64,000 bases of DNA from Escherichia phage A221. The translations under genes were made by a program, and so were the position numbers. Positions within the stretch are counted from its first letter, which is position 1. Every line of letters begins with the position of its first letter. This document shows, in pieces, positions 1 through 64,000 of this stretch. The notes below the pieces were generated by a model, which was given only the letters and a program-made list of their open reading frames with translations, had not been told where the DNA came from and made no database searches. The DNA is taken from sequence record ON862890.1, one strand, 5' to 3'.

Positions 1-14
1 TAGGGGTATTTGAA

Positions 15-3000
15 ATGGCTAATAAACCAACACAGCCTGTTTTCCCTCTCGGTCTGGCGGCTGAAGAGCAGTCTACTTTGGCTGGTGTCCTCAACACGGG
101 TACGATTGAGCATGGACCAGATGCTGTCCTGACTTTACCCGAGGGTAATGCCAGCGCAGGACTCCCGTCTTCCGTTCGCTACAATGCCGACTCCGACGAA
201 TTTGAGGGCTTCTATGAAAATGGTGGATGGTTGCCGCTGGGTGGCGGTGGTATCCGCTGGGAAGTCCTTCCGCATGCCTCTACGGCAACGCTCACTGAAG
301 GGCGAGGCTATCTCATTAATAATACCACAGGGGCATCTACAGTGGTTCTCCCTTCCCCTACGCGTATTGGGGAATCCGTTACTATTTGTGATGCTTATGG
401 GAAATTTGCCACTTACCCATTGACCGTGTCTCCTTCTGGAAATAATTTGTATGGCTCCACTGAAGACATGGCTATAACAACTGATAACGTATCAGCAACG
501 TTCACTTGGTCTGGACCTGAACAAGGTTGGATTATTACATCCGGCGTCGGTCTTGGCCAAGGTCGTGTCTATAGTCGTGAAATCTTTACAAAAATTTTGG
601 CGTCTGAAACAAGTTCTGTCGCTCTCAATACTCCACCAACAATCGTGGACGTGTATGCTGACGGAAAACGTCTTGCGGAATCCAAATATTCACTAGATGG
701 GAATGTAATCACTTTCAGTCCTTCTTTGCCAGCCAGTACAGAACTTCAGGTGATTGAATATACTCCTATTCAATTGGGTAATGGCGGTGGTTCTAGTTCT
801 TCTACGATTACTTGGGTCTATAATGGGGGTTCAGCGATTGGCGGTGAAACCGAAATCACGTTGGACGTCGTTGTTGACGATGTTCCGGCCATTGATATAA
901 ACGGAAGTCGCCAGTATAAAAATCTGGGATTCACATTCGATCCATTAACCAATAAAATCACTCTTGCGCAAGAACTGGAACCAGAGGATGAAGTTGTTGT
1001 AATTATCAATGGAACACCAAACATCTATAATCAAATTGATTATACTTTGCGGGAAGTTGCTCGTGTAACCAATGTTAAAGATACAGAGGTCGTTTATTTT
1101 AGTGTTGGTGCTGCGTTAAGTGGGTATAAAGTTATTTATGACAAGGAGACGCAAAGGGCTTATCCCTTGCCTGCTGATATTGTCCCTGGTACTACTGCTG
1201 TCAGCCTTAGTTCTTCCGCTGTACTTGTGCATTCCGCGGGTTCTGTAGATCTCGGGGAATTGGCTGTATCTCGTGAAGAGTACGTCACATTGTCCGGGTC
1301 ATTTGATACCGGTGTAACAGTTAATACCAAGAATGAACTGGTTGTTTTTACTGACAGCAAGTACCGTTGGGATGGTACATTACCTAAACAAGTCCCAGCA
1401 GGTTCAACGCCTCAGTCTACTGGTGGTATAGGTAAGGGTGCTTGGGTTAGTGTTGTTCGTGGCGTAGTAGTACCACAGCTTAGTGAAGAGTTGAAACGTT
1501 CCTATGCGCGTTCAGGTTTAAACCTAGTAGGGGATTTCAACGCAGGGGCAGTAATTCAGAACGTATCTGAAGCGTTGCTGGATACCCGTACTGGGAAGGT
1601 ATATACGGTAAGTTCCAGTGCTTCTTTCCCCCTGAGTGTTGTATCGGGTACTAACCCTGAGGCCAGTCCTGACTTATATCTAGAGGCCACTGCAATAACT
1701 TCTAAACATTATATAGACCCTACGGATTATGGTATACTCCCAGGTAATACGGCAGCAGTAAACTCTACTCGCCTGAAGGCATTGATTGAACAAGTTAACA
1801 CTTCTGGTGGCATTATCAAATTCCCGGCAGGTACTTACAATGTAGGGGATATTAGTAGTAATTGGAAAACTGTTGGGGTATGGACTAATGCCCTTGCACG
1901 AGGTATAGAAGGTGCCGGCCCGGGATTAACTACCTTAGTAGTATCTGCACCTGCCTCAGGTAATGATATCTTCACAGGAGGCGGTTACTGGATGTCCTTT
2001 AAGGATATCAGCTTTATACTAGATACTTGGGTTCATACTTCGGACTATACAAGCAGTTCGTTCGGCTCTACCGTAAACTTGTTTAATATGCTTACAGTAG
2101 GCTCGCCTAGATTGACGTTAAGTAATGTACGTGCTGTTGGCTTTAATATGGCATTCGGGTTCTGGACTTGGGTATCAGTGATTGAGCACTGTGAGGCCCA
2201 GCAATGCAGGTACGCCTTTGTATTTAATAAAGGTACTAGCATAACAGCTAACTCCCTGTACGCTCAGGATTCATGGTATGCTTATATTATTGGGGCTACT
2301 CCTAGTAATTTTATAACAGATCCTAAATCCGACTCCAGCATGATTCGAGGTGGACTCTACTATAGCACTCTCCAGAACTGTGCTTGCGACAGAACTGTTA
2401 AAGCAGGTTACACCGTAGGCGAGTACGACGGCTCCCTTATCTCATGTGGCTCGGAGATTCCTTATGAAACTGCAGCTAATATTCATAGAGGTATTGTAGA
2501 CTACCCTCCTCTTGTAGATAGTGCAGGTTCTCCGTCTGTTATTACTATGGACAGTAATACTATTATACAGGAAATGCATGTACTTAGCAATCTTACAGTC
2601 TTCCGCACCGGTGCAGGTATAGTTAATATCCGCAGAAATAACCCTACAGTTCATATCCAGGGACTGATTTCCCGGCAAGGTAATGCAGGTGCAGGTGCAG
2701 GGCTTATTAATCTTCTGACTTTCGATAGAGCAGTGACTACGTGCAACGTTACAGTAGATGGTCGTCTGCAGAGCTTGTACGGTCGCAGCATTAGCTTTGG
2801 CGCACTGTATGGAAGTACCGTACAACGTAGGTGGCACGGTGAGGCTGTACTTACATGCGACAGTATCAGTACATACTTAGGATACAATACGCCTCTGATG
2901 AACTTCGGATTCACTAACCATGCTCTCAGAGGTAACGGTAAGCTCAGGTTTGCGTTGACTGGTACAAGCAACGTAGATAGTCGTGCATTAATACACTGCA

Positions 3001-3317
3001 CTATAGGGGACATTGCGTCGCAAGCCAGCTTATATAACTTCCTAGGTACAGTAACTATCCGTGCAGTATATACAGCGGCTTCACCTAATGACCCTAACCT
3101 TACTTTTGCGCAGGCATATGTAAACGGTAATATGAGTTCTGAGGTTTCAGTAGCTATTGAAGACAGTACCCGTAATGCCGGAGGCAAGGATGTGGTTCTG
3201 ACATTCAGTAGTAACAGTGGTGTGTACTTAAGGGCTTACACTGTACAAGCTGAAGTTACTACAGGTGCCCGGTGGGTTGACGGCAGTGCTCCTAAGTATC
3301 TGGCGTGGGTGGAGTAA
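15..3317 (+). CDS. tailspike protein 1 (putative polysaccharide depolymerase, beta-helix type)
   Basis: 1100-aa ORF; ATG at 15 in ggggtatttgaaATG context; N-terminal MANKPTQP module; internal VVYFSVG/GYKVIYDK/QRAY module shared with ORF 6099-8396; C-terminal FPAGTYNVGD pectate-lyase-like signature. Confidence 0.65.
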   Translation: MANKPTQPVFPLGLAAEEQSTLAGVLNTGTIEHGPDAVLTLPEGNASAGLPSSVRYNADSDEFEGFYENGGWLPLGGGGIRWEVLPHASTATLTEGRGYLINNTTGASTVVLPSPTRIGESVTICDAYGKFATYPLTVSPSGNNLYGSTEDMAITTDNVSATFTWSGPEQGWIITSGVGLGQGRVYSREIFTKILASETSSVALNTPPTIVDVYADGKRLAESKYSLDGNVITFSPSLPASTELQVIEYTPIQLGNGGGSSSSTITWVYNGGSAIGGETEITLDVVVDDVPAIDINGSRQYKNLGFTFDPLTNKITLAQELEPEDEVVVIINGTPNIYNQIDYTLREVARVTNVKDTEVVYFSVGAALSGYKVIYDKETQRAYPLPADIVPGTTAVSLSSSAVLVHSAGSVDLGELAVSREEYVTLSGSFDTGVTVNTKNELVVFTDSKYRWDGTLPKQVPAGSTPQSTGGIGKGAWVSVVRGVVVPQLSEELKRSYARSGLNLVGDFNAGAVIQNVSEALLDTRTGKVYTVSSSASFPLSVVSGTNPEASPDLYLEATAITSKHYIDPTDYGILPGNTAAVNSTRLKALIEQVNTSGGIIKFPAGTYNVGDISSNWKTVGVWTNALARGIEGAGPGLTTLVVSAPASGNDIFTGGGYWMSFKDISFILDTWVHTSDYTSSSFGSTVNLFNMLTVGSPRLTLSNVRAVGFNMAFGFWTWVSVIEHCEAQQCRYAFVFNKGTSITANSLYAQDSWYAYIIGATPSNFITDPKSDSSMIRGGLYYSTLQNCACDRTVKAGYTVGEYDGSLISCGSEIPYETAANIHRGIVDYPPLVDSAGSPSVITMDSNTIIQEMHVLSNLTVFRTGAGIVNIRRNNPTVHIQGLISRQGNAGAGAGLINLLTFDRAVTTCNVTVDGRLQSLYGRSISFGALYGSTVQRRWHGEAVLTCDSISTYLGYNTPLMNFGFTNHALRGNGKLRFALTGTSNVDSRALIHCTIGDIASQASLYNFLGTVTIRAVYTAASPNDPNLTFAQAYVNGNMSSEVSVAIEDSTRNAGGKDVVLTFSSNSGVYLRAYTVQAEVTTGARWVDGSAPKYLAWVE

Positions 3318-3437
3318 GCGCAGGAGTAAGTGCACCTGCACTGCACCCCCCTGTACTACCTGATTACGTACAGGCATAGTGTGTGTCCTGAGTGCGCGTG
3401 TAAACGTGTCACTTAAAAATGATATACTCACCTGAGG

Positions 3438-3513
3438 CCCTCCCTCACCCTCAACGCGCCCAATTGCCCCCATAGGGGGGTGGCCTAGGGAAAACATAGG
3501 GGGTGGGGGAGGG
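3438..3513. repeat. C-tract / G-tract imperfect inverted repeat enclosing CCCCC-ata-GGGGG palindrome
   Basis: ccctccctcaccctc (3438-3452) is complementary to gggggtgggggaggg (3499-3513) allowing two G-U pairs; palindrome at 3467-3480 between the arms. Confidence 0.6.
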
Positions 3514-3661
3514 TTTTGTTGTACCTCAAACAATCCTTTATGCAGACTGTTTTAGTCAATCTCGACTTAACTAACCTGAGAAAGTCCCTATGGGAAATGA
3601 ACCAGATAACGTAACTCTAGCTAGACTCGAAGAGAGACTAAGAAACATTTTCGAAAACCAA

Positions 3662-3690
3662 AACCCCGCTCTGGCGGGGTTCTTATTATA
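3662..3690 (+). terminator. intrinsic terminator-like hairpin
   Basis: ACCCCGC-tctg-GCGGGGT stem-loop followed by tcttatt. Confidence 0.55.
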
Positions 3691-3718
3691 TCCATGTTCA
3701 TAAATTTTATTAGTTCAG

Positions 3719-3725
3719 GCTAAAT
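3719..3725 (+). promoter_or_regulatory. late-promoter-like motif CTAAATA(cccc)
   Basis: CTAAATAcccc 38 nt upstream of tailspike 2 start; recurs before seven other genes. Confidence 0.5.
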
Positions 3726-3762
3726 ACCCCATATTGGCAAATCCTCTATGGGGTATCTTCAA

Positions 3763-6051
3763 ATGACCAGAAACGTCGAGAGCATCTTTGGAGCGGTCGT
3801 AACAGCTCCGCACCAGATTCCATACACTTACACAGCAACGGGCGGAGAGAAGTTTATCTCCCTCCCTTTCTACCCTGTCACTGGTATAGTCACAATCAAC
3901 GGTGGTATGCAAGTTCCGTTAGACAACTTTGAAATCGATGGAAATACGTTGAATCTCGGACGCGCATTATCCAAAGGTGACGTTGTGTTCTGTCTGTTTG
4001 ACAAGATTCTGTCTCCAGAAGATTATAAAACCGGGATTCGAATCTATAAGTTTAAGGCTATAGGAGGTGAAACCGAGTTCACTCCTGATTACACATCTTA
4101 TGGAGTCCAATCTCTTTATATCGGTGGTGAGTACAAAACACCCGAAATTGAATATTCCTATGACAGCGCGACAGGGAAAGTGTCTTTGCAAACTGCACTG
4201 ACTGCAGGTGTTTGGGTAGTCGCTGAGATGTCTGTTAAACAACCGAATATCAGTCCGTTGTTTGACCGAAGTATTCAAGAAATCGCCCGTTCAGCTAATG
4301 TAAAAGACTCTGAAGTAATTCTCAGCACTGATACTACTCAGTCCCTCAATGGTAAGAAGGTTGTTTACTCTGTTAATGAACAGAAGTCTTATGGCTTGCC
4401 GTCGTTACCGTCCAATGTCTATATTGGCTCCGTATCCAATGGGCAGTTAACCTATAATCCTGGTCCTATTACAGTCCCTCTAGTTGAAGTGCCTGATTCG
4501 GCTGCCAAGTTGAAGAGTGAACTTGCTGCCAATACTGGGTCAAGTATGATTCATACTAGCTCCGGTGACACTGTTGAAGAATCTCTTGTTAAGTTAAAAG
4601 ACTCTTTCCGATTCGTAACTCCAGAACAGTTCTATGAAAATCATCCAGGGGAAACTGACTGGGCCGTTATGATAAATGAGGCATACGCATATGCTCGTTC
4701 AAATAATAAGAGCGTGTTGCTTGCCAATGACTACAATATATCTTCAAGTGTCATACACTATGATGGTTTGAATGTTTTATGCACAGGTAGAATCATAGCT
4801 TCCCCTTCCGGGAATTACACTTTTACCACTGCGCAAAGTAACACAGAGAACGCTGCTTATATTATTACTACAGAAAATGGAGTGTTTAATAATGCTAAGT
4901 CTGCCTCTGTTACGGGACTAACCTTAACATACACCGCGAACAGAGAGCCTTCCGGCTACACTGACCAGCATATTGCTTCGAAAGGAGTAGTAATTACCGA
5001 CATAGCTAATGTGTATATACGCAATCTACAAACTTTCGGCTTTCTTAACGGTGGGGTTGACGTTGGAGGGGTTTCTGGGAAAGGTTACGAAATAGTAATC
5101 GACAAATGTTTATCATGGATTCACGCATGGGAGGATTCAGAGAAGATCGGTTTCCGTTCTAATGTAACCGATTCAACATTCAAAGATGTAGTAACCGTCG
5201 CTTACGGTATCGGAATTCACGATGTAAAAGGTAGTGGTACAGTTTTTATCAACCCTCACCCGTGGGGTTATCCTGTAACTTCAACCGATTCATCCCAAAA
5301 ATACCCTAATATGCAGTGTAAAATACCGTTTCTCATTTCTGGTAGCGCTTCAACTTTCATTAGGCCTTACGCAGACACTGTGACAAAAATTAACAGTTCA
5401 CTTGGCTCAAGTAGGTCAAACGGTGGTGTAGGGTTTTACATAGAGGGTTGGCGTAATAAGATAATAGCGGGGAATGCGTTGATCCATCCGGAAGACGTAA
5501 ACACAAACATGGCTTTGGTGTATTTTAAAGGAGAGTCTGCCAGAAATGAGATTGAAATTGCAGATGTAATAAATCCATCTAAGTTAATTGTTGAAAGAGC
5601 ATCATACGACTCTGGTCATCAAGATGCATTGTTTACTAACCTTGTTAGGCTCCCTGAGTATATCGCTGGTAATTTAAGCAATCTTACAGGAAGCATATCA
5701 TTCGATGGCGCAGGAATAACTTCTTCCGGCACATATAGTTTACGCAGAGACGGTGAATACATAGACATTTCTTTACTTATTAATGTGACGGCAATTTCCA
5801 GCCCTTCGGGTTCGTTATCCGTTACTCTGCCTCGTGGACTTAAGTGCTATTTTGGGCCTACATCAGAACCAAGCCAGAATTCCTGCTTTGGGAACATCAA
5901 CCAAAGCAACATTGGGGTAATAGCTGTTTTGAACGGCAGCTCTATAGAATTCTTTTATAAAACGGCAAATGGTTCAAGAACCCAAATTAACGCAGCAGGT
6001 GTATCAACTGGCGCTCTTGAGCTATCCATACGTGGTAAGATTAGTAATTAA
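3763..6051 (+). CDS. tailspike protein 2 (putative depolymerase)
   Basis: 767-aa track ORF from 3748; ATG 3763 preferred by ggggtatcttcaaATG context matching gene 1; CTAAATA motif 28 nt upstream; Ser/Thr/Gly/Asn-rich beta-helix-like C-terminal half. Confidence 0.55.
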   Translation: MTRNVESIFGAVVTAPHQIPYTYTATGGEKFISLPFYPVTGIVTINGGMQVPLDNFEIDGNTLNLGRALSKGDVVFCLFDKILSPEDYKTGIRIYKFKAIGGETEFTPDYTSYGVQSLYIGGEYKTPEIEYSYDSATGKVSLQTALTAGVWVVAEMSVKQPNISPLFDRSIQEIARSANVKDSEVILSTDTTQSLNGKKVVYSVNEQKSYGLPSLPSNVYIGSVSNGQLTYNPGPITVPLVEVPDSAAKLKSELAANTGSSMIHTSSGDTVEESLVKLKDSFRFVTPEQFYENHPGETDWAVMINEAYAYARSNNKSVLLANDYNISSSVIHYDGLNVLCTGRIIASPSGNYTFTTAQSNTENAAYIITTENGVFNNAKSASVTGLTLTYTANREPSGYTDQHIASKGVVITDIANVYIRNLQTFGFLNGGVDVGGVSGKGYEIVIDKCLSWIHAWEDSEKIGFRSNVTDSTFKDVVTVAYGIGIHDVKGSGTVFINPHPWGYPVTSTDSSQKYPNMQCKIPFLISGSASTFIRPYADTVTKINSSLGSSRSNGGVGFYIEGWRNKIIAGNALIHPEDVNTNMALVYFKGESARNEIEIADVINPSKLIVERASYDSGHQDALFTNLVRLPEYIAGNLSNLTGSISFDGAGITSSGTYSLRRDGEYIDISLLINVTAISSPSGSLSVTLPRGLKCYFGPTSEPSQNSCFGNINQSNIGVIAVLNGSSIEFFYKTANGSRTQINAAGVSTGALELSIRGKISN

Positions 6052-6056
6052 ACAAT

Positions 6057-6078
6057 CCCCTCTTCGGAGGGGTTTACT
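6057..6078 (+). terminator. intrinsic terminator-like hairpin
   Basis: CCCCTC-ttcg-GAGGGG followed by tttact, just after tailspike 2 stop. Confidence 0.55.
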
Positions 6079-6098
6079 AGAAAAACAAAGAGGTTGTT

Positions 6099-8396
6099 AT
6101 GAACGAAATGTTCTCCCAAGGCGGTAAAGGCTCTACTGGTATTCTTACCAATAAGCAAGCCATTGCTCGTAAGTTTGGTGTTAAGCAGAATGAAGTAGTC
6201 TACTTTTCTGTGGGAGTGGATTTAGGTGGTTACAAAGTTATTTACGATAAGACTACTCAGCGTGCTTATTCATTACCTGTACTTCCGGTAGGAACCACTG
6301 CTGTAAGCCTTAGCAAACAGGCAATCCTGGTTCATTCAGCAGGTACAGTTGATTTGGGTGAACTGGCTGTCACACGTAGGGAATTCGTGTGTTTATCTGA
6401 CTCTTTTGCCACTGGTTTGGTAGTGAATACCAGAAATGAGCTTCTGGTGCATAATGGCATTGGTTATACCTATTTAGGTACTCTACCTGTAACAATTACC
6501 GCAGGAACTAATCCAGTTGACAATGCGGACTGGAAGCCACAGACAGATCCTAATTTACGGGAAGAATTAGCGTCTGACTCCGGCTTCCAGCTGGTTCCGT
6601 CTGTTGAAAAGCAACGATGGCTTTACGCAGGGGATGTGCGTGCTTTTGGAGTTGTCGGTGATGGGTCTGATGAGGCATCTAGTTTACAGTTAGCCATTAA
6701 CTCGGGTAATGTTTTTGTTCCCCCGGGCATGACGGTTTCTCATTCACAAGTTAACATACCAAAAGGTACAATTTTTACTTTCGGTCACGATGCTGGGTTG
6801 ACATCATTGACCGCTAATGCTCTTAATTTTGTCAGCGAGAGCCAATTCAGCTTGCTTTCCCCCGCAGCTTTCGGAGCAACGTCCATCACATTAACATCTG
6901 AGGTGACAGGAACTGGGTATACCCGGGCGTTGATAATACGCACTGAGGACACAAGTGACGCTTGGTATATTGCCAACGCACAGAATCCGGATGTAACCGG
7001 ATACCAAGGCGAATCTTTTTTAATCTCGTCCATATCAGGTGCTACCGTAAATTTAGCAACGGCTTTACCGTGGGACCTAACTACCACCAATTCGGTTATT
7101 TATCTTATAAAAGGCAACGCTACTAAGTTCATCGGGGGAATCTTAAAAAATTCTGCGTCAGGGTCTAGCTACATGTACCAATCTGTGGGGGCTTCGCTTA
7201 TAGAGTTCCATGGTACTGTTTTTGATTATAATGGAAATGGCGGTTCAAGGCATGATAACGCGTACGGTGTGGTGTACCACAACACTACCCATACCGGGCG
7301 TGTCGGAAATGGTAATATATTTTTTGGTTACGGATCTACAGATTGTACTGTTACAGGTACGACCCACATTGGAGGGACTGGTGGGGATGCGCAAATAATA
7401 TCTTATGCTGGCTGCCGTAACATCCGTACATCCCATAACACCCTAAAACCTACGGCCAACAACGGAGGTATATATTTTGGTGCAAAATGCTTCGACTGCA
7501 ACACCCATGCTGATTATATTAAAGGCGGAAAGTATGGGGTTATGGGGGCATTTGGTGCTCAGCGTATTGTTGTGGACTCGCTGGCGGCAGACGATCAAGT
7601 ATCAGGCGTTATCTTTATGGAGCAATGCCAGAACTTTACCATCACAAACCCGTCTATTAGATTCATAAAGACTGGCACTCAAACAACCGCTGCGATATTA
7701 ATTAAGGACTGTGATTATGTGACAGTGGATGCAAATGTCCCTGTAAATACAGGGGCGAACGGGTATATAGTCAGTATGTATAGCGCGCCTGCATACGCCC
7801 TGACAGTTAGAAAAAATATAAACATTACGGTAAAAGGTACTGGCAGTGTATACCTTACTAGCCCTATGACCAATTTCTCGATTAAAGACTGTTTAACATC
7901 TGGCAATATAACAGTTTACTACGCCAATGGTACGTCTACTTACGGCAGGGTTACGCGTAATAGTTGCCGGTTTTTAGTAGCTCAAAGTTTCCAATATTGT
8001 GACATAGATAGTAACACCATTGCGGGGGCTTCTGATTCTGAGGGTATACGCCTCGGTGGTAACTGTAGATGGAACAACGTATATAGAAACAAGGTTAGCG
8101 GGGTTACTACGGCATTCTTCGTTAACTCAGCACCCGCAAATCTATACACGAATGCATTTCATGATGATAACGTAATAGATTACTCAACAGTAACCACCTT
8201 CGTATCATCTCAGACTGGAACCACCACGCCAGTTACTGGAGCTTTAAACCCTGCTCCAGTAAGGAATTTCTTTCTCCCGGCAACAGGTTGGCAGGATAGC
8301 CCTACGGTAAAAAGAACTGTTAGTGGCTGGAGGCATAAAGGCACTACAACAGGCACAGCGTCCGATTGGTTTACTATCCCCTCGCCAGAAGCGTGA
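6099..8396 (+). CDS. tailspike protein 3 (putative depolymerase, pectate-lyase-like)
   Basis: 765 aa; RBS aaagagg; N-terminal module about 60% identical to residues 355-445 of ORF 15-3317; AFGVVGDGSDEASSLQLAINSG motif typical of pectate_lyase_3-type tailspikes. Confidence 0.65.
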   Translation: MNEMFSQGGKGSTGILTNKQAIARKFGVKQNEVVYFSVGVDLGGYKVIYDKTTQRAYSLPVLPVGTTAVSLSKQAILVHSAGTVDLGELAVTRREFVCLSDSFATGLVVNTRNELLVHNGIGYTYLGTLPVTITAGTNPVDNADWKPQTDPNLREELASDSGFQLVPSVEKQRWLYAGDVRAFGVVGDGSDEASSLQLAINSGNVFVPPGMTVSHSQVNIPKGTIFTFGHDAGLTSLTANALNFVSESQFSLLSPAAFGATSITLTSEVTGTGYTRALIIRTEDTSDAWYIANAQNPDVTGYQGESFLISSISGATVNLATALPWDLTTTNSVIYLIKGNATKFIGGILKNSASGSSYMYQSVGASLIEFHGTVFDYNGNGGSRHDNAYGVVYHNTTHTGRVGNGNIFFGYGSTDCTVTGTTHIGGTGGDAQIISYAGCRNIRTSHNTLKPTANNGGIYFGAKCFDCNTHADYIKGGKYGVMGAFGAQRIVVDSLAADDQVSGVIFMEQCQNFTITNPSIRFIKTGTQTTAAILIKDCDYVTVDANVPVNTGANGYIVSMYSAPAYALTVRKNINITVKGTGSVYLTSPMTNFSIKDCLTSGNITVYYANGTSTYGRVTRNSCRFLVAQSFQYCDIDSNTIAGASDSEGIRLGGNCRWNNVYRNKVSGVTTAFFVNSAPANLYTNAFHDDNVIDYSTVTTFVSSQTGTTTPVTGALNPAPVRNFFLPATGWQDSPTVKRTVSGWRHKGTTTGTASDWFTIPSPEA

Positions 8397-8414
8397 CTTA
8401 TAACTGTAAAACTA

Positions 8415-8440
8415 AGACCCCATTTGGGGTCTTTTCTTAT
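8415..8440. terminator. bidirectional terminator-like hairpin
   Basis: AGACCCC-attt-GGGGTCT with T-runs on both strands; after tailspike 3 and at the 3' end of the minus-strand open frame. Confidence 0.55.
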
Positions 8441-8760
8441 ATAGAATTTACTGTTTGCATTACCCTAATTGATACTGCTGTTAAGGTGATTACTTGCCCA
8501 GAGATATTAAACATACCCAATTGAATACCTTCTACCATGAAAGGGTCTGTCGAACCAAGTGTGTAAGTGGCTAATACGTTATCTCTGTTGGCAATGTCTG
8601 TACCCTGTACCTTAACACTAGCATCTGAACCTACTACTGTGGTTCCATTGGTTCGCCTTGTTTGCGTTCTCCATTCCCTGGCTGTACCAGCACCCCTGCA
8701 ATAGTTCCTGAAGAATGCGGAGGTCTCGAATCCATGACCATAACCGCAGAAAGATAATCA
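8437..8760 (-). pseudogene. start-less open frame (about 106 codons), possible decayed or frameshifted gene
   Basis: Minus-strand frame is open stop-to-stop with protein-like translation ...GTTVVGSDASVKVQGTDIANRDNVLATYTLGSTDPFMVEGIQLGMFNISGQVITL... but lacks a start; an ATG-initiated 35-codon frame upstream (8741 to 8634) is offset by one nucleotide. Confidence 0.3.
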
Positions 8761-8785
8761 AAGCCCCTTCGGGCTTATTTCTTTC
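8761..8785 (+). terminator. terminator-like hairpin inside noncoding spacer
   Basis: AAGCCC-cttc-GGGCTT followed by atttctttc, 20 nt before the late promoter motif. Confidence 0.45.
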
Positions 8786-8806
8786 TATTCCTCGGTTGGT
8801 TGTATA

Positions 8807-8813
8807 CTAAATA
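8807..8813 (+). promoter_or_regulatory. late-promoter-like motif CTAAATA
   Basis: tataCTAAATAtctc 35 nt upstream of ATG 8848. Confidence 0.45.
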
Positions 8814-8847
8814 TCTCTATAATGGCACCTATCGATGGAGCATCAAA

Positions 8848-11800
8848 ATGCAAGAAATGAACCTCAACCGCCGCCCATATTGGGATGACTGGAATCCAGA
8901 GAAGCGTTTTTCGCGCATCCTATTCCGTCCGGCACCTATCAAAGTTCAGACGCGTGAACTGAACCAGATGCAGACCATCTTCCAGGATCAACTGGAGAAA
9001 CTTGGCAACCATCTGTTCAAAGACGGTTCAATGGTTATCCCCGGCGGCCTAACGATCACCAACACTGCTGTGTCCATGAAGTTCACTCTGGCTGGTGGTA
9101 GTGAGTTCACTGATCTGGAAGGTATCTCCGAACTCTATGTCCTGGGCAAGGACAACAATGCGAAAGCACGCGTCCTGTCCTTGGAACGTTATCCAGCTGA
9201 GCCAGATACAATGTATGCCATCTTAGAGATGACTGAGAGTGGTAGTTCAGACGGTTTCGAAGCTGGCGACAATCTATATTTCAACACCTATGACGTGAAC
9301 GATAACTTCATCCGTGTCGGCTATGGTGTGGCCGATACTGTTGGCGGTTCGATTGTCGCTCGCATGACAAAGGGTGTTTATTTCGTTCGTGGTATGTTCC
9401 TGGATGTTGAACCAACCACTTTGATCGTAGACAACGCATCGAACTCTACATCTCACCGCATTGGCTTCAAAGTTACAGAAACAATCGTGACCGAAGCAGA
9501 AGATGAAAGTCTGTTCTCCAATGCTCAGGGTACTCCGAACTCTAAAGCCCCTGGTGCGCATCGCCTGCGCGTCGACCTCGTGTTGTCTCGCTACGGTTAT
9601 GATGAAGAAGTGGCCGACTTCGTTGAACTGGCGAAGGTGAAAGACGGTCGCATTCAGTCCATGGTCACCCAGTCAACGTACAACATCCTCGAAGACGCCA
9701 TGGCTCAGCGTACCTATGAGACTAATGGTGACTACAACGTCTCTACTCACCAGATCGACCTGCGCGAACATCTGAAACAGAACAACAACGGCGGCGTTTA
9801 CACTCCGGCTGAAGGTGGTGATGAAAGCAAATTCGTGGCGGTTATGAAGCCAGGCATTTCCTACGTTCGTGGTCGTCGTATCGAAAACCTCGGCGAAGAG
9901 CTGGTCATAATTGACAAAGCCCGTGACACTGATATCCTGAACAACAACCCTGTGGCTGTTTCGACTGGCAACTATCTGGTGTCCAAGAACTCCAAAGGGG
10001 TTCCGGTTGTCTCCCGCACAATCCGCTACAAGTTCCTGAACGCATCCAGCGATGTGCAGGCCACCGCCCTGTTGATTTCGGCAGAGCGCTCTGGTACTGA
10101 ATTCCGTCTGTATATGCGCGACCTTGTTGTGACTGGGGACATGGGTACGGTGACCAAAGTTGCATATGAAGAAAGCGGTACAACGATGTTCTCCTGCGAA
10201 CTGGAGTCCAATCAGTTCAGTCAGAGTTCAGCAATTGACCTGATCTTCCCTCTGCCTGTATTTGGTGTGAAGACTCTAGCACCTACAGGCACCATCGACA
10301 TCAACTACACCGTCCTGCGGTCAAACAAGATCACGTTGAACGCCGCTGGTGCAGGATCAATCTCTGCTCCTCTGGGTTACAGCTTCAGCCCTGAGTTTTC
10401 ACTGTACTCCGCAGCGAAAGCAGACGGCACTGCAGCTCAGTTTGATATCTCTTCGGGACTGTCCCTGGCTGGTACTCCGGTTGGTTCAGCACTGCAGATT
10501 TCCCTGGGCGCGGGGTACGCCAACCAGTCTATCAACCTGTTGGCATTGATGGTCCGCACCACAGCGACGATCAAGACCAAGACTGTTACTGAAGTCACCG
10601 AGACTGTGACGTTTACTGCGGCGGCCAGCGCACAACTTGGGAACCATGATGGTTACAAGCTGATCAGCGTGAAGAACGCAAATGGCGCTGACGTCACCTC
10701 TAACTTCACTCTGGACGGCGGTCAGCGTGATGCTGCATACTACCTTTCTAACCTCATATCGTCCACAGGAGCCATTTCAGGGACGTTCACGGTGGTGTAT
10801 CAGTATTTCGCTCACAGCTCTGGTGATTTCTTCACAGCGGACTCCTATTCGTCCATCAACTACCCAGACATCCCGAACTATGTTTCATCCAGTTCTGGTA
10901 CTGTGTATGGGTTGGCCGACAGTCTGGACTTCCGTCCCAAGATCACCAGCGGAGCGTCTGACACGGACATGGTTCGCCCGAACACCGCGATCATCCTAGA
11001 TGCAGAGTACTATCTACCTCGTATTGATGCTGTGTATCTGGCCGACAACGGTGTGTTCAACGTTGCGCGTGGTGTGAGTTCCAACAACCTGGCTTCCCCT
11101 GCGATCCCAGACAACAGCATGCGCCTGTATGAATTGATGATCCCACCATACACGGCCAACATTGACGACATCCAGATTCGTACTATCGACAACCGCCGCT
11201 ACACGATGCGCGATATCGGTAAACTGGAGACCCGTATCTCCAATGTCGAATATTACACCTCACTGTCTCAGCTGGAATCCTCGGCGATGTCACAACAGGT
11301 GTTCGATCCAATTACTGGCAACCCGCGCTTCAAGAACGGTATCGCAGCAGACCCGTTCAAAGATTTCCGTCTGATCGACGATTTGTCTGCAGACTGGGTG
11401 GGTTCAATCGACACTGACAATGGTCGTCTGCGTCCGTTTGTTCAGCAGAACGCGATTGACCTGACGCCAGTCGGTTGGAACAACGTTCAGGATGGCATGG
11501 TTGTATGCAACTACACCCGTGAGATCTCTGTCCGACAGGACTATGCAACCACGACCATCAACGTGAACCCGTATGCGGTGTTCAACTGGGAAGGATTCCT
11601 GAAACTGAACCCAACTACTGATTACTGGTTTGAGAACTACTATGTTACTCCACGTGTGATCAACGAAACGATCAACACCCGTGGTGCGATCAAAGAAGGT
11701 TCCGTGTATGGCACATGGCGTACTGTGTCCGTGTCTGAGCGTGTGTGGGAACCGCATGGTGCAGGTGGTGTATGGTGGGGCTATCGCTACCGCACGACTG

Positions 11801-13686
11801 TGTCTACCCGTGACGTCACCACGTACACGTACACCGACAAGACGACCACTACCCTGACTGGCGAGCAGATCGTTGAAACGCAGGTAATCCCATACATGCG
11901 CAAAACGAACATCAACTTCGAAGCCACAGGTCTGCGTCCGTTCACTCGTGTGTATCCGTTCTTCTCTGGACGTGATGTGAGCGCGTACTGTACCCCAAAC
12001 GGTGGTGTACTGGGCGGTGCGTTGAACACTGATGCCAACGGCAACATCAAAGGTGTGTTTGCGGTTCCTCAGAACGAGACTATCAAGTTTAACACGGGTG
12101 ACAACGTCTTCCGTCTGACTGACAGTCCTGTGGACAGTAAGTCTGCTGATGATACCCTGACCAATGCTGAGGCTGTTCATAAGTCCTTCGGCAAGAAACA
12201 GGGCATCCAGAAGACTTATGTCAACACCCGCGTCCTGGGATACACTGCAACCAAGTCTACGGAAAACAAAACAGAGACGGTTGAAGTCGCGAAGTGGAAA
12301 GATCCTATCGCCCAGTCCTTTATGGTTGCCACCAATATCGGCGGCGAATACATCGAAGGGATTGAAGTCTTCTTCTCTACCAAGTCCCGTGATATCCCGA
12401 TCACTCTGGAAATCCGCGAGATGAGCAATGGTCTGCCAGCGACGACTGTCGTCACTCGTAAGACTCTGAATCCATCAGAAGTTTCTATCTCCACAGACTC
12501 TTCTGTGCCGACGATGTTCAAGTTTGATTATCCTGTGTATCTGCAGGCACAGACTGAGTTCGCGATTGTTCTCTTGGCCAACACTCAGGACTACAACGCA
12601 TACATCGCAGAGATGGGCAAGAAGAACTTGCTGACCAACGAGTTCATTGCCAAACAGCCGTACACTGGCGTGTTCTTCACATCTTCAAATGGTACGACCT
12701 GGACTCCAAACCAGACTGCCGATATGAAGTTCCGTGTATATCGCTGTAACTTCTCCGCTGGTTCAAACATCGTGACCTTCGATGCTAAAGTCGGTCCGAA
12801 GATCCGTCCTCTGGGTCTGAACACCGTGAAATGCGTCAACGGTTCTTCAACTGTTACTGTGTACGCTCCGGGACATGGCCTGACTGCGGGTGAAAGTGTT
12901 ACTCTGTCTGGGTTGACGGGTGGTTGTGGTTTCACTCCTGAGCAGCTGAACGCTCAACACACTGTGACTGATGCGACGTTCACGACGTTCAAATTCGTTC
13001 TGAGTTCCAACGCCGACTCCGACGGTCAGATTGGTGGTGAAGCGGCTTCTTTCCTAGGCAACTACTTGGTAGACATGTTCTACGCAAGCGTCACCAATTC
13101 AGCCCTGGAAGGATCTGTGTTGAAACTGGAATACCGCTATCGCGATGCGACCTCCAACTCATTCTCTGATTGGGTTGAGTTCGAATCCGATACGGACGTG
13201 TCTCTGCCGACGGAAGGTATCTATCGTCAGGTGGGTGACTTCCAGGTTCGTGCAACCATGACTCGCAACGAGAGTAATGTCTACACGGCTCCAATGATCG
13301 ACGGTGATGATTTCACTATCATCTTCAACACCTACGGTGTGGATCCGTTTGAAGATGTGTTCAGCTATGTGACCAAGGATATCGGATTCGATAACCCTTG
13401 CACCACTCTGAAGCAATACTTCGGCGCGATGCTACCTTCTCAGTCTTCAATGACTGTGCAGGTTAAGCTGCTGCGCGCAGGCCAGGAAATGGATAATGTG
13501 GCATGGGAAACTGTGACACCGACATCCCCTCTGGTCAATGACGGTTCTGCATTCTTCGAATATGAGTATGACAAGACTGTAGACAGCACCAATCCTTTCG
13601 TTGGCCTGAAGATCCGCCTGCTGGTCAGAGGCAACCGCATAGCACCGCCGTCATTCAAAGATTTCCGTTTGATTGCTCTGGCATAA
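8848..13686 (+). CDS. large virion structural protein (putative baseplate/tail-fibre-associated)
   Basis: Track ORF starts with TTG at 8800 across the promoter motif; first ATG with GGAG RBS at 8848 gives 1612 aa; sits in the late structural block after a CTAAATA motif. Confidence 0.5.
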   Translation: MQEMNLNRRPYWDDWNPEKRFSRILFRPAPIKVQTRELNQMQTIFQDQLEKLGNHLFKDGSMVIPGGLTITNTAVSMKFTLAGGSEFTDLEGISELYVLGKDNNAKARVLSLERYPAEPDTMYAILEMTESGSSDGFEAGDNLYFNTYDVNDNFIRVGYGVADTVGGSIVARMTKGVYFVRGMFLDVEPTTLIVDNASNSTSHRIGFKVTETIVTEAEDESLFSNAQGTPNSKAPGAHRLRVDLVLSRYGYDEEVADFVELAKVKDGRIQSMVTQSTYNILEDAMAQRTYETNGDYNVSTHQIDLREHLKQNNNGGVYTPAEGGDESKFVAVMKPGISYVRGRRIENLGEELVIIDKARDTDILNNNPVAVSTGNYLVSKNSKGVPVVSRTIRYKFLNASSDVQATALLISAERSGTEFRLYMRDLVVTGDMGTVTKVAYEESGTTMFSCELESNQFSQSSAIDLIFPLPVFGVKTLAPTGTIDINYTVLRSNKITLNAAGAGSISAPLGYSFSPEFSLYSAAKADGTAAQFDISSGLSLAGTPVGSALQISLGAGYANQSINLLALMVRTTATIKTKTVTEVTETVTFTAAASAQLGNHDGYKLISVKNANGADVTSNFTLDGGQRDAAYYLSNLISSTGAISGTFTVVYQYFAHSSGDFFTADSYSSINYPDIPNYVSSSSGTVYGLADSLDFRPKITSGASDTDMVRPNTAIILDAEYYLPRIDAVYLADNGVFNVARGVSSNNLASPAIPDNSMRLYELMIPPYTANIDDIQIRTIDNRRYTMRDIGKLETRISNVEYYTSLSQLESSAMSQQVFDPITGNPRFKNGIAADPFKDFRLIDDLSADWVGSIDTDNGRLRPFVQQNAIDLTPVGWNNVQDGMVVCNYTREISVRQDYATTTINVNPYAVFNWEGFLKLNPTTDYWFENYYVTPRVINETINTRGAIKEGSVYGTWRTVSVSERVWEPHGAGGVWWGYRYRTTVSTRDVTTYTYTDKTTTTLTGEQIVETQVIPYMRKTNINFEATGLRPFTRVYPFFSGRDVSAYCTPNGGVLGGALNTDANGNIKGVFAVPQNETIKFNTGDNVFRLTDSPVDSKSADDTLTNAEAVHKSFGKKQGIQKTYVNTRVLGYTATKSTENKTETVEVAKWKDPIAQSFMVATNIGGEYIEGIEVFFSTKSRDIPITLEIREMSNGLPATTVVTRKTLNPSEVSISTDSSVPTMFKFDYPVYLQAQTEFAIVLLANTQDYNAYIAEMGKKNLLTNEFIAKQPYTGVFFTSSNGTTWTPNQTADMKFRVYRCNFSAGSNIVTFDAKVGPKIRPLGLNTVKCVNGSSTVTVYAPGHGLTAGESVTLSGLTGGCGFTPEQLNAQHTVTDATFTTFKFVLSSNADSDGQIGGEAASFLGNYLVDMFYASVTNSALEGSVLKLEYRYRDATSNSFSDWVEFESDTDVSLPTEGIYRQVGDFQVRATMTRNESNVYTAPMIDGDDFTIIFNTYGVDPFEDVFSYVTKDIGFDNPCTTLKQYFGAMLPSQSSMTVQVKLLRAGQEMDNVAWETVTPTSPLVNDGSAFFEYEYDKTVDSTNPFVGLKIRLLVRGNRIAPPSFKDFRLIALA

Positions 13687-13735
13687 GTAGTATTAACAAG
13701 GCGGGGTTGCCCCGCCATTAACAGAGGATATTATC

Positions 13736-13984
13736 ATGCGTGGTGTAAAAGTACAAGGGCATGCATCGATGATGAGAAGTAGCTCTTGCCCTGGGGCTAT
13801 CATCTGCACAGACAATGCTGCCGGTTTGGCAGCACTGAACGCTCGTCGAAATCAGGAAGAAAAGGACAGAACTATTGCAGCGCAGGCAGCGCAAATAGAT
13901 CAACTGACAGCGATGGTACAACTCATGGCGGAACACCTCGGGATTGAACTCCCGTCAGGAGGCCAAGATGGCAACCCAAACTGA
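13736..13984 (+). CDS. hypothetical protein
   Basis: 82-aa ORF with ATG and gagga RBS directly after a GGCGGGG/CCCCGCC hairpin; overlaps next gene by 17 nt. Confidence 0.35.
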   Translation: MRGVKVQGHASMMRSSSCPGAIICTDNAAGLAALNARRNQEEKDRTIAAQAAQIDQLTAMVQLMAEHLGIELPSGGQDGNPN

Positions 13985-14306
13985 CACTGTGATCGATGTG
14001 AAAGCGATCCTCACCGGGGTGCTGACGGCGACGATAGTCTCTGTTGGCTCGGTTGTTTGGATGATGGGTAAATTTGAGAATCGCCTTGATGTGGTTGAGC
14101 GTGACTCCAACAAGGTCGACCTAATCCTCACCAAGGTGAACGATATGAATGAGAAGATTGCTGTGTTAAACACAGACGTTAACTACGTCAAGCAGAACGT
14201 TGCTGAGTTGAAACTCAATAGCAACAGTCTATCCGATGACGTTCGCACTTTACGTATCACCGTCGCTGATATCCAGAGCAACAAGGGGAATGGCAATGGC
14301 CGTTAA
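13968..14306 (+). CDS. hypothetical membrane-anchored coiled-coil protein
   Basis: ATG at M9 of track ORF 13944 (codon 1 is TTG); ggagg RBS; predicted N-terminal TM helix (AILTGVLTATIVSVGSVVWMM) followed by heptad-like coiled-coil sequence. Confidence 0.4.
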   Translation: MATQTDTVIDVKAILTGVLTATIVSVGSVVWMMGKFENRLDVVERDSNKVDLILTKVNDMNEKIAVLNTDVNYVKQNVAELKLNSNSLSDDVRTLRITVADIQSNKGNGNGR

Positions 14307-15048
14307 TTCTATTGTTGATCGTAAAGGATTTATGAATTACATTCTCAAGAAATTGGGGGCGCCTGTAATTCAGATCAACCTTGACCCAACGCAAGTTTCG
14401 GATGCTGTAGACGATGCTCTACAGAAGTTTTGGGAGTATCATCGTGATGGCAGTCAGGACGCATTCTTTGTTCACCAGGTGACTGAAGAAACTATCACCA
14501 ACGGTTACATCGAATTCCCCAAAGACATCGACGACGTGGTTGAAGTCATCGTTGGCCCTCCGATTGAATCGATCGGTAACTGGGCAACCCCTCAATGGCA
14601 GATGGCCCAAGCCATGTTGGTACCAAAGGCCGCCCTCGTTTCCATCCGCTTGGTCGACTATGTTTCAATGCAACAGCGTTTGTCTGACATCACCAGTGTG
14701 CTGAACGTGAAGCGCACCTTCGTTTACAAGAAATTCCAGCGCAAACTCTACCCACAATTCGCCCTGACAAAGGACGAGGTGTTGGCGTTCAAATGCTTCC
14801 AGAACATCGACCCAGAGGTTGAGGGTAATGAAGAAGCATGGAATGATATGTGGCTGAAGGCATATGCAACTGCGTTGGTTAAGCGCCGCTGGGCAGAAGT
14901 GCTCAAGAAGGCAAGAGGCATCCGTCTCCCTGGTGGTATCGAGCTGGATGGCGATAGTATGTTCAGTGAGGCTGAAGCGGAGATCGAGCGTTTAGAGGAA
15001 GAATTGCGTACTGGTCAGCAGTACCCTATCGACTTCTACATGGGATAA
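14296..15048 (+). CDS. gp13: neck protein (T4 gp13-like)
   Basis: ILKKLGAPVIQINLDPTQV and C-terminal RLPGGIELDG...EAEIERLEEEL resemble T4 gp13 as remembered; position upstream of gp14/15/16/17-like genes. Confidence 0.65.
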   Translation: MAVNSIVDRKGFMNYILKKLGAPVIQINLDPTQVSDAVDDALQKFWEYHRDGSQDAFFVHQVTEETITNGYIEFPKDIDDVVEVIVGPPIESIGNWATPQWQMAQAMLVPKAALVSIRLVDYVSMQQRLSDITSVLNVKRTFVYKKFQRKLYPQFALTKDEVLAFKCFQNIDPEVEGNEEAWNDMWLKAYATALVKRRWAEVLKKARGIRLPGGIELDGDSMFSEAEAEIERLEEELRTGQQYPIDFYMG

Positions 15049-15053
15049 GGAAA

Positions 15054-15078
15054 GGCGGGATTACCCGCCCTTCTTTTA
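15054..15078 (+). terminator. intrinsic terminator-like hairpin
   Basis: GGCGGG-atta-CCCGCC followed by cttctttt after gp13-like stop. Confidence 0.5.
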
Positions 15079-15288
15079 GATTTTCAAATCCAGGTTTCCG
15101 TCGCCACTACCACGCAGCAGACCGTCTTCTGTCTTGTCTTTGGAGTTCCACCACTCAATGAAGTCTGTGCCATCTACTTCTTTCACCAGACCGACGATGT
15201 CGTAATCACCACCTCCAATCTTGGCGTCCACACAGATGATTCGGACGCGACGACCGCTGCGAACTTCTTTGATGTCTTCCACTTGCAT
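15076..15288 (-). CDS. hypothetical small protein (antisense to the late operon)
   Basis: 70-aa minus-strand ORF with ATG and GAGGA-like RBS, between gp13-like and gp14-like genes; stop abuts the terminator hairpin at 15054-15078. Confidence 0.25.
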   Translation of the reverse strand: MQVEDIKEVRSGRRVRIICVDAKIGGGDYDIVGLVKEVDGTDFIEWWNSKDKTEDGLLRGSGDGNLDLKI

Positions 15289-15317
15289 GAGCTATTCCTC
15301 AAAAGAATAAACTTCGA

Positions 15318-15324
15318 CTAAATA
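15318..15324 (+). promoter_or_regulatory. late-promoter-like motif CTAAATAcc
   Basis: 24 nt upstream of ATG 15348. Confidence 0.5.
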
Positions 15325-15347
15325 CCTTCAAAATTGAGGGTATCGAT

Positions 15348-15998
15348 ATGGCCACTTCTAAATATTTCAACGCCACCAATCACCAAGGCACACAAAAGCT
15401 GATTGAAGATTTGGTACAGGAAATGATTGAGTTGCGCGGGATAGACATCAAGTATATACCCCGTTCCATCGTTGAAAAATTTCCTATCACCAACGATGCT
15501 AACCACAGGTTCGACCAGGCGTTCGACATCGAAGCGTACATGCAGGATTATCAGGGCTTCAACACCCAGATGTGGGAGAAGTTTGGGGGTATCCAATTGC
15601 AAGACGAAGTGACGTTCTCTATCTCGCGCCGCCGATTTGCCGAGGTGATAGGCAACGGTGTTGGGTTTGAACAACAACCTCAGGAAGGTGACCTGATCTA
15701 TCTACCACTGGCGAACAAGATCTTCAAGGTCAACAACCCGAACAACGATGAAGACTTCATGCAATTTGGCAAATGGTATACGTTCTCTCTACCGTGCACG
15801 TTGTTCCAGTACGGCAACGAAAACTTCGATACGGGCGTTCCGGAGATCGACGATATCGACAAACGTCTGTCCATCTTGGACGAAGAGAACGAACCGGACG
15901 TGTACAAGGATTCTTCTCTGCAGACCGACAATGCTTTAGCAGATGATCTTGAGAAGGGGCTTGCAACAGACAATATGAAGATCGACTTTGGAGAATAA
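15348..15998 (+). CDS. putative neck protein (gp14-like by position)
   Basis: 216 aa; CTAAATA motif at 15318; lies between gp13-like and gp15-like genes; no confident motif match by eye. Confidence 0.45.
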   Translation: MATSKYFNATNHQGTQKLIEDLVQEMIELRGIDIKYIPRSIVEKFPITNDANHRFDQAFDIEAYMQDYQGFNTQMWEKFGGIQLQDEVTFSISRRRFAEVIGNGVGFEQQPQEGDLIYLPLANKIFKVNNPNNDEDFMQFGKWYTFSLPCTLFQYGNENFDTGVPEIDDIDKRLSILDEENEPDVYKDSSLQTDNALADDLEKGLATDNMKIDFGE

Positions 15999-16000
15999 TC

Positions 16001-16696
16001 ATGGCCAGACCATTTGAAAATTACTTCTACCATGATTCATTGATGAAATACATCAATCTGTTTGCCACCATTATGTCTGATCTGAAGGTGAACACAGAGC
16101 GTGGTCTTATGGAAGTCCCATTACACATGGCCATCGGGAGACGCAATGACCTCAACAGGAACGTGCCGTCCAACATGCTTCCATTTGCGACTTTCTCTTT
16201 TGGTCAGTTTGAGATCAACAAACAGGTGACGAAGACGTACCACAATCGACAATCGACACCAACAGCAGGGGCGAAGCAGCGAATCCCCCTGATTATCGAT
16301 TTTGAGTACAATATCCGAACCAAGAAATTGGTTGAGATGTTACAGGTGCTAGAGCAGGTTTATTCGGTATTCACTCCCTCTCTAGACTGTGGTATCAAGG
16401 ACAACGATACACTACAGCAAGACCAGAAGATCAAGATCCAACTGGTCAGCCACCAGATGTCCGATAACTGGGAAGGGGATGCTTCTGATTCACCACACGT
16501 CGACTGCTCCTTCATGTTCCAGCTGAGCGGCTTCATCTACGGGTATGACTATTGGGTGGACAACGAGGGAGGCGGGGATCCCAACGGGATCAAAGAGATA
16601 ATTATCGAAATGTCTAATGATTTGAAAACACCGTGGACGGAACTGCCGGAGTGGTTCCGTGTTGACAAAGACGGTGTACATCATCCTGGAGATTGA
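16001..16696 (+). CDS. gp15: tail sheath stabilizer / tail completion protein (T4 gp15-like)
   Basis: 231 aa; N-terminal and central segments resemble T4 gp15 as remembered; synteny gp13-gp14-gp15-gp16-gp17. Confidence 0.6.
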   Translation: MARPFENYFYHDSLMKYINLFATIMSDLKVNTERGLMEVPLHMAIGRRNDLNRNVPSNMLPFATFSFGQFEINKQVTKTYHNRQSTPTAGAKQRIPLIIDFEYNIRTKKLVEMLQVLEQVYSVFTPSLDCGIKDNDTLQQDQKIKIQLVSHQMSDNWEGDASDSPHVDCSFMFQLSGFIYGYDYWVDNEGGGDPNGIKEIIIEMSNDLKTPWTELPEWFRVDKDGVHHPGD

Positions 16697-16698
16697 TT

Positions 16699-17406
16699 AT
16701 GAGTGCTATGTCAGAACGCCTATTATCCACCCTCAGTGCTATCCAAGCGCGGGATGAGGTCGCTCAAGAAGTCATGGAGAAGACCTCGCCTATAGCCGGA
16801 AAAGATTACGATCCGGATACAGGCGAATGGTTGGGTGAAAAGCCTGCGGGGTATGAGCCTGTGGTGTTTCCTCCTTCATTGGACCCAGAAGAGCTGAAGC
16901 CCAAGGAGTCTAAGGTTCCAGACTTCGAAGACACTGATGCCACCACCGACTACAAACGCATCCGTGATACGACTTATGCCATGCAGGAAGCCACGATGTT
17001 CATGATGGGACAGGCAGCCAAACTTGCGACGACGACTGAAGCACCCCGTGCTTTCACAGTCTTCAAAGAGTTGGGTGAACTCATGCGCGGTCTGAACAAA
17101 GACCTGATGGAGAACCAAAAAACTATCAAGGCGGTCACGGGCGACAGAGAGCCACCTCCTGGAGACGAAACAACCGTCGAGGTCACCACGTCCCCTGATG
17201 GCACAACCACGGTCAACGTCGGTAAACAGGCCAGGTCTTCCCGTGATCTACTGAAGACCATCGAAGACGCCCGTAAACGTGCTGAAGAACGTGCTGCAGC
17301 GAAAGCTGCGTCCAAAGGACCTGATCCCGAAGAAGATGTAATCGACGTTCAGGCGGAGCCACAGCCGAAGGAAGAAGGTGAAGACGATGGCGTATCAGAA
17401 GCGTGA
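16699..17406 (+). CDS. gp16: terminase small subunit (T4 gp16-like)
   Basis: Track codon 1 is TTG; ATG at 16699 with ggaga RBS; central DYKRIRD...MQEATMFMMGQAAKLATTTE resembles T4 gp16; directly precedes large terminase. Confidence 0.55.
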   Translation: MSAMSERLLSTLSAIQARDEVAQEVMEKTSPIAGKDYDPDTGEWLGEKPAGYEPVVFPPSLDPEELKPKESKVPDFEDTDATTDYKRIRDTTYAMQEATMFMMGQAAKLATTTEAPRAFTVFKELGELMRGLNKDLMENQKTIKAVTGDREPPPGDETTVEVTTSPDGTTTVNVGKQARSSRDLLKTIEDARKRAEERAAAKAASKGPDPEEDVIDVQAEPQPKEEGEDDGVSEA

Positions 17407-19597
17407 TGTAGAATACGCCCCGCTCAAGACGGGGTTTAAGACAGAAGACGTCAGACTGCGTATGGACCAAACGTTCATGCGCAAGCCGTCTGTGCGTGCA
17501 CCTCGTGTGGAGTTGATGCTAACCGACGAACAAGAATCGGAGTTCGTCGAGTGTGCGATGGACGCCCATTACTTCGCCGCCAACTACTACAAGATCACGA
17601 CCATCGATAAAGGCTTCATCCTCTTTGACATGCACGATTACCAGAAGCAGTTGTTCCATGACTTCCAGGACTATCGATTCAATGCGGTCGTCCAGGCTCG
17701 TCAGTCTGGGAAATGTGTAAAAGGTGACACGCTTGTCACAGTTTACGATACTCTCAGCCAAGAGCAGTTGCTCCTGACCATAGGGGAGCTTCACAGCCGC
17801 TTCGAGGACGTCAACCACGCTTTGCCGCTGAATACCATTGGCAACCATGACAAGTTCGTGGACAGCCGCTTCGGCAAGCGTTACTTTGTGCAATCCGATA
17901 GTGGCTGGGTTCCGGTTATCGCAGCGCATAAGACGAAGAAATATGCGGAATTCGTTATTGTGACTGTTACTGGGCGGCGAATTAACGTGGCCGACGAACA
18001 TATATTCTTCACTCCGGAAATGAAGGAGATATTTGCCAAAGACCTGAATGCTGGGTCATACATCATGACGTCAGAAGGTCCAGAAGAAATCCGTGAGGTT
18101 TGGCAGACTGGTGAGACGCATCACATGTATGACCTACAGGTGAAATCTAGTGATCAGCGCTACTACACCAACGGCTTCCTCAGCCACAACACGACAGTCG
18201 TGGCAGCGTTCCTGCTCTGGTATGCGATGTTCCACTCCGACAAAGAGATCGCAGTACTGGCGAACAAAGAGAAGCAGGCGATTGAAATCCTAGATCGTAT
18301 TCGCAAAGCATATCAAGATTTGCCATTCTTCCTCCAACAGGGTTGTGAGAAGTTCGGTTCCACGCTGATCGAGTTCGAAAACGGATCAAAGATCTACGCC
18401 TATGCGACATCTTCCGACTCCATCCGTGGTCGATCTGTATCTCTCCTGTATGTGGACGAAGTGGCGTTCATTGAAAACGACTTTGAATTCTGGGAGTCTA
18501 CATTCCCGGCGATTGCATCTGCAGAGACTTCACGTTGTATTCTGACCAGTACGCCGAAAGGTCAGCGCGGGTTGTTCTACGACATCGTCACCAAGGCGAA
18601 CCCAGAACATCCACAATACAACGACTTCAAGCTCACAGAGGTCCCATGGTATCGTGTTCCAACGTACACCAAAGATCCAGACTGGGAATCCAAACAAAGG
18701 GCGAAGCTGGGTGATGCACGTTTCGATCAAGAATTCGGTATTAAGTTCCGTGGTTCTGTGGGATCACTGATACCTGCCAAGTGTCTGGACAAGATGACCT
18801 CGAAGCTGTATCAGGAGCCGAACGAGTTCACCAAGATTTATCACGACTACGATCCTAAACGCATCTATATGGGTATCGCAGATACAGGCAAGGGTGTCGA
18901 AGGGGATTATTCTGTGCTGACCATTATCGACATCACAGACTATCCTCACAAGATCGCAGCCAAGTATCGAAATAACACGATACCTCCAATGATGTATGCG
19001 TACACAATCGCCGATATGGGTGAGAAGTATGGAACGTGCCCGATGCTAGTCGAGACTAACAACGACGTGGGTGGTCAGGTAATCACAATTCTATACCAGG
19101 AAATTGAATATCCCGAGATCATATTCACTACAACAGATACCAAGGGTACAGGCAAGAGAATCGGTGGTCGCCGCCCTGAGCCTGGTATCAATACCAACAA
19201 GAAGGTGCGCACAAACGGCTGCGCCAACCTGAAAGCCCTGATTGAACGTGAAATGCTGGTGATAGATGACCAGGACACGATAGATGAACTCAGTACATTC
19301 GTATGGACTGGGACAAGGTATGAAGCCGATGATGGTTGTCATGATGACTGTGTAATGCCCCTCGTGTTGTATGCATGGGCGGTGAAACAAGAATGGTTTA
19401 GTGATCTCACCAATTCAAATATCTCTGCGGACATGAGAGGACGGTTGTCTGCGATGGAAGAATCACAGATGCTACCATTTGGGGGTATGATGACGACGCC
19501 AGATCCTCACTCTGTGGAGAACATCCCAGGGTTCGGTGGAATTCAGGTTTATGATGAACGCTCTGGTATGTCTATGGAAGAATGGCTGAGACGGTGA
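17387..19597 (+). CDS. gp17: terminase large subunit (T4 gp17-like), intein-containing
   Basis: DYQKQLFHDF...ARQSGK[intein]TTVVAAFLLW...IEFENGSKIYAYATSSDSIRGRSVSLLYVDEVAF matches T4 gp17 ATPase around an interrupted Walker A; track start 17378 is GTG, ATG at 17387. Confidence 0.9.
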   Translation: MAYQKRDVEYAPLKTGFKTEDVRLRMDQTFMRKPSVRAPRVELMLTDEQESEFVECAMDAHYFAANYYKITTIDKGFILFDMHDYQKQLFHDFQDYRFNAVVQARQSGKCVKGDTLVTVYDTLSQEQLLLTIGELHSRFEDVNHALPLNTIGNHDKFVDSRFGKRYFVQSDSGWVPVIAAHKTKKYAEFVIVTVTGRRINVADEHIFFTPEMKEIFAKDLNAGSYIMTSEGPEEIREVWQTGETHHMYDLQVKSSDQRYYTNGFLSHNTTVVAAFLLWYAMFHSDKEIAVLANKEKQAIEILDRIRKAYQDLPFFLQQGCEKFGSTLIEFENGSKIYAYATSSDSIRGRSVSLLYVDEVAFIENDFEFWESTFPAIASAETSRCILTSTPKGQRGLFYDIVTKANPEHPQYNDFKLTEVPWYRVPTYTKDPDWESKQRAKLGDARFDQEFGIKFRGSVGSLIPAKCLDKMTSKLYQEPNEFTKIYHDYDPKRIYMGIADTGKGVEGDYSVLTIIDITDYPHKIAAKYRNNTIPPMMYAYTIADMGEKYGTCPMLVETNNDVGGQVITILYQEIEYPEIIFTTTDTKGTGKRIGGRRPEPGINTNKKVRTNGCANLKALIEREMLVIDDQDTIDELSTFVWTGTRYEADDGCHDDCVMPLVLYAWAVKQEWFSDLTNSNISADMRGRLSAMEESQMLPFGGMMTTPDPHSVENIPGFGGIQVYDERSGMSMEEWLRR
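17714..18190 (+). other. mini-intein (159 aa) inserted in the terminase Walker A P-loop
   Basis: Insert begins CVKGDTLVTV, ends ...TNGFLSHN, followed by Thr; flanking sequence reconstitutes QSGK-TT P-loop; no endonuclease domain evident. Confidence 0.75.
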
Positions 19598-19600
19598 TCA

Positions 19601-19607
19601 CTAAATA
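19601..19607 (+). promoter_or_regulatory. late-promoter-like motif CTAAATA
   Basis: Immediately after terminase stop, 43 nt upstream of sheath ATG 19650. Confidence 0.5.
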
Positions 19608-19649
19608 TCTTTCAAATTGAGCGAAACTCTACAGAGAAGGAATAAGATT

Positions 19650-21545
19650 ATGGCAACTCAAAGCTTCAGCGTTGCGCCGTCCGTACAGTGGACTGAGCGT
19701 GATGCCACGCTTCAGACGTCTCCATCCGTTGTTGTTCAGGGTGCGACTGTCGGCAAATTCCAATGGGGTGAAGCAGAACTCCCTGTGTTGGTCACTGGTG
19801 GCGAAACTGGTCTGGTGAAGAAATTCTTCAAGCCAAACGATGCAACTGCCACCGACTTCTTAGTGATTGCTGACTTCCTGTCTTACAGCTCTGTTGCATG
19901 GGTGACCCGTGTGGTCGGTCCGGCGGCACGCAACGCTGTAACCAAAGGTCAGACTGCAATCCTTATCCGCAACAAATTAGACTTCGAAACTGCGTCCCCA
20001 TCTGCGTCTATTACCTGGACAGGCCGCTATGCTGGCTCTCTGGGTAACGACATTGCTGTGAACATCTGTGATGCTGCGCTGTTCCCGACCTGGGAATTCC
20101 GTAACAACTTCGCATATGCTCCACAGGATGGCGAGTACCATATCGCCATCGTTGACAAAGTAGGTCGCATCACCGACTCTTCTGGCGCTGTTAGTCAGGT
20201 TGACCGTATCTCTGTATCCGGTACTGCCACCGCTGCTGGTTCCATCTCTGTTGCTGGTGAAGCCGTGGCGTACACTGACGCTGACACTCCGGCGACTCTG
20301 GCGACAAAGATCGGAACCGCGCTGACGTCTCTGTCTGAAGTGTATTCTTCTGTTGTCGTGAAGTCCAACACCGTCACCGTCACTCACAAAGCAATCGGTC
20401 CTCAGGCTGCGACTGCGATTGTTCCAGACGCGAATGGTATGACTGCTACCGCTGCCGTCACCACTGTTGGTGCTTCCGGTACGATCATCGAGAAGTATGA
20501 ACTGGTGCAGACCGCTCAGGGTTCTAAGAAATCTGATGGATCCAATGCGTACTTCAAAGACGTGATCAACGGCACCTCAAATTGGGTGTACACCTTCGCC
20601 ACTACCCTGGCTGCTGGTGTCATTGAACTCGAAGGTGGTGTAGACGATTACACTGGGAACCGTGTTGCGGCTATCCAGGCACTGAACAACGCCGAAGCGT
20701 ATGATGCCAAGCCAGTGTTCGGTTTCTGTGAAGAACTGATTGAGCAGCAGGCACTGATCGACCTGTCCACTGAGCGTAAAGACACAGTGTCCTTCGTGTC
20801 TCCTCTTCGCGATACGGTCGTCGGAAACCGTGGCCGTGAGATGGATGATGTTGTGGCCTGGCGTGAAAGCCTTGTTCGCGACTCCTCCTACTTCTTCATG
20901 GATGACAACTGGGCGTATGTGTACGACAAGTACAACGACAAAATGCGTTGGATTCCGGCTTGTGGCGGCACCGCAGGTGTTTGGGCGCGAAGCATTGAAA
21001 TCGCGGGTATCTACAAGTCTCCAGCGTTCCACAACCGTGGTAAATACAACAACTATAATCGAATGGCGTGGTCTGCGTCTTCTGATGAGCGTGCTGTGTT
21101 GTATCGCAACCAGATCAACAGCATCGTCACCTTCTCCAACGAAGGCATCGTGTTGTACGGCGACAAGACTGGCCTGACCCGCCCATCTGCGTTCGACCGC
21201 ATCAACGTTCGTGGTCTGTTCATTATGGCAGAGCAGAACATCGCAGCCATCGCCAAATACTACCTTGGTGAAAACAACGATGCATTCACTCGTGGGTTGT
21301 TCAGCAACGCTGTCCGCCCATATATCCGCCAGTTGGCCAACATGGGCGCGATCTATGACGGGATGGTGAAGTGTGACGAGGACAACAACACCGCTGATGT
21401 TATCGCTGCGAACCAGATGGTCGCGGGTATCTGGCTGAAACCAGAATACTCCATCAACTGGGTGTATCTGGACTTTGCTGCGGTACGTCCGGACATGGAG
21501 TTCAGCGAGATCGAAACTGGCGGTGGCATCGTAGCCGCTTCCTGA
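19650..21545 (+). CDS. gp18: tail sheath protein (T4 gp18-like)
   Basis: N-terminal VQGATVGKFQWGEAELPVLV matches the gp18 GKFQWG signature; ATG 19650 (track start 19617 is TTG); CTAAATA at 19601. Confidence 0.8.
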   Translation: MATQSFSVAPSVQWTERDATLQTSPSVVVQGATVGKFQWGEAELPVLVTGGETGLVKKFFKPNDATATDFLVIADFLSYSSVAWVTRVVGPAARNAVTKGQTAILIRNKLDFETASPSASITWTGRYAGSLGNDIAVNICDAALFPTWEFRNNFAYAPQDGEYHIAIVDKVGRITDSSGAVSQVDRISVSGTATAAGSISVAGEAVAYTDADTPATLATKIGTALTSLSEVYSSVVVKSNTVTVTHKAIGPQAATAIVPDANGMTATAAVTTVGASGTIIEKYELVQTAQGSKKSDGSNAYFKDVINGTSNWVYTFATTLAAGVIELEGGVDDYTGNRVAAIQALNNAEAYDAKPVFGFCEELIEQQALIDLSTERKDTVSFVSPLRDTVVGNRGREMDDVVAWRESLVRDSSYFFMDDNWAYVYDKYNDKMRWIPACGGTAGVWARSIEIAGIYKSPAFHNRGKYNNYNRMAWSASSDERAVLYRNQINSIVTFSNEGIVLYGDKTGLTRPSAFDRINVRGLFIMAEQNIAAIAKYYLGENNDAFTRGLFSNAVRPYIRQLANMGAIYDGMVKCDEDNNTADVIAANQMVAGIWLKPEYSINWVYLDFAAVRPDMEFSEIETGGGIVAAS

Positions 21546-21553
21546 TAAACAAA

Positions 21554-21581
21554 CCCCGCTTCGGCGGGGTTTTAAATTTTT
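21554..21581 (+). terminator. intrinsic terminator
   Basis: CCCCGC-ttcg-GCGGGG followed by ttttaaattttt after sheath gene. Confidence 0.65.
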
Positions 21582-21612
21582 CCCAGATTATTTTATTGAA
21601 TTACTTTACTTC

Positions 21613-21632
21613 TTCAATAACTCACGTATAAT
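21613..21632 (+). promoter_or_regulatory. TTCAATAA-N6-TATAAT promoter-like element
   Basis: cttcaataactcacgtataattc upstream of gene 21681; same box recurs at about 31835, 32095, 33094, 33116, 44591, 51063 and 56769. Confidence 0.4.
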
Positions 21633-21680
21633 TCTAAACATAAGCAGTACGACACCAACTTGAAACGAAGGAACTATATC

Positions 21681-22037
21681 ATGACCAAGACCGAAATTAA
21701 CGCTATCCTGAAAGAAATCGGCCTCTGTAACCTGAAACGCCGCATCAATCCTTACCAGCCTGCAAAGCCAGTACGCGACAGTCAGGGAAAGATGATAAAA
21801 GGGATCTACTGTGCAGATGTTGGTCCAATGACGGTGACCAGTCCACACATTGACAGATTTAACGCTATTGTTGGGGAGTTTTGTGGTAAGGTTCTGGGTA
21901 AACTAGCTAATGATTTATGCTCCCCAGATACCAAAGTTGTAGCTTTCGGGAGCCACCTCGTCACCTTCCACCTCACCAGCTTCCGTGCCCACGGTGATTA
22001 TTATGTGTATTATGCTCAGGTTGGCATTCGCAAATAG
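21681..22037 (+). CDS. hypothetical protein
   Basis: 118 aa; ATG at M8 of track ORF (codon 1 TTG); RBS gaaggaa; preceded by TTCAATAA-N6-TATAAT element; followed by bidirectional terminator. Confidence 0.4.
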   Translation: MTKTEINAILKEIGLCNLKRRINPYQPAKPVRDSQGKMIKGIYCADVGPMTVTSPHIDRFNAIVGEFCGKVLGKLANDLCSPDTKVVAFGSHLVTFHLTSFRAHGDYYVYYAQVGIRK

Positions 22038-22044
22038 TAGTTTA

Positions 22045-22070
22045 CCCCGCTGAGGCGGGGTTTTAGTTTT
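22045..22070. terminator. bidirectional terminator between convergent genes
   Basis: CCCCGC-tgag-GCGGGG followed by ttttagtttt; between gene 21681-22037 (+) and endonuclease gene (-). Confidence 0.6.
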
Positions 22071-23847
22071 CCAGTTCATACCGGATAAGACCACACCCCC
22101 AGATACGCCCCAACCCGGCTTCTATCGCCAGCATATCCTCTGTTTTACCTTCTACATCGTATCCAAGTTTAAGGAATTTCTCTTTCCTGAAATTGAATTT
22201 GTGTATACGTGAGCCATAGCCCGGAGTCACATATTTGTAATCAGGGGGAAGGATTTCCTTTTCAACAAATCCGTTATTCAGGTAAACATTTTTCAGACGA
22301 CTGACAACACAACGATCACCAAAAGAATATACTGTCTCACCCCGATGTCGAGCGATATAATATTTCAGCAAGCGTGAGAATGCGCCATGACAATTGTTAG
22401 AAGCAAATCTCACCAATTCAATACCATGCGTCCGTTTGGTAAACAACATCACCGCCTGGATATTCCCAGTTTTGTCTACAAGGTGTATATAATCTGTCGC
22501 CACCACACCACCTTGTATATGGAATCGGTCGAGAAAGTCCTTGGACGTCCTATAGGAGCCTTCTAAAATGATATGTTGGCGAGCGTATGACAATGGTTTC
22601 CCTATCCCCAATTTTGCTTTAAGGAGTGATTTAACCACTTCCCGTTTGTCACGCCACTCATCTTCCCAGATATGGATTAATTGAATACCCTGGGCTTCAC
22701 AGTACATGGTCTTTTCAAGATGGTAGTCTTTGTATCGATGTTTCTCTGTATGCCAGTACAAGCCGTTAAATTCTATTGCCAACTTATGTTCTGGGCAGTA
22801 TATGTCTATCTGGCGTGTGGTCACCCTTCCGTCGAACATTTTACCTCTGAGGACGGAGAAATTACCAGATTCGCATATAACACCCAATGAATCCAGGTAT
22901 GAACATATTTCTATTTCTGGCTGCGTTTGGCTTTGGCTGCTGGGGTACGTGAAAGAGTTCCTATATTCTTCAGAAGAGAAATAGTGAGGTACGCCGTATT
23001 TTTCTTTTGAAATGATCCTGGTATTGACCTGGCTTCTATCCCATATAGCCTTTACCTTCAACGGATAATCAACCCCATATTTTAAGACGCATGTTTTCTT
23101 TCTCTTTTCTATAATGGAATTGAGGAACATTGGATGATCCACACCATAGATCTTCCTCCAAGTCTCAATCACCCTTTCCCTCACTTCTGGCATTTTCATG
23201 ACGTGTGATACGCCATAGCGTTCCATGACGGAAGCAGCCACTCTGTCCTTTATAACATCAGACTTCATAGGGTGGTCGACCCCATATTTCTTAAGGACAG
23301 TTTCCCGCGACTTTTGTTTTACTTCTTCCAGTTGGAATGTGTTGGCTACGCCATATTTCTCTGATATGGCGTTTTCTAGGTTGACCCGTTCTGAGCCTCC
23401 CGCCTTCATTGATTTTCGTTGGCATTCTTCGGAACAAAACTTTTTGTATCTGGGTGGTTGGGCTTCCATTTCTAAGCCAACGTCAGCACCGCAAGTGACA
23501 CACTGCGACTTCGGAATATCGTACAGCCAAGCAGTTATCGCTTGTGGTTCTTCTAATAGGTCGTTGTGTGACACCACGTATCCAACAACATCAACCCCAG
23601 TATGGGCCGTGAGTAGGGGATGAGAGATAAGTTTGTAGTTCAACGAACCATCTTTCTTCCTGAGTTTACTATCAACCCAAGAGCGGCATTCGGTTTCGGT
23701 CGTCGGGATGTTATCCAACAAACCCGGATTGCGTTTCATCGTTCCCAGCATGAATGATTTACATTCGTCACTACAATACAACGCAGCCTTCCTGGTTGGG
23801 GTGAACGGTTTGTGGCAGCATGAACAATTTTTATCGGGGAATGGCAT
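22063..23847 (-). CDS. putative homing endonuclease, Hef-like (zinc ribbons + KYGV repeats + PD-(D/E)XK-like nuclease domain)
   Basis: Minus strand; ATG at 23847 with GAGGA RBS (track codon 1 is GTG); CxxC pairs; six imperfect repeats with core KYGVxHPM; EFNGLYWHTE...IHIWEDEW restriction-endonuclease-like motif; paralog of 29838-31826. Confidence 0.65.
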   Translation of the reverse strand: MPFPDKNCSCCHKPFTPTRKAALYCSDECKSFMLGTMKRNPGLLDNIPTTETECRSWVDSKLRKKDGSLNYKLISHPLLTAHTGVDVVGYVVSHNDLLEEPQAITAWLYDIPKSQCVTCGADVGLEMEAQPPRYKKFCSEECQRKSMKAGGSERVNLENAISEKYGVANTFQLEEVKQKSRETVLKKYGVDHPMKSDVIKDRVAASVMERYGVSHVMKMPEVRERVIETWRKIYGVDHPMFLNSIIEKRKKTCVLKYGVDYPLKVKAIWDRSQVNTRIISKEKYGVPHYFSSEEYRNSFTYPSSQSQTQPEIEICSYLDSLGVICESGNFSVLRGKMFDGRVTTRQIDIYCPEHKLAIEFNGLYWHTEKHRYKDYHLEKTMYCEAQGIQLIHIWEDEWRDKREVVKSLLKAKLGIGKPLSYARQHIILEGSYRTSKDFLDRFHIQGGVVATDYIHLVDKTGNIQAVMLFTKRTHGIELVRFASNNCHGAFSRLLKYYIARHRGETVYSFGDRCVVSRLKNVYLNNGFVEKEILPPDYKYVTPGYGSRIHKFNFRKEKFLKLGYDVEGKTEDMLAIEAGLGRIWGCGLIRYELEN

Positions 23848-23895
23848 AATAAATATCCTCACTTTGGAGTATTTTAACCCCCATTTATTTCAAAA

Positions 23896-23902
23896 CTAAA
23901 TA
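23896..23902 (+). promoter_or_regulatory. late-promoter-like motif CTAAATA
   Basis: 27 nt upstream of tail tube ATG 23929. Confidence 0.5.
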
Positions 23903-23928
23903 TTTACACTATTCAGAGGAGAACGACC

Positions 23929-24462
23929 ATGGCTACAGTTAATGAATTCAGAGCAGCTATGTCACGCGGGGGCGGCGTTCAGCGCCAACACCGTTGGCGT
24001 GTGACTGTTAACTTCCCTTCCTTCGTGGCTGGAAGCGATACCATCCGTGATGTTTCGCTGTTGGCGGTGACCACAAATACCCCAACAGGCCAGCTCGGGG
24101 AAATACTCGTCCCATGGGGTGGTCGTGAACTTCCATTCCCAGGTGACCGCCGCTTTGAAGCGCTGCCTGTGACGTTCATCAACGTCGTGGACAACGCTCC
24201 GTACAACGCATTCGAAGTCTGGCAGCAGTACATCAACGGCAGCAACAACAACCGTGCGTCTGCTAACCCAGATGATTATTTCCGTGATGTAATCATGGAA
24301 CTGTTGGATGCGAATGACAACGTCACCAAGACCTGGACCCTTCAGGGCACCTGGCCTCAGAACCTCGGTCAGCTGGAACTGGACATGTCTGCAATGGACT
24401 CTTATACTCAGTTCACTGTTGACCTGCGTTACTTCCAGGCCATCTCAGACAAGTCTCTCTAA
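23929..24462 (+). CDS. gp19: tail tube protein (T4 gp19-like)
   Basis: 177 aa; LPVTFINVVDNAPYNAFEVWQ and C-terminal LQGTWPQNLGQLELDMSAMDSYTQFTVDLRYF resemble T4 gp19; CTAAATA at 23896. Confidence 0.75.
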   Translation: MATVNEFRAAMSRGGGVQRQHRWRVTVNFPSFVAGSDTIRDVSLLAVTTNTPTGQLGEILVPWGGRELPFPGDRRFEALPVTFINVVDNAPYNAFEVWQQYINGSNNNRASANPDDYFRDVIMELLDANDNVTKTWTLQGTWPQNLGQLELDMSAMDSYTQFTVDLRYFQAISDKSL

Positions 24463-24528
24463 TGTCCTCAGTGCTGGGGGATCTTTATTCCCCCTCACTA
24501 ATTACAAGAAAATGTTGAGGACTTAATC

Positions 24529-26223
24529 ATGGCATTCGGTAATGGTGCATTCGGAAATGGGTTCTTCGGCCTGTTCGGTAGAGGCGGCAAAGTAGAAGCG
24601 CCGATTGATACTGACAAGATGGTCACGAACCAAGAAGAGAAGTTGCTTTCAAAAGCGACTGTTGTTGCGCTGGACGATTCTCAGGATGGTTCCATCATCC
24701 TCCAGGGCGGCGCGAACACATTCAATTTCGTTGGTGTTGAGAATGAGTTGCTCAACGTCAAACAGCTGGTCGAAGAGTACCAATCTATGGCTCAGCAGCC
24801 TGAGATTCGTAAGGCTGTGGATATCATTGTCAACGACGTCGTCACTTGTGAAGAGGAAGAGACTCCTGTAACCATCAACCTGGAAAAGGTAGATGGCATC
24901 ACAGACGAAGTCAAAGAGAAGATCACTGACGCATTCAAAGAGATCATGCATCTCCTTGACTTTGACAACACAGCGTATCAGAAGATCCGCAAATGGTATA
25001 TTGAAGGCCGTCAGGCATTCCACGTTGTAGTGGACCCGAAGAACAAGAAAGCGGGTATCGCCAAACTCATCATGATGGACTCACGCTGTATCCGTCCTGT
25101 ATACATCGTTCAAAAGGCGATGCGCGACGGTATCGAAGTCATCAATGACGTAAAACTTCAATACTACTACAACCCGAACTACAACCGCAACCAATTCACT
25201 GGCCAGTCCGGTACGTCTCAGAACTTCCAACCGTCACAGCAAGAGCTGGTGTTTGATGATGAGAGCATAGTGTATCTGGACAGTGGTGAAGAGCCTCTGG
25301 CGAATGGGGTTGTACCAAGCCTGCTGAACCCAGCTATCCGTCCCCTGAACAACCTTGTTACAACTGAAGATGCAACGGTGATCTATGCGATCACACGTGC
25401 TCCTGAGAAGCGAGCGTTCTATCTCGACGTGGGTACGCTGGGTAAGAAGTCGGCCGAAGAATACATGCAAGCCATGATGGGCAAATTCAAGAACCGCCTG
25501 GCGTATGATCGCACCACTGGTAAGGTGGCTGGTAACACTCATTTGATGGGTATCGCTGAGGACTACTGGCTACCACGTCGCGAAGGGCAGAACGCAACCG
25601 AGATCTCCAACGTAGGCGGTGGTGATCAACTGGGTCAAATGGATCATGTGGTATACTTCCGAGAGAAGCTCTACGAGGCTCTGATGATCCCTAAGAGCCG
25701 CCTGCAAGAGGAAGGTTCCATCAACATCGGTGGTTCCAATCTTGCTGAAATCACACAGGAAGAACTGCGCTTCAACAAGTTCTGTGCGAGCCTGCGCCGT
25801 CGTTATTCTTCTGGTATATTCCTGGAACTTCTGCGCCGTCAACTGATATTGAAAGGCATTACAGATCAGGCTGACTGGAATGAGAAGATCAAGCCGTTCG
25901 TCAAGTTCGAATTCACTTCTGACAGCTTCATCCGTGAACAACAAGAGAACGAAATCTTGTCACAGCGTATGGCGGCTCTCGGTCAGATCGAACCATATAT
26001 CGGCACTCTCTTCTCTATCGATTTTGCTCAACGCAATTTGCTGCGTATGTCCGATGAAGACATCAAAGACCAGCAAGAGAAAATCGCGAAAGAGAAGAAA
26101 GAAGGCAAATACCCTGAAGTGCAGGCAGATGAGTCCGGCGGCTTCGGCAGCGGGGAAGTCAGTCCACTGAAATTCAGACCTAACGTCATCCCAGCGACTA
26201 ATCCTCCTGGTGGTGAAGAATAA
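24529..26223 (+). CDS. gp20: portal protein (T4 gp20-like)
   Basis: 564 aa; QKIRKWYIEGRQAFHVVVDPKNKKAGIAKL and IYAITRAPEKRAFYLDVG resemble T4 gp20; position between tube and protease. Confidence 0.8.
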   Translation: MAFGNGAFGNGFFGLFGRGGKVEAPIDTDKMVTNQEEKLLSKATVVALDDSQDGSIILQGGANTFNFVGVENELLNVKQLVEEYQSMAQQPEIRKAVDIIVNDVVTCEEEETPVTINLEKVDGITDEVKEKITDAFKEIMHLLDFDNTAYQKIRKWYIEGRQAFHVVVDPKNKKAGIAKLIMMDSRCIRPVYIVQKAMRDGIEVINDVKLQYYYNPNYNRNQFTGQSGTSQNFQPSQQELVFDDESIVYLDSGEEPLANGVVPSLLNPAIRPLNNLVTTEDATVIYAITRAPEKRAFYLDVGTLGKKSAEEYMQAMMGKFKNRLAYDRTTGKVAGNTHLMGIAEDYWLPRREGQNATEISNVGGGDQLGQMDHVVYFREKLYEALMIPKSRLQEEGSINIGGSNLAEITQEELRFNKFCASLRRRYSSGIFLELLRRQLILKGITDQADWNEKIKPFVKFEFTSDSFIREQQENEILSQRMAALGQIEPYIGTLFSIDFAQRNLLRMSDEDIKDQQEKIAKEKKEGKYPEVQADESGGFGSGEVSPLKFRPNVIPATNPPGGEE

Positions 26224-26260
26224 TTCGACTAAGTATAGAAAACATTTAGAGGATATGAAC

Positions 26261-26431
26261 ATGGCTGCTATCGATCTGGTAAAAGCAATCATCGCTGGTG
26301 ATACTGATGCCGCTGCTGCTGAATGCGAAATGGAGCTGTCCGCTCGCGCCCAAGAACTGGTCCAGCAGGGTACTGAATATGTCTTGAACTCCCTGAGCCA
26401 AGACATGGGTCCTTTCGGCGACGACCAGTAA
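26261..26431 (+). CDS. small acidic head-associated protein (gp67-like by position)
   Basis: Track ORF 26210 starts at GTG inside portal gene; ATG 26261 with agagga RBS gives 56 aa; position between portal and protease. Confidence 0.3.
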   Translation: MAAIDLVKAIIAGDTDAAAAECEMELSARAQELVQQGTEYVLNSLSQDMGPFGDDQ

Positions 26432-26443
26432 GAGGAATGTATC

Positions 26444-26749
26444 ATGGAAATCGAAGAAGTTGCAACGTTCGCTGATTTCCTGGCTTCCCGCATGGATGAG
26501 CAGAAAGTCATTGACAAGGTGAACGCAAAAGGCAAACGCCGTCGCCGTCTGCAGTGTGCTCCTGGTTTCAAACTGTCTGCGGATGGTTCCCGTTGTGAGG
26601 TGATGGTCGCCAGTGAGCGCCGTACTCGCAAGCTGGGCAACCGCAAGGCGATCCGAGCCAAGAAACGCATGGGTATGGGATACCAACGCAAAATCGAGCG
26701 TCGTAAGAAAAAAGCAATGAAGTTCCGTCGTATGATGGGACTGAGTTAA
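26444..26749 (+). CDS. highly basic small protein (prohead core/internal protein-like by position)
   Basis: 101 aa; Arg/Lys-rich C-terminus; strong RBS; located in head morphogenesis block. Confidence 0.4.
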   Translation: MEIEEVATFADFLASRMDEQKVIDKVNAKGKRRRRLQCAPGFKLSADGSRCEVMVASERRTRKLGNRKAIRAKKRMGMGYQRKIERRKKKAMKFRRMMGLS

Positions 26750-26756
26750 GGAGCGA

Positions 26757-27425
26757 ATGATGAAACTGTTGCGTGAGATCACTGCGATAGGGAAAGACCT
26801 TCAGATTGGTGAAGCGGCCACGGCTACTGGCGGCAGAGCCATGTACATCGAAGGTCCATTCGTGATGTGTAACCAGGTGAACCGTAATGGTCGCAACTAC
26901 GATCTCCAAAAGGTGGGTATCCCTGCTGTCGAAGCATACGACAAAGAGTATATCCAGGATCGTCGTGCAATCGGTGAACTCAAGCATCCGGATTATCCTT
27001 TCCCCGATATCGAACACGCTGCACTCAAAACCGAATCTTTGCGCTGGGAAGGCACCAACGCTATCGGTCGAGCGCGGATCCTGAATACACCGAAAGGTCA
27101 GATCATTCGTGCTCTGGCTGAAGCAGACTTCAACCTGGCCGTGTCTACACGTGGCCTTGGTGAGACCAAGTCAGTGAACGGCTATGATGACGTTCAACCC
27201 GGCTTTATGCTCACTGCTGTTGATGCAGTCGACCGTCCTTCTGGACAAGTTTGTTATGTAAAGGCTGTGAGCGAATCTGTGGAATGGCAGCTTGATGAAT
27301 CTTCAGGAATTTGGGTTCCTAAGGACATTAAGGGGCATGTGGTCGATTCATTGGTGAAAACCAATATTCAGTTAGAAGACGACTTCCTGCGCCGCCTCGA
27401 TATCGCATTGAAACATCTGGGCTGA
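26757..27425 (+). CDS. gp21: prohead core protease (T4 gp21-like)
   Basis: 222 aa; MYIEGPFVMCNQVNRNGRNYD and GELKHPDYP segments resemble gp21-family proteases; synteny portal-protease-scaffold-capsid. Confidence 0.7.
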   Translation: MMKLLREITAIGKDLQIGEAATATGGRAMYIEGPFVMCNQVNRNGRNYDLQKVGIPAVEAYDKEYIQDRRAIGELKHPDYPFPDIEHAALKTESLRWEGTNAIGRARILNTPKGQIIRALAEADFNLAVSTRGLGETKSVNGYDDVQPGFMLTAVDAVDRPSGQVCYVKAVSESVEWQLDESSGIWVPKDIKGHVVDSLVKTNIQLEDDFLRRLDIALKHLG

Positions 27426-27436
27426 ATTCAGCCTCA

Positions 27437-27443
27437 CTAAATA
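27437..27443 (+). promoter_or_regulatory. late-promoter-like motif CTAAATAc
   Basis: 28 nt upstream of scaffold ATG 27471; followed by CTGAA/TTCAG inverted repeat. Confidence 0.5.
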
Positions 27444-27470
27444 CTGAAAATCGTTCAGAAGGAAACAATC

Positions 27471-28319
27471 ATGAAACCTGAATTGCAAAAACTGTTTGAG
27501 GGCGTTAACGGCCTCAGCACCGACTTCCTGGATAAAGTGTCTGGTCTGCTGGAATCTAAAGTAGAAGCCGCTCGCCTGACCGCTATTCAAGAAACCGAAA
27601 ATGCTGCCAATATTGAGCGCCTGCGTCTGGTTGAAGCTCATCAGGCTGAGATTGCTCAGCTGAAAGAGTCTCACTTGATGGAAATCGCGACCAAAGTCGA
27701 TGGCTTCCTGAATGCTGTTGTAGAAGAGTGGGCTAACAAGAACGCTCCTGCTATCGACGCTCAGATCAAACGTGAAGCGGCTGAAAATCTGCTGACTGGC
27801 CTGACTGGTGTTCTGAAAGAAGCTGGTATTAACTTTGCCACCGACGAAAACGGCCAGATCGCTGCGCTGACTGCCCGCCTGGCCGAAGCAGAACAACGTG
27901 CTGCGATTGCCGAAAGCGAAAACCGTCAAATCAAAGAAGCCGCGAATGCGACTCTGCGTGACTCTGTGATCGCCCGTGTCTGTGAAGGTATGGTCGACAC
28001 CAAGAAAGCAACGGTTGTCAATCTGCTGGAAGCTGTGCAGTTCACCACCGAAAGCGAATTCGCTTCCCGCGTACACACCTTCCGCAACCTGGTAGAAGGT
28101 AAGTCCGTGAAGAAAGAAGGTGATGACGATGACGATGACTTCCAGGACAAAGTCGGCGGTAAAGACGGCGATGACGACAACAAAGATGTTAAAGCCGAAG
28201 GCAAAAAGCCTAAGAAAGAAGACGATGAAGACGATGAAGATGAAACAGACAAAGAGCTGAAAGAATCTATCAAGCGTCAGTTGGCCGACTATAATCGTCG
28301 CTTCGGCATCAACGGCTAA
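27471..28319 (+). CDS. gp22: prohead scaffold protein (T4 gp22-like)
   Basis: 282 aa, alanine/glutamate-rich coiled-coil composition with acidic Asp-rich C-terminal tract; immediately upstream of capsid gene; CTAAATA at 27437. Confidence 0.6.
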   Translation: MKPELQKLFEGVNGLSTDFLDKVSGLLESKVEAARLTAIQETENAANIERLRLVEAHQAEIAQLKESHLMEIATKVDGFLNAVVEEWANKNAPAIDAQIKREAAENLLTGLTGVLKEAGINFATDENGQIAALTARLAEAEQRAAIAESENRQIKEAANATLRDSVIARVCEGMVDTKKATVVNLLEAVQFTTESEFASRVHTFRNLVEGKSVKKEGDDDDDDFQDKVGGKDGDDDNKDVKAEGKKPKKEDDEDDEDETDKELKESIKRQLADYNRRFGING

Positions 28320-28410
28320 TTTTAGCAGCCACAGCCCTCGAAAGGGGGCTTGATTTTGAACTACTAAGTAATTTCAACTTAACTGAATATCAATGTAAGG
28401 AATGACCATC

Positions 28411-29733
28411 ATGGCTAAGAAACTTGTTACCGAACAAATGCGCGAGCAGTGGCTGCCAGTTCTTCAGAAAGAATCTGAAAGTATCCAGCCGCTTTCTGCC
28501 GAAAACGTTGCCGTCCGTCTGCTGCAAAACCAGGCTGAGTGGAACGCCAAAAACCTGGGCGAATCCGACGCTCCTGGCTCCGTGAACGCCTCTGTGGGCA
28601 AATGGCAGCCAGTCCTGATCGACATGGCCAAACGTCTGGCTCCGGTCAACATCGCGATGGACTTCTTCGGTGTTCAGCCGCTGTCTGGTCCTGACGGTCA
28701 GATCTTCGCACTGCGTGCTCGCCAGGGCGTTGCAGACGGCTCCAACACTGCCCAGTCCCGCGCTGAGCTGTTCATGAACGAAGCCAACTCCGGTTACTCC
28801 GGTGACGATACTGCACAGGCTGGCGACCCATCTGGCTTCTCCCAGACTGAGATCGAAGGTTCCGGCGCTGCTACCACCACCATCGGTAAAGGCATGTCAA
28901 CTTCCGACGCTGAACTGCTGGGCACCACCACCAACCCATGGGCACGTGTTGGTATCACCGTTCAGAAAGCAACCGTGACTGCGAAGTCTCGCGGCCTGTA
29001 CGCTGACTACAGCCACGAACTGCGCCAGGACATGATGGCGATCCACGGCGAAGACGTTGACAGCATCCTGTCCGACGTGATGGTAACTGAAATTCAGGCA
29101 GAGATGAACCGTGAGTTTATCCGCACCATGAACTTCAGCGCAGTACGCTTCAAAAAATTCGGCACCAACGGTATCGTAGACATCTCCACTGACATCTCCG
29201 GTCGTTGGGCGCTGGAAAAATGGAAGTACATGACTTTCATGCTGGAAGTTGAAGCGAACGGCATCGGTGTTGACACCCGTCGTGGTAAAGGCAACCGTGT
29301 TCTGTGCTCCCCGAACGTAGCATCCGCTCTGGCGATGTCCGGCATGCTGGATTATGCTCCGGCGCTGCAGGAAAACACCAAGCTGGCGATTGATCCGACT
29401 GGTCAGACCTTCGCTGGTGTGCTGTCGAACGGTATGCGTGTATACATTGACCCGTATGCAGTAGCAGAATACATCACCCTGGCATACAAAGGTGCAACCG
29501 CGCTGGATGCTGGTATCTTCTTCGCACCATACGTGCCGCTGGAAATGTACCGCACCCAGGGTGAAACCACCTTCGCACCACGCATGGCGTTTAAAACCCG
29601 CTACGGCATCTGTGCTAACCCATTCGTTCAGATCCCAGCGAACCAGGATCCACAGGTCTATGTGACTGCGGATGGTATCGCCAAGGACACCAACGTGTAT
29701 TTCCGTAAAGGGCTGATCAAAGGCCTGTTCTAA
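28411..29733 (+). CDS. gp23: major capsid protein (T4 gp23-like)
   Basis: MDFFGVQPLSGPDGQIFALRARQG matches the gp23 FDICGVQPMNSPTGQVFALRA region; ATG 28411 preferred (aagga RBS) over in-frame ATG 28402. Confidence 0.9.
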   Translation: MAKKLVTEQMREQWLPVLQKESESIQPLSAENVAVRLLQNQAEWNAKNLGESDAPGSVNASVGKWQPVLIDMAKRLAPVNIAMDFFGVQPLSGPDGQIFALRARQGVADGSNTAQSRAELFMNEANSGYSGDDTAQAGDPSGFSQTEIEGSGAATTTIGKGMSTSDAELLGTTTNPWARVGITVQKATVTAKSRGLYADYSHELRQDMMAIHGEDVDSILSDVMVTEIQAEMNREFIRTMNFSAVRFKKFGTNGIVDISTDISGRWALEKWKYMTFMLEVEANGIGVDTRRGKGNRVLCSPNVASALAMSGMLDYAPALQENTKLAIDPTGQTFAGVLSNGMRVYIDPYAVAEYITLAYKGATALDAGIFFAPYVPLEMYRTQGETTFAPRMAFKTRYGICANPFVQIPANQDPQVYVTADGIAKDTNVYFRKGLIKGLF

Positions 29734-29761
29734 TCGAACAGTTGTCCTTAACCCTGACAAA

Positions 29762-29789
29762 CCCCGCCAACGTGCGGGGTTTTCTTTTG
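29762..29789 (+). terminator. intrinsic terminator after capsid gene
   Basis: CCCCGC-caacgt-GCGGGG followed by ttttcttttg. Confidence 0.65.
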
Positions 29790-29802
29790 AAACAAACCAG
29801 CA

Positions 29803-29808
29803 TATAAT
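29803..29808 (+). promoter_or_regulatory. TATAAT -10-like box upstream of Hef-like endonuclease gene
   Basis: catataattctaaa downstream of capsid terminator, 30 nt before ATG 29838; similar tataattctaaa follows the TTCAATAA box at 21627. Confidence 0.35.
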
Positions 29809-29837
29809 TCTAAAATAATAATAGGTAGGATTAGATC

Positions 29838-31826
29838 ATGATTCATATATGCCGGACATGCAAAACCTCATTCGTCAATGCCCAGTCAAAGGCCGTCTAC
29901 TGTAGTGTTGATTGCAGAACCTTTTACCAAACAGTTGGTATCAAATTCTCCCCAGAGTTAATGTCGGACGCCAAATTTATTCAAACTGAAGATGACTACA
30001 AAGACTTCATCCGTGAATATTTCTATATGAAGAATGGCAACCTGAATTACCAACTACTATCTTCACCCCTGTTGTCATCTTACCTTGGCGTAGACCCCCT
30101 CAAATATGCCAACCAGCACAACTCTGAAGAATCCGTGAACACCCGTGTATTGGTCTGGTTACACGACGTCAAACCAACACCTTGTATCACCTGCGGTGCT
30201 AGAACTTCTGTCGAGATTAAGAAGTCTATCCCATCCTACCGGAAATATTGTTCGGAGGAATGCTATGCCCAATCAATGAAGTTGGGTGGTGAAGCCCGTA
30301 AAGTCTTGGACAAGACAATACTGGACAAATATGGCGTGGAAAACGTGTTCCAGGATGAATCCATAAAAGGGAAGGCACGGTTGACCATGCTGCAGCGTTT
30401 CGGCGTAGAACACATTATGCAGTCTGAAGAGGGGCGGCAGCTATTCAGAGATTCCGTTATGGAAAAATATGGGGTTGAGCACCCGATGCAGTTGGAAGAG
30501 ATCAAACGGCGCGCATGGGATACCCTCGGTGCTCGGTCTTGGTATGCTACTTCAGAAGGTAAAGCTGCGCGGGAGAAGGCATTTGGTGGATACCAAGGCG
30601 GTCATCCGATGCGTGACAGGGGTGTTATAGAGAAGATAATCTCAAACAATCTCAAGCGGTATGGTGTTGAATGGCCTGCTCAAGACCCTGTTATCAAAGC
30701 TAAAGTTGTAGACACCATGTTGGAAAAATATGGTGTGTCCCACCCATTACAAATACCAGAAGTGAAAGCCAGAGTCAAACAAAGTCACCAAACAAAGTAC
30801 GGTAGATTCTATTTCAATAGACATGAGGTTATGTTATTGGCTTCGGAACGTTCTAAAGAGACATGTGTTAGAAAATATGGTGTACCATATGCGTTGCAGA
30901 ACAAATCCATGTGGGAACACATTACGTCATCCCTTAATTCGAAATCAAAACCAGAAATAGAAATATCTGATTGGCTCACTTCAATGGGGGTTGCCCACAA
31001 ATGCTCCGACTTCACCCTCCTAAACAATATGAATTGCCAGGACGGTGGAACTCGACGCCAGATAGACATCTATTGCCCAGAACACAAACTGGCAATAGAA
31101 TTTAATGGCCTGTATTGGCACAGTGAGATACACAAATATCGCCGTTATCATCTCGAAAAGACAGAGGCATGTGAAGCACAAGGCGTTCAGCTGATACACA
31201 TCTGGGAAGATGAGTGGCATAACAACCCAGAGATCGTGAAAGGGTTGCTGGCTGCCAAACTCGGGATCAAGAAGCCATCCGGGTACGCCCGTCAGTGTTA
31301 TGTAGAGGAAGGTAAGAAGTCGGATATTCTAGAACTCCTGGCCTCTCAACACATACAGGGCACCATTCATTCGGCCACGCATTACCTTCTCCTCAGAGAT
31401 AAGAGAGACAACCGGGTTCGGGCTGTCATGACCTTTATCAAACGTGTGGTGAAGGGGGAACAGTGTATGGAACTTACGAGGTTTGCCTCCGACGGCATTC
31501 ACGGGGCGTTCTCTAAACTGCTGGCGTACTACAAGGAACATCTCTGGGATGGCGTGAAGACTTTCTCCTTTGGCGATAGGTGTGTTGTTAGTCGGTTGTC
31601 CAACATTTATCTTTCTCACGGGTTCGTCGAGGAAGAAATACAAGACCCGGATTACAAATATCACAAACCAGGGACTCTCATGCGGGAGCACAAGTTTGGA
31701 TTCAGAAAGGCAGACTTTGCTCGCATGGGCTATGGCGTAGAAGGTAAGACAGAAGATCAGTTAGCAACCGAAGCCGGGCTGGTCAGGATTTGGAATTGTG
31801 GACTGATCAAATATGTCTTGAACTAA
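29838..31826 (+). CDS. putative homing endonuclease, Hef-like (paralog of 22063-23847)
   Basis: 662 aa; N-terminal CxxC zinc ribbons; seven KYGVxHPMQ-type repeats; EFNGLYWHSE...IHIWEDEW nuclease motif; C-terminal about 200 aa clearly homologous to the minus-strand copy; own TATAAT-like box at about 29803. Confidence 0.65.
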   Translation: MIHICRTCKTSFVNAQSKAVYCSVDCRTFYQTVGIKFSPELMSDAKFIQTEDDYKDFIREYFYMKNGNLNYQLLSSPLLSSYLGVDPLKYANQHNSEESVNTRVLVWLHDVKPTPCITCGARTSVEIKKSIPSYRKYCSEECYAQSMKLGGEARKVLDKTILDKYGVENVFQDESIKGKARLTMLQRFGVEHIMQSEEGRQLFRDSVMEKYGVEHPMQLEEIKRRAWDTLGARSWYATSEGKAAREKAFGGYQGGHPMRDRGVIEKIISNNLKRYGVEWPAQDPVIKAKVVDTMLEKYGVSHPLQIPEVKARVKQSHQTKYGRFYFNRHEVMLLASERSKETCVRKYGVPYALQNKSMWEHITSSLNSKSKPEIEISDWLTSMGVAHKCSDFTLLNNMNCQDGGTRRQIDIYCPEHKLAIEFNGLYWHSEIHKYRRYHLEKTEACEAQGVQLIHIWEDEWHNNPEIVKGLLAAKLGIKKPSGYARQCYVEEGKKSDILELLASQHIQGTIHSATHYLLLRDKRDNRVRAVMTFIKRVVKGEQCMELTRFASDGIHGAFSKLLAYYKEHLWDGVKTFSFGDRCVVSRLSNIYLSHGFVEEEIQDPDYKYHKPGTLMREHKFGFRKADFARMGYGVEGKTEDQLATEAGLVRIWNCGLIKYVLN

Positions 31827-31830
31827 AAGA

Positions 31831-31870
31831 ACATTTCAATAACGGGGCGAGAGGTATTATTGCCCTCTCT
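31831..31870 (+). repeat. TTCAATAA-hairpin cassette, copy 1
   Basis: tttcaataacggggcgagaggtattattgccc, about 90% identical to copy at 32091-32130. Confidence 0.7.
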
Positions 31871-31889
31871 ATTAATCGAGGAAATCACA

Positions 31890-32090
31890 ATGAGCCTGAA
31901 AGAAGATTCTGTAAACACCACAGTCGCCAACTCCACTTTCCGTGAGTGGCACGACGTATTATGCAAAGTCGCGAAAAGCCAGGGCGGTTCAGCCGCCGAC
32001 GCCGACGCCTGGCGTGATGATTACGAAGCAGGCAAGACCCCTCGCCAGTCTTGGGAAGATGAATGGGGTTGGGAAGAACAAGAAGGATAA
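31890..32090 (+). CDS. hypothetical acidic small protein
   Basis: ATG at M11 of track ORF (codon 1 TTG); gagga RBS; preceded by TTCAATAA-hairpin cassette. Confidence 0.35.
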   Translation: MSLKEDSVNTTVANSTFREWHDVLCKVAKSQGGSAADADAWRDDYEAGKTPRQSWEDEWGWEEQEG

Positions 32091-32130
32091 CAGTTTCAAT
32101 AACGGGGCGAGAGGTATTATTGCCCCGTCT
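32091..32130 (+). repeat. TTCAATAA-hairpin cassette, copy 2
   Basis: tttcaataacggggcgagaggtattattgccccgt with perfect ACGGGGC/GCCCCGT stem. Confidence 0.7.
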
Positions 32131-32150
32131 ACTTATCCGAGGGTTGTACC

Positions 32151-32375
32151 ATGTACTTGAAAAAGATCGTGAAGAAGCCGAAAGCCGGTGTTGCCGAGGT
32201 GTGCCTCATCGAGGTTTACGTTGATTCTTGTAACAATGAGCAGTGTTACTTCATGGTCGAGACGATGGTGTATGTTCCAGCCTCTCACCTGAACCGTGAT
32301 TTCGTCACAACCGAAAATGTCGTCCGCTGGGAGATTGCAACGCAGTCCGATATCGACGAACACAACATTCTTTGA
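32151..32375 (+). CDS. hypothetical protein
   Basis: 74 aa; ATG start; preceded by second copy of the TTCAATAA-hairpin cassette. Confidence 0.35.
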   Translation: MYLKKIVKKPKAGVAEVCLIEVYVDSCNNEQCYFMVETMVYVPASHLNRDFVTTENVVRWEIATQSDIDEHNIL

Positions 32376-32392
32376 AAGGAAGGATCTATATC

Positions 32393-32836
32393 ATGTGTGA
32401 TAAGAATTTCATTTTCATTAGTCCCGCCAAGAAACAGTTCTTCCGTAGCTCCGTTGGGGACAAGGTGGAAGGTTTCCGTAAATTCAAAGATTATCGCCTG
32501 GCATGCGGTGATGTTGATTTTCAGAGCTTCGACAATGATCGCCAGGATTTGAACGATGAGGGTTGGACAGAAGTTCCATCCCCACAGTTTATCGATGTCA
32601 AGCTGTACTACATGAAGGACAGTGGGAAGTATTATTCAGAGGGTGTGATCAAAATCAACCGTGGGGAGGCCGAGGCCGAACCTGCTAAGTCCTGGATGGA
32701 GACTGTGGATAAAATCCGCTATCTGCTCGACTCAGGCAATTTGCCTGGTTTGGTTAAAGGTGCCCGGTACGAGGTCTTCGTGACCGGAGAAGGGCATCCA
32801 GGTGGTTATCCACAACTGTTCCGCATTAACAACTGA
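32393..32836 (+). CDS. hypothetical protein
   Basis: ATG at M8 of track ORF (codon 1 TTG); RBS gaaaggaagg; 147 aa. Confidence 0.4.
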   Translation: MCDKNFIFISPAKKQFFRSSVGDKVEGFRKFKDYRLACGDVDFQSFDNDRQDLNDEGWTEVPSPQFIDVKLYYMKDSGKYYSEGVIKINRGEAEAEPAKSWMETVDKIRYLLDSGNLPGLVKGARYEVFVTGEGHPGGYPQLFRINN

Positions 32837-32844
32837 GGTCAAAC

Positions 32845-33081
32845 ATGATTATCAAAAAGATCGGCGCAAGTCCTCTCACTGGTACTATATTCCAGGGCAG
32901 GTTGAACACCAAAACCAGCATGTGGGTTGGTGAGAAGACCGACGTGACAGATGACTGTGTGGCAGCTGTAGCCGAACACTTGCGTCACATCAAGAAAGAC
33001 TATTGCTTCCCAACGACGGATGGTAAGTTTCTGGTGCTGAGCGCCGAGGTTCACGACACCCTTCCTGATCGCTTCAAATAA
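32845..33081 (+). CDS. hypothetical protein
   Basis: 78 aa; ATG with gagg RBS; tightly packed after previous gene. Confidence 0.4.
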   Translation: MIIKKIGASPLTGTIFQGRLNTKTSMWVGEKTDVTDDCVAAVAEHLRHIKKDYCFPTTDGKFLVLSAEVHDTLPDRFK

Positions 33082-33093
33082 ATTTTAAATTTA

Positions 33094-33180
33094 TTCAATA
33101 AACGGGGTTTAATTCTTCAATAAACCCCGTATACTTCATTCCATAAGCAGCACAACACTGACTTGAAATGAAGGAACTAT
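33094..33180 (+). repeat. dispersed repeat related to 21612-21677, with ACGGGGTTTA/TAAACCCCGT hairpin
   Basis: cttcaataa...cataagcag...acttgaaatgaaggaactat shares about 80% identity over about 66 bp with the leader of gene 21681. Confidence 0.55.
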
Positions 33181-33282
33181 CACCACTCTCGTTACAAAGT
33201 AACATTGCAGCAATTTGTTCTAAACCTTTGAACAGGGTATGTTAACCACATACCCTATCCCCTACAAATAGAGGACTTTATC

Positions 33283-33603
33283 ATGGCTAACAGCATCCCG
33301 ATTTTAGAAGCGGTCGTAAAAGAGAACCCTCGTGCGCGCAAACCACGTCGCCGCCTGACCACCAAGCTGGATCTTCTGAAACAGAAGTTCGGCGACCACA
33401 GTGTGTTCACTCGCATTCGAAATGCAATAAAGGAAGGGCGAACTGAGCTGGAGCTATATCGACCGAACGGTTCGACACGCGCGTATCAGACCACTGACGG
33501 CTTACTGGAACTGATCCGCCTGAGCGGGATGACGATCGAACCTCGTTCGTCAGGTACTCCTCTGTGCTCCCTGTACGTAATCGGCAATCTTGGGGCGCTG
33601 TGA
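33283..33603 (+). CDS. hypothetical basic protein
   Basis: 106 aa; ATG with agagga RBS; Arg/Lys-rich N-terminus. Confidence 0.4.
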   Translation: MANSIPILEAVVKENPRARKPRRRLTTKLDLLKQKFGDHSVFTRIRNAIKEGRTELELYRPNGSTRAYQTTDGLLELIRLSGMTIEPRSSGTPLCSLYVIGNLGAL

Positions 33604-33607
33604 TTCT

Positions 33608-34030
33608 ATGAAGAAGTATATCGTTCTCATTACGGGTTCCCGCTCAATCACCGAGCGGGATAAGGTATTCGCCAAGCTGGACGAACTCTTGGATCCTCGT
33701 GAGGTCTATACACTGATTGAGGGTGAAGCCTCTGGTGTAGACAAGATTTGCCGTGATTGGGCTGAAATCAATTATGTTCATATCACTCCTATGCCAATAC
33801 CTCCGAGCTATTATGAAAAGTATGGGAAAGGGATGGGCAACAAACGCAATCAGGACATGTTAGACAAGGCATTGGATCTCGTCAGACAGACCAAGCTGGA
33901 AGTGTATCCGATTGCGATGTGGGATGGTTCGTCCACTGGCACCCTGGACATGATCAACCGTTGCAAGAAAGCTGGCCTCCCTGTGGATATCACTCTAATG
34001 GGTAAGCCGAAGACCAAGCGCCTTTTGTAA
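33608..34030 (+). CDS. SLOG-superfamily protein (DUF2493-like), putative nucleotide-binding
   Basis: IVLITGSRSI...EGEASGVDKICRDWA...GKGMGNKRNQDML matches the remembered DUF2493 pattern ITGSR / GxASGxD / G..RN..M. Confidence 0.5.
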   Translation: MKKYIVLITGSRSITERDKVFAKLDELLDPREVYTLIEGEASGVDKICRDWAEINYVHITPMPIPPSYYEKYGKGMGNKRNQDMLDKALDLVRQTKLEVYPIAMWDGSSTGTLDMINRCKKAGLPVDITLMGKPKTKRLL

Positions 34031-34070
34031 CATACCATAAATAATTGAATACACACAGCGGAGATACATC

Positions 34071-34241
34071 ATGTTTGTCGTCATCAATCTGTTCTGTTAT
34101 ATCTTCACGGCGTACTTCTTGGGCGCGGTAGGGATCGAGACCTACAATGACCTGAAGGATGGGGAATACGCCAACCGAATGGTTTATGTCAAGAAGTTTG
34201 TTCGTAAGTTCTGGTCCAACTTCGTTTACAAACTACCATGA
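34071..34241 (+). CDS. small hydrophobic protein (56 aa)
   Basis: Not in track (under 60 aa); ATG with ggaga RBS; translation MFVVINLFCYIFTAYFLGAVGI... indicates one TM helix. Confidence 0.3.
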   Translation: MFVVINLFCYIFTAYFLGAVGIETYNDLKDGEYANRMVYVKKFVRKFWSNFVYKLP

Positions 34242-34244
34242 TCC

Positions 34245-34251
34245 CTAAATA
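34245..34251 (+). promoter_or_regulatory. late-promoter-like motif CTAAATAccccc
   Basis: 29 nt upstream of ATG 34280; 5' arm of AAATACCCCC/GGGGGTATTT inverted repeat. Confidence 0.5.
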
Positions 34252-34279
34252 CCCCCATCATCCATGGGGGTATTTTCTT

Positions 34280-35008
34280 ATGAACGCACAGATCTATGAC
34301 GCCCTATCACAGGGCAACGCCTTTACCAATCCTCTCCCGTCCCTCAGCAGCGCCTCACAGGGGTTAATCACCAGTGGTAAGGCGACTACAGCGTCACTGG
34401 CTAACACCGGAAATGCGCAGATTCAGGAAGCGCTGACGGCAGGTGGGTTGACTACAGCCAAACTCAACGAATCTACAGCAATGTTCAACTCAGCCAACAA
34501 CAGCATCACTACTTTGAACAACTATGGCGACCAGTCAGTGAAAGAGGCATATTCCCGCATCGGTACATCTGTGTCGTATAAGTCCGCCCTGAAGTCTATA
34601 GGTCGAGAACCGAACAACTGTGATCTGATCAATAATGCATTTGGGGTTATTCAGAACCTCGGCAAACAGTGGATCAACACCATGCAAAGTGTTCTCACAA
34701 CTATCACAAACAAGATGAATGAGCTGGCTGAGTTGGTAGCTCAGGGCGTCGGTGCTGGTCTTGATGCTATTCAGGCACTGGCTGCTGAAGTTACTCAAGC
34801 CATCGACACCGCTGTCGCATCAGTAGCCTCTATTGCTCAGGACATCACGAACGGTATTGCAGCAGAGTTAGCCCATATCCAAGACATGGTTGGTAAGTGT
34901 CTTAACTTCTCTTTTGCCAACGTGATCTCAGAGTGGGCGAAAGATATCTGCGCCGGAGGTGTCATCAACAGCATTGGTTCCGATAATCTGAAGAACGCAC
35001 TGAAGTAA
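34280..35008 (+). CDS. hypothetical protein (Ser/Thr/Ala-rich, possible minor virion protein)
   Basis: ATG at M15 of track ORF 34238, downstream of CTAAATA motif at 34245 and in gggggtattttcttATG context. Confidence 0.45.
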   Translation: MNAQIYDALSQGNAFTNPLPSLSSASQGLITSGKATTASLANTGNAQIQEALTAGGLTTAKLNESTAMFNSANNSITTLNNYGDQSVKEAYSRIGTSVSYKSALKSIGREPNNCDLINNAFGVIQNLGKQWINTMQSVLTTITNKMNELAELVAQGVGAGLDAIQALAAEVTQAIDTAVASVASIAQDITNGIAAELAHIQDMVGKCLNFSFANVISEWAKDICAGGVINSIGSDNLKNALK

Positions 35009-35416
35009 TCAGTGCTCCCGCGCCGGAAGAACTCCCACTGGTTCGATGCCATCCAACAGCAGGGAGTTCACACCCACATTACTCAGTCTGATCAAGATCG
35101 TTCCCCCTGGGTTAACTTCAAAGATACTCATCCCATTTCCAACCGCGTCGTTGTTAACGAACACGCCCTGAGTTGCGATTCGTACTGGTTTATCTGTGTC
35201 ATTCATGATCTTGAACGTCACGATTATATCCGATGTTGTACCCAGTCGTCCAACCATGCGTTGCTTCAGCTTGGCGTAGAATGATGGATTAAAGGTGATA
35301 ATGATGCTGTTGTTCTGAGAGTAATAAATACTTGCTGAAATGTATGGTATCTTCCCTTCATCGCCATGCCGCAGGAGAGGAATTGTGGTCTTCCAGTATG
35401 GCTTGAGGGTGCTCAT
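35009..35416 (-). CDS. hypothetical protein
   Basis: Minus-strand ORF; the C-terminal 135 codons look protein-like; start uncertain (ATG 35416, 35488 or further); stop codon abuts stop of plus gene 34280-35008. Confidence 0.3.
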   Translation of the reverse strand: MSTLKPYWKTTIPLLRHGDEGKIPYISASIYYSQNNSIIITFNPSFYAKLKQRMVGRLGTTSDIIVTFKIMNDTDKPVRIATQGVFVNNDAVGNGMSIFEVNPGGTILIRLSNVGVNSLLLDGIEPVGVLPAREH

Positions 35417-35687
35417 GTTCTCATCAAAGCAACCTAAAGGTACGAGTTTCTGGAAGGGCTGGAACTCTTGCACGATGATGTCCAGCATACCCTTGTCACA
35501 AGTAGGAACGCTGGCCGACAACGTCACAGGTACAGTGCGCACTTCTGGGTTCCAGAATTCGGAAACAGAAATTATTGGCGTGACAAAGATGCGACAGCTC
35601 GTAAACAAGAGCATCGAGCATGCCAACAACAATCTACTGATCCCGCGCATCAGGGTCACAACATATCTCCACAGCAAAGGTGCTATT

Positions 35688-36200
35688 ATGTCCAACGTAC
35701 AATTCAAGAACGAAAACCCTAATTTCGCGGCGTCCGATAAGTGGCGTCTGACTATCGGAGACCTTATACTCCTAACCCGTAACATACACGACTTCAGTAT
35801 ACCAGGAGTGTACTCCGAAGGCATCGATGGTCCGTCTCCTGGTGACGTGTTGGTTTCTATACCTTCAGAGCGTTTAACCTATGACCCCGTAGTATTTACT
35901 TTCGTTATAGACGAGGACTGGAAATCATGGTTACAGATCCACCAATGGATTACCAGCAACGTCGGCAAGGATTTGCCTGTCAGCAAGGACATTACCATTG
36001 AATTGCTGGATAACCTCAACCGACCGATTGGCCTCACTCTCGTGCTGGAGGAAGCCCGCCCGACTGCTTTGGACAACGTACTGGTGGACGTAGACGCGGC
36101 TGTACCTCAGCTGGTGACGACAGTGACCTTCAAGTTCCAACAGCTGGTTCCACTATCTGGTGGGAAGGCGATTGATTCTAATCCGCAAAATGCGGTATAA
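35688..36200 (+). CDS. hypothetical protein
   Basis: ATG at M117 of track ORF 35340 with aaaggtg RBS; upstream part of track ORF overlaps divergent minus gene. Confidence 0.4.
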   Translation: MSNVQFKNENPNFAASDKWRLTIGDLILLTRNIHDFSIPGVYSEGIDGPSPGDVLVSIPSERLTYDPVVFTFVIDEDWKSWLQIHQWITSNVGKDLPVSKDITIELLDNLNRPIGLTLVLEEARPTALDNVLVDVDAAVPQLVTTVTFKFQQLVPLSGGKAIDSNPQNAV

Positions 36201-36230
36201 TTCTATGACATTGACAAGCTGGGATATTTT

Positions 36231-36683
36231 ATGAAAGAACAACTACAGACAATGGCTACCGAGGACATCATGAACGAACTGGAGCCGCTGATCACAGTGG
36301 ACCCAGAAGACATGAACCTTGACCAGATCTCACTGAAAATCGGGCGCTCTTGGATGGCTGTGCAGCGGCATTATCTGCGCGAGGGGCGTTATCTTGAATT
36401 TCTCAACGGGCGCTTCCGCCAGATCGATCTCTATCTGCGCCGCTACTATGCAGGGGAGTTACCCCCTAACATCTACGCAGAGCGCCCCCTGAAGGTTCGC
36501 CCCCTGAAGTCTGACCTAGATACATGGGTCAAAGCGGACGATGACTATGTGGAGTTGTCTGTTCTGTTACAAGAACAAAAAGCAAAAGTCAAGTTCATAG
36601 AGACTTGTTTGGATCGCCTAAACAAACTGGGATACGAAGTGAAAAATGCTATTGAGTGGAGAAAATATATTGATGGTGTATAA
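36231..36683 (+). CDS. putative recombination mediator (UvsY-like)
   Basis: 150 aa; YYAG and C-terminal LGYEVKNAIEWR segments resemble T4 UvsY as remembered; lies next to UvsW-like helicase as in T4. Confidence 0.4.
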   Translation: MKEQLQTMATEDIMNELEPLITVDPEDMNLDQISLKIGRSWMAVQRHYLREGRYLEFLNGRFRQIDLYLRRYYAGELPPNIYAERPLKVRPLKSDLDTWVKADDDYVELSVLLQEQKAKVKFIETCLDRLNKLGYEVKNAIEWRKYIDGV

Positions 36684-36698
36684 CGAGGATCACACATA

Positions 36699-37445
36699 AT
36701 GGCATCTCTCCAGGATCTACGCAAGCTGAATGACTTCGAAAACCGTCATTACACATTTCAGCAATACGAACTTCCTCATAAGGAACTGGAGTGTGTTACG
36801 ACGGAGAATGGTCGTCATTACGTTTCACCGTCTGGTGTAAAACTGACATCCGTCACGACTATGCTGGGGCGCACTGGAGATCATGAATGGCTTGAGTCTT
36901 GGAGGAAGAAGCTGGGCGCAGAGGCCGCTGACCTTGAGACCATGCGCTGTGCTGACCGAGGGGAGAAGCTGCACCTTGCGTGTGAACTGTATCTAAAGAA
37001 CCGCCCAATGAAAGAAGTGTTGGAAGCGGCTGGCGAATACATGTTCATGTTCAAGCAGCTGTTCCCTTACCTGAACAAGATGACAAAGATCTATGCTCAG
37101 GAGATCCCATTATATAGTGAGGTGCTTGGTCTTGCAGGTCGTGTAGACCTTATCGGGGTTTATGAGGGTAAACCTGCTGTCATCGACTTCAAGACATCGA
37201 ACACCATGAAGACGCGGGGCATGATCGAGGATTACAGTATCCAGCTGTGCTTATATTCGGTCATGTTCCAGCAGATGTTCGGCGTCAAGATCACCCGCCT
37301 CATCAACGTGATTGCCAACGAGTCTTCCCCTCTACCAACCGTCATTGAGTTCAACCGTGATGACATTCTGACAAAGATGTTTGAGCGTGTTCGTCTGTAT
37401 CATCGCATGGATAAAGAACAAAACGGAGTCTGGCCGGATCACTAA
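36699..37445 (+). CDS. PD-(D/E)XK-family nuclease (putative exonuclease)
   Basis: 248 aa; GRVDLIGVYEGKPAVIDFKTS contains a D...D-x-K signature typical of the restriction-endonuclease-like fold. Confidence 0.5.
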   Translation: MASLQDLRKLNDFENRHYTFQQYELPHKELECVTTENGRHYVSPSGVKLTSVTTMLGRTGDHEWLESWRKKLGAEAADLETMRCADRGEKLHLACELYLKNRPMKEVLEAAGEYMFMFKQLFPYLNKMTKIYAQEIPLYSEVLGLAGRVDLIGVYEGKPAVIDFKTSNTMKTRGMIEDYSIQLCLYSVMFQQMFGVKITRLINVIANESSPLPTVIEFNRDDILTKMFERVRLYHRMDKEQNGVWPDH

Positions 37446-37448
37446 ATA
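37442..37448 (+). promoter_or_regulatory. late-promoter-like motif CTAAATAcccc
   Basis: Overlaps TAA stop of upstream gene; 26 nt upstream of UvsW-like ATG 37474. Confidence 0.5.
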
Positions 37449-37473
37449 CCCCATAATCCTTGGGAGATTTTGT

Positions 37474-38982
37474 ATGGCAGACATTCAGATTGTTAAGGTT
37501 AACGAAGTCCGCATGCGTTGCATCGCAGATCTTTCTATCAGGGAAGAACTTAATGACTACTTCAAATTCGAAGACCCGAACTTCGTTCCCAACCCCTTCT
37601 CTAAATGGGACGGGGTTGTCCGCCTATTTACCAAGTCATCTGGTCTAATCGATATCGGTCTGCTGTTTGAGGTATTTAAGTTCTGTAAGAACAACGGATA
37701 CACCATTGAACTGGATCCGGCACTGAAGTACATTCAGGACATCCCAGATGAAGAAATCCGTGAATTCATCGACAGTCTGCATCCAAAGATCCGTACCGAA
37801 AATCACGAATATATCGATGCCGAGACTCGTGACTACCAGTATGACACCATCGCCAAGGCTATGCGTCAAACCAGATGCGTCTGTGAACTGGCTACGAGTG
37901 CCGGTAAGTCCTTTATTCTGTATGTCATGGCGCGGTACTACAGGCGGCGCAGAGAAGCTCTCGAAAGTCCTCTGAAGACGCTTATCGTGGTGCCGTCAAT
38001 CCACTTAGTCACTCAGCTGTACGACAACTTCGAAGAGTATGCGCATGGCAGTGATTGGAAGCCCGTTGTTAACACCCAGCTGATTTTTGAGGGCGCGACA
38101 AAGGAGATCAGCAAACCAATCGTCATCAGTACATGGCAAGGCATTCAAGATCAGCCGAAGGAATGGTTCCACCAGTTCGGTGATATCGTGGTGGATGAAG
38201 TGCACACCTCCAAGTCTGAGAAACTGTCTTACATCCTAAACAACTGCATCTATGCCGACCAGCGCCTGGGGGTTACAGGTACGCTGGCGAATACCAAAGT
38301 TGCCGGGCTTCAGGTGGTGGCTCACTTCGGGGCGTACCATAAGATCATCACGGCTCGCGATCTCATCAATCTCGGGTACGCCACTGACATCAAAGTGAAG
38401 ATGATTCAGCTGAAGCACACTCCGGCGGATGCTGTTGGTCTGGACGGGGATTATTCCAAGGAAATAGAATACCTCATTACACACCAGTCCCGCAACGAAC
38501 TGATCGCCAAGATGGCACTGAATCTGAAAGGAAACGTGGCCATCATGTTCGAGCGTATTGATGGTCACATGATGGTCGTGTATGATATGCTGAGCGCAGT
38601 CAAGCCCAACGTGTTTGTCATCAACGGGGAAGTGAAGATCGAAGACCGCCGCCGCATACAGAAAGCGATGGAGGATGGAGAGGACATCACCCTGTTGGCA
38701 TCATACGGGACAATGCAGCAGGGAGTGTCGATCAAGAAGCTACACCACCTTGTACTGGCACACCCGAGCAAGTCATATATCCGCGTCATACAGACATTGG
38801 GTCGTCTGATGCGTCAGCACTCCTCTAAGGACGTCGCGTGGATATGGGACTTAGTGGATGATGCATCGTACAACGCCAGCACGAACCACGCTCTTAGGCA
38901 CTCTCACGAGCGTTACAAGTTTTACCTGGCAGAGCGCCACCCTGTGGAATTCATGAAGGTGGCGCTGGGTAATCACGATTAA
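37474..38982 (+). CDS. uvsW: DNA helicase (T4 UvsW-like, SF2)
   Basis: ATG at M32 of track ORF (codon 1 TTG); ELATSAGKS Walker A, VVDEVH motif II; overall resemblance to UvsW; CTAAATA at 37442 overlapping upstream stop codon. Confidence 0.75.
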   Translation: MADIQIVKVNEVRMRCIADLSIREELNDYFKFEDPNFVPNPFSKWDGVVRLFTKSSGLIDIGLLFEVFKFCKNNGYTIELDPALKYIQDIPDEEIREFIDSLHPKIRTENHEYIDAETRDYQYDTIAKAMRQTRCVCELATSAGKSFILYVMARYYRRRREALESPLKTLIVVPSIHLVTQLYDNFEEYAHGSDWKPVVNTQLIFEGATKEISKPIVISTWQGIQDQPKEWFHQFGDIVVDEVHTSKSEKLSYILNNCIYADQRLGVTGTLANTKVAGLQVVAHFGAYHKIITARDLINLGYATDIKVKMIQLKHTPADAVGLDGDYSKEIEYLITHQSRNELIAKMALNLKGNVAIMFERIDGHMMVVYDMLSAVKPNVFVINGEVKIEDRRRIQKAMEDGEDITLLASYGTMQQGVSIKKLHHLVLAHPSKSYIRVIQTLGRLMRQHSSKDVAWIWDLVDDASYNASTNHALRHSHERYKFYLAERHPVEFMKVALGNHD

Positions 38983-39350
38983 TCTTGATTCACATAGGCG
39001 GGGGTGGCCTCGCCTTCATCAGTTACTACACCGAACAATTTGTCCAGAGAAGCCAGACATTGTGAGTTCAGGTGTTCACTGATCGTATCCTTCAGCATTT
39101 GTTCGCTACCCAATTTGAATGGCAGAACCTTCGCTTCGATGCCGTTTTCAAACGTCACAACGCCAACATACAGACCAACTTTCAGGCCTGTCATCAAGCC
39201 AAGGGGGACAAATCGCGGCTCCGATGGTAAGTGCTTGTCTGACGCCAGCTGTGTCAGATAAACTGGGGTGCCTGTGATAAATTGACCTGTGGTGAGGTTG
39301 GCGTCTGGCTTACTACACCCGACTGCGTATAATCCTACGAACTGTTTCAT
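38979..39350 (-). CDS. hypothetical protein
   Basis: 123-aa minus-strand ORF with ATG and gagag RBS, diverging from the AT-rich iteron region. Confidence 0.4.
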   Translation of the reverse strand: MKQFVGLYAVGCSKPDANLTTGQFITGTPVYLTQLASDKHLPSEPRFVPLGLMTGLKVGLYVGVVTFENGIEAKVLPFKLGSEQMLKDTISEHLNSQCLASLDKLFGVVTDEGEATPAYVNQD

Positions 39351-39533
39351 ATATTACTCTCGTGTGTTGGTTAACATGACATACATATTATTTCGCGTGC
39401 ATGTTTAGACCAAATAAATTATTTTTGCTGTTGAATAAAAACTGCTTTCTTGTTGAACAATGGCGTGGTATTATACGAGTTGTGAGCGTTAGCGAACAAC
39501 GAGTATTTGTTTTATGAGCGAAGCGAATAGGAT

Positions 39534-39598
39534 TAATAAAGATTATTATCTTTAATAAAGGTTATTATCTTTAATAAAGGTTATTATCTTTAATAAAG
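39534..39598. repeat. tandem direct repeat, about 3.4 copies of a 19-bp unit
   Basis: taataaag(a/g)ttattatctt repeated head-to-tail in the 380-bp AT-rich divergent intergenic region. Confidence 0.85.
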
Positions 39599-39601
39599 TC
39601 C

Positions 39602-39622
39602 ATAAATGCCGAAGGCATTTAT
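39602..39622. repeat. perfect 9-bp inverted repeat (palindrome)
   Basis: ATAAATGCC-gaa-GGCATTTAT immediately after the tandem array. Confidence 0.8.
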
Positions 39623-39731
39623 TAATAACGCGTAGCGCAATTTGCCACTTGTTCTATAAGCAAAACACAGCGATACTAGATTGCGTCAAACATGACTTGA
39701 ACCCCCCACTATATTTTGAGGATACATACAA

Positions 39732-40400
39732 ATGCAAGAGATCACTCTCTCCGAACGTACACTTCAGTTGCTGGCCAACTTTGAGACCATCAACCCATCT
39801 ATCGTTCTGACACCGGGCAAGATGCTGCGCAGTATTAATGATTCTTCTACTGTGATCGCCGTGGCGCAGATCGAAGAAGACTTCCCGTTTGAGTTCCCGA
39901 TTCTGGACCTGACCAAACTTCTGGCCATCCAGCGCCTACCTTCCTTCAAAGGTGCCAAAGCCGAATTCCATCAGGACTACATCCTGTTGAAAGGCGAAAG
40001 TTCTCAGCTGCAATTCTGGCGTTCTGCTAAAGAACTCACTGTTGTTCCGGCTGACACCATTGAACTACCGTCTGTCGACTTTGAAGCGATCATCACTCCA
40101 GAGAAGATGAAAGAACTGACCCGCGCCTGTTCTACCCTCGGACACAAGACTGTGCGCCTGGTTGCTCAGGGTGGCAAAACTCGCCTGGTTGCAACCACCA
40201 CTACCCTGGACAACTCCAACAACTACACTGTTGAGCTGGGTGAAACCGCGCTGCCGGACTTCGTAATGCCGCTGGATGTTGCCAACCTGAAAATGATCGA
40301 AGGCAACTACACTCTGCGTGCATGTGCTGATCTACAGATGGTGAACTTCCAATCATCCGACGCGACGATCAATTACTTCGTCGGCGCACAGATTGAGTAA
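39732..40400 (+). CDS. gp45: sliding clamp (T4 gp45-like)
   Basis: 222 aa; N-terminal LQLLANFETINPSIVL resembles gp45 LLKNFATINSGIML; followed by gp44/gp62/regA-like genes in T4 order. Confidence 0.8.
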   Translation: MQEITLSERTLQLLANFETINPSIVLTPGKMLRSINDSSTVIAVAQIEEDFPFEFPILDLTKLLAIQRLPSFKGAKAEFHQDYILLKGESSQLQFWRSAKELTVVPADTIELPSVDFEAIITPEKMKELTRACSTLGHKTVRLVAQGGKTRLVATTTTLDNSNNYTVELGETALPDFVMPLDVANLKMIEGNYTLRACADLQMVNFQSSDATINYFVGAQIE

Positions 40401-40481
40401 TCAATCTCCAGCCTGATGCTATAATGTGTGGGCGGGGGCGTTCCCCGCCTATTTGAAATGATTCTTCTACACGAGGCTGAA

Positions 40482-41471
40482 ATGTCTAATATCACAATTG
40501 TAAAAGACCAGTACGCTTGGGAAAACCGCTTCCGCCCTGACAACCTGGACGAGATTATCATCCCTCAAGACGTCCGCGCTAAAATCCATGGCTACATCAC
40601 CAGCGGTAACGGCAACATCCCGTCTATGCTGTTTTACTCCCCTCAGCCTGGTACTGGCAAGACCACTTCTGCTTTGGCCGTGTGTAATGAAATCGGTTGT
40701 AAGCAACCACTGATGATCAACGCATCCCTGGACAACAGCATTGACGTTATCCGTGACCGCGTGATTCAGTACTCTACTGGTGTGAGCGTATTCGGTGGCC
40801 GCAAAGTCGTTATCCTCGACGAAGTAGAGCGTCTGTCTATGGCGGCACAGGAGTCGCTGAAGGGTATTGTGGAGAAGGTCTCCAAGAACTGTTCATTCAT
40901 CCTGACCACCAACGCCAAGCAACGTGTGAACGAACCTCTGCGCTCTCGTTGCCGTGAAATCGACTTTATCTGGAATGAGACCGAGGCTGATGAGGTCAAA
41001 CTTCAGTTCATGCGCCGCTGTGCTGAAATCCTTCGCAGCGAAGGTGTTGAGTATGACCCTCCTGTGTTGGCTGCTATTGTCAAGCGCCATTTCCCTGATA
41101 ACCGCCGCATCATGGGTGTTCTACAGGATAACGTCACCACTTACGGCAAGATCGACGAACGTGCACTGGCTGTGTTAAAATCGGCCGATATGGGCATGTT
41201 GGTGAATATGTTGAAGGATAATGACTGGGCTGGGATGAAGCAGTGGGTGACCGACAACCAGAACTATATCACTGAAGACTTCTATTCCCGCTTCTTCCAG
41301 TTCTGTGTACCACAGGATAAAGAGAAGCAAATGTTGGTTCAGAATGAGTCTATCCCTGATCTGGTATGCGTGTGTGGTCAGTCTCAGATTGAACACCGTC
41401 AAGTCGGCGATGTCTGGCTGCATGCTGTGTTTTTCCTGACCAATGTCATGCTCAACATCAAGTGGAAGTGA
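40482..41471 (+). CDS. gp44: clamp loader large subunit (T4 gp44-like, AAA+)
   Basis: ENRFRPDNLDEIIIP...SPQPGTGKTT Walker A; VVILDEVERL Walker B; ATG 40482 fits gp44 N-terminal spacing (track start 40428 inside hairpin). Confidence 0.85.
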   Translation: MSNITIVKDQYAWENRFRPDNLDEIIIPQDVRAKIHGYITSGNGNIPSMLFYSPQPGTGKTTSALAVCNEIGCKQPLMINASLDNSIDVIRDRVIQYSTGVSVFGGRKVVILDEVERLSMAAQESLKGIVEKVSKNCSFILTTNAKQRVNEPLRSRCREIDFIWNETEADEVKLQFMRRCAEILRSEGVEYDPPVLAAIVKRHFPDNRRIMGVLQDNVTTYGKIDERALAVLKSADMGMLVNMLKDNDWAGMKQWVTDNQNYITEDFYSRFFQFCVPQDKEKQMLVQNESIPDLVCVCGQSQIEHRQVGDVWLHAVFFLTNVMLNIKWK

Positions 41472-41475
41472 TATT

Positions 41476-41898
41476 ATGGCCGCCCTTGGATTGTTCGATT
41501 ACCTGGCTGCTCTGAACAGCAGCAAAGAAAACCTTTTGCGGTCTGATGACCCAGAAGTGTTGAAAGGATTCGACCCGTTTATGACGCGGCGTGGTTTAGC
41601 TCAGAGCAAAGACACTCTAGTGGCTGCGCAACAGATGAATAAGCTACATGCTATCACTCCATGGATGCAATGGTCATATGCCTTTTACACCATTCCGGCT
41701 CGGAAACGCTACGACAAATGGTCTAAGAAAGGTCCGATTGATCCTGACGTGAAGTTACTCTCAGAGTACTTCTACATCAGCATGGAGAAGGCATCGGAGT
41801 ACGTCCGTTTCTTGCCGAAGGAAGTCCTGGCCGAGATACGCGAGAAGATGAGACGCACTGAGCTGAACGCCAAAGCGAAACCGCGCAAGGCTAAATAG
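41476..41898 (+). CDS. gp62: clamp loader small subunit (T4 gp62-like)
   Basis: PARKRYDKWSK resembles gp62 PRGKRYGKWAK; position after gp44; ATG 41476 with ggaag RBS preferred over 41443. Confidence 0.6.
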   Translation: MAALGLFDYLAALNSSKENLLRSDDPEVLKGFDPFMTRRGLAQSKDTLVAAQQMNKLHAITPWMQWSYAFYTIPARKRYDKWSKKGPIDPDVKLLSEYFYISMEKASEYVRFLPKEVLAEIREKMRRTELNAKAKPRKAK

Positions 41899-41927
41899 TT
41901 CAAACTATTGTAAAAGGGGAATGAGTC

Positions 41928-42392
41928 ATGGCGCGTAATACGCTAGACATATTGAATATTTCAGCAGTCAACGATGAGGCCAGCATCGTTGATTGTATGG
42001 TTGAAGTTCAATTGAACCAAGATCGGCCAGGTATATTCCTGGGGATCAAGGAAACACTGAGTCGAATTGGGGTAAACACGCGCCAAGAGCCGAATACTCT
42101 GTATCAGACTTGCCATATTCTTCATAAGTGTGGCAAGTATTATATCGTCCACTTTAAGCATCTATTTATGCTGGACGGGCATTACAACGGATTTAACCGC
42201 GAAGATGTCCTGAGGATGAACCGAATCATCAAACTGCTGGAGCAGTGGAACATGGTGAAGGTCATTCATCCTGAACAGGTCACCGAAGCAGCCGATATGT
42301 CTCGCATTAAAGTGGTTAAACACGATCAGGTTCCTGAATGGAAACTGGTTCCAAAATACATCATCCGGCCTACGAAGGCAAAAAGCGAATAA
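41928..42392 (+). CDS. regA: translational repressor RegA
   Basis: IKETLSRIGVN...LYQTCHILHKCGKYYIVHFKHLFMLDG and PEWKLVPKYIIR match T4 RegA signature segments. Confidence 0.8.
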   Translation: MARNTLDILNISAVNDEASIVDCMVEVQLNQDRPGIFLGIKETLSRIGVNTRQEPNTLYQTCHILHKCGKYYIVHFKHLFMLDGHYNGFNREDVLRMNRIIKLLEQWNMVKVIHPEQVTEAADMSRIKVVKHDQVPEWKLVPKYIIRPTKAKSE

Positions 42393-42408
42393 CTGGAGTC
42401 GCTAAATC

Positions 42409-43281
42409 ATGACAACTACATTTTCCAAGAACGTGAATCTGAATCTGGCTTTCGGTAATGCAAAGGGCGACGTCACATCGCCCGACTTTGGTAAGATCCG
42501 CAATCAGGCGAAACTGGTGCTGGAAGAAACCCGTGAACTGCTGGAAGCGGCGTATTTCGACCACGAGGTGAAAATTGAGTTCACTGCATCTCCGCGAGTC
42601 CTGAAAGAACCCGTTGTTGTCGACATCAAAGACATTATGCGCCAGATCATGGATGCCCAGGGCGACATCACAACAGTCAACGACGGTGTGGCTCATATTG
42701 CTGGTTTCGACGGTGACGAATGTCTACAGCGCGTGTATGCCTCTAACATGAGCAAGTTCATCCGTAATGAAGGTGAAGTTGTGCCAGCACTGGATTACTA
42801 CTACAACAAAGGATTCCCACGCGAAAGTCTGCGCATCGAAGGGGAATTCCCTCAGGTGTGCATCAAAGTGGTAGACACCATCACTGTCGACGGCAAAGAG
42901 TACCCGGCTGGCAAGTTCCTGAAGAACATGGCAACCTTCAAAGAGCCTGACTTCTCTGATATGTTGACCGTCGAGCCTAAGCGCCAGATCACCGAAATCA
43001 TTCTGACGGGCACGGCCATTCCAGGCCAGCTCGGATGCAACGAACACGCTGGTGTTGCCTTCGCTCCGTTCGATTTTATTGACGAGATCATGGGATACAC
43101 CAAGATGGGCTTTCAGGCGTTCTCTGGCGAAACAGTCGAGAGCTACATTCCCGTGTTTGTTTTCAATGAAGACAACTTCCCAACTCTGCCGTTGATCTGG
43201 GGTGAATGGAAAGCCAACGTCCGTATCTATGTGGCCAGCCCAGTGCAATCATCTATCACCCAACTGACCCGTATCGATTAA
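42409..43281 (+). CDS. hypothetical protein (DNA-metabolism neighbourhood)
   Basis: 290 aa; N-terminal LVLEETRELLEAAY is a weak ExxE hint toward a MazG-like NTP pyrophosphatase, unconfirmed; followed by a terminator. Confidence 0.4.
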   Translation: MTTTFSKNVNLNLAFGNAKGDVTSPDFGKIRNQAKLVLEETRELLEAAYFDHEVKIEFTASPRVLKEPVVVDIKDIMRQIMDAQGDITTVNDGVAHIAGFDGDECLQRVYASNMSKFIRNEGEVVPALDYYYNKGFPRESLRIEGEFPQVCIKVVDTITVDGKEYPAGKFLKNMATFKEPDFSDMLTVEPKRQITEIILTGTAIPGQLGCNEHAGVAFAPFDFIDEIMGYTKMGFQAFSGETVESYIPVFVFNEDNFPTLPLIWGEWKANVRIYVASPVQSSITQLTRID

Positions 43282-43304
43282 GATATACAGTTATTCACTA
43301 AACA

Positions 43305-43332
43305 ACAGAGGCTATAATGGCCTCTGTTTTCG
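43305..43332 (+). terminator. intrinsic terminator-like hairpin
   Basis: ACAGAGGC-tataatg-GCCTCTGT followed by tttcgtatt. Confidence 0.55.
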
Positions 43333-43349
43333 TATTCTAAGAGGATACC

Positions 43350-44570
43350 ATGAAAGATAAAGCCCTAGACGTCCCGTACTGCGGTGTCCGTGAAGAAAAG
43401 ATAAAGTCGGCCAAACCGGTTCTCAGTCCGACCCATACCAGCCTGTCTTACGAATGGATGCGCGATCGTTATCAGATCCACGTCAAGAAGGACGTCCAGC
43501 GCCTTCCTGCTCCTTGGACTGATAATCCCATATTACGGCAGGTCAAGTTCTGTAACGTCCGGAGAGAGCACGACAGGCAGTCTCTCAACCTGATCAACAA
43601 CATCGTCAACAACGATGCTCTGGGTATGGCCGACAAGATGTTCAACTGCGTGATGTTTCGCATGTTCAACCTCTGGGATCCAATCCAGGCTATCGGCGGC
43701 GCGATGACGATCAAAGAATTCGCCGAGATCAACCTCGATGCAACCCGCGAACGACTTCAGAAGTTCGAGGCCGACGGCGGTAAGGTATTCACCAATGCCT
43801 TCAACACGGGCGGCCTGAAGCAATGCCTGGCTTTCCCTGAGCTGGTTGTCAACCACAAGGAGCAGCGCTTCGGTGGGATGATGGTGAATCTGATCTGTAA
43901 AGATGGTTCAACCCAGAACATGGATTATAAAGAAGCCAAGGCGATAGCCGAAGCAGAACCGGACTTCTACACCATCGAAGGTTGGGAACCGTACATGCCA
44001 ATGCGTGTCATCCGCTCCCTGAAGGCATTCGTCAACAAGTATCCAAATTACTTCCATGACCTGCTGCGCCTTGGTACTCCTTTGGAAGTATACCAGCGCA
44101 TGTATGACGACATCGAAGGGCTTGGTCCATTCCTGGCCTATCAGATCTGGGTAGACTTCACTTACATTCCTGAATATCCTTTCAGTGAGAACCACTTCAC
44201 GGTTGCTGGACCAGGCTGTCGCGCAGGGATCGACCTGATGTTCCAGGACAAAGATGGCATGACGCATGAAGAATGCATCTTCTGGTTGCGGGACAATCAG
44301 GACGCGGTTTATGGCCCTCTTGGGTATAACAGGGAAGAATTTTGGTCTGCGGAAGAGCCTTGGGATCAGTGTATGAATGTGATGAGCATCGAGAATATGG
44401 CATGTGAATTGTCGAAATATACTCGTTGTGTAGAGGCCATACAGCAAGGTAAAAAACCGCGCGGGAAGGTTGGATATGACGGCGGTGGGGAATACAAAAA
44501 GCGCTGTGATGAAGTCGTGCTCAAACGTGGTTCCGTCAATTTGCTGGACCGTTTGAAGAAACCTGAATAA
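43350..44570 (+). CDS. hypothetical protein (DNA-metabolism neighbourhood)
   Basis: 406 aa; no catalytic motif confidently recognised; flanked by hairpin terminators on both sides. Confidence 0.4.
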   Translation: MKDKALDVPYCGVREEKIKSAKPVLSPTHTSLSYEWMRDRYQIHVKKDVQRLPAPWTDNPILRQVKFCNVRREHDRQSLNLINNIVNNDALGMADKMFNCVMFRMFNLWDPIQAIGGAMTIKEFAEINLDATRERLQKFEADGGKVFTNAFNTGGLKQCLAFPELVVNHKEQRFGGMMVNLICKDGSTQNMDYKEAKAIAEAEPDFYTIEGWEPYMPMRVIRSLKAFVNKYPNYFHDLLRLGTPLEVYQRMYDDIEGLGPFLAYQIWVDFTYIPEYPFSENHFTVAGPGCRAGIDLMFQDKDGMTHEECIFWLRDNQDAVYGPLGYNREEFWSAEEPWDQCMNVMSIENMACELSKYTRCVEAIQQGKKPRGKVGYDGGGEYKKRCDEVVLKRGSVNLLDRLKKPE

Positions 44571-44590
44571 AGATTCCCTTTACTTCGTTC

Positions 44591-44620
44591 TTCAATAACT
44601 CAATCCAGCGTATATTGACC
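44591..44620 (+). promoter_or_regulatory. TTCAATAA box with TATATTGACC
   Basis: ttcaataactcaatccagcgtatattgacc upstream of gene 44685. Confidence 0.35.
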
Positions 44621-44684
44621 TCACTTAAACGAAGCGCCCTGGCAAACGGGGCGCACATTTGAACTGAAACAGGAAGATTACATC

Positions 44685-46703
44685 ATGTCAGATTTTAAGC
44701 CCTTCGCAGTAGCTGTCAACAATAACGTGCTGGCCATGTCAGCAACTGGTCTGTTCATGACCAACATCGATAAAGATGCTCTGTGGGATCTGTATCTGTC
44801 TTCTTTCCCTGCTGGCACTAACCCGCTTTATCGTGAGCGTACCGAGCACGACTGCACCTGCTGTAAACAATTCATCCGTAACATCGGCGGTGTGGTCACC
44901 ATCGACTCCGACCTGAACGTGATCTCTATTTGGGATAACATTCAGCTGGGTAACGAATACGACGTTGTCGCTGCGGCGCTGTCAGCGTATGTTAAGCAGC
45001 ACGCAATCGTCGACGTGTACTTCAACGACACCAAGAAAGTTGGTGTTGAGTCGAATCACGAAATGAAAGACGGTATTGTCCGCACCTACAACCACTTCCA
45101 CACCGACCTGCTGGGCAGCTATGTTCTGCGGGCAGATACCATCGCTTCTAAGAAGGGTGAAATCCGCCAGGCGATTGAAGTGTTTGAGCGCGGCCTGCGT
45201 GAACTGTCTCTGGAATCGGCTGAAATCGTTCTTGAATTGATTGACCAGAATTCTCTGTATCGCGGTGAAGAGCACAAAGAGGCAGTGCAGGCGTTCGTGG
45301 TGAACAAGACCCTGTACGAACAAACTGCAGAAGAGAAACGCGCTCTGTGGGCTTGGCGCACTGGCTACCGTGCAAACGGTCATACCCCTCACGGCATTCG
45401 TAATACCGTGATTGGCTCTCTGCTGGTAGACCTCAATGAAGGCCGGGATCTGGAAACCGCCGTGAAGTCCTTTGAAGCCAAAGTCGCTCCGACGAACTAC
45501 AAGCGCCCAACCGCGCTGGTCACGAAGTCGATGATTGAAAACGCGCAGAAAGAAGTCGAAGCGCTGGGTCTGACTGATTCACTGGGTCGCCGTTATGCCG
45601 TGTATGACGATCTGACCATCAACAACGTTCTGTTCGCCGATCTGGCAGCTCAGAAGAAGATGGACCCGTTTGCTCAGCTGGCGTCTGAAGTGAAGACTCC
45701 GACCAAGTCCCTGGACAAGGTTGAAGAGATCACGATCGACGACTTCCTGACCAACGTGTTGCCAAAGGCGCATTCCCTGGAAGTACTGGTTGAAAACTCT
45801 CACATTGGCAACCTGATGTCCCTGATCGCTCCGGCTACCGCAGGCGCTCCTAACCTGTTCAAGTGGAACAACGGCTTCAGCTGGTCTTACAATGGCGAAG
45901 TGGCCGACTCTATCAAAGAGCGCGTAAAGACCGCAGGCGGCAATGTCGACAGTTTCCTCCGTGTGTCACTGGCTTGGCATAACAACGACGACCTGGATCT
46001 GAGCATGAACGATCCTCTTCACAACCACGTGTATTATCACAACCGTCGTTCGACAACTGGCGCAACTCTGGACATCGACATGAACGGTATGGACGGCATT
46101 GATCCAAACCGCCGTCCGGTGGAGAACATCTTCTTCAGCGATGAACGCAAGCTGCGTGATGGTCTGTACGAGTTCTATGTCACTAACTTCAGCCAGCGTG
46201 AAACCTGTGATATGGGATTCGAAATCGAAGTTGAATACAAAGGCCAGACCAAGCGTTTTTCGCATCCTGGCCTGAAGCACAAAGATCGCACTCTGGCTGT
46301 TGTGATTGATGTCCGCGCTGGACAAGTGGTAGACATCCGTTCTACCCTGAAAGACGACGCTCGCTCTCAGGAAATCTGGGGCATCAAGACCTCCGTCTTC
46401 CAGAAGGTACAGCTGGTTCTGAACTCACCAAACCATTGGGACGGCGAGCAGACTGGCAACAAGCACGTGTTCTTCATCCTGGAAGGTTGTGCTAACCCTG
46501 TCGGCACCCGTGGTTTCTATAACGAATATCTGAAGCCGGAACTTGATAAACACCGCAAGGTTTTTGAAATGTTAGGTGGTAAGATTAAAGTACAGCCAAG
46601 CACTGAGCAGCTGTCCGGTCTGGGCTTCTCTACCACCCAACGCAACCACGTGTTCGTGAAGGTGAGCGGCTCGTTCAACCGCACTGTGAAAGTTGTGTTC
46701 TAA
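44685..46703 (+). CDS. hypothetical protein with N-terminal Cys cluster
   Basis: 672 aa; HDCTCCKQF cysteine cluster; no P-loop; preceded by TTCAATAA-N12-TATATTGACC element and hairpin. Confidence 0.4.
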   Translation: MSDFKPFAVAVNNNVLAMSATGLFMTNIDKDALWDLYLSSFPAGTNPLYRERTEHDCTCCKQFIRNIGGVVTIDSDLNVISIWDNIQLGNEYDVVAAALSAYVKQHAIVDVYFNDTKKVGVESNHEMKDGIVRTYNHFHTDLLGSYVLRADTIASKKGEIRQAIEVFERGLRELSLESAEIVLELIDQNSLYRGEEHKEAVQAFVVNKTLYEQTAEEKRALWAWRTGYRANGHTPHGIRNTVIGSLLVDLNEGRDLETAVKSFEAKVAPTNYKRPTALVTKSMIENAQKEVEALGLTDSLGRRYAVYDDLTINNVLFADLAAQKKMDPFAQLASEVKTPTKSLDKVEEITIDDFLTNVLPKAHSLEVLVENSHIGNLMSLIAPATAGAPNLFKWNNGFSWSYNGEVADSIKERVKTAGGNVDSFLRVSLAWHNNDDLDLSMNDPLHNHVYYHNRRSTTGATLDIDMNGMDGIDPNRRPVENIFFSDERKLRDGLYEFYVTNFSQRETCDMGFEIEVEYKGQTKRFSHPGLKHKDRTLAVVIDVRAGQVVDIRSTLKDDARSQEIWGIKTSVFQKVQLVLNSPNHWDGEQTGNKHVFFILEGCANPVGTRGFYNEYLKPELDKHRKVFEMLGGKIKVQPSTEQLSGLGFSTTQRNHVFVKVSGSFNRTVKVVF

Positions 46704-46747
46704 ACCTGATTTGAAATTGTAACCCATTCATCATTGAGGATAGTAAA

Positions 46748-47119
46748 ATGTTTGATAAAGCAACCCGTATGAAACTGCGCTTCGAGTCTAACAAAGGTCT
46801 GCTGTCTGTTGAGCAGGTCTGGGACCTGAGCCTGACTGCCCTGAACGAAATGGCGAAAGGTCTGAGCCGTCAGGTGAAAGCAGCAGAAACCGATGAAGAA
46901 GATTTCATTGGCACCAAAAGCAACGTTGACTCCGAACTGCAGCTGCGCTTCGACGTTGTCAAGCACATCATCGGCGTTAAGCTGAAAGAACGTGACGACA
47001 GCAGAGACGCGGCAGAGCGTAAGGCGAACAACCAGATTATCCTGGAGCTGATCCAGCGTAAGAAACAGCAAGAGCTGGAAAGCAAATCTGTTGAAGAACT
47101 GGAAGCGCTGCTGAAATAA
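46748..47119 (+). CDS. hypothetical acidic coiled-coil protein
   Basis: 123 aa; ATG start; followed by CCCCGC/GCGGGG terminator. Confidence 0.4.
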   Translation: MFDKATRMKLRFESNKGLLSVEQVWDLSLTALNEMAKGLSRQVKAAETDEEDFIGTKSNVDSELQLRFDVVKHIIGVKLKERDDSRDAAERKANNQIILELIQRKKQQELESKSVEELEALLK

Positions 47120-47143
47120 CCCTGTTGGCCTCGGCCTGAGCAA

Positions 47144-47169
47144 CCCCGCCATGTGCGGGGTTTCTTTTG
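47144..47169 (+). terminator. intrinsic terminator
   Basis: CCCCGC-catgt-GCGGGG followed by tttcttttgg. Confidence 0.6.
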
Positions 47170-47179
47170 GACAAAGAAT

Positions 47180-47590
47180 ATGAAACCTGTTATATGTGAT
47201 TACTGCGGCCTCCCAGCCGAATTCGTCGGTGGTGATGTTCTCTACCCTCATCGCCCTGACCTCCGCAATCTGAAGTTCTGGGTGTGCACTCCATGTGATG
47301 CCCGTGTCGGTTGCCATACCCATGGCGACGGCAGACAACCTTTGGGAAGGATGGCGAATGCCGCTCTCCGTGCTGCTAAGCAGGAAGCCCATAGATCGTT
47401 TGACCCATTGTGGAAAAGCGGAGAGAGGAGCAGGAGCGACGCTTATAGTTGGCTGGCGCATAAGCTGGGGATAAAGAAGCGTGAGTGTCATATTGGCTTG
47501 TTCGATATCGACATGTGCCGTAAAGTAGTTGTTGTCTGTCAACAATACGAGGCACATATCAATGTCAAAGGAAATACAAGAAGCGTTTGA
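47180..47590 (+). CDS. zinc-ribbon protein (DUF3268-like)
   Basis: ATG at M10 of track ORF (codon 1 GTG inside terminator stem); CDYCG...CTPCDARVGCH cysteine pattern. Confidence 0.4.
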   Translation: MKPVICDYCGLPAEFVGGDVLYPHRPDLRNLKFWVCTPCDARVGCHTHGDGRQPLGRMANAALRAAKQEAHRSFDPLWKSGERSRSDAYSWLAHKLGIKKRECHIGLFDIDMCRKVVVVCQQYEAHINVKGNTRSV

Positions 47591-47867
47591 GAATCTAACT
47601 CAGGCGCTCACCAACTGCAACCGTCTCAACTATTGCAACGACCCATTGCAAAAGCTGAAGTCCCTGGTAGAATCAGAACTGGCTAAACTGGCCGAATACA
47701 ACGCCATCCAAGAAGACGTGGCGTTCATGTCGGACACGGTCGTAGACACCCTTCCGCGCGAAGTGTACAATGTCTTGGGCCGCATCACAAAGGTGGGTTT
47801 CCGTGAACCACAAGACGCCAAACCCACCCCCGAAATTCTTACATCCATCGTTGACTCGTTTAAGTGA
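47562..47867 (+). CDS. hypothetical protein
   Basis: ATG at M12 of track ORF 47529; gagg RBS; begins MSKEI like the next gene. Confidence 0.35.
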   Translation: MSKEIQEAFENLTQALTNCNRLNYCNDPLQKLKSLVESELAKLAEYNAIQEDVAFMSDTVVDTLPREVYNVLGRITKVGFREPQDAKPTPEILTSIVDSFK

Positions 47868-47873
47868 GACGCC

Positions 47874-48107
47874 ATGTCTAAAGAGATTATCTTTACCGGG
47901 GCGGCGCTTGACACCATGTATGCCCTGTACAATCGTGGTCCACTGAGCATTGGCGATATCCCGTCTAAGTCAGGTCTGGACTTCCTGTTACGACATAAGC
48001 TGGTTGTGGCTGTGGTGGTCAGGGGTGAAACGCAATACGCCGGGTCGATGGCCATGGCTTCCCACTACAAACGTCAGACATGGAAGGGTGCTTCCTCCAA
48101 ATCCTGA
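47874..48107 (+). CDS. hypothetical protein
   Basis: 77 aa; ATG start; begins MSKEI. Confidence 0.35.
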   Translation: MSKEIIFTGAALDTMYALYNRGPLSIGDIPSKSGLDFLLRHKLVVAVVVRGETQYAGSMAMASHYKRQTWKGASSKS

Positions 48108-48261
48108 GTTTGTCAAAACCTTTTCAATATCAATAACGTCCAGTGTAAATGCTGGGCGTTTCAATTAACTCTTCGCAGTATAATATGCCATGACTAACAA
48201 ACAGAGGCCTGGCCCATGTCCGTGAAATACCTGGTGTTACTGAAGTGAAGGTCGACTAACC

Positions 48262-48432
48262 ATGACAGAACCATTCAAGAAAGCTGGTCTAGACACCATC
48301 GACCTCAGCTTTAAACCGAGCGAAACGCTGATGAGTCAGATTGAACTCAATCGCGACTTCCTTGAATATATGCTGGTCAAGCCGGAAGGTGAGGCCGAAG
48401 ACAACCCTGAAGAAGGCAATAACGATGATTGA
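48262..48432 (+). CDS. small acidic protein (56 aa), translationally coupled to vWA gene
   Basis: Not in track; hand translation MTEPFKKAGLDTIDLSF...EGNNDD; stop TGA overlaps vWA start in ATGATTGA arrangement. Confidence 0.3.
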   Translation: MTEPFKKAGLDTIDLSFKPSETLMSQIELNRDFLEYMLVKPEGEAEDNPEEGNNDD

Positions 48433-50626
48433 ATCATTAGAATTTAAGAATGCGGTTGCGACTGCTGCCCCGTCCAACCATGTAATCGTTGTAGACATTT
48501 CTGGCTCTATGTACCGTGCACTCCCTGAAGTCCGTAAGCATCTGAAGGAGAACCTGCCTTCCCTGGTGAAACCGGAAGACACTGTGAGTGTTCTATACTT
48601 CTCATCTCGTGGCGACTTTGGCACTGTGTTCGCTGGTCGCCAGGTTAGTGCTGCGTCTGACCTGAGCGAGCTGAACAAACTGATCGACCGCTTCCTACAA
48701 CCATCTGGCTGTACTGGTTTTGTTGAGCCGTTGAAACTGGCGATGGACACTGCTCGTGGCCTGAAGAAGCCTGGCTATGTCAACAACCTGGCGTTCATGA
48801 CTGACGGGTATGACAACTGCTGGCGTACCAACGAAATTCTACTGGTTGCTGAGACCCTGCCATTTGCTTTCGATAACATTACATTTATCGAATATGGCTG
48901 GTACTGTAACCGCGAACTGCTGGCGCAGATGGCCGAACGCTCTGGTGCTACTCACGTGTTTGCCGAAGGTCAGACCGAATACCAGACCGAGCTGGAAAAC
49001 GTGCTGAAGTCATCAGTGCCGAAGGTGGTTGTTGATGTGCCTCTGTTATACACCCATGCTATCTATGTTGAAAACGGCGTAGCAACTGTTCTGGCGGTAC
49101 AGCCGGATGAAGACCATCCTATCGGCCACGTGAGCATCCCTGAGAGCGTCACCAAGCTGTGGGTTGTAAACCCTAACATGATCGACCAGATGGATAGCCT
49201 GACGGACATCCAGGCGGCATACGTGCTGGCGTTCTACGGCGTACACATCATGGACGCGGACCTGGTGTGGGCTGCACTGAAGAAAACGGGTGACGTTCGC
49301 TTCATCAAACAGTACAGCAACTGCTTCACCAAGCAGGACTACTCCAACATCAAGAACGATCTGGTTCAGGCGATTGTTGACGACCAGCTGCGCGGCGTTG
49401 ACGGTATTGACTATGACCTGGTTCCAGCTGAAGATGCGACCACCGTCGTTGATGTGCTGACGTACCTGGCTGAAGCTGGTGTGCCTGTTGCTACCAAGCA
49501 TCCGATGTTCTCCTATAAGAGCATCGGGCGCGGTACTGTGCAGAAAACCGACGACACCGAAGACAAGCTGGCAGAACAGATCGCGAATGCTCAGTCCAAA
49601 GAAGAGCGTAAAGCCCTGGCTCTCAAGCTGGCAGAGCACGAAGAGTGGAACCCGACGTTCGAACCTACCAACGACCTGGGTGTTGTGCCAATCAGCGATT
49701 TGGTCTATAACTCCGAGCGCCCGAACATCAGTGTGCGTACAATTCAACACGGTACTGTGGCTGTGCCTGAATTCGCACAGAAGAAGTTTGGCCTGCCTGA
49801 AGAACTGGATACTTTCCAGTGGCGCAACTACACCATCGTCAAAGACGGTATCATTAACGTGAAGACTCTGCCGTTCAAGGCTGATATCGAAGTTGTACAG
49901 AAGCTGATCGAAATGGGTGTCCACGTGTTTGGTGGTCCGGAAGTGTTCATCCTGAACCTGGAAAGCGTACCGCTGGTCAACCGCGCCATGGTCAAAAACA
50001 TCAGTGCTGCTCAGTTCTTTGCGGATAATGTCCGTCTGGAAGCCCTGAAAGGCAAGCAGAAGGTGCTGAAGTTCTATCGAGACGCCCTGGTTGGTAAGGG
50101 CAACGCCAAAGGCCTGGCAGTACAGTACGGCGCTGAGGCGGCCGAGTTCCTGTCCTCCTACGGCATCCGCGATTACGGCTTCTCACCGAAGACTGAGACC
50201 AAAGAGTCTACCGACTTCTACATGAGCCGTGAGCTGAACGTGAAGATCGCTGGCGCTTCTTCTCTACCGTCTATCGCAGCGGTACAGAAGAAGATTGCCG
50301 AGAACAAGAAACTCAATGCTGGTGACTTGTTCATCGCCAATGCGCTGAAGGAGTACGAAGCATTCGTGAAGTCTCCTATGATCACTGCCGTGCCTGAAGC
50401 CTTACAGAAACAGCTGATCGAAAACTGGATCGACGCTGCTGCCAAGGCGGCCATCACCGAAGTCCGTGCCCTGAACAAGACACTGTCTAAAGTGGTGTAT
50501 GGTATCGTTGCTGGCCACGGCTGGTTCACCGACCTCGACCTGGAAGAGTCCACCATGGAAGTTGAAGTGGATGGCGTGAAGTACAAGGTCACTGCCGAAC
50601 TGACAGAGAAAGAAATCAAAATCTAA
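48425..50626 (+). CDS. von Willebrand factor A (vWA) domain protein
   Basis: ATG at M29 of track ORF (codon 1 TTG); VVDISGSM MIDAS motif (DxSxS) and downstream MTDGYDN; about 500-aa C-terminal extension of unknown function. Confidence 0.6.
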   Translation: MIESLEFKNAVATAAPSNHVIVVDISGSMYRALPEVRKHLKENLPSLVKPEDTVSVLYFSSRGDFGTVFAGRQVSAASDLSELNKLIDRFLQPSGCTGFVEPLKLAMDTARGLKKPGYVNNLAFMTDGYDNCWRTNEILLVAETLPFAFDNITFIEYGWYCNRELLAQMAERSGATHVFAEGQTEYQTELENVLKSSVPKVVVDVPLLYTHAIYVENGVATVLAVQPDEDHPIGHVSIPESVTKLWVVNPNMIDQMDSLTDIQAAYVLAFYGVHIMDADLVWAALKKTGDVRFIKQYSNCFTKQDYSNIKNDLVQAIVDDQLRGVDGIDYDLVPAEDATTVVDVLTYLAEAGVPVATKHPMFSYKSIGRGTVQKTDDTEDKLAEQIANAQSKEERKALALKLAEHEEWNPTFEPTNDLGVVPISDLVYNSERPNISVRTIQHGTVAVPEFAQKKFGLPEELDTFQWRNYTIVKDGIINVKTLPFKADIEVVQKLIEMGVHVFGGPEVFILNLESVPLVNRAMVKNISAAQFFADNVRLEALKGKQKVLKFYRDALVGKGNAKGLAVQYGAEAAEFLSSYGIRDYGFSPKTETKESTDFYMSRELNVKIAGASSLPSIAAVQKKIAENKKLNAGDLFIANALKEYEAFVKSPMITAVPEALQKQLIENWIDAAAKAAITEVRALNKTLSKVVYGIVAGHGWFTDLDLEESTMEVEVDGVKYKVTAELTEKEIKI

Positions 50627-50633
50627 TCCAACG

Positions 50634-50658
50634 GGCGGGGCAACCCGCCTTTCTTTGG
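50634..50658 (+). terminator. intrinsic terminator after vWA gene
   Basis: GGCGGG-gcaa-CCCGCC followed by tttctttggg. Confidence 0.6.
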
Positions 50659-50668
50659 GAGAAGTAGC

Positions 50669-50992
50669 ATGAGCAGTAAACCAACATATGTTGAAGTCAT
50701 GCGTCATCTGGCTCAGTACGCCACCGACAATCTGAATATGGATCTGTGGCGTGACGATGACAAGCGCAAATTGCTGGACGACGTGGCATCTCAGAACGAG
50801 GACGCCCTGGACAAGCTGGCTGGCCTCCGTACCAAGAAAGACCTCGGTGGTGACGAACTGGATGCCATCGAAATCGTAATGGAACTAGAAGAAGAGTTTC
50901 AGGTCGAAATCGACGACGGGTGGCTAGGTAGTAAAGGCGATGACCCGACCATGGGTGAACTCGCTGAACTCGTGGTTGCCCTGCGCAAATAA
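50669..50992 (+). CDS. acyl-carrier-protein-like protein lacking the phosphopantetheine-attachment serine
   Basis: DLGGDELDAIEIVMELEEEFQVEIDD aligns with E. coli ACP [26 protein letters not shown], with Glu replacing the conserved Ser; own RBS; terminator hairpins on both sides. Confidence 0.6.
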   Translation: MSSKPTYVEVMRHLAQYATDNLNMDLWRDDDKRKLLDDVASQNEDALDKLAGLRTKKDLGGDELDAIEIVMELEEEFQVEIDDGWLGSKGDDPTMGELAELVVALRK

Positions 50993-50998
50993 CAGAAG

Positions 50999-51027
50999 TC
51001 CCCAACAAACGTTGGGGATTTTTACTT
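50999..51027 (+). terminator. intrinsic terminator after ACP-like gene
   Basis: TCCCCAAC-aaac-GTTGGGGA followed by tttttactttt. Confidence 0.6.
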
Positions 51028-51114
51028 TTAGGGGTTTACTTCCTCTAAGGAATGTCCTATTATTCAATAACTGGCGAACGATGGGTTCACCGGGTTGAAA
51101 GGTAAGATTATATC

Positions 51115-51354
51115 ATGAAGAACAAAATGGTCGAAACTTCAGTAGAGATTGATCGCAATTGGGGATTGCTCCGCGCTAAAGGGTTCCGTCGTGTGTATGC
51201 GACCAAAGAAGTCTACGCACAGCGCCGTGACGTTATCATCAGCAAGAAAGGCAAAGAGTGGGTTGCTGAAGAAGTTGATGTCGAGACAGGCATCGTAGGA
51301 AAGGTAAAGGCCAAGGCCGTGATCCTCTTCGCTCTTCTGAAGCACATCAGTTAA
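51115..51354 (+). CDS. hypothetical protein
   Basis: 79 aa; ATG with gaaaggtaag RBS; preceded by TTCAATAA box. Confidence 0.4.
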   Translation: MKNKMVETSVEIDRNWGLLRAKGFRRVYATKEVYAQRRDVIISKKGKEWVAEEVDVETGIVGKVKAKAVILFALLKHIS

Positions 51355-51413
51355 TTCTATAACTTTGGGCGGGGTATGATTACCCCGTCTATTTGAAACC
51401 AAGAGACTATATC

Positions 51414-51788
51414 ATGAAAAAGTTAATCCTCGCTGTTGCCCTGCTGGGCGCTTCCTTTGCTGCTGTTTCCGCCCCTCCTGTCATCACCGGAGTGTCTACC
51501 AACGGTGTTTATGCTTTCAAGGCGTATGGCCAAGACCTCGTTCTGTATAAGAACGGGAAGATGATTGAGCGCTGCGTATCAGACGACGTGAATCGTGGGA
51601 TCGACAATCAGGGTAGCCCATACGTCCTGGACATCTATTCCTGCTCCAACGGGACGAAGTCCTTTGGCGTCAAGACCTTTGGCAACGTCGCCGACGGTGG
51701 CTGGGGCTTCATGTTCGAAACCCGCAACCACCACCCGGTCAAGACCATGCAAGAAGAGTTCTTGATCTCTGTCGGGGGTACGTTATGA
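51414..51788 (+). CDS. putative secreted protein (signal peptide)
   Basis: ATG at M8 of track ORF (codon 1 TTG); MKKLILAVALLGASFAAVSAPP is a signal-peptide-like N-terminus with AxA-type cleavage site. Confidence 0.45.
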   Translation: MKKLILAVALLGASFAAVSAPPVITGVSTNGVYAFKAYGQDLVLYKNGKMIERCVSDDVNRGIDNQGSPYVLDIYSCSNGTKSFGVKTFGNVADGGWGFMFETRNHHPVKTMQEEFLISVGGTL

Positions 51789-52072
51789 CACCATCAGAGA
51801 GAAGTTCTATCAAGGAGATGATCAGAGACAAGGCGTGTGTTGGTCATACTCAGTCAGAGAACATCTTGCGCCTGATGGTAATAAAGAACGATATCGATAA
51901 CAGCCGATTCCAATCAGCGCTCTACGGGCTTCTCGAGTTCGTTCTCCGCCAGGCTGATCTTGGTCCTGTCGGTACTCTTGATGATCTAATCAAGCTGTTG
52001 AACACGGGCGGGGAAACTTTCGACACCGCTCGTATCCTGATTGACGGTGGACCTGAAGAAGACGAGGTATAA
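51785..52072 (+). CDS. hypothetical protein
   Basis: 95 aa; ATG overlapping upstream stop (ATGA). Confidence 0.35.
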   Translation: MTPSERSSIKEMIRDKACVGHTQSENILRLMVIKNDIDNSRFQSALYGLLEFVLRQADLGPVGTLDDLIKLLNTGGETFDTARILIDGGPEEDEV

Positions 52073-52264
52073 TTTGGATAAAGAATTGGTTTGGGAAATT
52101 GTGAAGGGTGTCCTAGTAATAATCGCGGTGGTTTTCATCTTGGGTGGGAACTTCTTCTATTGGTTATTCCGATCCGACCAGAAACGTCGCGAACGCAAGG
52201 AGAAAGAGAGAAAGGATCGATGGATGCGCTAACTAAGGGATAACCCTATATCCCGAGGTGTGTC

Positions 52265-52714
52265 ATGTTCCTTACATCTTTTATTGACTGGTTGAACATC
52301 ATTAACGGCCTGAGGATTCCTGTTGGGAACCTCGGGCTTTCTCGTTCTTCTATGCCGCAAATCGATGCCGACAAACAAGAAGATTTTCACAAATATCTTG
52401 AAGACAACGGCGTGTCCATAGATGCTGTGCAAGTGCCCATCAAAATGCTTCGTCTCACCCAGAACGAAATCAACAAGATGAAGGTCTGGAAGATCATGAA
52501 GAACATCAGAAATAAGAAACCTATGGGTCGAGTTTGGGTGTCTTCTGACAATTACGTTGTTGACGGTTCTCACCGATTTGTCGCTGCGTTGAACATGGAC
52601 GGCAAACAGCGCATGAAGGTCTACAAAGTTGATTTGCCAGCGATGGAATTTGTTAAACTCGCTAAACAGTTTCAGGGTGTGCGATACAGAACGGTCTCAG
52701 ATTCGAGATACTAA
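52265..52714 (+). CDS. ParB-like nuclease domain protein
   Basis: 149 aa; VVDGSHRFVAA matches the ParB/Srx DGxHR motif. Confidence 0.5.
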   Translation: MFLTSFIDWLNIINGLRIPVGNLGLSRSSMPQIDADKQEDFHKYLEDNGVSIDAVQVPIKMLRLTQNEINKMKVWKIMKNIRNKKPMGRVWVSSDNYVVDGSHRFVAALNMDGKQRMKVYKVDLPAMEFVKLAKQFQGVRYRTVSDSRY

Positions 52715-52715
52715 T

Positions 52716-53549
52716 ATGGACGTCTATTCAGAACTTATCGAAATAGGAGCGAAACGTCATTTCGTAAACAAATATCTTTCGCTCATTTCTTCTTTTAGTC
52801 ATTACCAAGGCGTCGGGGAGAAGCATCACATATTACCTGTGGCATTGTTCCCCGAATATGCCACGGAATACGAAAACATCGTCAAACTGCCTCATAGGGT
52901 TCATTATATTGCCCATGTGTGTCTTGCTCTTGCGTTACCAGGTTCATGTATGGTAAATGCGATTATGATTTTGAAGCGGTTAGATAGTAGAGTCAACTCA
53001 CACCTGTTTGCGAAAATGCGCAAGAGATTCGCCGAAAGGCTTTCTGTGGTGAATGCAGGGGAAAATAATCCCATGTATGGCAAGAAGAGATCCCAGAAGG
53101 CAAAGAAAAAGACCTCGGAGTCTCTTAGAAATTTTTATAAATCTAAAAGAAAAGAAGATCCAGATTTAAAAGAATTTTTCTCGGAAAGGAATTCTAAAAT
53201 AAAACGGGGAAAAGATCACCATTCTTATGGGAATAAATTGACCAATAATCTTACTCCAGAACAAGAACGATGTAGAATAGAATCGGTCACCAAGACTTCC
53301 CGTGAAACCATGCCCTGGGAGAAGCCAAGATGGAAACCAGAAAGGGACAAATGGTGGTGTTGGGCTGCACATATACACTATCACATATTGAAAGGTAAGA
53401 CGAGAGGGGAAGCCCTGAAACAAGTATTCGGTTCCAATGACGCAGAAATTTGGGCACAGGTTCGGCCAATTATTCTACGGTTGGATAACGGTTGGGACCC
53501 TTTAACTTGCGAAAAATGGGTTAATCGTTATGGGGTGGAATACCAGTAA
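52716..53549 (+). CDS. HNH homing endonuclease with NUMOD3-like motifs
   Basis: ATG at M30 of track ORF; HHILPVALFPEYATEYENIVKLPHRVHYIAH HNH core; two NPMYGKK / HHSYGNK NUMOD3-like repeats; starts 1 nt after ParB-like gene stop. Confidence 0.75.
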   Translation: MDVYSELIEIGAKRHFVNKYLSLISSFSHYQGVGEKHHILPVALFPEYATEYENIVKLPHRVHYIAHVCLALALPGSCMVNAIMILKRLDSRVNSHLFAKMRKRFAERLSVVNAGENNPMYGKKRSQKAKKKTSESLRNFYKSKRKEDPDLKEFFSERNSKIKRGKDHHSYGNKLTNNLTPEQERCRIESVTKTSRETMPWEKPRWKPERDKWWCWAAHIHYHILKGKTRGEALKQVFGSNDAEIWAQVRPIILRLDNGWDPLTCEKWVNRYGVEYQ

Positions 53550-53643
53550 ACCACCCGTTTCTGAATACGATAGTTTATTGAATCCCTTTACTCATCATGG
53601 TGAGCCGCCTATCATTTCATCCAATGAAATAAGGAGAATCACC

Positions 53644-54330
53644 ATGAAACGTTTAATCCTCGGGGTTGTGCTGGCTGGTCTGGCATTACCCGCCGCTACC
53701 AAGCTGAACTCCACAGGTGATAAACTGTGGTCCGACCTTTCCTATTGTGCTGGGTTCTCCCAGGCGGTTGCCATCGACAAGTCTGGTTCCATAGAGAACT
53801 TCGCTGAACTCTGGAACACAGGCAACGTCTCCACCGCTGTCGTCAATGCCGGAATTGAGTTCAACCGTTACAAACAGGGAGCCTATAACCTCAAGGGCTA
53901 CCTCAATGACGAAGAATTTAACCGTGGAGGCATGGAGGCTGGCGATTTGATCATGACTGGGCGTATGGGCACCCAAGGCCGAATGACAGTCAGACAGTGC
54001 CGTTCGCTCCCTTCTCCGGCATTACAGAAGGGGGTGCAGATAGGCCGCCGCCACCTGAACCTTATCAACGATGGCAACCAGTGCGTCAAAGTATTCGAAT
54101 ACAGCGCTACGCAGACCTCTGATCGCGTCCTGAAGAAGGAATGGCGCACCCGCGCTCTTGGTCTCAGGGCATGGTTGGTGGAGAACGATTATTACTTTGA
54201 AGACAGGGTTCAGAACGGTCTGAAAGACCTGGCCACGAATCTGAGCGTGAACCTTGATGATCCTCGCATGTCGCGCGAACTCCAGCAGACTCGTGTTGAC
54301 TGCGACAATATGATGAAGGAGAACGAGTGA
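53644..54330 (+). CDS. putative secreted/periplasmic protein
   Basis: ATG at M39 of track ORF with aaggag RBS; N-terminal MKRLILGVVLAGLALPAATK hydrophobic signal; 228 aa. Confidence 0.45.
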   Translation: MKRLILGVVLAGLALPAATKLNSTGDKLWSDLSYCAGFSQAVAIDKSGSIENFAELWNTGNVSTAVVNAGIEFNRYKQGAYNLKGYLNDEEFNRGGMEAGDLIMTGRMGTQGRMTVRQCRSLPSPALQKGVQIGRRHLNLINDGNQCVKVFEYSATQTSDRVLKKEWRTRALGLRAWLVENDYYFEDRVQNGLKDLATNLSVNLDDPRMSRELQQTRVDCDNMMKENE

Positions 54331-54656
54331 TGAAATGTAAAATCCTGCTCTTGTTGGTACTGATAGCCGGGTGTGTAAATGCCGCGCCACCGTCTAAACT
54401 GAACACATGTGTGGCATGGATGGAGACGTATCAGCAGTTCCACCCAGATGACAAAGACACATCTATCCTCCTGTCCGACTTCGAGGGGGAGCTGAAGCGC
54501 CTTGATCTGTTCAGTGTTGATCAGATAGAGAATGCGCTGGATCTTCCCATGATGCTGACTGCGGCTGATAACAGTCCACAAACGAAGAAAGACCTGATGT
54601 ATTGCCGGGGAATTGCCCAGGACTTTGTCGGATTTCAAAATAAAGTTTCGGGTTAA
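54330..54656 (+). CDS. putative lipoprotein
   Basis: ATG overlapping upstream TGA (gtgATGa); aaggag RBS; MKCKILLLLVLIAGCVNA with lipobox L-I-A-G-C. Confidence 0.5.
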   Translation: MKCKILLLLVLIAGCVNAAPPSKLNTCVAWMETYQQFHPDDKDTSILLSDFEGELKRLDLFSVDQIENALDLPMMLTAADNSPQTKKDLMYCRGIAQDFVGFQNKVSG

Positions 54657-54695
54657 AATTTAGCCCTACATTGTGAACTGAAGGAATACACTGTG

Positions 54696-55562
54696 ATGCT
54701 CCTGACCAAAACAATCGCTGCGGCGATTATCGAAAAGAATAAGGCTTTTGCCCCCAACGCAGCCAAAGTTATGTTGGTACACGAAGACGCTCGCGTGATC
54801 TTCGCCGAGAAGTTCGAGATGGGCGCGAAGTTCTGGTATGCCGACAACTTACGTGAGAGCAAACTTCAGGGTATCATCCACAAACTGACTCTGGTCGCCA
54901 AGCGTAATGACCAGGGTGACTGGGTCGGCGTTTCTGACTTCAGTACGAAGATCACCCCAAAGGCTCCGCTTTCTCGTCAAGAGCGCATTCTACAAGCCCA
55001 GGAAAAGCTGCGTGCGGCTCGGAGTACTCCAAAGGCGAAACCAGATGCAAGCCCTGTCATCAAGCCAGCGGTTGTTCCTAAGTCCAAATACCTCCCTCCC
55101 GTGAGTCAAAAGGCTGTGGAGCAATTGGTTGAGAAGCGCAAGGGTGACGTTGTGATGAAGTCTGACTCTTCAGTGGAGCCGTTCAAGCCGGATCCAGCAG
55201 AAGTACAGGCACTAGCAGAAAAGGTAAAGAATTCACAATTCATTTCCCTGCGTGAACTTGAACCGCCTACTCGCCGTCGTGTCGCCAACGAGCTGTTTGT
55301 GTCGTTCAGGTCGGATGGCAAGATCGTCCTGTGCAAAGCCCTGCGCGATGCAATCCCTTGGACAACTCTGAACATGATGGTCACTCGCGACTTCAAGCGT
55401 TTTGGTATCATGCAAGGCAAGGACTACAACGTCAACCAGAGCGGGACTTATGTTAATCGCGCCATGTGCGACAAATTGACCTTCCCAGAAGACACCGGAA
55501 CGATCCGTGTCGTTCTGAATTGGGATGACAATCTGAACATGTATGTTGGCGATTTCCAATAA
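54696..55562 (+). CDS. hypothetical protein
   Basis: ATG one codon after track GTG start; gaagga RBS; 288 aa. Confidence 0.4.
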   Translation: MLLTKTIAAAIIEKNKAFAPNAAKVMLVHEDARVIFAEKFEMGAKFWYADNLRESKLQGIIHKLTLVAKRNDQGDWVGVSDFSTKITPKAPLSRQERILQAQEKLRAARSTPKAKPDASPVIKPAVVPKSKYLPPVSQKAVEQLVEKRKGDVVMKSDSSVEPFKPDPAEVQALAEKVKNSQFISLRELEPPTRRRVANELFVSFRSDGKIVLCKALRDAIPWTTLNMMVTRDFKRFGIMQGKDYNVNQSGTYVNRAMCDKLTFPEDTGTIRVVLNWDDNLNMYVGDFQ

Positions 55563-55618
55563 TCAATAACCTCGGGCGGCTTATCATAAAGCTGCCCTTT
55601 CATTTGAGTGACTATATC

Positions 55619-56281
55619 ATGGAAAAACTTTATTCTATTATCGTCGGTCCTGATCCTGACGGATTATTCTTCGCCCCGTTGTCTTATATTGCCCACGCCC
55701 GTATCGGTAGCTATTACGCATATTGCACACGTGGCCACGACGGTTCCAATATCCTCCATTATAGCCGCCTGAACGATTTCCTGGCACTTCAACCAGAAGA
55801 TGTTGTGCTGGCGCGTCGCGTGTTCATCGACTTCAACGCGATGCACAACAACGAAATCGACGCTCGCTATCATGCCATGCGTTCTATGGAAGGGGGAGAC
55901 TGCATTTATCGTATCGACCATTTTAGTGAGTTTACCGAATGTATTGATTGGTTTATCTCTGATAAAGTGATGGGTGAAAGAATCGTCACAACTCCGTGGG
56001 CGCATGCGGAACAACTTCGTGTGTCTACCGATGCGTACAAAGAAGTCGAAAATCTGTGCAACAAGTTCCGCATCTCGGTGGCCTGTAATCAAGACCTGGG
56101 CGAAGAGATACAATGGACAGCTGAGTCTCCTCATTTCAGTGGCCTGGTGATGACGGCCGAAACCCGTTCCCGTGCTGTTGTCCAGTTAGTACTCTGGGCG
56201 TTCTACCAGCGCACCCCGTTCTCATACATGGGGCAGAAAGAGATTGATGAACTCCTGAAGTCTCATGCGGTGGAGGTGTAA
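55619..56281 (+). CDS. hypothetical protein
   Basis: ATG at M6 of track ORF (codon 1 TTG); 220 aa. Confidence 0.4.
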   Translation: MEKLYSIIVGPDPDGLFFAPLSYIAHARIGSYYAYCTRGHDGSNILHYSRLNDFLALQPEDVVLARRVFIDFNAMHNNEIDARYHAMRSMEGGDCIYRIDHFSEFTECIDWFISDKVMGERIVTTPWAHAEQLRVSTDAYKEVENLCNKFRISVACNQDLGEEIQWTAESPHFSGLVMTAETRSRAVVQLVLWAFYQRTPFSYMGQKEIDELLKSHAVEV

Positions 56282-56282
56282 T

Positions 56283-56723
56283 ATGGCTGGCGTATGGTGT
56301 GATGTCTTGCTGGTTCGTTACAGCGTAAATGGGGGTGCCCAAGTTCGTTCCGCCTTCTATCCAGTACCGTTCTCCTCTGGTGGCCTTACAGCTCAGAGGG
56401 TGTTAAGTATCGAAGCAGAACTGAACGCGAAGACATATATCGGCGATACACAAGTGTTGGGATACGATCTTCTGAACGAAATGTTGATCGATGAAGATAA
56501 GGTAGAAACCATTATTGTTAGCCGTCAAGAAATGGAGGTCTTGATGAAACTGGAAGGCACCGAAAAGACTGAAGTTCAAACGGTGTCTGTGCCTGTCGCA
56601 CCAACACAGGAACACCTTGATGCCATTGCTGGATTATTCACGCATGGATTTTGTGATGATCGCATGGCTCGTGGTATCTATGCCGCCGCACTGGGCGTTG
56701 AGAAACAAACGGAGCAAATATGA
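56283..56723 (+). CDS. hypothetical protein
   Basis: ATG at M7 of track ORF with strong ggaggtg RBS; 146 aa. Confidence 0.4.
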   Translation: MAGVWCDVLLVRYSVNGGAQVRSAFYPVPFSSGGLTAQRVLSIEAELNAKTYIGDTQVLGYDLLNEMLIDEDKVETIIVSRQEMEVLMKLEGTEKTEVQTVSVPVAPTQEHLDAIAGLFTHGFCDDRMARGIYAAALGVEKQTEQI

Positions 56724-56848
56724 GCACAAAGACTGTAATCGTGGTGAAAGGCTATTAATTCCGCTTTATTCAATAAAATTTGTTAGTTAAACTGTAGTCC
56801 TCTTGTAGTGAACATGAAAGTAAACATTAACCCAACGGAGAAATCCAG

Positions 56849-57127
56849 ATGAATCGTACTGAATTTGTTGCCCACATTGCTTCGACCCAGAATATCACCA
56901 AAGGCGAAGCGGAGAAAGTAGTGGCATCCTTTATCGACGGTGTTAAAACTGCAGTTGCTGCAGGCGCATCTGTACAGCTGGTCGGCTTCGGTGCGTTCGA
57001 AGTGAAACACCAAGAAGCGCGTGAAGGCCGCAACCCTCTGAACGGCCAGACCATTCAGATTGCGGCGAAAAACGTTGTGAAATTCAAAGTGGGCGAAGGT
57101 CTGAAGAACGCTGCCAACGGCAAGTAA
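56849..57127 (+). CDS. HU/IHF-family histone-like DNA-binding protein
   Basis: 92 aa; MNRTEFVAHIA...VQLVGFGAFEVKHQEAREGRNPLNGQTIQIAAKNVVKFKVG matches the HU fold signature GFGxFxV...R.GRNP.TG; followed by strong terminator. Confidence 0.8.
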   Translation: MNRTEFVAHIASTQNITKGEAEKVVASFIDGVKTAVAAGASVQLVGFGAFEVKHQEAREGRNPLNGQTIQIAAKNVVKFKVGEGLKNAANGK

Positions 57128-57179
57128 TTCTATCTGACGCGCGGCCAGGCTCTGCAATCAGGGCATGGCAAAAGAGAAA

Positions 57180-57208
57180 GCCGGAGCATTGTACTCCGGC
57201 TTTTTCGT
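57180..57208 (+). terminator. intrinsic terminator after HU-like gene
   Basis: GCCGGAG-cattgta-CTCCGGC followed by tttttcgttc. Confidence 0.65.
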
Positions 57209-57255
57209 TCTTGGGGATCGGGTAAACTATAGGCGAATCCCATAGGAGGAAGAAA

Positions 57256-58974
57256 GTGACAGCATTCAACCAATATACCAAGGCGCTTGACGGCGTCGGA
57301 CCAGTCAGCATAGACCGCATCAAGTCTCTTGCCACTGAGTTCTTCCCGTATGACACCGCCAACCCCGGCCAGATGGAATGCATCGTTGAAGCCATTGATG
57401 CCCTTGTGAATAAGAAATTCAAACACGTGATCATCGAGGCTCCGACTGGTGTAGGTAAATCCCTCATCGGCACTACCATCCATAATGTGCTTCGCCATTT
57501 GGTTCTTGAGCACAACCCGTATGGTCAGTTCCGCACGTCTATCACGACGCCGACCAAAGGTTTACAGGATCAGTATGCAGCAGAGAAAGCCGTGGCGATA
57601 GATATCCTGAAGGGCAAGAAGAACTACCGTTGCCACATCAGTCCCGACCTATACTACAACGCCATTCAGTGCCGTATGGCATGCCGTGATGGCCACTGTA
57701 GTAAGAATCGTTGCCCATATGTTCAGGCGCGTCGACAGTGGACCGACGTCTCCTCCCTGCGCTGCACCAACGCCGCCATGATGGTGGAGATGTGCACGAC
57801 GATCTGTATGAAGCCGGAAAACCGCGCCGATATGCTGATCCTTGACGAGTGTCATAAGATGCCCTCTACGCTGCTAGAGCATACTATCATGGAATACAAC
57901 ATAAAGGCTGTGGAAGGGTTGCTTACGATCCCCGAGGGAGTGCCTATCGTGGAGACCATCAAGGATATCATCATCCGCACAGAGAACTATGAATTGGGCA
58001 AGCTGTATTCCCTGTCTGGTGAGATGCATGCGATATTTGATGAACTGCACGGCAAGGTTGAAGCCCTGTTGGAAACTCTTGAGGAACTGGTAGAGGACGA
58101 GCGCCTGACTGAAGCCCAGGTGATGAAGCTGTCTGATATTATTGATACTCTTCACAACCTCAGCGACTACTGTGGTATCATGGGGCAGACCAACGCCAGC
58201 ACTTTCATCGTACAGGAGAAGGACAAGGGTATGATTCAGTTCAAGCCTGTCATCGCCTCTGATGTATCCCAGTTCGGCCTGTTCCGCAAGGGTGACTACC
58301 ACGTCCACATGTCGGCTACCATTTGTGGGATTGACTCGTACGCCCGGTCACTGGGTATCCGCGAGGGTGAGTACCACAAGATACAGATCGGCAACCCTAT
58401 CCCGATTGAGAACCGGAAAGTCAACTACATGCCCATCATGAAGATGACAGCGAACATGGGTGACTACGAGATGAAGAAGCTGGCTGAATACGTGGATGAA
58501 ATTATCGCGTTCCACCCTGGGCAGTCTGGCATCATTCACACAGTCAGTTATGACCGCGCCCTGGCTCTACAAAAGTTCAGTAAGTACCGGAATATGATTC
58601 ACGTTCCTCGTACTCGTAAGGCTCTGATGGACATCATGGAACACGCGTTCAGGACGAAGACACCTTGTGTCATCGCCAGTCCGGCCATGGAAGAGGGGTA
58701 TGACTTCAAAGGCGATTATAGTCGATTTCAGATCTTGATCAAGGTGCCATATGATTACCTTGGTGATCCTCTGGTGGCCCACGTCAACAGTGTGGACCCA
58801 TCGGCGTACTTCAGGATGGCGGTACTGCGTATCGTTCAGATGTGTGGGCGTTCGGTCAGGGGTGTGAATGACTGGGCTGCGACGTACATCCTTGATTCTT
58901 CTTTTGAATCACTGATGATGCGCAACCCAGAGTTCTTCCCCGCTTGGTTCACTGATGCCGTGTTTGAGGTTTAG
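57256..58974 (+). CDS. DinG/XPD-like Fe-S helicase (SF2, DEAH-type)
   Basis: GTG start with aggagga RBS (first in-frame ATG is 39 codons in); IIEAPTGVGKSL Walker A; ILDECHKM motif II; Cys cluster CHISPDLYYNAIQCRMACRDGHC between them. Confidence 0.7.
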   Translation: MTAFNQYTKALDGVGPVSIDRIKSLATEFFPYDTANPGQMECIVEAIDALVNKKFKHVIIEAPTGVGKSLIGTTIHNVLRHLVLEHNPYGQFRTSITTPTKGLQDQYAAEKAVAIDILKGKKNYRCHISPDLYYNAIQCRMACRDGHCSKNRCPYVQARRQWTDVSSLRCTNAAMMVEMCTTICMKPENRADMLILDECHKMPSTLLEHTIMEYNIKAVEGLLTIPEGVPIVETIKDIIIRTENYELGKLYSLSGEMHAIFDELHGKVEALLETLEELVEDERLTEAQVMKLSDIIDTLHNLSDYCGIMGQTNASTFIVQEKDKGMIQFKPVIASDVSQFGLFRKGDYHVHMSATICGIDSYARSLGIREGEYHKIQIGNPIPIENRKVNYMPIMKMTANMGDYEMKKLAEYVDEIIAFHPGQSGIIHTVSYDRALALQKFSKYRNMIHVPRTRKALMDIMEHAFRTKTPCVIASPAMEEGYDFKGDYSRFQILIKVPYDYLGDPLVAHVNSVDPSAYFRMAVLRIVQMCGRSVRGVNDWAATYILDSSFESLMMRNPEFFPAWFTDAVFEV

Positions 58975-59738
58975 TAACCCGCAACGAAGGACAGATGGCA
59001 CTTGACATTCGGTTCCAACGACGTCACAGAAACCGTCATATTGTCCGTATCTTGGCTGAAGTCAATGGTGGCGAGAGGTTTGGTCTGAATATGGTTGTAG
59101 ACACTGTAGATCAGATCCTCGCCACGATACCCTACCTTCCCGTCGGTGTCTTGCCAATGACCCAGTGTCTCATCGTAGACATGCACTCTGAACTCGATCA
59201 TATGGAAGAGTGCCTTGGGGATGTCCTTGAGTACGCTGGTGCCAACCACGGGAATTTCTATGCTGGAATCATTGGAGTTCCCTTCATAGACCGAAGCCCA
59301 TGCAAAGGTAGGATCACCCCCAGCAACAGGGGTTCGCTTCCAGTATTGGAATTCTGGGTTGCCCGAAGCGTTCTTCTGAAGTAGAATGACCTCACCACCT
59401 TTGAAGTTCGAGGTATCGATGTCGCCTCGCTGAAGTTCATCTGCTGGAGATCCAATAAATTTCCAGCCTTCGCGATCCAGTAAAGACTTATAATAGTCGG
59501 TGAACACGTTGCTGTCTTCTGCATCGTTGATGGCATCTTTGAGACCTTGGCCTGTCACCATCTCGTTGAGCTTCAACCACATGTTCTTGACAGCAGAAGC
59601 TGCTGCGACTTGTCCAGCAGTCCCACCTGCAGCATAATCATAGATGATATCTTCTGACTTGATAGCATCATAGATAGAGAGGAGCAATTGCTCAATCTGC
59701 GGGGCGGTGAGACTGAAACGATATGCGCGGGGTGCCAT
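58971..59738 (-). CDS. hypothetical protein
   Basis: Minus strand; ATG at 59738 with aagagg RBS (track start 59897 would overlap the RNase H start); 255 aa. Confidence 0.4.
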   Translation of the reverse strand: MAPRAYRFSLTAPQIEQLLLSIYDAIKSEDIIYDYAAGGTAGQVAAASAVKNMWLKLNEMVTGQGLKDAINDAEDSNVFTDYYKSLLDREGWKFIGSPADELQRGDIDTSNFKGGEVILLQKNASGNPEFQYWKRTPVAGGDPTFAWASVYEGNSNDSSIEIPVVGTSVLKDIPKALFHMIEFRVHVYDETLGHWQDTDGKVGYRGEDLIYSVYNHIQTKPLATIDFSQDTDNMTVSVTSLEPNVKCHLSFVAGY

Positions 59739-59783
59739 AGTTTCATTCCTCTTTCTATAAAACCAGTTTGGGATATTTATATC

Positions 59784-60311
59784 ATGATAGAAATTTATTC
59801 TGACGGGGGTTCTAACCCGAAGACCAACCAGGCCGCAGGATGGGCATTTGTCATCAGGCCAATAACGGGTATGCAATGGAAGGTGTTCTTCGGTCATCTA
59901 CCTCCCCCGTCCACTAACAATATCGCCGAGTTGTTGGGTGTGACCAACGCATTGAAGCTACTGTGGGCATTCTCAGGAAAGGGTGAGCGCAGAATACCAA
60001 AGGCAACAATTTGGTCTGACAGCCAATATGCTATCAAGAGCGTCACCGAATGGCGAGCGAAGTGGGAGTATCAGGGTTTCCCAGAAAAGAACGTTGAACT
60101 CATCAAAGATCTGTTCAGAATCTATGATCTCGTTTGTTCAATTTGTGATGTTGAACTAAAATGGGTTAAGGGTCATGCGGGGCACGAAGGCAACGAACTT
60201 GCCGATGACTGGGCCACAGCAGCCAAAAACGACAGCAACTTCCTGATTGAGAATGACAAGATCTCGGTGAAGAAGGTTGTTGGATCTTTTGATGAATTTA
60301 TCGGTATCTGA
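59784..60311 (+). CDS. rnhA: ribonuclease HI (bacterial RnhA type)
   Basis: ATG at M33 of track ORF; IYSDGG, NNIAELLG, IWSDSQY, KWVKGHAGHEGNELAD match RNase HI catalytic motifs. Confidence 0.8.
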   Translation: MIEIYSDGGSNPKTNQAAGWAFVIRPITGMQWKVFFGHLPPPSTNNIAELLGVTNALKLLWAFSGKGERRIPKATIWSDSQYAIKSVTEWRAKWEYQGFPEKNVELIKDLFRIYDLVCSICDVELKWVKGHAGHEGNELADDWATAAKNDSNFLIENDKISVKKVVGSFDEFIGI

Positions 60312-60322
60312 GGGATTTCATA

Positions 60323-61114
60323 ATGGGAATGAACTTCGTGGACAGAGGGGAGAATGTCGTCAAATATTTCACAGACGAAGATAACGAGCGTGTCATCAGT
60401 ATCCTTCGTGATTGGATCCCTGCTCGTAAGAAGGCTCTGGCTGAAGGCACCAGGCTTCCAAAGATCCCCAACTATGTTGCTCTACAGGTCCAGCGCATCA
60501 TCACCAAGATGAGCACCCGCTACAACTATCGCGACTATCCCTTCCGTGAAGACATGGTCTCTGAAGCAATAGTCAACATCTTGCGCTACCTCCACACATT
60601 TGACGTCGAACACATTGGAAAGAAAGGGAAGATCAACTTCTTCTCTTGGGTGACAATGTGTGCTGATCGATCATTCGCTCGTAAACTGAATATCGAAGAA
60701 GAGCACACGTACATTAAATTGCGCTCATTTGAAGAGGCGGGTGGGTTCGCAGGCCTGGCAGACGATCCCGACTTCCAACAAGAGGTCTTTGTTGATGCTA
60801 CAGGAATTGGCATGGACTTCCGTGAACGTATCGGCAACTTTGAGAACAAAAAGGACGCTCAAAGGCAGAAGGAGCGAGAGAAGGTGGAGGCAGCTCGTCT
60901 CGCAGAATCGAATAAAAAGATTGCGAAAGGCATACTTCAATACATGGCGCAGGCTAAGAATACGGTAACAGCGCAGGCCGAAGACAATTCAGATCAAGAC
61001 TTCGGCAAAACCCAATTCAATCTGGAAGATGATATCTGTGCGATGGAACCAGATTGGGAAGCCCTCAAACAAAGATTAGAAGAACGGGAGAAAAAGAACA
61101 ATGGCGATTGCTAA
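60323..61114 (+). CDS. gp55: late-transcription sigma factor (T4 gp55-like)
   Basis: YVALQVQRIITKMSTRYNYRDYPFREDMVSEAIVNILRYLHTFD parallels the T4 gp55 region as remembered; precedes gp47/gp46 as in T4. Confidence 0.65.
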   Translation: MGMNFVDRGENVVKYFTDEDNERVISILRDWIPARKKALAEGTRLPKIPNYVALQVQRIITKMSTRYNYRDYPFREDMVSEAIVNILRYLHTFDVEHIGKKGKINFFSWVTMCADRSFARKLNIEEEHTYIKLRSFEEAGGFAGLADDPDFQQEVFVDATGIGMDFRERIGNFENKKDAQRQKEREKVEAARLAESNKKIAKGILQYMAQAKNTVTAQAEDNSDQDFGKTQFNLEDDICAMEPDWEALKQRLEEREKKNNGDC

Positions 61115-62216
61115 AATTGGCGATCTGCATATCGGGAGCCGTAATGGTTCTCGATACGTTCGCGACTTCATCAAGAACTATCTCATCAATTATTTCATTC
61201 CTGAACTTGCCGACTCTGATATCAAAGAGGTCTGGCAGTTCGGTGATACGTTTGATGTCCGCAAATTCATGTACGGGCGCGACAAAGACTGGCTGAAGGA
61301 TGAACTCACCCCTGCGTTGAAAGCGGCTGGTATCAAGTGGAATGGCATCGTGGGCAACCATGACATCACCCTGGAAGAGTCCAACCGCATCAACTGGCCA
61401 TCCTACCTGAACGAACTCGACCCGGATGTGTACTGCTATTACAGCGAACCGACCGAAGTGATGATCGAGGGTGTCAAGACTCTGCTGCTGCCTTGGATCA
61501 ACAAGGAGAACTATGATGCGTCTATTAAAGCGATACAAGATACAGACGCCGAGTACTGTTTTGCGCATCTGGAGCTGGCGGGGTTCAAAATGTATCAGTC
61601 TTCTACTTGTGATCACGGTCAGATCGACGTTGCTCTGCTTTCCAAGTTTACCAGGGTCGACACGGGGCATTTCCATACCCGTTCGATGGAAGGTAACATT
61701 CAATATATTGGGACTCCATATCACCTGAACTGGGAAGACTACAAAGACGGCACCAACCGTGGCTTCTATGTGGACGACATGCGTGGTGGTGAGATCTTTA
61801 TCCCGAACGCCGAGCACCAGACGCTGTTCCGCTATGTGGAATATGATTACACCAAGTTGTCCTCTGATGAAGAAGGTAATTGGATCGACCCGGAATGGTT
61901 GAACACAGGCTTGGGTATTGAAGGGCAAATTGTTAAGGTTATTGTACAGAACCGTGACAATGCTAAGCATTATGAAAAGTTCTGTGATGCGATGAAGCGA
62001 TGCAAGTGTATTGACTACAACTTCATCGACCGGACGATTACTGTTGCTGCCGAGAAGGTTGAGGTCACCGAAGAGATGGTGGCGACCGATGCGGTGGAAG
62101 TCCTGAAGAAGGATATCCGCGCAGGGAACAACATTCAGCGCCCCGACAACGTCTGTAAACTAGCAGAGCACTTCTATAATGCTGCCCAACAACGCCTGAA
62201 CAAACTGGATGCATAA
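61101..62216 (+). CDS. gp47: recombination endonuclease subunit (T4 gp47-like, SbcD/Mre11)
   Basis: GDLHIG, GDTFDV, GNHD, GHFH phosphoesterase motifs in Mre11/SbcD order. Confidence 0.8.
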   Translation: MAIAKIGDLHIGSRNGSRYVRDFIKNYLINYFIPELADSDIKEVWQFGDTFDVRKFMYGRDKDWLKDELTPALKAAGIKWNGIVGNHDITLEESNRINWPSYLNELDPDVYCYYSEPTEVMIEGVKTLLLPWINKENYDASIKAIQDTDAEYCFAHLELAGFKMYQSSTCDHGQIDVALLSKFTRVDTGHFHTRSMEGNIQYIGTPYHLNWEDYKDGTNRGFYVDDMRGGEIFIPNAEHQTLFRYVEYDYTKLSSDEEGNWIDPEWLNTGLGIEGQIVKVIVQNRDNAKHYEKFCDAMKRCKCIDYNFIDRTITVAAEKVEVTEEMVATDAVEVLKKDIRAGNNIQRPDNVCKLAEHFYNAAQQRLNKLDA

Positions 62217-62217
62217 C

Positions 62218-64000
62218 ATGACTCAGAGCACAGATATCTTGACCAAATTTGGTAATCTTTTGAAGGAAGCCGACGCCCCGGTCGAGGTTGAAGTCCCATT
62301 TGAAGTGCGTAACGTTGTTACACACAAACTGACCTTCCGTAAAGGCCGCGCCAAGAACTTCCGCTCCATCGGCAATCAGTTCATGGAGATTGATTATCAG
62401 CGCAACCCGGCCACCCTTGTCACGTCTGATGACAACGGCGCGGGTAAATCCACGATGCTGGTATGGCTGCTGTTTTTCGTACTGTACAACGACACATACA
62501 GCAAGAAGGAGAAGAAGGCAGGCCTGGTTAACTCACAGAGCCGCAAGGAATGTGTGGGTGAGGTAGAGTTTGCCTGCCGTGGTAGCGAATGGAAGGTTCG
62601 CCGTGGCATTAAACCTGACTTTGTTGAAGTCTACCAGATGGTGGACGGCAAGTGGTTGCAGATCGATAACGAAGCAGCCAAAGCCGACATGAACAAGTAC
62701 ATCGTGAATCTCATCGGTGTAGACCAGAAGATGTTTGAGAACTCTCTGGTGCTGGGTAAAGAGAAGTTCATTCCGTTCACGGAGATGTACACAGCCGACC
62801 GCCGCGCGATGGTGGAGACTATCTGGGACTTGGGCTTCTTCAGCCTGATGAACGAAGATGTCAAGGCCGCCATCAAAAGGACAAATGCAACTCTGGACTC
62901 TATATCTAACGAATGCGCACTGAAGGTTGTTGACCACACCAACAAGAAGACGCAGCTTCAGCAGATCGAGCAATCCAACGCCCTGATCCAACAGCAGTCG
63001 GCCGATATCCTTGTACAGCAACAGGAAGCCCTGAATTCCTTGGATGCCGACATCGCCGCCCAGAATGAAGAGCGCACCCGCCTCACGGCTGTGGAGTTTG
63101 AAGCCACCCAGGAAATGAAGACGGTGGAAAGCCGCCTGCATGATGAATCCATGGTAGAGATCGAGGCTGTCAAGAAAGACTTTGATACCAAGATCCAGGC
63201 GGTGAAGGACGCCGCGCAGGACAAGGCTGACGATTATGAGCGCATCGAAGTGTCTACTGCGGAGCATGATCTTCAGGTCTTGCGTGACCGCGCCTTTACA
63301 GTGGCCGAACGCAAGAACACCCTGCTCACCGAGCGCAACACAAACCTGGACGCCCTGAACGCTGCTATCCAGCGCCGTCAACAGGGTGAGAACTTCCGTA
63401 TCAAGTTCCAGACCGAAATGGATGGCCACCAGTCGGCTATCAAGCGCTTCCACGACATGGGGACTTGCCCAACATGTACCCAACTGGTGTCCGACGATAC
63501 CAAGGCGCGTATTGAAAGCGAGTACAATCCTCAGATCCAGGAACTACAGTCGAAGTTAGATCAACTGGACAAAGTTACCGCCGATATCAATGTCCTGATC
63601 GATGATCACAAGGCTCAGGACGATAAGTTGGTTGCTGACATTGCTGTGTTGGACGCTGAACTGGACGCCATGCGCAAGCAGGCCGACGAAATCGTTGACA
63701 ATATCAAGCAGCTACGCCGTGATATTCAAGGGTTCCATGATGCTGCCACGATTGAGTGTAATTCGCTGAACCGTGAATGCCAACAGAAGATCCTTGACAT
63801 CCGTAAGGCACTGAACGTTCGTTTTGAAGACATCACTGCTTCACTGCAACAGACGCGAGAGAATGCCGTCAGCGGGATTAAAGCCGTCGATGATAAGATC
63901 GCCGAGCTGAAAGCCCGTCGTGCTCCTCTCGTGGCGTCTATTGCCGATCTGGAGCGTAAACTGGCTGTACAGCCAACACCTACCACCGACCTAGAGAACT
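62218..64000 (+). CDS. gp46: recombination ATPase subunit (T4 gp46-like, SbcC/Rad50), 3' partial
   Basis: Not in track (no stop inside window); hand translation from ATG 62218 gives MTQSTDILTKFGNLLKE... with Walker A SDDNGAGKSTML in the first 80 codons; start overlaps gp47 stop (TAACATG). Confidence 0.6.
   Translation, partial: MTQSTDILTKFGNLLKEADAPVEVEVPFEVRNVVTHKLTFRKGRAKNFRSIGNQFMEIDYQRNPATLVTSDDNGAGKSTMLVWLLFFVLYNDTYSKKEKKAGLVNSQSRKECVGEVEFACRGSEWKVRRGIKPDFVEVYQMVDGKWLQIDNEAAKADMNKYIVNLIGVDQKMFENSLVLGKEKFIPFTEMYTADRRAMVETIWDLGFFSLMNEDVKAAIKRTNATLDSISNECALKVVDHTNKKTQLQQIEQSNALIQQQSADILVQQQEALNSLDADIAAQNEERTRLTAVEFEATQEMKTVESRLHDESMVEIEAVKKDFDTKIQAVKDAAQDKADDYERIEVSTAEHDLQVLRDRAFTVAERKNTLLTERNTNLDALNAAIQRRQQGENFRIKFQTEMDGHQSAIKRFHDMGTCPTCTQLVSDDTKARIESEYNPQIQELQSKLDQLDKVTADINVLIDDHKAQDDKLVADIAVLDAELDAMRKQADEIVDNIKQLRRDIQGFHDAATIECNSLNRECQQKILDIRKALNVRFEDITASLQQTRENAVSGIKAVDDKIAELKARRAPLVASIADLERKLAVQPTPTTDLEN

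Follow-up and report, generated by a model that had tools for sequence, protein, structure and literature searches.

The region between positions 15 and 8396 of the window (the whole 64-kb stretch of phage A221 DNA that was analysed) was identified by sequence comparison as the tailspike (tsp) cluster with which an Agtrevirus of E. coli (Ackermannviridae, Aglimvirinae) recognizes its host. Taken as a whole, the evidence very probably reflects an Agtrevirus three-branched tailspike complex in which a receptor-binding domain (RBD) was swapped, through the TD module, for that of an N4-like donor.

Composition and assembly of the spike cluster

Three consecutive open reading frames were found on the plus strand, at 15–3317 (ORF1, 1100 aa), 3748–6051 (ORF2, 767 aa) and 6099–8396 (ORF3, 765 aa). 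Sequence matches in the PDB identified these as homologs of CBA120 TSP4, TSP2 and TSP1 respectively, and the genes matched tail-spike families in PHROG; the three tandem tailspike genes recognized in an earlier, sequence-only reading were therefore genuine. The gene order, tsp4-tsp2-tsp1, was followed by a vriC-like gene (DUF4815; 8800–13686, plus strand; Pfam PF16075, E = 6e-61) that forms the downstream border of the cluster. The same gene is annotated as VriC in AV101 and LHE287, and its true start is likely to lie near nt 8848. The window begins 14 nt before tsp4, at the side where relatives have baseplate genes. The backbone was 98.5% identical to phages PC3/PH4 over 25 kb; the whole tsp cluster had a lower GC content than the backbone, a difference that says nothing about the direction of transfer.

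Residues 1–338 of TSP4 matched the N-terminal part of CBA120 TSP4 (7REJ/7RFO, E = 9e-196), and residues 1–480 were 96% identical to RPN242 TSP4. Its AD-XD1-XD2-XD3 domains (aa 1 to about 340; 15–1034, plus strand) correspond to a baseplate anchor and gp10-like docking platforms, functions taken from Chao 2022 (PMC8825819); comparison with that study also showed the Gly-rich linkers (Gly76–79, 250–264) to be conserved. XD3 was acidic (pI 4.05, charge -9). These domains were followed by a D1-D2 (TD1/TD2) head (aa 344–480; 1044–1454, plus strand), which matched the heads in 5W6H, 4OJ5 and 5W6F, and by a neck and RBD (1455–3317, plus strand). By analogy, TSP4 would be the baseplate-anchored scaffold of the complex, while also bearing a receptor-binding spike. 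In TSP2, residues 6–268 matched 6W4Q (E = 6e-128) and the true start is probably Met6 (nt 3763). The protein comprised XD2-XD3 (aa 6 to about 170), a copy of the module with D1 only (aa about 171–262) and an RBD. With AV101 TSP2 it shared 98.95% identity over 762 aa; experiments have shown the AV101 protein to be specific for O82 and to produce translucent zones on O82 hosts (PMC10791037); by analogy, TSP2 of A221 most likely targets E. coli O82. TSP1 matched 4OJ5 over residues 1–201 (E = 1e-55) and comprised a basic D1-D2 head (aa 1 to about 158; D1 pI 9.6) and an RBD. It was 94% identical to RPN242 TSP1 and 94.6% identical to the tail spike of the Gamaleyavirus nithesis. At the nucleotide level, the RBD was 98% identical to that of RPN242 and the gene 93.4% identical to that of nithesis. 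Homologs of the TSP1 RBD (37–59%) have P22 head-binding or T7 fibre N-termini.

The C-terminal halves of the three proteins had no mutual sequence relation, in agreement with the earlier view that they differ. Their description as pectate-lyase-like beta-helices held at the level of fold for ORF1 and ORF3 (AlphaFold2/Foldseek), but not at the level of sequence family: no pectate-lyase or Beta_helix match (PF12708, PF13229) was obtained from Pfam for any of the three at E <= 10, where the sole match was a chance one to PDZ_1. Phage tailspike beta-helices were retrieved by Foldseek with both predicted structures. The ORF1 model (pLDDT 62, with a better core) had WceF, Sf6 TSP, Fri1 gp49 and Depo32 as top matches, while the ORF3 model (pLDDT 81.8) had LKA1 gp49, phi297 gp61 and AP22 gp54 (probability 1.0), and also matched a K1 lyase. 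These models predict right-handed beta-helices for the TSP1 C-terminus and, with moderate confidence, for the tsp4 RBD; the C-terminal half of TSP2 should, by inference from its 99% identity to the published AV101 TSP2 model (PMC10791037), also be a beta-helix. Both the models and, for ORF2, the translucent zones made by AV101 TSP2 lend support to the proposal that the C-termini are of depolymerase type. Each spike tip would carry a different beta-helix domain, binding and probably cleaving a different O-antigen.

The tsp4 RBD was of a very rare sequence type. Only one homolog was found among 5.8 billion proteins, and 18 weak homologs among 1.84 billion representatives; there was a single match in phage genomes (27%) and no homolog was found in E. 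coli genomes. It was absent from AV101, RPN242 and PC3/PH4. At the nucleotide level, nt 1073–3456 were 96.1% identical to L004, an N4-like 72-kb contig, in which the RBD matched a spike gene.

A branched tailspike complex, as previously proposed, is supported by the presence of AD and XD1-XD2-XD3 in ORF1 (7REJ/7RFO), XD2-XD3 in ORF2 (6W4Q) and the head in ORF3 (4OJ5). By homology with CBA120, trimeric TSP4 would anchor to the baseplate via its N-terminal anchor domain, TSP2 would join it through XD2-XD2 contacts, and the basic D1 head of TSP1 would dock on the acidic XD3 of TSP4. The charges of these last two domains pair as they do in CBA120, for which docking of the TSP1 head and XD3 has been studied experimentally (PMC8825819; reviewed in PMC11721090). 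The position of TSP3 would be vacant, leaving the docking surface of TSP2 XD3 unused.

The shared head module and the tsp4 crossover

The module shared by the three proteins is the D1-D2 (TD1/TD2) 'head' domain. BLASTP aligned ORF1 346–505 with ORF3 20–166 (53% identity, E = 1e-39). Residues 355–445 of TSP4 and 26–116 of TSP1, which had been estimated to be about 60% identical, shared 64 of 95 columns (67%) in a global protein alignment and were 61% identical as DNA, although the true register of the pairing is ~3 residues off those ranges. All of the motifs noted previously were found (VVYFSVG, GYKVIYDK, QRAY, GTTAVSLS and LVHSAG.VDLGELAV), with GTTAVSL at residue 392 in ORF1 and residue 65 in ORF3. 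A weaker copy had also been attributed to ORF2, and this was confirmed as D1 only, by alignment of ORF1 274–411 with ORF2 104–241 (32%, E = 2e-14), a span covering the XD3-like domain and D1, and of ORF2 177–221 with ORF3 20–63 (42%, E = 1e-5). No extra copies of the module or of XD domains were detected elsewhere in the window by tblastn. ORF1 417–480 matched Pfam PF18668 (Tail_spike_N, the TSP1/Gp66 N-terminal domain; E = 7e-26, 90.5 bits against a gathering score of 25), while ORF3 had no Pfam match at E <= 0.01, though its head matched those of 4OJ5, 4QNL and 9D84.

Of the earlier suggestion that this is a shared attachment module, the sharing stands, but a common attachment role in all three proteins does not, since homology with CBA120 indicates that only the TSP1 copy docks. 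The TSP4 copy would be an in-line head behind TSP4's own XD domains, and TSP2 would attach via XD2. The head would have two roles: a structural adaptor joining the attachment part to the beta-helix and, given DNA conservation across tsp1, tsp3, tsp4 and N4-like spike genes, a 5' homologous crossover site for swaps of RBD cassettes.

The proposal that the module is a likely recombination site was upheld by breakpoint analysis against related phages, which revealed a clean parental switch in tsp4 at 1329–1337 (plus strand; codons K439–E441 within 'VNTKNELV'), inside the module. Up to nt 1328, 55 of 56 informative sites agreed with RPN242 tsp4, the remaining one (nt 1212) matching neither parent; from nt 1338, informative sites agreed with the L004 gene, except for a single site of RPN242 type where the alignment ends. 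The junction lay in about 200 nt that are nearly identical in both parents, and among relatives similarity dropped just past the head domains. Judged by these sites, tsp4 is a clean two-parent chimera of an RPN242-type N-terminus and a very rare RBD. A second crossover, from AV101-type to RPN242-type sequence, was identified from informative sites at 6095–6097 (plus strand), just before the tsp1 start codon.

N4-like flanks and the absence of tsp3

Relatives have tsp3 between tsp4 and tsp2; in A221 it was absent from this position, where there was a spacer of 430 nt. The first element of the spacer was non-coding (3379–3515, plus strand) and contained a 17-bp C-rich/G-rich hairpin at 3436–3515 (z = -3.8); in Drulisvirus podophages a sequence about 80% identical to it follows the last gene, and it matched no family in Rfam. 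An N4-like (Gamaleyavirus) footprint followed at 3497–3661 (plus strand), 90–95% identical to G7C, E20, PhAPEC5/7 and others. This contained the gp63.1-gp63 intergenic region and the first 24 codons of gene 63 (ATG 3590; MGNEPDNVTLARLEERLRNIFENQ), cut at the terminator, such that the gene-63' fragment occupied 3590–3661. Lastly, a terminator search and comparison of relatives delimited a terminator hairpin (3662–3681) with a conserved pre-tsp spacer (together 3662–3747, plus strand), a spacer that recurs in relatives, ahead of tsp3 as well as ahead of tsp2 (77–107 nt matches; RPN242, AV101, LHE287, CECAV_050). The 63'/terminator junction was identical to that downstream of tsp3 in PC3/PH4. Within the footprint, the left part resembled the donor and the right part PC3, and identity to the footprint of PC3 was only about 90%; AV101 has a longer 63' footprint. 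The tsp1-vriC spacer likewise held a truncated N4-like remnant (8440–8694, minus strand), identified by tblastn as the C-terminal 85 codons of a nithesis CDS0006-type protein (96% aa identity to residues 124–208 of 208), of which the upstream part was frameshifted or lost. In many 72-kb N4-like phages this gene is full-length, with 70–90% divergence.

Because the 3' flanks of both cassettes contain truncated N4-like genes, the sequences suggest transfer from N4-like phages to Agtrevirus; they also suggest a one-step route to the loss of tsp3. During co-infection, a double crossover may have taken place between a Gamaleyavirus-like donor and a PC3-like recipient with four spikes, with the left exchange in the TD module and the right exchange (placed from few informative sites) in a gene-63' footprint already present downstream of tsp3. 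The result would be RPN242/PC3-type sequence to nt 1328 and N4-like sequence from 1338, via the stop codon, to the 24 codons of gene 63; this single event would both swap the tsp4 RBD and delete tsp3. The AV101-type tsp2 would have been acquired by a separate exchange. PC3 itself was ruled out as the immediate recipient, given the AV101-type tsp2 and the imperfect identity of the footprints, and deletion of tsp3 in a single event is therefore a reconstruction rather than a demonstration.

Alternatively, the three-spike layout could be ancestral or independently inherited, the donor cassette having replaced the tsp4 RBD in a phage already without tsp3. TSP3 presence is variable within the Ackermannviridae: LHE287 (PP761450) has the same tsp4-tsp2-tsp1 layout, two other members of Agtrevirus carry just two tsp genes, and Limestonevirus phages lack tsp3 (PMC11414711; PMC10791037). 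However, LHE287 lacks tsp3 with a different junction, with the terminator directly after tsp4 and no 63' footprint, while the junction before tsp2 in A221 is that found after tsp3 in phages of 98.5% identical backbone. An ancestral or independently inherited layout is thus rather unlikely for A221, although the different junction in LHE287 indicates that three-spike lineages can arise in other ways, or predate the proposed event.

Movement of the RBD cassettes and flanks in the opposite direction, from Agtrevirus to N4-like phages, appears improbable. Exchange is possible either way in principle, and near-identical whole genes exist in both families (nithesis and L004), but the Agtrevirus flanks contain non-functional, truncated fragments, and N4-like phages have the corresponding genes at full length. 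Gene 63, moreover, is the N4 gp63 homolog, located upstream of the holin, and the CDS0006-type gene has diverged across many N4-like genomes. Least credible is an assembly artefact joining co-occurring N4-like reads to an Agtrevirus contig via the similar TD-coding stretch: near-identity of the parents at the left junction could mislead an assembler and the exact ORF1 protein is found nowhere else on record, but the reading frame is intact, the right side rejoins Agtrevirus through a junction also present in the isolated phages PC3/PH4, AV101 has a longer 63' footprint, there is a second, unrelated clean crossover before tsp1, and a misjoin would also need an exact deletion of tsp3.

Relationship to known systems

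The A221 cluster can be set against several described systems. CBA120 (Plattner 2019, Chao 2022; PDB 4OJ5, 6W4Q, 5W6F, 5W6H, 7REJ) has the same domain architectures in TSP4, TSP2 and TSP1, a gene order ending at vriC, the acidic XD3 and basic TSP1 head, and variable C-terminal beta-helix RBDs; it differs in belonging to Kuttervirus, in having TSP3 and in its RBDs, which are unlike all three of A221. AV101, RPN242 and PC3/PH4 (PMC10791037) are closer, with backbones 97–98.5% identical and the same pre-tsp spacers and gene-63' footprints, but they have four spikes. LHE287 shares the tsp4-tsp2-tsp1-vriC layout and a closely related backbone, but has other RBDs and no N4-like footprint. Limestonevirus clusters also have a reduced spike number without tsp3, but their TSP4 usually lacks an RBD, while that of A221 is complete. 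Among Gamaleyavirus (N4-like) phages, whole spike genes are 93–96% nt-identical to A221 tsp1 and the tsp4 RBD. In G7C, spikes of the gp63.1 type share the D1-D2 head and dock on gp66 XD3 (Prokhorov 2017, as cited in PMC8825819), and there is a description of swapped cassettes with stem-loops at their borders (bioRxiv 10.1101/542787); G7C differs in its podovirus particles, its two spikes only and an anchor domain unrelated to TSP4 AD.

For the Ackermannviridae, earlier publications have described branched complexes, variable RBDs and recombination at the TD1 motif GTTAVSL (Plattner 2019, Sørensen 2021/2023, Chao 2022). The detail added here is the absence of tsp3, the clean tsp4 chimera with a rare RBD, and the N4-like gene fragments 3' of both cassettes. 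On the sequences compared, the cassette combination of A221 is new with respect to AV101, RPN242 and PC3/PH4, and its three spikes are a reduced state, given that close relatives have four. The switchable host range envisaged in the sequence-only reading is not implied, as all spikes are expected to be on display simultaneously; rather, because each spike bears a different RBD, A221 could adsorb to as many as three serotypes at once.

Identity of the tail spike cluster

Three consecutive open reading frames (ORFs) on the plus strand within 15–8396, encoding 1100, 767 and 765 aa, corresponded to tsp4 (15–3317), tsp2 (3748–6051) and tsp1 (6099–8396), homologs of the tail spike (TSP) genes of phage CBA120. 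In a search against solved structures, residues 1–338 of ORF1 matched the N-terminal anchor/XD1–XD3 structures of CBA120 TSP4 (7REJ/7RFO, E = 9e-196) and residues 344–492 matched the D1–D2 heads of TSP4, TSP1 and TSP3; residues 6–268 of ORF2 matched full-length TSP2 (6W4Q, E = 6e-128) and residues 1–201 of ORF3 matched TSP1 (4OJ5) and G7C gp63.1 (4QNL). No record turned up when the exact ORF1 sequence was looked up. The next ORF after tsp1 (8800–13686) was of the vriC type (DUF4815), which borders tsp clusters. Escherichia phages PC3/PH4 matched the 25 kb after it with 98.5% identity and full (100%) coverage, and other Agtrevirus-group phages of E. coli, Salmonella and Enterobacter matched with 97–98% identity. 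At the sequence level, this backbone identity places the window within an Agtrevirus genome (Ackermannviridae, Aglimvirinae), with 15–8396 as its tsp host-recognition cluster.

The mechanical ORF starts of tsp2 (3748–3765) and vriC (8800–8850) were probably placed too far upstream; the tsp2 homologs of AV101, RPN242 and CBA120 begin at Met6 (nt 3763), and the vriC start annotated in RPN242 corresponds to approximately nt 8848 of the window. The G-C content of the whole tsp cluster (1–8400, conserved N-termini included) was 41–46%, against 49% for the rest of the window (8800–64000). Base composition was rejected as a marker of donor and recipient, because the entire cluster, including its conserved N-termini, was G-C-poorer than the backbone. 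There were no tRNAs in the 64-kb window, and sigma-70 promoter scans returned background levels only.

Shared heads and unrelated receptor-binding domains

The sequence-only reading described a module common to the first and third spikes, about 60% identical between residues 355–445 and 26–116 respectively. The module was confirmed far beyond chance (ORF1 346–505 against ORF3 20–166, 53%, E = 1e-39), although the estimate needed adjusting: over the shorter interval identity was 67% for protein (64 of 95 columns) and 61% for DNA, with the register offset by around three residues. The weaker copy claimed for ORF2 was also detected, by alignment with both ORF1 and ORF3, which fits with CBA120, where TSP2 carries D1 only (PMC8825819). 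No further copies were found elsewhere in the 64-kb window. Homology identifies the module as the D1–D2 (TD1/TD2) head, the second half of which is spanned by Pfam PF18668 in ORF1.

The module had been described as a shared attachment device, and this appears to be correct for one spike and not for another. XD3 of TSP4 was acidic (pI 4.05, charge -9), D1 of TSP1 was basic (pI 9.6, charge +3.6), and TSP4's own D1 was acidic. Given this pattern and the CBA120 homology, the module probably acts as a docking head in TSP1, but as an in-line adaptor in TSP4. Judged from these calculated charges, the electrostatic docking logic of CBA120 is conserved in the XD3 of TSP4 and the D1 of TSP1. Homology with CBA120 TSP4, TSP2 and TSP1 similarly supports the suggestion of a branched complex, in which TSP4 would attach to the baseplate via its anchor domain, TSP2 would join through XD2–XD2 contacts, and the TSP1 head would bind the XD3 of TSP4. 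Where present, TSP3 binds the TSP2:TSP4 complex (PMC8825819; PMC11721090). The gp66-type 'tail protein' of N4-like phages (2913–5999 in Gamaleyavirus nithesis; 7053–9950 in N4-like contig L004) shared XD2/XD3/D1-like segments with TSP4 (37% over residues 265–480) and TSP2 (41% over residues 24–247), and for this reason TSP1-type spikes can be exchanged between both families.

The C-terminal halves of the three proteins were mutually unrelated in sequence. Their initial description as beta-helical and pectate-lyase-like held for the predicted fold, which was beta-helix depolymerase-like, but not for the pectate-lyase family, since Pfam searches with full proteins and C-terminal halves (E ≤ 10) recovered no pectate-lyase or beta-helix family; apart from a chance PDZ_1 match, the C-terminal halves had no Pfam match of any kind. 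The AlphaFold2 model of the ORF3 C-terminus (9 input sequences, pLDDT 81.8) was a long beta-helix, for which the best Foldseek matches were phage tailspike depolymerases (LKA1 gp49, phi297 gp61, AP22 gp54 and K1 capsule lyase). For the ORF1 C-terminus confidence was lower (pLDDT 62), although residues 85–400 formed a good core, and the model resembled the tailspike-type beta-helices of WceF, Sf6 TSP, Fri1 gp49, Depo32 and CBA120 TSP2 in Foldseek. Across 762 aa, ORF2 shared 98.95% identity with AV101 TSP2, which has a beta-helix model, produces translucent zones on O82 E. coli and blocks infection of these hosts (PMC10791037); the TSP2 encoded here is likely to be O82-specific.

The tsp4 receptor-binding domain had one homolog among 5.8 billion proteins, 18 weak homologs among 1.84 billion representatives, and a single tblastn match (27%) among 50,697 phage genomes; blastn produced no match among 5,426 E. 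coli genomes, and therefore no prophage source. The tsp1 domain was 97% identical to that of PC3/PH4 and 37–59% identical to spikes with P22 head-binding, T7-fibre or Tail_spike_N N-termini; tsp1 in its entirety, flanks included, showed 93.4% nucleotide identity to the nithesis tail spike. At 6556–6628, in the neck between the tsp1 head and beta-helix, RPN242 had an in-frame deletion of 72 nt (24 aa) relative to both the window and nithesis.

Crossovers and N4-like footprints

The end of TD1, at the motif GTTAVSL, has already been proposed as a recombination site, and CBA120 TSP4 is 74–79% identical to the spikes of G7C-like phages (PMC8432352; PMC10791037). Positions 1–1428 of the window were 97% identical to RPN242 tsp4, while 1073–3456 showed 96.1% identity to a 776-aa TSP1/gp63.1-type gene on L004, a 72-kb contig (Logan SRR28483859) that encodes N4 gp1/gp2-type proteins. 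Up to nt 1328, 55 of 56 informative sites were RPN242-type (nt 1212 fitted neither parent); from nt 1338 they were N4-like, except for one at the alignment end. Therefore, the parent switch between nt 1328 and 1338 locates a crossover at codons 439–441, inside the shared module, which was conserved at the boundary of exchange and behaves as the recombination site that had been suspected. A second switch, again clean, took the sequence from AV101-type to RPN242-type at 6095–6097, directly before the tsp1 start; the similarity of tsp2 to RPN242 stopped at approximately aa 239.

The tsp4–tsp2 spacer was a nested mosaic of four ordered parts: a continuation of L004 (3318–3456); a hairpin element (3379–3515), around 80% identical to one that follows the last gene in over 200 Drulisvirus podophages; the Gamaleyavirus gp63.1–gp63 intergenic region with the initial 24 codons of gene 63, ending at the terminator (3497–3661); and, after 3661, the Agtrevirus terminator and conserved pre-tsp2 spacer. 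The hairpin element was non-coding, approximately 115–135 nt long, and contained a 17-bp C-rich/G-rich hairpin (fold z = -3.8). Its Drulisvirus counterparts are conserved near the right genome end in phages of Klebsiella and E. coli; in phage ZH5 the element lies 34 nt after the last gene, a 575-aa ORF annotated 'hypothetical protein'. Rfam searches of the spacers gave nothing credible, with mir-3138 and RsmY (E ~0.45) far below gathering scores.

The gene 63 fragment (63', 3590–3661, MGNEPDNVTLARLEERLRNIFENQ) was fused to the Agtrevirus terminator. A fragment with the identical junction followed tsp3 in PC3/PH4 (L012 5201–5347), and a longer fragment followed tsp1 in AV101 (L002 12193–12354). 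A microhomology-mediated join was set aside for the right junction, because that junction already exists in PC3/PH4. Within the 63' footprint, the left side of the window resembled the donor, and the sequence became PC3-like at the junction and beyond. The tsp1–vriC spacer contained another remnant on the minus strand (8440–8694), comprising the C-terminal 85 of 208 codons of a nithesis CDS0006-type gene (96% aa identity, frameshifted), which was also present in RPN242, PC3/PH4, LHE287 and SKML-39. The CDS0006-type gene is full-length, and 70–90% diverged, across many 72-kb N4-like phages. As Agtrevirus flanks hold truncated N4-like genes, the footprints argue for N4-like phages as the source of the cassettes and Agtrevirus as their recipient. 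Transfer of the nithesis tsp1-type gene in the opposite direction was set aside, given that the shared 3' flank is a piece of a gene which N4-like phages widely carry at full length.

Absence of tsp3 and proposed cassette exchange

Only 430 nt separated tsp4 and tsp2, and tsp3 was absent, whereas RPN242, AV101, PC3/PH4 and CECAV_050 have the order tsp4-tsp3-tsp2-tsp1; the three-gene arrangement of the window recurs in GenBank phage LHE287. Limestoneviruses also lack tsp3, and two Agtreviruses possess just two tsp genes (PMC11414711; PMC10791037), while an engineered kuttervirus lost tsp3 through recombination. No long intragenomic direct repeats able to explain the loss were present in 1–9000 of the present sequence. 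The pattern within the 63' footprint supports a model in which a single double crossover, with its left exchange in the TD module and its right exchange in a 63' footprint already present behind tsp3, would have swapped the tsp4 receptor-binding domain while also removing tsp3. PC3 itself cannot have been the recipient, because tsp2 is AV101-type, which makes the double crossover a reconstruction. Possibly, the recipient was already without tsp3 before the cassette swap, as exemplified by LHE287. Misassembly of the chimera is unlikely, since isolated phages have the right junction too, no reading frame is disrupted, and there is another crossover independent of the first.

At slightly below even odds, the cluster can be read as the record of a chain of receptor-binding-cassette transfers between lytic phage families, from a Drulisvirus-like right-end element, to the spike locus of an N4-like Gamaleyavirus, to Agtrevirus tsp4. 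The 63' and CDS0006' remnants would now be 3' homologous crossover sites rather than mere scars and, paired with a 5' site in the TD module, would form a two-handle exchange system common to Ackermannviridae and Schitoviridae. On this reading, it was through one double crossover of this type that tsp4 would have gained its very rare domain and tsp3 would have been lost.

The original observation was confirmed and its interpretation was essentially right, but it restates what is known for Ackermannviridae, namely that several spikes form branched complexes, that their depolymerase domains are specific to serotypes and that recombination takes place at a conserved head module; by itself it adds little, and its practical value is modest. 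The cluster represents a new natural combination in a three-spike state, in which a TSP2 that is likely specific for O82 stands beside a TSP1 of the PC3/RPN242 type and a rare TSP4 domain. Phage host-range engineering could profit, because both crossover handles are defined, and the footprints could guide surveys of receptor-binding protein exchange across families. The modest additions are a natural example, at nucleotide resolution, of the proposed TD-module crossover, and N4-like footprints that argue for cassette flow from N4-like phages into Agtrevirus and suggest the loss of a spike in the same event.

Follow-up and report, generated by a model that had tools for sequence, protein, structure and literature searches.

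The window analyzed here, a stretch of 64,000 nt from Escherichia phage A221 (ON862890.1), belongs to an Ackermannviridae (Aglimvirinae) coliphage, for which the nearest records are RPN242, AV101, and PC3/PH4, 96-97% identical over the shared parts. Unless stated otherwise, all features described below lie on the plus strand. At the left edge of the window, the tailspike 1 gene (15-3317) encodes a chimeric protein of 1100 aa, in which an Aglimvirinae N-terminal anchor, with the Pfam domain Tail_spike_N at residues 417-480, is joined to a foreign receptor-binding part. The next tailspike gene (3748-6051; 767 aa) follows after a spacer of 430 nt. In RPN242 (L033) and PC3 (L004), an extra tailspike gene is located between tailspike 1 and the homolog of the 3748-6051 gene, and the window is without it (positions 1-8800 compared).

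The spacer carries a C-tract, CCCTCCCTCACCCTC (3438-3452), a G-tract, GGGGGTGGGGGAGGG (3499-3513), and, between the two, the palindrome CCCCC-ATA-GGGGG(G) (3467-3480), which is present as a single copy in the window. The sequence-only reading, in which these tracts were first pointed out, gave correct coordinates for all three, and its pairing of the tracts over 15 positions holds as well, with 13 Watson-Crick and two G-U pairs. RNA folding predicts a three-tier hairpin (3434-3517) composed of an outer stem (3434-3452 with 3499-3517; solid part 3438-3452 with 3499-3513), a middle stem (3459-3461 with 3488-3490), and an inner stem (3464-3471 with 3476-3483). This hairpin is genuine and far beyond chance: the fold reaches approximately -52 kcal/mol over 96-106 nt, with z-scores of -2.8 to -3.0 (-52.1 kcal/mol and z = -3.0 for 3430-3525 folded as RNA), its stability is matched by none of 200 dinucleotide shuffles, and it is also retained when the whole spacer is folded. 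Furthermore, among 6,390 overlapping 100-nt segments of the window, it ranks first for stability on both strands, at -52.4 kcal/mol compared to a mean of -23.2 (sd 5.4), and stands at -5.1 sd after regression on GC content. Other very stable 100-nt folds, in the range of -43 to -45 kcal/mol, are found on the plus strand near 57131, 58831, 63201, and 20231 and on the minus strand near 51651; none of these corresponds to a tRNA or an Rfam family.

The only long frame across this region, on the minus strand (3228-3533; 101 codons), was dismissed in the sequence-only reading as a product of the homopolymer tracts, and rightly so. The frame is open and a gene caller marked its counterpart on a metagenomic contig described below, but it starts with TTG, is of low complexity (PPPPP, GEGG), overlaps the 3′ end of tailspike 1, and has no PHROG or other family match, so that the probability of it being protein-coding is negligible.

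A search of 50,697 phage genomes revealed where the hairpin region comes from. By blastn, positions 3300-3520 match 264 phage records, 223 of which are Klebsiella phages, with E-values down to 5e-22, and the matches are located at genome ends or in annotated terminal repeats. The megablast matches are confined to the 42-45 kb genomes of Drulisvirus (KP34-type; Autographiviridae), with 81-88% identity over 90-130 nt, and the blastn matches to Drulisvirus extend to position 3514. The core motif was also detected in 25 stretches from IMG/VR, all 25 on Drulisvirus-sized contigs or fragments thereof; the sequence that these have in common reads GTGCACGTCTATACCTGGACCTGAAATTTATTAGACTCACGCGAGCCCCT up to the start of the terminal repeat and CCCTCACCCTSAACGCGCCCAATTGCCCCCATAGGGGGTGCCTAGCG...TTTAGGGGGGGGGG from there on. 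The similarity is not limited to the low-complexity tracts, as a core of 46 nt (3434-3479), spanning both the repeat start and the palindrome, matches the Drulisvirus consensus exactly, and the right-end sequence upstream of the core is still ~65% identical to that of Drulisvirus. In terms of alignment, positions 3384-3441 are homologous to the unique sequence that, in KP34-like phages, immediately precedes the right terminal repeat, and positions 3442-3513 to the initial ~70 bp of the direct terminal repeat in Drulisvirus, as delimited by the annotated repeat starts.

Several observations place this homology at a genome end. The match in KP34 begins 69 nt past the stop codon of the last gene, gp57, which occupies the tailspike/depolymerase slot, and spans the boundary of the right direct repeat as annotated; the corresponding distances are 34 nt from the last gene in ZH5 and 66 nt from the stop codon of tailspike 1 in the window. 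Because the terminal repeats of KP34, AttikonH4, and KPPK108.1 are annotated to start at CCCTCAC, CCTCAC, and CTCAC, positions 3442-3444 are the counterpart of the physical genome end. Consistently, the IMG/VR copy of KP34 opens at the annotated repeat start. Terminal repeats of 222 bp have been determined experimentally in another member of Drulisvirus (PMC7291057). The homology reaches to the left of the repeat start (3384-3441), and the corresponding structure is therefore the right end or a concatemer junction rather than the left end. We also considered whether the right-end motif might be a repeated phage promoter, and rejected this candidate: its counterpart occurs once in the KP34 genome and is therefore a unique end-proximal site. 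With the homology and the correspondence to annotated genome ends both established, the hairpin region (3384-3513) is, as far as alignment can tell, a fossil of the right genome end or concatemer junction of a KP34-like phage.

The hairpin is part of this inheritance. The three-tier fold is predicted in 21 of the 22 distinct Drulisvirus copies, and the pairing between the C-tract and the G-tract in the window, with 19 contiguous pairs, is better than in any of the 22. The complementary tracts and the palindrome are inherited from the donor and did not evolve in the present genome as an RNA gene. Among KP34-like phages themselves, a nearly invariant, hairpin-capable element of ~90 nt straddles the right terminal-repeat boundary (KP34, L002 4030-4125; loci L008-L032). 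Its components are a C-tract, ACGCG/CGCGT, the palindrome CCCCCATAGGGGG, and a poly-G stretch that varies between 9 and 14 nt. We did not find a function for this boundary element described in the literature searched; it is possibly a terminase recognition region.

The Drulisvirus ancestry bears directly on whether the hairpin is an RNA in its own right, as the sequence-only reading had suggested. What stands of that suggestion is a hairpin that would form in the 3′ UTR of the tailspike 1 mRNA; a dedicated structured RNA is opposed by the lack of an Rfam match and by the absence of the element from all close Ackermannviridae relatives. At gathering scores, Rfam returned no matches in the entire window, and a permissive search of the region against Rfam 15 yielded mir-3138 as the best hit, whose 27.5 bits fall well short of the threshold of 90 and indicate no more than a generic GC-rich hairpin; the tRNA scan was likewise negative. 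When 18 sequences (17 Drulisvirus copies and the window) were compared with RNAalifold, the covariation term was +0.22 and the pairs were essentially invariant. Such near-invariance of the left arm and the palindrome would fit a DNA site recognized by a protein at least as well as a conserved RNA structure.

In its most specific form, an RNA gene would be a stand-alone hairpin RNA of ~85 nt, transcribed from an extended -10-like motif, TGATATACT (3420-3428), starting at the base of the hairpin around position 3435, and ending at the U-run that follows the stem. The motif indeed lies at the right distance, and both the hairpin and the U-run are in place. However, seven extended -10 motifs occur in the window compared to 2.4 expected, which makes a single one at this site weak evidence; a -35 element is absent, and scanning for promoters gave no match. 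Moreover, TGATATACT, situated within 3384-3441, is a diverged copy of the conserved Drulisvirus right-end sequence, an Rfam family and copies in relatives are missing, and the almost invariant pairs show no covariation. We therefore regard a small RNA gene as unlikely.

Similar considerations apply to the G-quadruplex that had been proposed as an alternative structure, or to a regulatory element in which the G-tract, or the C-tract on the other strand as an i-motif, would be the active part. The G5-T-G5-A-G3 sequence together with GGG at 3488-3490 fits a relaxed G-quadruplex motif, with one loop of 8 nt, and the C side fits a relaxed C4 motif, but canonical G-quadruplexes (four runs of at least three G, loops of 1-7 nt) number zero in the window. 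Even when G-quadruplex energies are included, the hairpin is the minimum-energy fold, because the complementary C-tract lies 46 nt away. In addition, the G-run is inherited from Drulisvirus terminal repeats, in which its length varies between 9 and 14. A role of this kind is thus highly improbable.

To the right of the hairpin, the spacer has a different origin. The block 3505-3665 is ~90% identical to the spacer located after the tailspike gene gp63.1, together with the 5′ end of gp63, in G7C-like podoviruses, and it includes the run TTTTGTTGT (3514-3522), which abuts the hairpin and represents the first bases of the conserved G7C-type arm. The G7C-like matches begin at positions 3497-3514, that is, within the G-tract, where the homologies of the Drulisvirus type and of the G7C type overlap and the right crossover is probably located. 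In G7C-like genomes, a G-rich tract is likewise found just before TTTTGTTGTACC, for example, GAGGGAGGGGC, GAGGGGAGGGGG, or TAGGGGTGGG. Within the arm, a 37-codon ORF (3590-3703) is a remnant of the N4-like gene gp63: 24 of its first 25 residues are identical to G7C gp63, after which the sequence diverges, runs into the terminator, and reaches a stop. The ORF gives a weak match to phrog_5211, and the match to gp63, a protein of about 110 aa, covers the first 25 residues only. Accordingly, the statement that the ~400 nt downstream of tailspike 1 hold no credible ORF has to be amended for this recognizable remnant. Gene gp63 is native to ~72-kb N4-like genomes, with 338 homologs, and the 3505-3665 block with the gp63 stub is also present in the Aglimvirinae phages PC3 and AV101. 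In the exchange of tailspike cassettes with G7C-like podoviruses, the stub apparently provides the right-hand homology arm. The Drulisvirus piece was found neither in the reference genomes of G7C-like phages nor in any of 10 further contigs identified via gp63 homologs. Some G7C-like contigs contain a long extra insert with GGCTCATTGCCTC between the tailspike gene and gp63 (L178 2768-2930, L180 2751-2930, and L185 2664-2930), with folds of -50 to -75 kcal/mol; this insert may be another hitch-hiking scar or a mobile element.

The spacer ends with a small canonical terminator (3662-3691), consisting of an 8-bp stem, a 4-nt loop, and a T-rich tail; the terminator scan recovered it as 3662-3681 plus the tail, in agreement with the terminator near 3662-3690 proposed previously. 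It is followed by CTAAATAC (3720-3727), a candidate phage late-promoter motif located 28 nt upstream of the next tailspike gene. This motif is found in five copies in the window, all on the plus strand (3720, 15318, 27437, 34245, and 37442), compared to 1.2 expected, and for three of the five, the first ATG of a long ORF (3748, 15348, and 27471) follows at a distance of 28-34 nt. The T4-type late promoter, TATAAATA, was considered as well and rejected, since it is not in use around these genes. A 10-bp inverted repeat, ATACCCCATA...TATGGGGTAT (3724-3757), overlaps the promoter-like motif and the ATG at 3748. PC3 and RPN242 carry further copies of a ~95-nt block (3661-3756) in front of other tailspike genes.

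The boundaries of the acquired segment can be read from the points at which identity to different relatives starts and stops. Positions 1-1428 are 97% identical to tailspike 1 of RPN242; past position 1428, homology to RPN242 and PC3 is lost, and it is regained at 3514 in PC3, 3505 in AV101, and 3661 in RPN242. The intervening cassette (1429-3513), which includes the receptor-binding domain and a 3′ flank with the whole hairpin, is absent in the closest Aglimvirinae relatives. Among 5.8 billion proteins, the receptor-binding domain has a single homolog, a 776-aa tailspike that is 97% identical and is encoded on a 72,006-bp Logan contig (SRR28483859_17872; L034) with the N4/G7C gene order. The cassette is 96-99% identical to this contig as far as position 3456. 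In the coding part, identity is 79.5% over 1073-1272 and, from 1273 onwards, mostly 97-100%, with one 200-nt bin at 91%; in the 3′ flank (3318-3456), it amounts to 99.3%, and for the first portion of the flank (3318-3383), the contig is the only relative. Because identity to the contig jumps from 79.5% to 98-100% at ~1273 and identity to the Aglimvirinae relatives ends at 1428, the left crossover can be placed between 1273 and 1428, inside the Tail_spike_N coding region. The contig stops inside the element, at ...CCCTCACCCTCAACG, corresponding to position 3456, and the complete hairpin and the composite arrangement have therefore been seen so far only in the window. The break may be due to assembly trouble at the GC-rich hairpin or to k-mers shared with a co-occurring Drulisvirus. 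In the contig, the tailspike stop codon TAA (window 3315-3317) reads CAA, and the protein is four residues longer.

Attempts to trace the cassette further were made with several types of queries. For the receptor-binding part, tblastn against the 50,697 phage genomes produced one match, of 27%, in a P22-like phage, which carries little information, and a peptide scan of IMG/VR returned nothing; the depolymerases of ZH5 and KP34 were considered as its relatives and rejected, as they show no similarity, and no Drulisvirus with a related receptor-binding domain was found. Neither the composite, in which the start of the terminal repeat is followed by the G7C arm, nor the donor-specific flank was found in IMG/VR or in JGI metagenomes, and the databases searched contained no Drulisvirus piece of this cassette in Ackermannviridae. 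The exact proteins of tailspike 1, tailspike 2, and the 37-aa ORF are not on record. An origin from the E. coli host was likewise discarded, with no match in 5,426 E. coli genomes.

We consider it likely that the 430-nt spacer is a mosaic of scars, left by recombination where a horizontally acquired tailspike module ends on its 3′ side, and that the hairpin is best accounted for as a terminator or 3′ hairpin. According to this scenario, a piece of a Drulisvirus right end, comprising the unique right-end site, the repeat start, and the initial ~70 bp of the repeat, palindrome and G-run included, would have hitch-hiked with the 3′ end of a tailspike gene, because in Drulisvirus this element directly follows the last gene, which encodes the depolymerase/tailspike. 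By the same token, from the fixed position of the flank after the last gene, we infer that the receptor-binding domain itself may have come from Drulisvirus; against this stands that no Drulisvirus with a related domain was found. The fossil would then have been joined, at the G-run, to the beginning of the spacer behind the second tailspike gene of G7C-like podoviruses, which is G-rich and has a T-run; a crossover within G-runs is suggested by the overlap of the two homologies at 3497-3514 and by the G-rich tracts in G7C-like genomes. Finally, the whole block would have entered the Aglimvirinae myovirus by double crossover, on the left within the conserved Tail_spike_N coding region and on the right within the G7C-type spacer and the gp63 fragment. 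The order of these transfers is presumptive, and the detection of the full composite in the window alone counts against the scenario. The tailspike gene missing from the window compared to RPN242 and PC3 fits a double crossover that used Tail_spike_N of tailspike 1 as the left arm and deleted one gene.

Whether the inherited hairpin has acquired a role in its present location is a separate question. The most probable function, although we assign it somewhat less than an even chance, would be that of an intrinsic terminator or a protective 3′ hairpin of the tailspike 1 mRNA, co-opted from the inherited sequence. This role is favored because a GC-rich stem adjoins UUUUGUUGU in the 3′ UTR of tailspike 1 and because relatives have their terminators in the same slot. 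Indeed, the stem ends at 3513 and the T-run follows immediately, at 3514, downstream of a gene on the same strand, yielding the stem-plus-U-run configuration of a terminator, and PC3 and three G7C-like contigs have canonical terminators that use the same T-run as their U-tract. The next gene, in turn, has a promoter-like motif of its own. Furthermore, a terminator-like hairpin is found after every tailspike gene in the window, and each of these genes therefore looks like a separate transcription unit. The hairpins after the second and third tailspike genes are CCCCTCTTCGGAGGGG (6055-6076) and AAGACCCCATTTGGGGTCTTTT (8417-8436). Against the terminator role, the U-run after the hairpin is not continuous, the hairpins that G7C and AV101 have in this slot are only weak and do not reach significance, and a canonical terminator is present 150 nt downstream, so that the large hairpin may be redundant as a terminator. 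Its outer stem encloses 46 nt, outside the range of compact terminator hairpins (stem of about 5-14 bp, loop of 3-8 nt), and a simple terminator scan does not call it.

Nearly as likely is that the hairpin is purely an inert scar, transcribed within the 3′ UTR of tailspike 1, devoid of function, and persisting only because the transfer was recent. The presence of the element in just one phage and one metagenomic contig would be expected in this case, and the canonical terminator 150 nt downstream points the same way. Similarly, the combination of a 100%-conserved core with flanks of ~65% identity mirrors the conservation pattern within Drulisvirus itself, and no selection in the recipient has to be invoked. 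Inertness is, however, harder to reconcile with the stem adjoining a U-run precisely where relatives have working-looking terminators and with the G-tract/C-tract pairing that, as described above, surpasses all Drulisvirus copies.

The exact match of the 46-nt core also raises the question of whether the element is still active as a DNA site. If it had kept the site that KP34-like terminase recognizes and cuts, the genome would be cut just behind the tailspike gene during mixed infection, and the resulting recombinogenic end would promote cassette exchange. Besides the identity of the core (3434-3479) to the Drulisvirus consensus, the location of the element exactly at the cassette boundary would suit such a mechanism. 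By contrast, identity drops to ~65% in the upstream half of the right-end sequence, and the junction with the G7C-type arm lies at the G-run, ~70 bp inside the repeat, rather than at the cut site; we consider present-day cutting most improbable. The broader notion that the fossil is a portable cassette end, which, by being cut or by nucleating recombination, drives the exchange of tailspikes among three phage families, is in our view very unlikely.

The swapping of tailspikes between phage families is already known at the protein level; in the present case, a record of it can still be read in the non-coding flank. Within the tailspike locus of an Ackermannviridae phage, part of an Autographiviridae genome terminus adjoins part of a Schitoviridae gene, and this juxtaposition points to a chain of transfers across three families. 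The right-hand homology arm is non-coding, consisting of the T-run/G7C spacer and the gp63 stub. The locus further hints at G-runs and terminator stems as sites of crossover. The locus also calls for caution in annotation, because the most stable hairpin in 64 kb is either inherited junk or a co-opted terminator, and not an RNA gene. Finally, it directs attention to KP34-like therapeutic phages, in which an almost invariant element able to form a hairpin is located at the boundary of the terminal repeat.

Compared to the right-end junction of KP34-like phages, the window presents the same components in the same order, namely, the right-end motif, the CCCTCAC terminus, AACGCGCCC, CCCCCATAGGGGG, and the G-run, and they are likewise placed directly after a tailspike/depolymerase gene. 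However, here the element is internal in a large myovirus genome, between two tailspike genes; it is present once in the 64 kb; its upstream half has diverged; and it ends at the G-run, ~70 bp into a repeat that measures 216-297 bp in KP34-like phages. The element in the window is thus a fragment and cannot be a functioning genome end.

The left end of T7 provides a more distant parallel. The palindrome CCCCCATAGGGGG is common to the terminal repeats of KP34-type phages and T7, at the same offset of +26 from the genome end: T7 starts with TCTCAC and carries CCCCCATAGGGGGTACCTA from base 26 of the repeat, and both T7 (L006 1-45) and KP34 (L002 4055-4100) combine a (T/C)CTCAC end with the palindrome CCCCCATAGGGGGT(A/G)CCTA at base 26. 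The T7 repeat differs in being without the flanking C-tract/G-tract pair, and there is otherwise no sequence similarity. A scan of IMG/VR for the 14-nt palindrome returned mostly chance matches besides contigs of the T7 and Drulisvirus types, and only general remarks on terminal repeats were found in the literature on T7 and Drulisvirus ends.

With the PC3 terminator, AGCCCTGCTTTGGCGGGGCT-CTTTTTGTTG, the hairpin shares the slot, the T-run, and a GC-rich stem directly upstream of it, but PC3-type terminators have an 8-bp stem and a tetraloop, whereas the hairpin in the window is nested and spans ~80 nt. G7C-like phages (Gamaleyavirus, Schitoviridae) resemble the window in that TTTTGTTGTACC in their gp63.1-gp63 spacer is adjoined by a terminator stem or G-rich tract; in the window, by contrast, only 25 codons of gp63 are left, and a terminator is fused to them. 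Conserved N-terminal domains have been proposed to mediate the exchange of tailspikes in Ackermannviridae (PMC8432352; PMC11414711). The searched text of PMC11414711 does not contain the words "non-coding" or "terminator," and neither a non-coding 3′ arm nor a fragment of a podovirus terminal repeat was found described in it. The left crossover within the region coding for the N-terminal domain is in agreement with the exchange published there.

Follow-up and report, generated by a model that had tools for sequence, protein, structure and literature searches.

Late promoters of a ViI-like phage lie in hairpin arms that may hide the ribosome-binding site in RNA arriving from upstream

The tailspike gene of Escherichia phage A221 is preceded by a CTAAATA motif lying in one arm of an inverted repeat, the other arm of which holds a Shine-Dalgarno (SD)-like sequence, raising the question of which transcript, if any, would fold over its own ribosome-binding site (RBS). 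The window analysed here is a stretch of 64,000 nucleotides (sequence record ON862890.1) from this ViI-like phage (Ackermannviridae), a member of the Aglimvirinae that shares ~99% identity with Escherichia phage PC3 across the compared segments. A preliminary description had proposed that the late mRNA could fold its very 5′ end back onto its own RBS. We consider it rather probable that gp55-type late promoters are instead embedded in the 5′ arm of an RBS-hiding hairpin that forms only in RNA coming from upstream; the mechanism first proposed is probably inverted.

CTAAATA occurs 11 times in the window, ten of them on the + strand, compared with a mean of 4.7 in shuffled sequence, and none of 100 shuffles reached 11. 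Eight of these sites had been placed upstream of late-type genes and all eight are real, the first beginning at 3720 rather than 3719; the distance of 24–43 nt then given was slightly narrow, as 49 nt separate the start of the 19601 motif from its start codon. The downstream genes encode virion proteins and late functions, uvsW included. Three occurrences were rejected as promoters: one within the Hc2 ORF (15358), one on the minus strand (6471), and one at 41891 that has a stop-codon context and reads CTAAGTA in 9/9 relatives compared.

The identification of CTAAATA as a late-promoter motif has been borne out, both by its match to published late motifs of ViI-like phages and Aeh1, and by the presence in the window of a gene for a gp55-type sigma factor. 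This gene was located via the annotation of phage CBA120 and PHROGs, and its product shares 78% identity with the CBA120 protein annotated ‘late sigma transcription factor’. The sliding clamp gp45, a late-transcription partner in T4, is also encoded (Table 1), and gp33 has been reported for relatives of this phage. The form (a)CTAAATA, present at 8/8 of the named sites, matches the Aeh1 late consensus (-12 to -6) exactly. Between genera the -12 base varies (C, T or A) while TAAATA is kept; at 34245, for example, the core starts with T in Taipeivirus and Kuttervirus (TTAAATA) and with A in KNP4 (ATAAATA). The homology block common to other Ackermannviridae starts exactly at 3720. CTAAATAcCcc has been listed as a regulatory motif of ViI-like phages in the paper describing EspM4VN, where the motif at 70604–70614 is the orthologue of the 3720 site; no mention of a hairpin, a complementary SD arm or transcript starts was found in that paper, nor was any description of the hairpin in Ackermannviridae found in the literature searched.

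Strong hairpins are found at three of the eight late sites (3720, 15318 and 34245). The inverted repeats described there, with the motif in the 5′ arm, are real, and at two sites longer than first stated. At 3720 (ATACCCCATA/TATGGGGTAT, 10 nt) and 34245 (AAATACCCCCAT/ATGGGGGTATTT, 12 nt) the arms are 100% complementary. The pair originally given at 15318 (15322–15331 with 15334–15343) is indeed complementary at 9/10 positions as DNA, but as RNA it forms 9 bp, one of them G.U, around a loop of 4 nt rather than 2 nt (AUACCUUCA/UGAGGGUAU). The pairings, CCCCAUA/UAUGGGG, CCUUCAA/UUGAGGG and CCCCCAU/AUGGGGG, differ between sites, and the three stems are not confined to the C/G tracts but take in parts of the promoter core, paired with its complement (ATA/TAT, AAATA/TATTT). 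Fold energies at 3720, 15318 and 34245 are -16.3, -10.2 and -17.2 kcal/mol, with z-scores of -2.7, -3.0 and -3.7 computed against dinucleotide shuffles, and the predicted unpaired probability of the SD in long RNA is 0.00 at all three. That the 3′ arm covers the RBS and start region, as had been suggested, holds for the SD-like G run and for the ATG at 3748, whereas the annotated start codons lie 4–7 nt downstream, uncovered. A search with the covariance models of Rfam 15 gave no match at gathering score anywhere in the window.

Table 1. Coordinates in the window of late promoter cores, hairpin arms and associated features
Feature	Position	Strand	Remarks
Intrinsic terminator	3662..3681	+	Separate; upstream of the promoter-hairpin module
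Late promoter core CTAAATA	3720..3726	+	Before tailspike gene; -12 to -6; predicted +1 ~3732 (T4/Aeh1 geometry)
3720 5′ arm ATACCCCATA	3724..3733	+	Overlaps promoter, ~-8 to +2
3720 3′ arm TATGGGGTAT	3747..3756	+	SD-like GGGG 3750–3753 and in-frame ATG 3748
Tailspike gene	3763..6051	+	Start 7 nt past 3′ arm 3747–3756
Late promoter core CTAAATA	8807..8813	+	Before gene for large vrlC-like protein, start 8848
Late promoter core CTAAATA	15318..15324	+	Before head closure Hc2 gene, start 15348; predicted +1 15330
Hc2 5′ arm AUACCUUCA	15322..15330	+	
Hc2 3′ arm UGAGGGUAU	15335..15343	+	Holds SD GAGGG; start codon 15348
Late promoter core CTAAATA	19601..19607	+	Before tail sheath gene, start 19650
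Late promoter core CTAAATA	23896..23902	+	Before tail tube gene, start 23929
Late promoter core CTAAATA	27437..27443	+	Before scaffold gene, start 27471
Sigma70-like promoter candidate TTCAAT-N14-TATTAT	32095..32120	+	Identical copy 31835–31860
Late promoter core CTAAATA	34245..34251	+	Before gene 34280; predicted +1 A34257
34245 5′ arm AAATACCCCCAT	34247..34258	+	
34245 3′ arm ATGGGGGTATTT	34264..34275	+	Holds SD GGGGG; then TCTT and ATG 34280
Gene 34280 (phrog_2114)	34280..35008	+	‘Putative structural protein’ in some relatives' annotation
Sigma70-like promoter candidate, TTCAAT-N14-TATAAT type	36176..36201	+	Before uvsY-exonuclease
Late promoter core CTAAATA	37442..37448	+	Before UvsW-like helicase gene, start 37474; predicted +1 37454
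gp45-type sliding clamp gene	39732..40400	+	Annotation of collinear PC3 and CBA120 genes
gp55-type late sigma factor gene	60323..61114	+	phrog_234 ‘late sigma transcription factor’, E 3e-52

In T4, the late motif TATAAATA occupies -13 to -6, and in Aeh1 the predicted late motif CTAAATA starts at -12, the Aeh1 positions having been assigned in silico. Applied to the window, this geometry (motif at -12 to -6) predicts a +1 6 nt past the last A. As the 5′ arms extend from about -8 to +2, this start falls at their 3′ edge, and they would be mostly untranscribed from the late promoter, a late transcript retaining at most 1–3 nt of the 9–12 nt arm. Consistent with this placement, an A is found at -1, +1 or +2 after the pyrimidine tract at 8/8 sites, as expected for initiation there. 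From start sites inferred in this way, the late promoters at 3720, 15318 and 34245 would give transcripts without the 5′ strand. The predicted late leaders fold ordinarily, with z-scores of -0.11, +0.46 and +0.25 at these three sites and an overall range of -0.11 to +1.07. Opening the stretch from SD to start codon is predicted to cost 16.9, 15.0 and 20.6 kcal/mol, respectively, in the long RNA, compared with 7.5, 7.1 and 6.1 kcal/mol in the late RNA.

These properties suggest a switch that depends on the origin of the transcript. RNA polymerase carrying the phage late sigma factor would recognise (a)CTAAATA at -12 to -6 and start ~6 nt past the last A, and the resulting late transcript, without the 5′ arm, would have its SD free. 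RNA derived from further upstream, whether early or middle RNA from TTCAAT-N14-TATAAT-type promoters, terminator read-through or polycistronic late RNA, would carry both arms, fold a hairpin of -10 to -17 kcal/mol over the SD, and be poorly translated. At 34245 the incoming RNA would probably be terminated as well, because of the T-rich run after the stem. The net effect would be a gene expressed from its own late promoter only. The read-through RNA, in both its existence and its timing, is a supposition of this model, for which plausible sources can be named at two sites. Likely origins would be the sigma70-like candidate at 36176 for RNA entering the uvsW site and the one at 32095 for RNA heading toward the 34245 hairpin; both, as well as the copy at 31835, are promoter-like motifs with the same orientation as the 37442 and 34245 sites downstream of them. 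In the case of 3720 and 15318, the upstream neighbours are themselves late-type genes and terminators intervene 40–250 nt upstream, making an early-versus-late logic less obvious than in T4 e.

The arrangement has clear precedents. T4 e, soc, 49, I-TevI/II/III and segB, as well as Aeh1 mobE, have a late promoter in the 5′ half of an RBS-sequestering hairpin, which has been tested experimentally for e and I-TevI. As in those systems, the long transcripts of the window phage are predicted to fold the hairpin and the late transcripts to be without its 5′ strand, and the motif has the same CTAAATA form as in Aeh1. The genes that would be concerned in the Ackermannviridae are different (tailspike, Hc2, gene 34280 and, weakly, uvsW). 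Furthermore, they are mostly structural genes with late-type upstream neighbours, whereas in T4 a lysis or homing-endonuclease gene lies within an early unit, and the arm in the window includes the promoter core itself and a C-rich tract, unlike that of T4 and Aeh1. If correct, our reading would extend the classic T4 mechanism to a second gp55-encoding phage family and to structural genes, with no new principle.

The hairpins are conserved to differing extents across the Ackermannviridae. At 3720, the arms are invariant in nine phages of four genera (Kuttervirus, Agtrevirus, Limestonevirus and Taipeivirus), and the loop between them varies, with indels. The Hc2 hairpin is kept in Agtrevirus, Taipeivirus and Kuttervirus, and is absent in Miltonvirus KNP4. 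The 34245 stem is paired in 100% of cells in eight distinct sequences from five genera, including Miltonvirus, with one compensatory change (U-A to C-G) and one G.U, and is kept though the promoter -12 base changes between C, T and A. Covariation within the 34245 alignment of five genera is almost absent, as 10/12 pairs are invariant and 102/500 shuffles were as good, in a comparison that is underpowered; constraints on promoter and SD, together with a general conservation of the leaders, could thus account for the conserved arms. The diversity sample comprised ~15 genomes, a metagenome scan based on a protein alignment having yielded just three near-identical loci and a viral-contig scan nine.

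A different role for the hairpins, which we regard as unlikely to be their main one, would be as terminators or 3′-end stabilisers of the upstream unit, with the overlap of promoter and SD arising from compaction of short intergenic regions. This fits best at 34245, where the stem closes an upstream small-ORF cluster and has a G+C-rich core flanked by AAATA/TATTT, followed by TCTT (TATTTT lies inside the stem if the G+C core alone is counted). The hairpin there, with its T-rich tail and the next promoter in its 5′ arm, also looks like an intrinsic terminator for that cluster, as in known promoter-overlapping terminators. Moreover, clear terminator hairpins of this phage at 32095, 40400, 51355 and 55562 contain sigma70-like promoters, and in EspM4VN, Vi01 and JA15 the 3720-type module follows the end of the preceding tailspike gene by ~10 nt, with no terminator besides it. 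By contrast, no T run follows the hairpins at 3720 and 15318 (the next letters are CTTCAAATG and CGATATG), and separate canonical terminators lie before them in the window, at 3662–3681 and 15054–15069. A terminator scan called none of the three hairpins, and termination leaves unexplained why the 3′ arm is always the SD. At 34245, termination is compatible with the switch set out above.

It is improbable that the complementarity is incidental, a functionless consequence of a pyrimidine-rich promoter tract meeting a purine-rich SD, although the weak pairings at 8807, 19601, 27437 and 37442 are of this kind. At 37442, weak and interrupted pairing of AAAU..CCCC (37444–37453) with GGGA..AUUU (37461–37470) gives a fold of -7.2 kcal/mol (z -0.45), not significant alone, and an opening cost 4.3 kcal/mol higher in the long RNA. 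CUCUA after the 8807 core and UCUUUC at 19601 can pair weakly with the SDs UGGAG and GAAGGA, respectively, a small CUGAA/UUCAG hairpin adjoins the SD at 27437, and folding the tail tube leader at 23896 revealed no hairpin. Outside the window, the PC3 genome contains further arm pairs (CCUCUGCA/UGUGGAGG, UCCUCGC/GCGAGGA and UCUUCA/UGGAGA), and a full CTAAATACCCC site lacking a hairpin occurs there at least once.

Contiguous stems of -10 kcal/mol or stronger that reach the SD window precede 5/53 gene starts, comprising three of the eight late sites and two of the 45 others (Mann-Whitney p 0.049 for this measure). Looser controls, namely stabilisation by any 15 nt upstream and the number of pairs into the SD window, did not clearly enrich the late sites (p 0.10 and 0.07), upstream sequence being paired with initiation regions at many genes of the phage, partly because terminators and other promoter-hairpin modules precede many of them. 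Against chance pairing, 5′ and 3′ arms match within their own site: when 5′ parts were swapped between leaders, the native combinations gave a stabilisation of 48.9 kcal/mol in total, permuted ones averaging 25.6 (sd 7.0) and equalling or exceeding the native total in a fraction of 0.001; with 22 sites this swap test gave z -3.4 (p 0.0013). The out-of-window sites alone did not pass (p 0.17); the arms have AAATA/TATTT in common and are partly interchangeable. The extension of the three strong stems into the promoter core, and the persistence of the tailspike and 34280 stems in four to five genera despite loop turnover, are likewise not what incidental pairing would predict.

The mechanism proposed in the preliminary description, in which late transcription begins at the motif itself or further upstream and the extreme 5′ end of the RNA pairs with its own SD, damping or delaying translation or acting as a 5′ stabiliser until opened, now appears quite improbable. 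The hairpins it invoked are real, strong and conserved, no transcript 5′ ends or start data for Ackermannviridae were found in the literature searched, and the C-rich tract that follows the motif, where T4 is A+T-rich, could mean that the geometry differs somewhat. However, the bases of CTAAATA correspond one to one to positions -12 to -6 of T4 and Aeh1 late promoters, in a phage with a gp55 homologue, and a start upstream of a -10-like element would be unprecedented for a sigma-dependent bacterial RNA polymerase. The A residues after the pyrimidine tract also speak for initiation downstream of the motif, and self-occlusion by 15–20 kcal/mol would be costly for abundant structural-gene mRNAs. 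Self-pairing of the late mRNA is therefore not supported, the predicted +1 lying at the 3′ edge of the arm and the predicted late leaders being unstructured. Transcript starts downstream of the 5′ arm had been named in advance as the observation that would count against it, and it is homologous systems, rather than mapped ends, that place them there.

It is very improbable indeed that a dimeric protein regulates the late promoter by binding the inverted repeat as a DNA operator, in the manner of I-TevI at its own T4 late promoter: the repeats overlap the promoter and T4 provides a precedent for such operators, but the arms differ in sequence and in spacing (4 to 13 nt) so that there is no common binding site, and one arm is always the SD, which an operator would not need. 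A cruciform reading was rejected, as arm sequence and spacing differ between sites.

A broader generalisation of the transcript-origin switch, which we hold to be rather unlikely, is that placing promoters in hairpins is a genome-wide design rule of the Ackermannviridae. Late (N)TAAATA and sigma70-like TTCAAT-N14-TATAAT promoters alike would systematically lie in hairpins formed in upstream RNA only, the modules would stop or silence incoming RNA and immediately restart expression, and the family-specific C-rich ‘cCcc’ would be kept at least in part as an anti-SD arm rather than as a sigma contact.

If the switch operates as proposed, some late genes of ViI-like phages, including that for the receptor-binding tailspike, would be translationally insulated from upstream leak transcription, which bears on host range and phage engineering; a tailspike cassette moved without its module, or placed under a foreign upstream promoter, could be silenced. 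The CTAAATAcCcc motif would also gain a mechanistic reading. Finally, start-codon annotation could be settled, as some records call the in-stem ATG (position 3748 in the window), while the tailspike start at 3763 agrees with six of the eight annotations compared.

Over the segments compared, the window shares ~99% identity with Escherichia phage PC3 (Ackermannviridae, Aglimvirinae); its gene order is that of Agtrevirus, Limestonevirus, Kuttervirus and Taipeivirus genomes. It spans the virion module plus a portion of the replication module, with genes for a gp55-type late sigma factor, which shares 78% identity with the CBA120 'late sigma transcription factor', and for the gp45 clamp. CTAAATA is present 11 times, ten of them on the + strand; the expected number is 4.7, and none of 100 shuffles yielded as many as 11. 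The eight copies listed in the preliminary description are present before the named late-type genes, with the motif starting 30-49 nt ahead of the start codon; the first begins at 3720, not 3719. The late motif itself is not new: CTAAATAcCcc has been published as a 'unique regulatory motif' of ViI-like phages, CTAAATA from -12 is predicted as the late promoter in Aeromonas phage Aeh1, and one of the motif coordinates listed for EspM4VN, 70604, is the orthologue of 3720. A further copy, at 15358, lies within the Hc2 gene. That at 41891-41897 was rejected as a promoter, as it shares bases with the stop codon that ends the gene preceding regA; its A is specific to the window, with CTAAGTA in 9/9 relatives compared.

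Late-motif sites, hairpins and related features (positions in the window unless a PC3 segment, L026 or L027, is named; opening costs in kcal/mol)
Feature	Position	Gene or detail	Start	Inverted repeat	Cost, long RNA	Cost, late RNA
CTAAATA	3720	tailspike	3763	3724-3733 with 3747-3756 (10 nt, perfect)	16.9	7.5
CTAAATA	8807	large vrlC-like protein	8848			
CTAAATA	15318	head closure Hc2	15348	15322-15330 with 15335-15343 (9 bp, one G.U)	15.0	7.1
CTAAATA	19601	sheath	19650			
CTAAATA	23896	tube	23929			
CTAAATA	27437	scaffold	27471			
CTAAATA	34245	unknown protein, annotated as structural in some relatives	34280	34247-34258 with 34264-34275 (12 nt, perfect)	20.6	6.1
CTAAATA	37442	UvsW-like helicase	37474		10.8	6.5
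PC3 late-motif hairpins (three)	L026 9204-9246 (+); L027 18352-18312 (-); L027 35484-35536 (+)	TTAAATAcctctgca...tgtggaggtattt, -16.1 kcal/mol; ATAAATAtcctcgc...gcgaggatatt, -15.9 kcal/mol, ahead of 55-aa putative membrane protein; CTAAATAtcttca...tggagat, -11.6 kcal/mol				
Sigma70-like promoter hairpins	31835-31880; 32095-32140; 40400-40455; 51355-51400; 55562-55610					
gp45 clamp gene	39732-40400					
gp55-type late sigma gene	60323-61114	phrog_234, E 3e-52				

Inverted repeats were confirmed at 3720, 15318 and 34245, somewhat longer than initially described, and fold as RNA with -16.3, -10.2 and -17.2 kcal/mol (z against dinucleotide shuffles -2.7, -3.0 and -3.7, respectively). The G-rich Shine-Dalgarno (SD) sequence lies in their 3' arms, joined at 3720 by an in-frame ATG (3748); the start codons as annotated are outside the stems, 4-7 nt further on. 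The tailspike start is annotated at this ATG in the records of Klebsiella phages UPM 2146 and K751, and at the downstream ATGACCAGA, a start conserved in all, in six other fetched records. Elsewhere, the pyrimidine tract immediately following the motif pairs weakly with the SD at 8807 (CUCUA/UGGAG), 19601 (UCUUUC/GAAGGA) and 37442 (z -0.45, not significant alone), a small hairpin adjoins the SD at 27437, and leader folding gave no hairpin at 23896. The rest of the PC3 genome has more late-motif hairpins hiding the SD, with arms that differ and are again complementary. The 55-aa protein behind one of them could be lysis-related, recalling T4 gene e. PC3 also has a complete CTAAATACCCCATATGGCTAAC leader (L027 29486-29447, - strand) that is evidently akin to the initial 22 nt of the leader of the tailspike gene at 3720. 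It stands before a 152-aa gene and has no complementary 3' arm, so the C-rich extension also exists without the hairpin.

Most likely, the hairpin silences read-through RNA and the late transcript is free of it; the start site, the read-through and the translational effect are all things we infer. Candidate sources of read-through are two identical TTCAAT-N14-TATTAT promoters at 31835 and 32095, directed toward the 34245 module, and a related one at 36176, ahead of uvsY-exonuclease-uvsW. The former fall in identical 26-nt copies of TTCAATAACGGGGCGAGAGGTATTAT (31835-31860 and 32095-32120), 260 nt apart and each before a small ORF, which look like a duplicated promoter cassette. T4 uvsW belongs to the late genes and would do harm if expressed early, which agrees with a late-only design, though pairing at 37442 is weak. 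The 3720 and 15318 modules are preceded by late-type genes and by canonical terminators (3662-3681 and 15054-15069), and there the hairpins would target RNA that has passed the terminators or polycistronic late RNA. In EspM4VN, Vi01 and JA15 there is no terminator between the upstream tailspike gene and the module. A T4-like ATAAATA at 34037-34043 lies 34 nt ahead of a 56-aa gene (34071-34241) that ends 4 nt upstream of the 34245 module, and RNA started at this putative late promoter would enter the hairpin directly.

That the hairpins are mainly terminators or 3'-stabilisers is unlikely, and a terminator role at 34245 is compatible with silencing of read-through RNA: this hairpin has a T-rich tail, probably acts as a terminator too, and resembles the sigma70-like-promoter-in-terminator modules at 32095, 40400, 51355 and 55562. 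In these, the family's other motif, TTCAAT(AAC)-N14-TAT(A/T/G)AT, sits inside G+C-rich hairpins followed by T runs, with the -10 hexamer in or beside the loop, e.g. GGGCGGCTT-ATCATA-AAGCTGCCC-TTTCATTTG at 55562. They look like terminators overlapping the next promoter, and would fold only in RNA coming from upstream.

Three tests point in one direction, to more than chance or by-product, and two are weak. When the 15 nt preceding each predicted start were joined to each site's leader, own upstream parts stabilised own leaders by a summed 48.9 kcal/mol at the 8 sites (permutation mean 25.6, sd 7.0), equalled or bettered by 0.1% of 40,320 permutations. All 22 candidate sites of the window and the rest of the PC3 genome gave z -3.4 and p 0.0013; the 14 out-of-window sites alone gave p 0.17, because the arms have AAATA/TATTT in common and can partly replace one another. 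A contiguous stem of -10 kcal/mol or lower reaches the SD window at 5 of the window's 53 gene starts, three being late-promoter sites (Mann-Whitney p 0.049 for enrichment), and with looser pairing measures the promoter sites were not distinguished from the window's other genes (p 0.07-0.10). Initiation regions of this phage often pair with upstream sequence. Incidental pyrimidine/purine complementarity, plausible at the weak sites but not at the three strong ones, is an improbable general explanation. That the inverted repeat is a DNA operator is hardly credible.

The T4 late element TATAAATA occupies positions -13 to -6, and the T4/Aeh1 geometry would place +1 at 3732, 15330, 34257 and 37454, with an A at -1, +1 or +2 at every site. 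On this placement the 5' arms span about -8 to +2, and a late-promoter transcript would retain at most 1-3 nt of the arm. The predicted leaders fold no better than shuffles at these four sites (z -0.11, +0.46, +0.25 and +1.07). The cost of opening the SD-to-start-codon stretch was computed for a long RNA, including 100 nt upstream, and for RNA from the predicted +1, and is lower in the latter at all four sites (table); together with the leader folds, this argues that the hairpin belongs to read-through RNA, not late mRNA. The preliminary description proposed that the 5' end of the late mRNA could pair with its own ribosome-binding site. This relation appears reversed, since the predicted starts lie past most of the 5' arm, and starts mapping downstream of that arm would contradict such pairing; that earlier model is now quite improbable. 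Silencing of read-through RNA would instead match the layout known from T4 (e, soc, 49, I-TevI/II/III and segB) and from Aeh1 (mobE), where early/middle transcripts are translationally silent and late transcripts, without the 5' strand, are active. As with the motif, the mechanism is known, being a textbook T4 device; the literature searched contained no account of the hairpin in Ackermannviridae and no transcript starts for the family.

The 3720 module precedes the orthologous tailspike gene in Det7, CBA120, Marshall and Vi01 (Kuttervirus), EspM4VN (Agtrevirus), JA15 (Limestonevirus), and UPM2146 and K751 (Taipeivirus), with both arms invariant and substitutions and indels in the loop; in several of them, similarity to the window starts exactly at the motif. 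The 34245 stem is retained in all five genera sampled, including Miltonvirus (Serratia phage KNP4, protein just 46% identical), where the loop length is altered and one U-A pair has become C-G and one C-G has become U.G; the promoter's -12 base is C, T or A among genera. A formal pair count of the alignment gave 100% pairing, with 10 of 12 pairs never varying; covariation within one site alone cannot tell structure from sequence constraint. Agtrevirus, Taipeivirus and Kuttervirus retain the Hc2 hairpin, which is absent in KNP4.

Upstream of the KNP4 Hc2 gene, aCTAAGTA occupies the site orthologous to CTAAATA. The same sequence, with the third A changed to G, stands in promoter-like positions at 28364-28370, ahead of the major head protein gene, and at 26229-26235, before a small gene lying between those for portal and prohead core, and probably works as a variant late motif. 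At 8783-8813, a sigma70-like TTCTAT-N14-TATACT match overlaps the CTAAATA at 8807 (TATACTAAATA), with a terminator just upstream (8761-8776); these may be dual overlapping promoters. According to the PC3 annotation, large homing-endonuclease genes are inserted between sheath and tube (22063-23862, - strand) and after the major head gene (29838-31826, + strand). The tail-tube leader reads CTAAATATTTACAC... in the window and PC3, and CTAATTAGAATTG... in other genera, which have a different endonuclease upstream.

Follow-up and report, generated by a model that had tools for sequence, protein, structure and literature searches.

It was found that the spacer behind a tailspike gene of Escherichia phage A221 is most probably (at a probability of roughly 0.88) an ordinary recombination scar composed of two nested gene remnants, a hitchhiked pseudogene fragment and the stub of a displaced tailspike gene. 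The window is the whole stretch of 64,000 nucleotides analysed from record ON862890.1, and all positions refer to it. Its closest records are those of the E. coli phages RPN242, PC3, and PH4 (about 97% identity), of the Aglimvirinae/Agtrevirus type in Ackermannviridae. The features discussed below are as follows.

6051 to 8711: putative horizontally acquired cassette (intergenic leader, whole tailspike gene, terminator, and 3′ end of a convergent gene).
6099 to 8396, plus strand: tailspike gene encoding 765 aa, as many as nithesis CDS0005; VriC-adjacent (the TSP1 slot in the CBA120 nomenclature).
8414 to 8439: predicted donor-derived intrinsic terminator (stem-loop 8414-8433 and a T-rich tail).
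8437 to 8711, minus strand: pseudogene fragment of a phrog_17779 / Gamaleyavirus orf14-like TNF-knob protein gene, its last ~91 codons (about aa 118-208 of 208).
8489 to 8496: interval containing a homologous recombination crossover in PC3 (PC3 equals nithesis to the left and the window to the right).
8693 to 8696: frameshift site, C4 on the plus strand and G4 on the coding strand.
8707 to 8711: CCTGA microhomology where donor DNA meets the resident tailspike gene at its 3′ end.
8712 to 8757, plus strand: stub of 46 nt, the leftover 3′ end of the resident tailspike gene after its displacement, with the TAA at 8755-8757.
8761 to 8785: predicted resident terminator hairpin (stem-loop 8761-8776 and a T-rich tail), scoring on both strands.
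8848 to 13686, plus strand: VriC-like large virion protein gene (ATG at 8848, GGAG at 8837-8840), the resident right-hand flank.

On the plus strand, the spacer extends for about 451 to 452 nt from the end of the tailspike ORF to the ATG of the VriC-like ORF. The upstream gene had been labelled tailspike 3, a number that should be replaced, as the CBA120 nomenclature puts the VriC-adjacent tailspike in the TSP1 slot. Translation of 8437-8799 on the minus strand revealed 106 codons without a stop (8440-8757) followed by the TAA at 8437-8439. This agrees with the initial annotation, which had reported an open frame of about this length between two hairpins, and the translated frame includes the peptide quoted there, GTTVVGSDASVKVQGTDIANRDNVLATYTLGSTDPFMVEGIQLGMFNISGQVITL. 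The TAA had been placed inside the first hairpin; it actually lies 4 nt beyond the stem, within the T-rich tail. An ATG had been noticed at about 8741 in a frame offset by one nucleotide. It does exist, and its ORF runs for 35 codons to the TAG at 8634-8636. It had also been taken as the only ATG, which is incorrect: the main frame has its own in-frame ATG at 8538 (a 33-aa ORF). Upstream of that codon (codon 74), a search of the main frame for ATG, GTG, and TTG found none. Stop-free runs of at least 106 codons appeared in 2.6-3.7% of the shuffles of the 452-nt spacer. Thus, the length of the open frame is by itself mildly unusual and suggestive at most. A chance ORF was rejected because of the homology to phrog_17779 (profile, E = 6.5e-46; tblastn, E = 1e-49), not because of the length, for which the shuffle frequency is about 3%.

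The open frame matches positions 125-207 of the 208 positions in the PHROG 17779 profile, and it is 96.5% identical to aa 124-208 of the corresponding protein of phage nithesis, a Gamaleyavirus of 72.6 kb in the Schitoviridae (G7C/N4-like). The initial annotation had named the lack of any homologue of the conceptual protein as fatal to its reading, and many phages turned out to have one. The match is part of a single contiguous block, 6051-8711, with 93.4% identity to nithesis, in which three elements follow one another: the 765-aa tailspike gene, the hairpin terminator, and the 3′ portion of a 208-aa convergent gene, which carries the annotation "hypothetical protein". The intact 208-aa gene lies convergent to the last tailspike gene and directly after it in nithesis, Bp4, UE-S5a, and pSb-1. 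More distant N4-like phages also carry a phrog_17779 gene with 54-66% identity. The members of this orf14-type family (Bp4 EpBp4_0014, pSb-1 gp17, nithesis CDS0006, and UE-S5a 013) are homologues of gp46 of Shigella phage B2. The fragment has the arrangement of the Gamaleyavirus orf14: it is convergent, directly downstream of a tailspike gene, and has the terminator in common with it. It shares the last 85 codons (8440-8694, aa 124-208 in frame), the stop codon, and the downstream terminator with these genes. In contrast, only the last ~91 of the 208 codons are present, a frameshift lies close to the 5′ break, and the genome carrying them is that of a myovirus of another family. Full-length members of the family have about 201-212 residues, a few reaching 225 with called N-terminal extensions, and combine a Dec-like segment at the N-terminus with a complete C-terminal domain; the homology in the window ends abruptly at 8711. 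The native start region of the parent gene, GAGGTAACTATG, is missing from the window together with the ribosome-binding site. No further copies of the fragment were found within the window.

What lies beyond position 8711 is a different gene. The segment 8712-8757 corresponds to the end of the gene annotated as "tail protein" in Agtrevirus vB_CECAV_050, its final codons and TAA included, and in a sister phage, LHE287, some 240 nt from the end of the displaced tailspike gene survive at the same position. The junction can be read by comparing nithesis (GTTCCTGAGATAC), CECAV050 (GGCCTGAAGAACG), and the identical sequence of LHE287 and the window (GTTCCTGAAGAATG). Donor (GTTCCTGAGAT) and resident tailspike gene (GGCCTGAAGAAC) each contain the CCTGA pentanucleotide. 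In the lineage of the window, a deletion between the direct repeats GCGGAGGTC and GCAGAGGTC later removed some 190 nt from inside the stub, and the deletion junction is within 8717-8725. The minus-strand ATGs at 8741 and 8735 are antisense to this stub. The ATG at 8741 is therefore there by chance, opposite a dead tailspike stub, and is foreign to the original gene. The block and its surroundings have the marks of a recombination scar: unbroken donor homology from 6051 to 8711, an abrupt junction, and a relic of the displaced gene beyond it.

These comparisons suggest the following scenario. In an Aglimvirinae/Agtrevirus-like ancestor, the VriC-adjacent tailspike gene would have been replaced by a cassette from a Gamaleyavirus (G7C/N4-like podovirus). 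The donor order is always the last tailspike gene, the shared terminator, and the convergent 208-aa phrog_17779 gene. The imported piece would have included the terminator and, beyond it, about 275 nt from the 3′ end of the phrog_17779 gene; its junction with the resident tailspike gene, of which the last ~240 nt remained, is at the CCTGA microhomology. The 9-nt direct repeats would subsequently have mediated the deletion that cut the stub to its 46 nt. What is left over is the C-terminal 85-91 codons of a TNF/C1q-like knob protein, its start, ribosome-binding site, N-terminal segment, and half of the beta-sandwich having been lost; the remnant also carries a 1-nt run contraction. Because the flanking gene is intact in Gamaleyaviruses only, the transfer probably proceeded from podovirus to myovirus, at least for the 3′ flank. 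Most likely, the fragment is neither purposely transcribed nor translated into a functional product.

The earlier suggestion of a decayed or frameshifted gene was essentially right: the spacer contains the 3′ remnant of a real gene, with a 1-nt deletion relative to the intact relatives. The further suggestion of a gene needing a frameshift does not hold, as the gene lacks its native start, its ribosome-binding site, and some 117 codons of its N-terminal part, and there is no slippery heptamer. Thus, the open frame is a decayed, frameshifted gene fragment and not a gene requiring frameshifting.

Recombination has also taken place inside the scar. It was revealed that PC3 sides with nithesis at about 33 informative sites in 7595-8488, and with the window at all the informative sites in 8497-8711. 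Thus, a crossover lies inside the fragment. The same junction adjoins four different tailspike genes, in the window, LHE287, SKML-39, and fGh-Ecl02. For the tailspikes of LHE287 and SKML-39, no close donor match was found in the phage collection beyond the remnant, and therefore a repeated Gamaleyavirus-to-Agtrevirus transfer is not demonstrable for them. Phage YX22 has a second remnant (L008, 3501-3722) consisting of codons 135-208, independently truncated and with an in-frame ATG (MNKGITRRTNG...). This second remnant follows a different tailspike slot, where the endosialidase gene is 91% identical to that of Gamaleyavirus UE-S5a. In practice, therefore, the fragment serves as a homology arm on the right-hand side.

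Tailspike exchange between these phages has been considered before. The tailspikes' N-terminal anchor domains are homologous between Gamaleyaviruses and Kutterviruses, and a 20-nt terminator motif downstream of the tailspike genes, conserved across genera, was suggested to be a hotspot of recombination (Pas et al. 2023, Virol J, PMC10408124). The setting is alike here, with a terminator motif 3′ of the tailspike genes and homologous anchors allowing the exchange of whole genes. In contrast, the shared flank in the window runs about 275 nt past the 20-nt motif into a coding remnant. This remnant goes beyond the published case in that it reveals the donor side and that a crossover can be mapped inside it. 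A literature search for a description of the remnant found no paper.

Might the fragment have been selected as a cis element, either as a homology arm for the tailspike exchange between podoviruses and Ackermannviridae or as a spacer or insulator between the terminators, or as both? The PC3 crossover, the one junction beside four tailspike genes, the second remnant after a different slot in YX22, and the proposed hotspot at conserved flanks (PMC10408124) all fit this idea. However, the use of a sequence in recombination does not show selection for that use. Moreover, the fragment erodes, only 35 codons being left in the VriC-adjacent slot (slot 1) of YX22 and in CAU_YEP3, and it is missing from most Ackermannviridae. 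Selection of this kind is unlikely, even if it is the most viable of the alternatives. The pseudogene fragment may rather persist as a neutral sequence beside an essential gene and a terminator, passively giving a right-hand homology arm for tailspike exchange.

Truncated copies of the parent gene are not limited to the recipient family. Two metagenome contigs of about 72 kb, the size of Gamaleyavirus genomes, have a truncated knob gene (L017, 5001-5291; L018, 5001-5285). One truncated form in the donor family has 96 codons, keeps the native start, and has an in-frame internal deletion (17 member sequences). The other form has 94 codons; its ribosome-binding site and ATG are deleted, and it is called from a GTG in the old 5′-UTR hairpin. 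The N4-like genomes EC1-UPM, ECBP1, PD205, ZQ2, and PE007 retain only the last ~35 codons. The parent gene is thus dispensable in its home family, too. When the 85-aa fragment was used in a large protein search, only short gene calls of 46-141 aa were retrieved. A mini-protein family made of these short calls was considered and rejected, their contexts being those of truncated copies at the same locus.

In total, C-terminal pieces of 35 to 91 codons are kept beside tailspike genes after at least five to six independent truncations in two virus families, and several of the pieces have an in-frame start. Fragments of like length recur with several different 5′ breakpoints. Such recurrence of C-terminal fragments is not predicted by pure neutrality; it is predicted by anchoring beside an essential terminator and tailspike gene. 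That the retention reflects selection, whether it favours the expression of a small peptide or a portable homology arm on the right in the movement of cassettes between N4-like podoviruses and Ackermannviridae, is quite doubtful. The pseudogene reading predicts that no peptides such as TNGTTVVGSDASVK are made.

The frame of the fragment is disrupted near its 5′ end. The coding strand of the window reads GCA-GGGGTGC where that of nithesis reads GCAGGAGGTGC. The six codons for SGTIAG (about 8695-8711), upstream of the run, are put by the 1-nt deletion into the frame of the ATG at 8741, while GAGTAREW, downstream of it, is encoded in the long frame. The metagenomic relatives L015 and L016 have a G5 run at this site and nithesis has GGAGG, while RPN242 and PC3 have the same contraction as the window. 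In L015 and L016, which lack the deletion, an uninterrupted chimeric ORF of 100-101 codons starts from the ATG (MVMDSRPPHSSGTIAGGAGTAREW). Other copies with the same junction have lesions of their own. The LHE287 copy is in frame at the shift site of the window, has a different 1-nt deletion, and has lost the stop codon. The SKML-39 copy has deletions of 1 nt and 11 nt. In the fGh-Ecl02 copy, a TGG codon has become a TGA stop, 1 nt is deleted, and the 5′ end is shorter. In GenBank records, the remnant is left unannotated except for a 47-aa call in fGh-Ecl02.

The intact chimeric ORFs raise the question of a young mini-gene of about 100 codons, starting at the ATG at 8741 with 10 codons antisense to the tailspike stub and continuing into the knob C-terminus. 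It might be functional in some Agtreviruses and recently inactivated in the window by the G-run contraction. P0001 (101 aa) and P0004 (100 aa) are intact and have exactly this architecture, and the ORF of L016 has an in-frame deletion of 3 nt. The variation is also biased to synonymous changes: of the 24 differences from nithesis in the fragment of the window, 21 are at third codon positions (20 synonymous and three non-synonymous codons), and the variants private to the Ackermannviridae copies are likewise third-position biased and mostly synonymous. Such a bias could come from purifying selection on the fragment, and it is equally expected from allele divergence in unsampled functional donors combined with repeated import. 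Since the bias cannot separate selection from imported alleles, weight was put on the frame-breaking lesions, and these occurred independently in the window/RPN242/PC3 lineage, LHE287, SKML-39, and fGh-Ecl02. Moreover, the ATG at 8741 has no Shine-Dalgarno sequence and starts 17 nt past the resident hairpin, which is terminator-like on the minus strand as well. A scan of 8300-8900 with a sigma-70 model, which is not specific to phage late promoters, found no sigma-70-like promoter. The product would have only five of the ~10 jelly-roll strands and no N-terminal segment, and no GenBank record has it annotated except as the 47-aa stub in fGh-Ecl02. There is thus only a slim chance that such a mini-gene exists, and the pseudogene fragment remains the preferred reading.

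Alternatively, the deletion might be an assembly or sequencing error, the true genome having an intact 101-codon ORF, and the lesion, one nucleotide in a C/G run, is at the kind of site where such errors are typical. However, the same G4 run is present in RPN242 and PC3, which were sequenced independently, and the search statistics of PH4 are identical to those of PC3. The contraction is therefore not an error private to the A221 assembly, and the frameshift, as a contraction from G5 to G4, is genuine. Furthermore, the arguments against a function hold even for an intact ORF. Such an error is highly improbable. As for programmed -1/+1 ribosomal frameshifting or transcriptional slippage at the G-run, the two frames do jointly give a continuous homologous peptide (SGTIAG|GAGTAREW) across the homopolymer, but this candidate was rejected as having a negligible chance, because GCA GGG GUG contains no slippery heptamer (X XXY YYZ), known transcriptional slippage tracts are far longer than a run of four G, the relatives are in frame (L015, L016, and LHE287 at the site) or broken elsewhere so that the shift is not conserved, and the shifted product would still be without 60% of the protein.

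The two hairpins fit the pattern of intrinsic terminators, a G+C-rich stem-loop followed by a T-tract, and would represent tandem terminators, one from the donor and one resident. The first stem-loop (8414-8433) has a predicted energy of -14.6 kcal/mol with a z of -3.5 on the plus strand and -13.9 kcal/mol on the minus strand. In the donor, this terminator lies between the convergent tailspike and phrog_17779 genes. The second one (8761-8776) is weaker relative to shuffles (z = -1.6). It had been proposed to mark a separate plus-strand transcript. Rather, it is probably the resident terminator, being present just upstream of the VriC-like gene in most of the 232 matched phage records, which are mainly from Ackermannviridae. 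An Rfam scan of 8300-8900 gave no match at E values up to 1, and therefore a known ncRNA is not indicated. The stem of the donor-derived terminator has a compensatory pair at 8417/8430, which is A-T in the window and RPN242 and G-C in PC3 and nithesis. The loop (8423-8424) differs too, and in PC3 these sites fall within the nithesis-like recombination tract.

What kind of protein did the parent gene encode? Neither the fragment nor the full-length parent matched any Pfam family at E values up to 1. An AlphaFold2 model of a full-length homologue (mean pLDDT 80) has a short N-terminal segment and a predicted beta-sandwich at residues 55-208. In structural comparison, the model scored 12.2 with the tail-needle knob of Sf6 (3RWN), 10.9 with PRD1 P5, and 10.2 with the C-terminal domain of BclA, followed in the list by TNF ligands and C1q heads. 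The sequence identity to the trimeric, TNF/C1q-like knobs of this kind is 8-18%, and the likeness is a predicted one. Some homologues in the parent family have collagen-like N-termini. The window fragment spans the last five strands of the ~10-stranded jelly-roll predicted by the model, and therefore its autonomous folding is unlikely.

In the parent family, the first ~45 residues are similar to the N-terminus of Shigella phage B2 gp45 (PDB 9D82; E = 3.2e-5 in a profile search against PDB). Within phage B2 (L014, 2420-3432), gp45 (99 aa) and its neighbour gp46 (211 aa, PHROG 17779) are 49% identical over the N-terminal ~45 aa (E = 1e-14). The gp45 protein is a trimeric capsid decoration protein, and gp46 does not appear in the virion protein table of the B2 paper (PMC11654681). 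The parent may thus be a trimeric fibre or knob protein, possibly attached to the capsid. In contrast to B2 gp45, the window is wholly devoid of the gp45-like N-terminal segment. Separately, the likeness between the N-termini of gp45 and gp46 suggests that knob proteins could dock at a decoration protein site.

For annotation, 8437-8757 should be given as a pseudogene fragment or recombination scar, not as a gene. The scar offers rare directional evidence on the transfer from podovirus to myovirus, and both junctions of the event, the 5-nt microhomology and the subsequent repeat-mediated deletion, are visible at nucleotide resolution. The later homologous exchange at the scar agrees with the published proposals that conserved flanks drive tailspike swapping, and swapping via the flanks is relevant to the engineering of the host range of Ackermannviridae. 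As a marker of tailspike transfer across families the scar is modestly interesting, and it would be unsurprising to a specialist.

Two other parts of the window also have a mosaic appearance. Within the tailspike gene, 6570-6719 is 92% identical to nithesis and only 57% identical to RPN242 and PC3, which suggests that the N-terminal part of the gene contains another mosaic patch. In the spacer (3318-3747) after the first tailspike ORF (15-3317), about 120 nt (around 3384-3514) are 77-87% similar to the ends of T7-like podophages. The matching regions are genome ends or short terminal repeats in Drulisvirus/KP34-like Klebsiella phages, E. coli phages ZH5 and AV102, and Providencia phage PS3. 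This segment is probably another donor flank brought in by a swapped tailspike.
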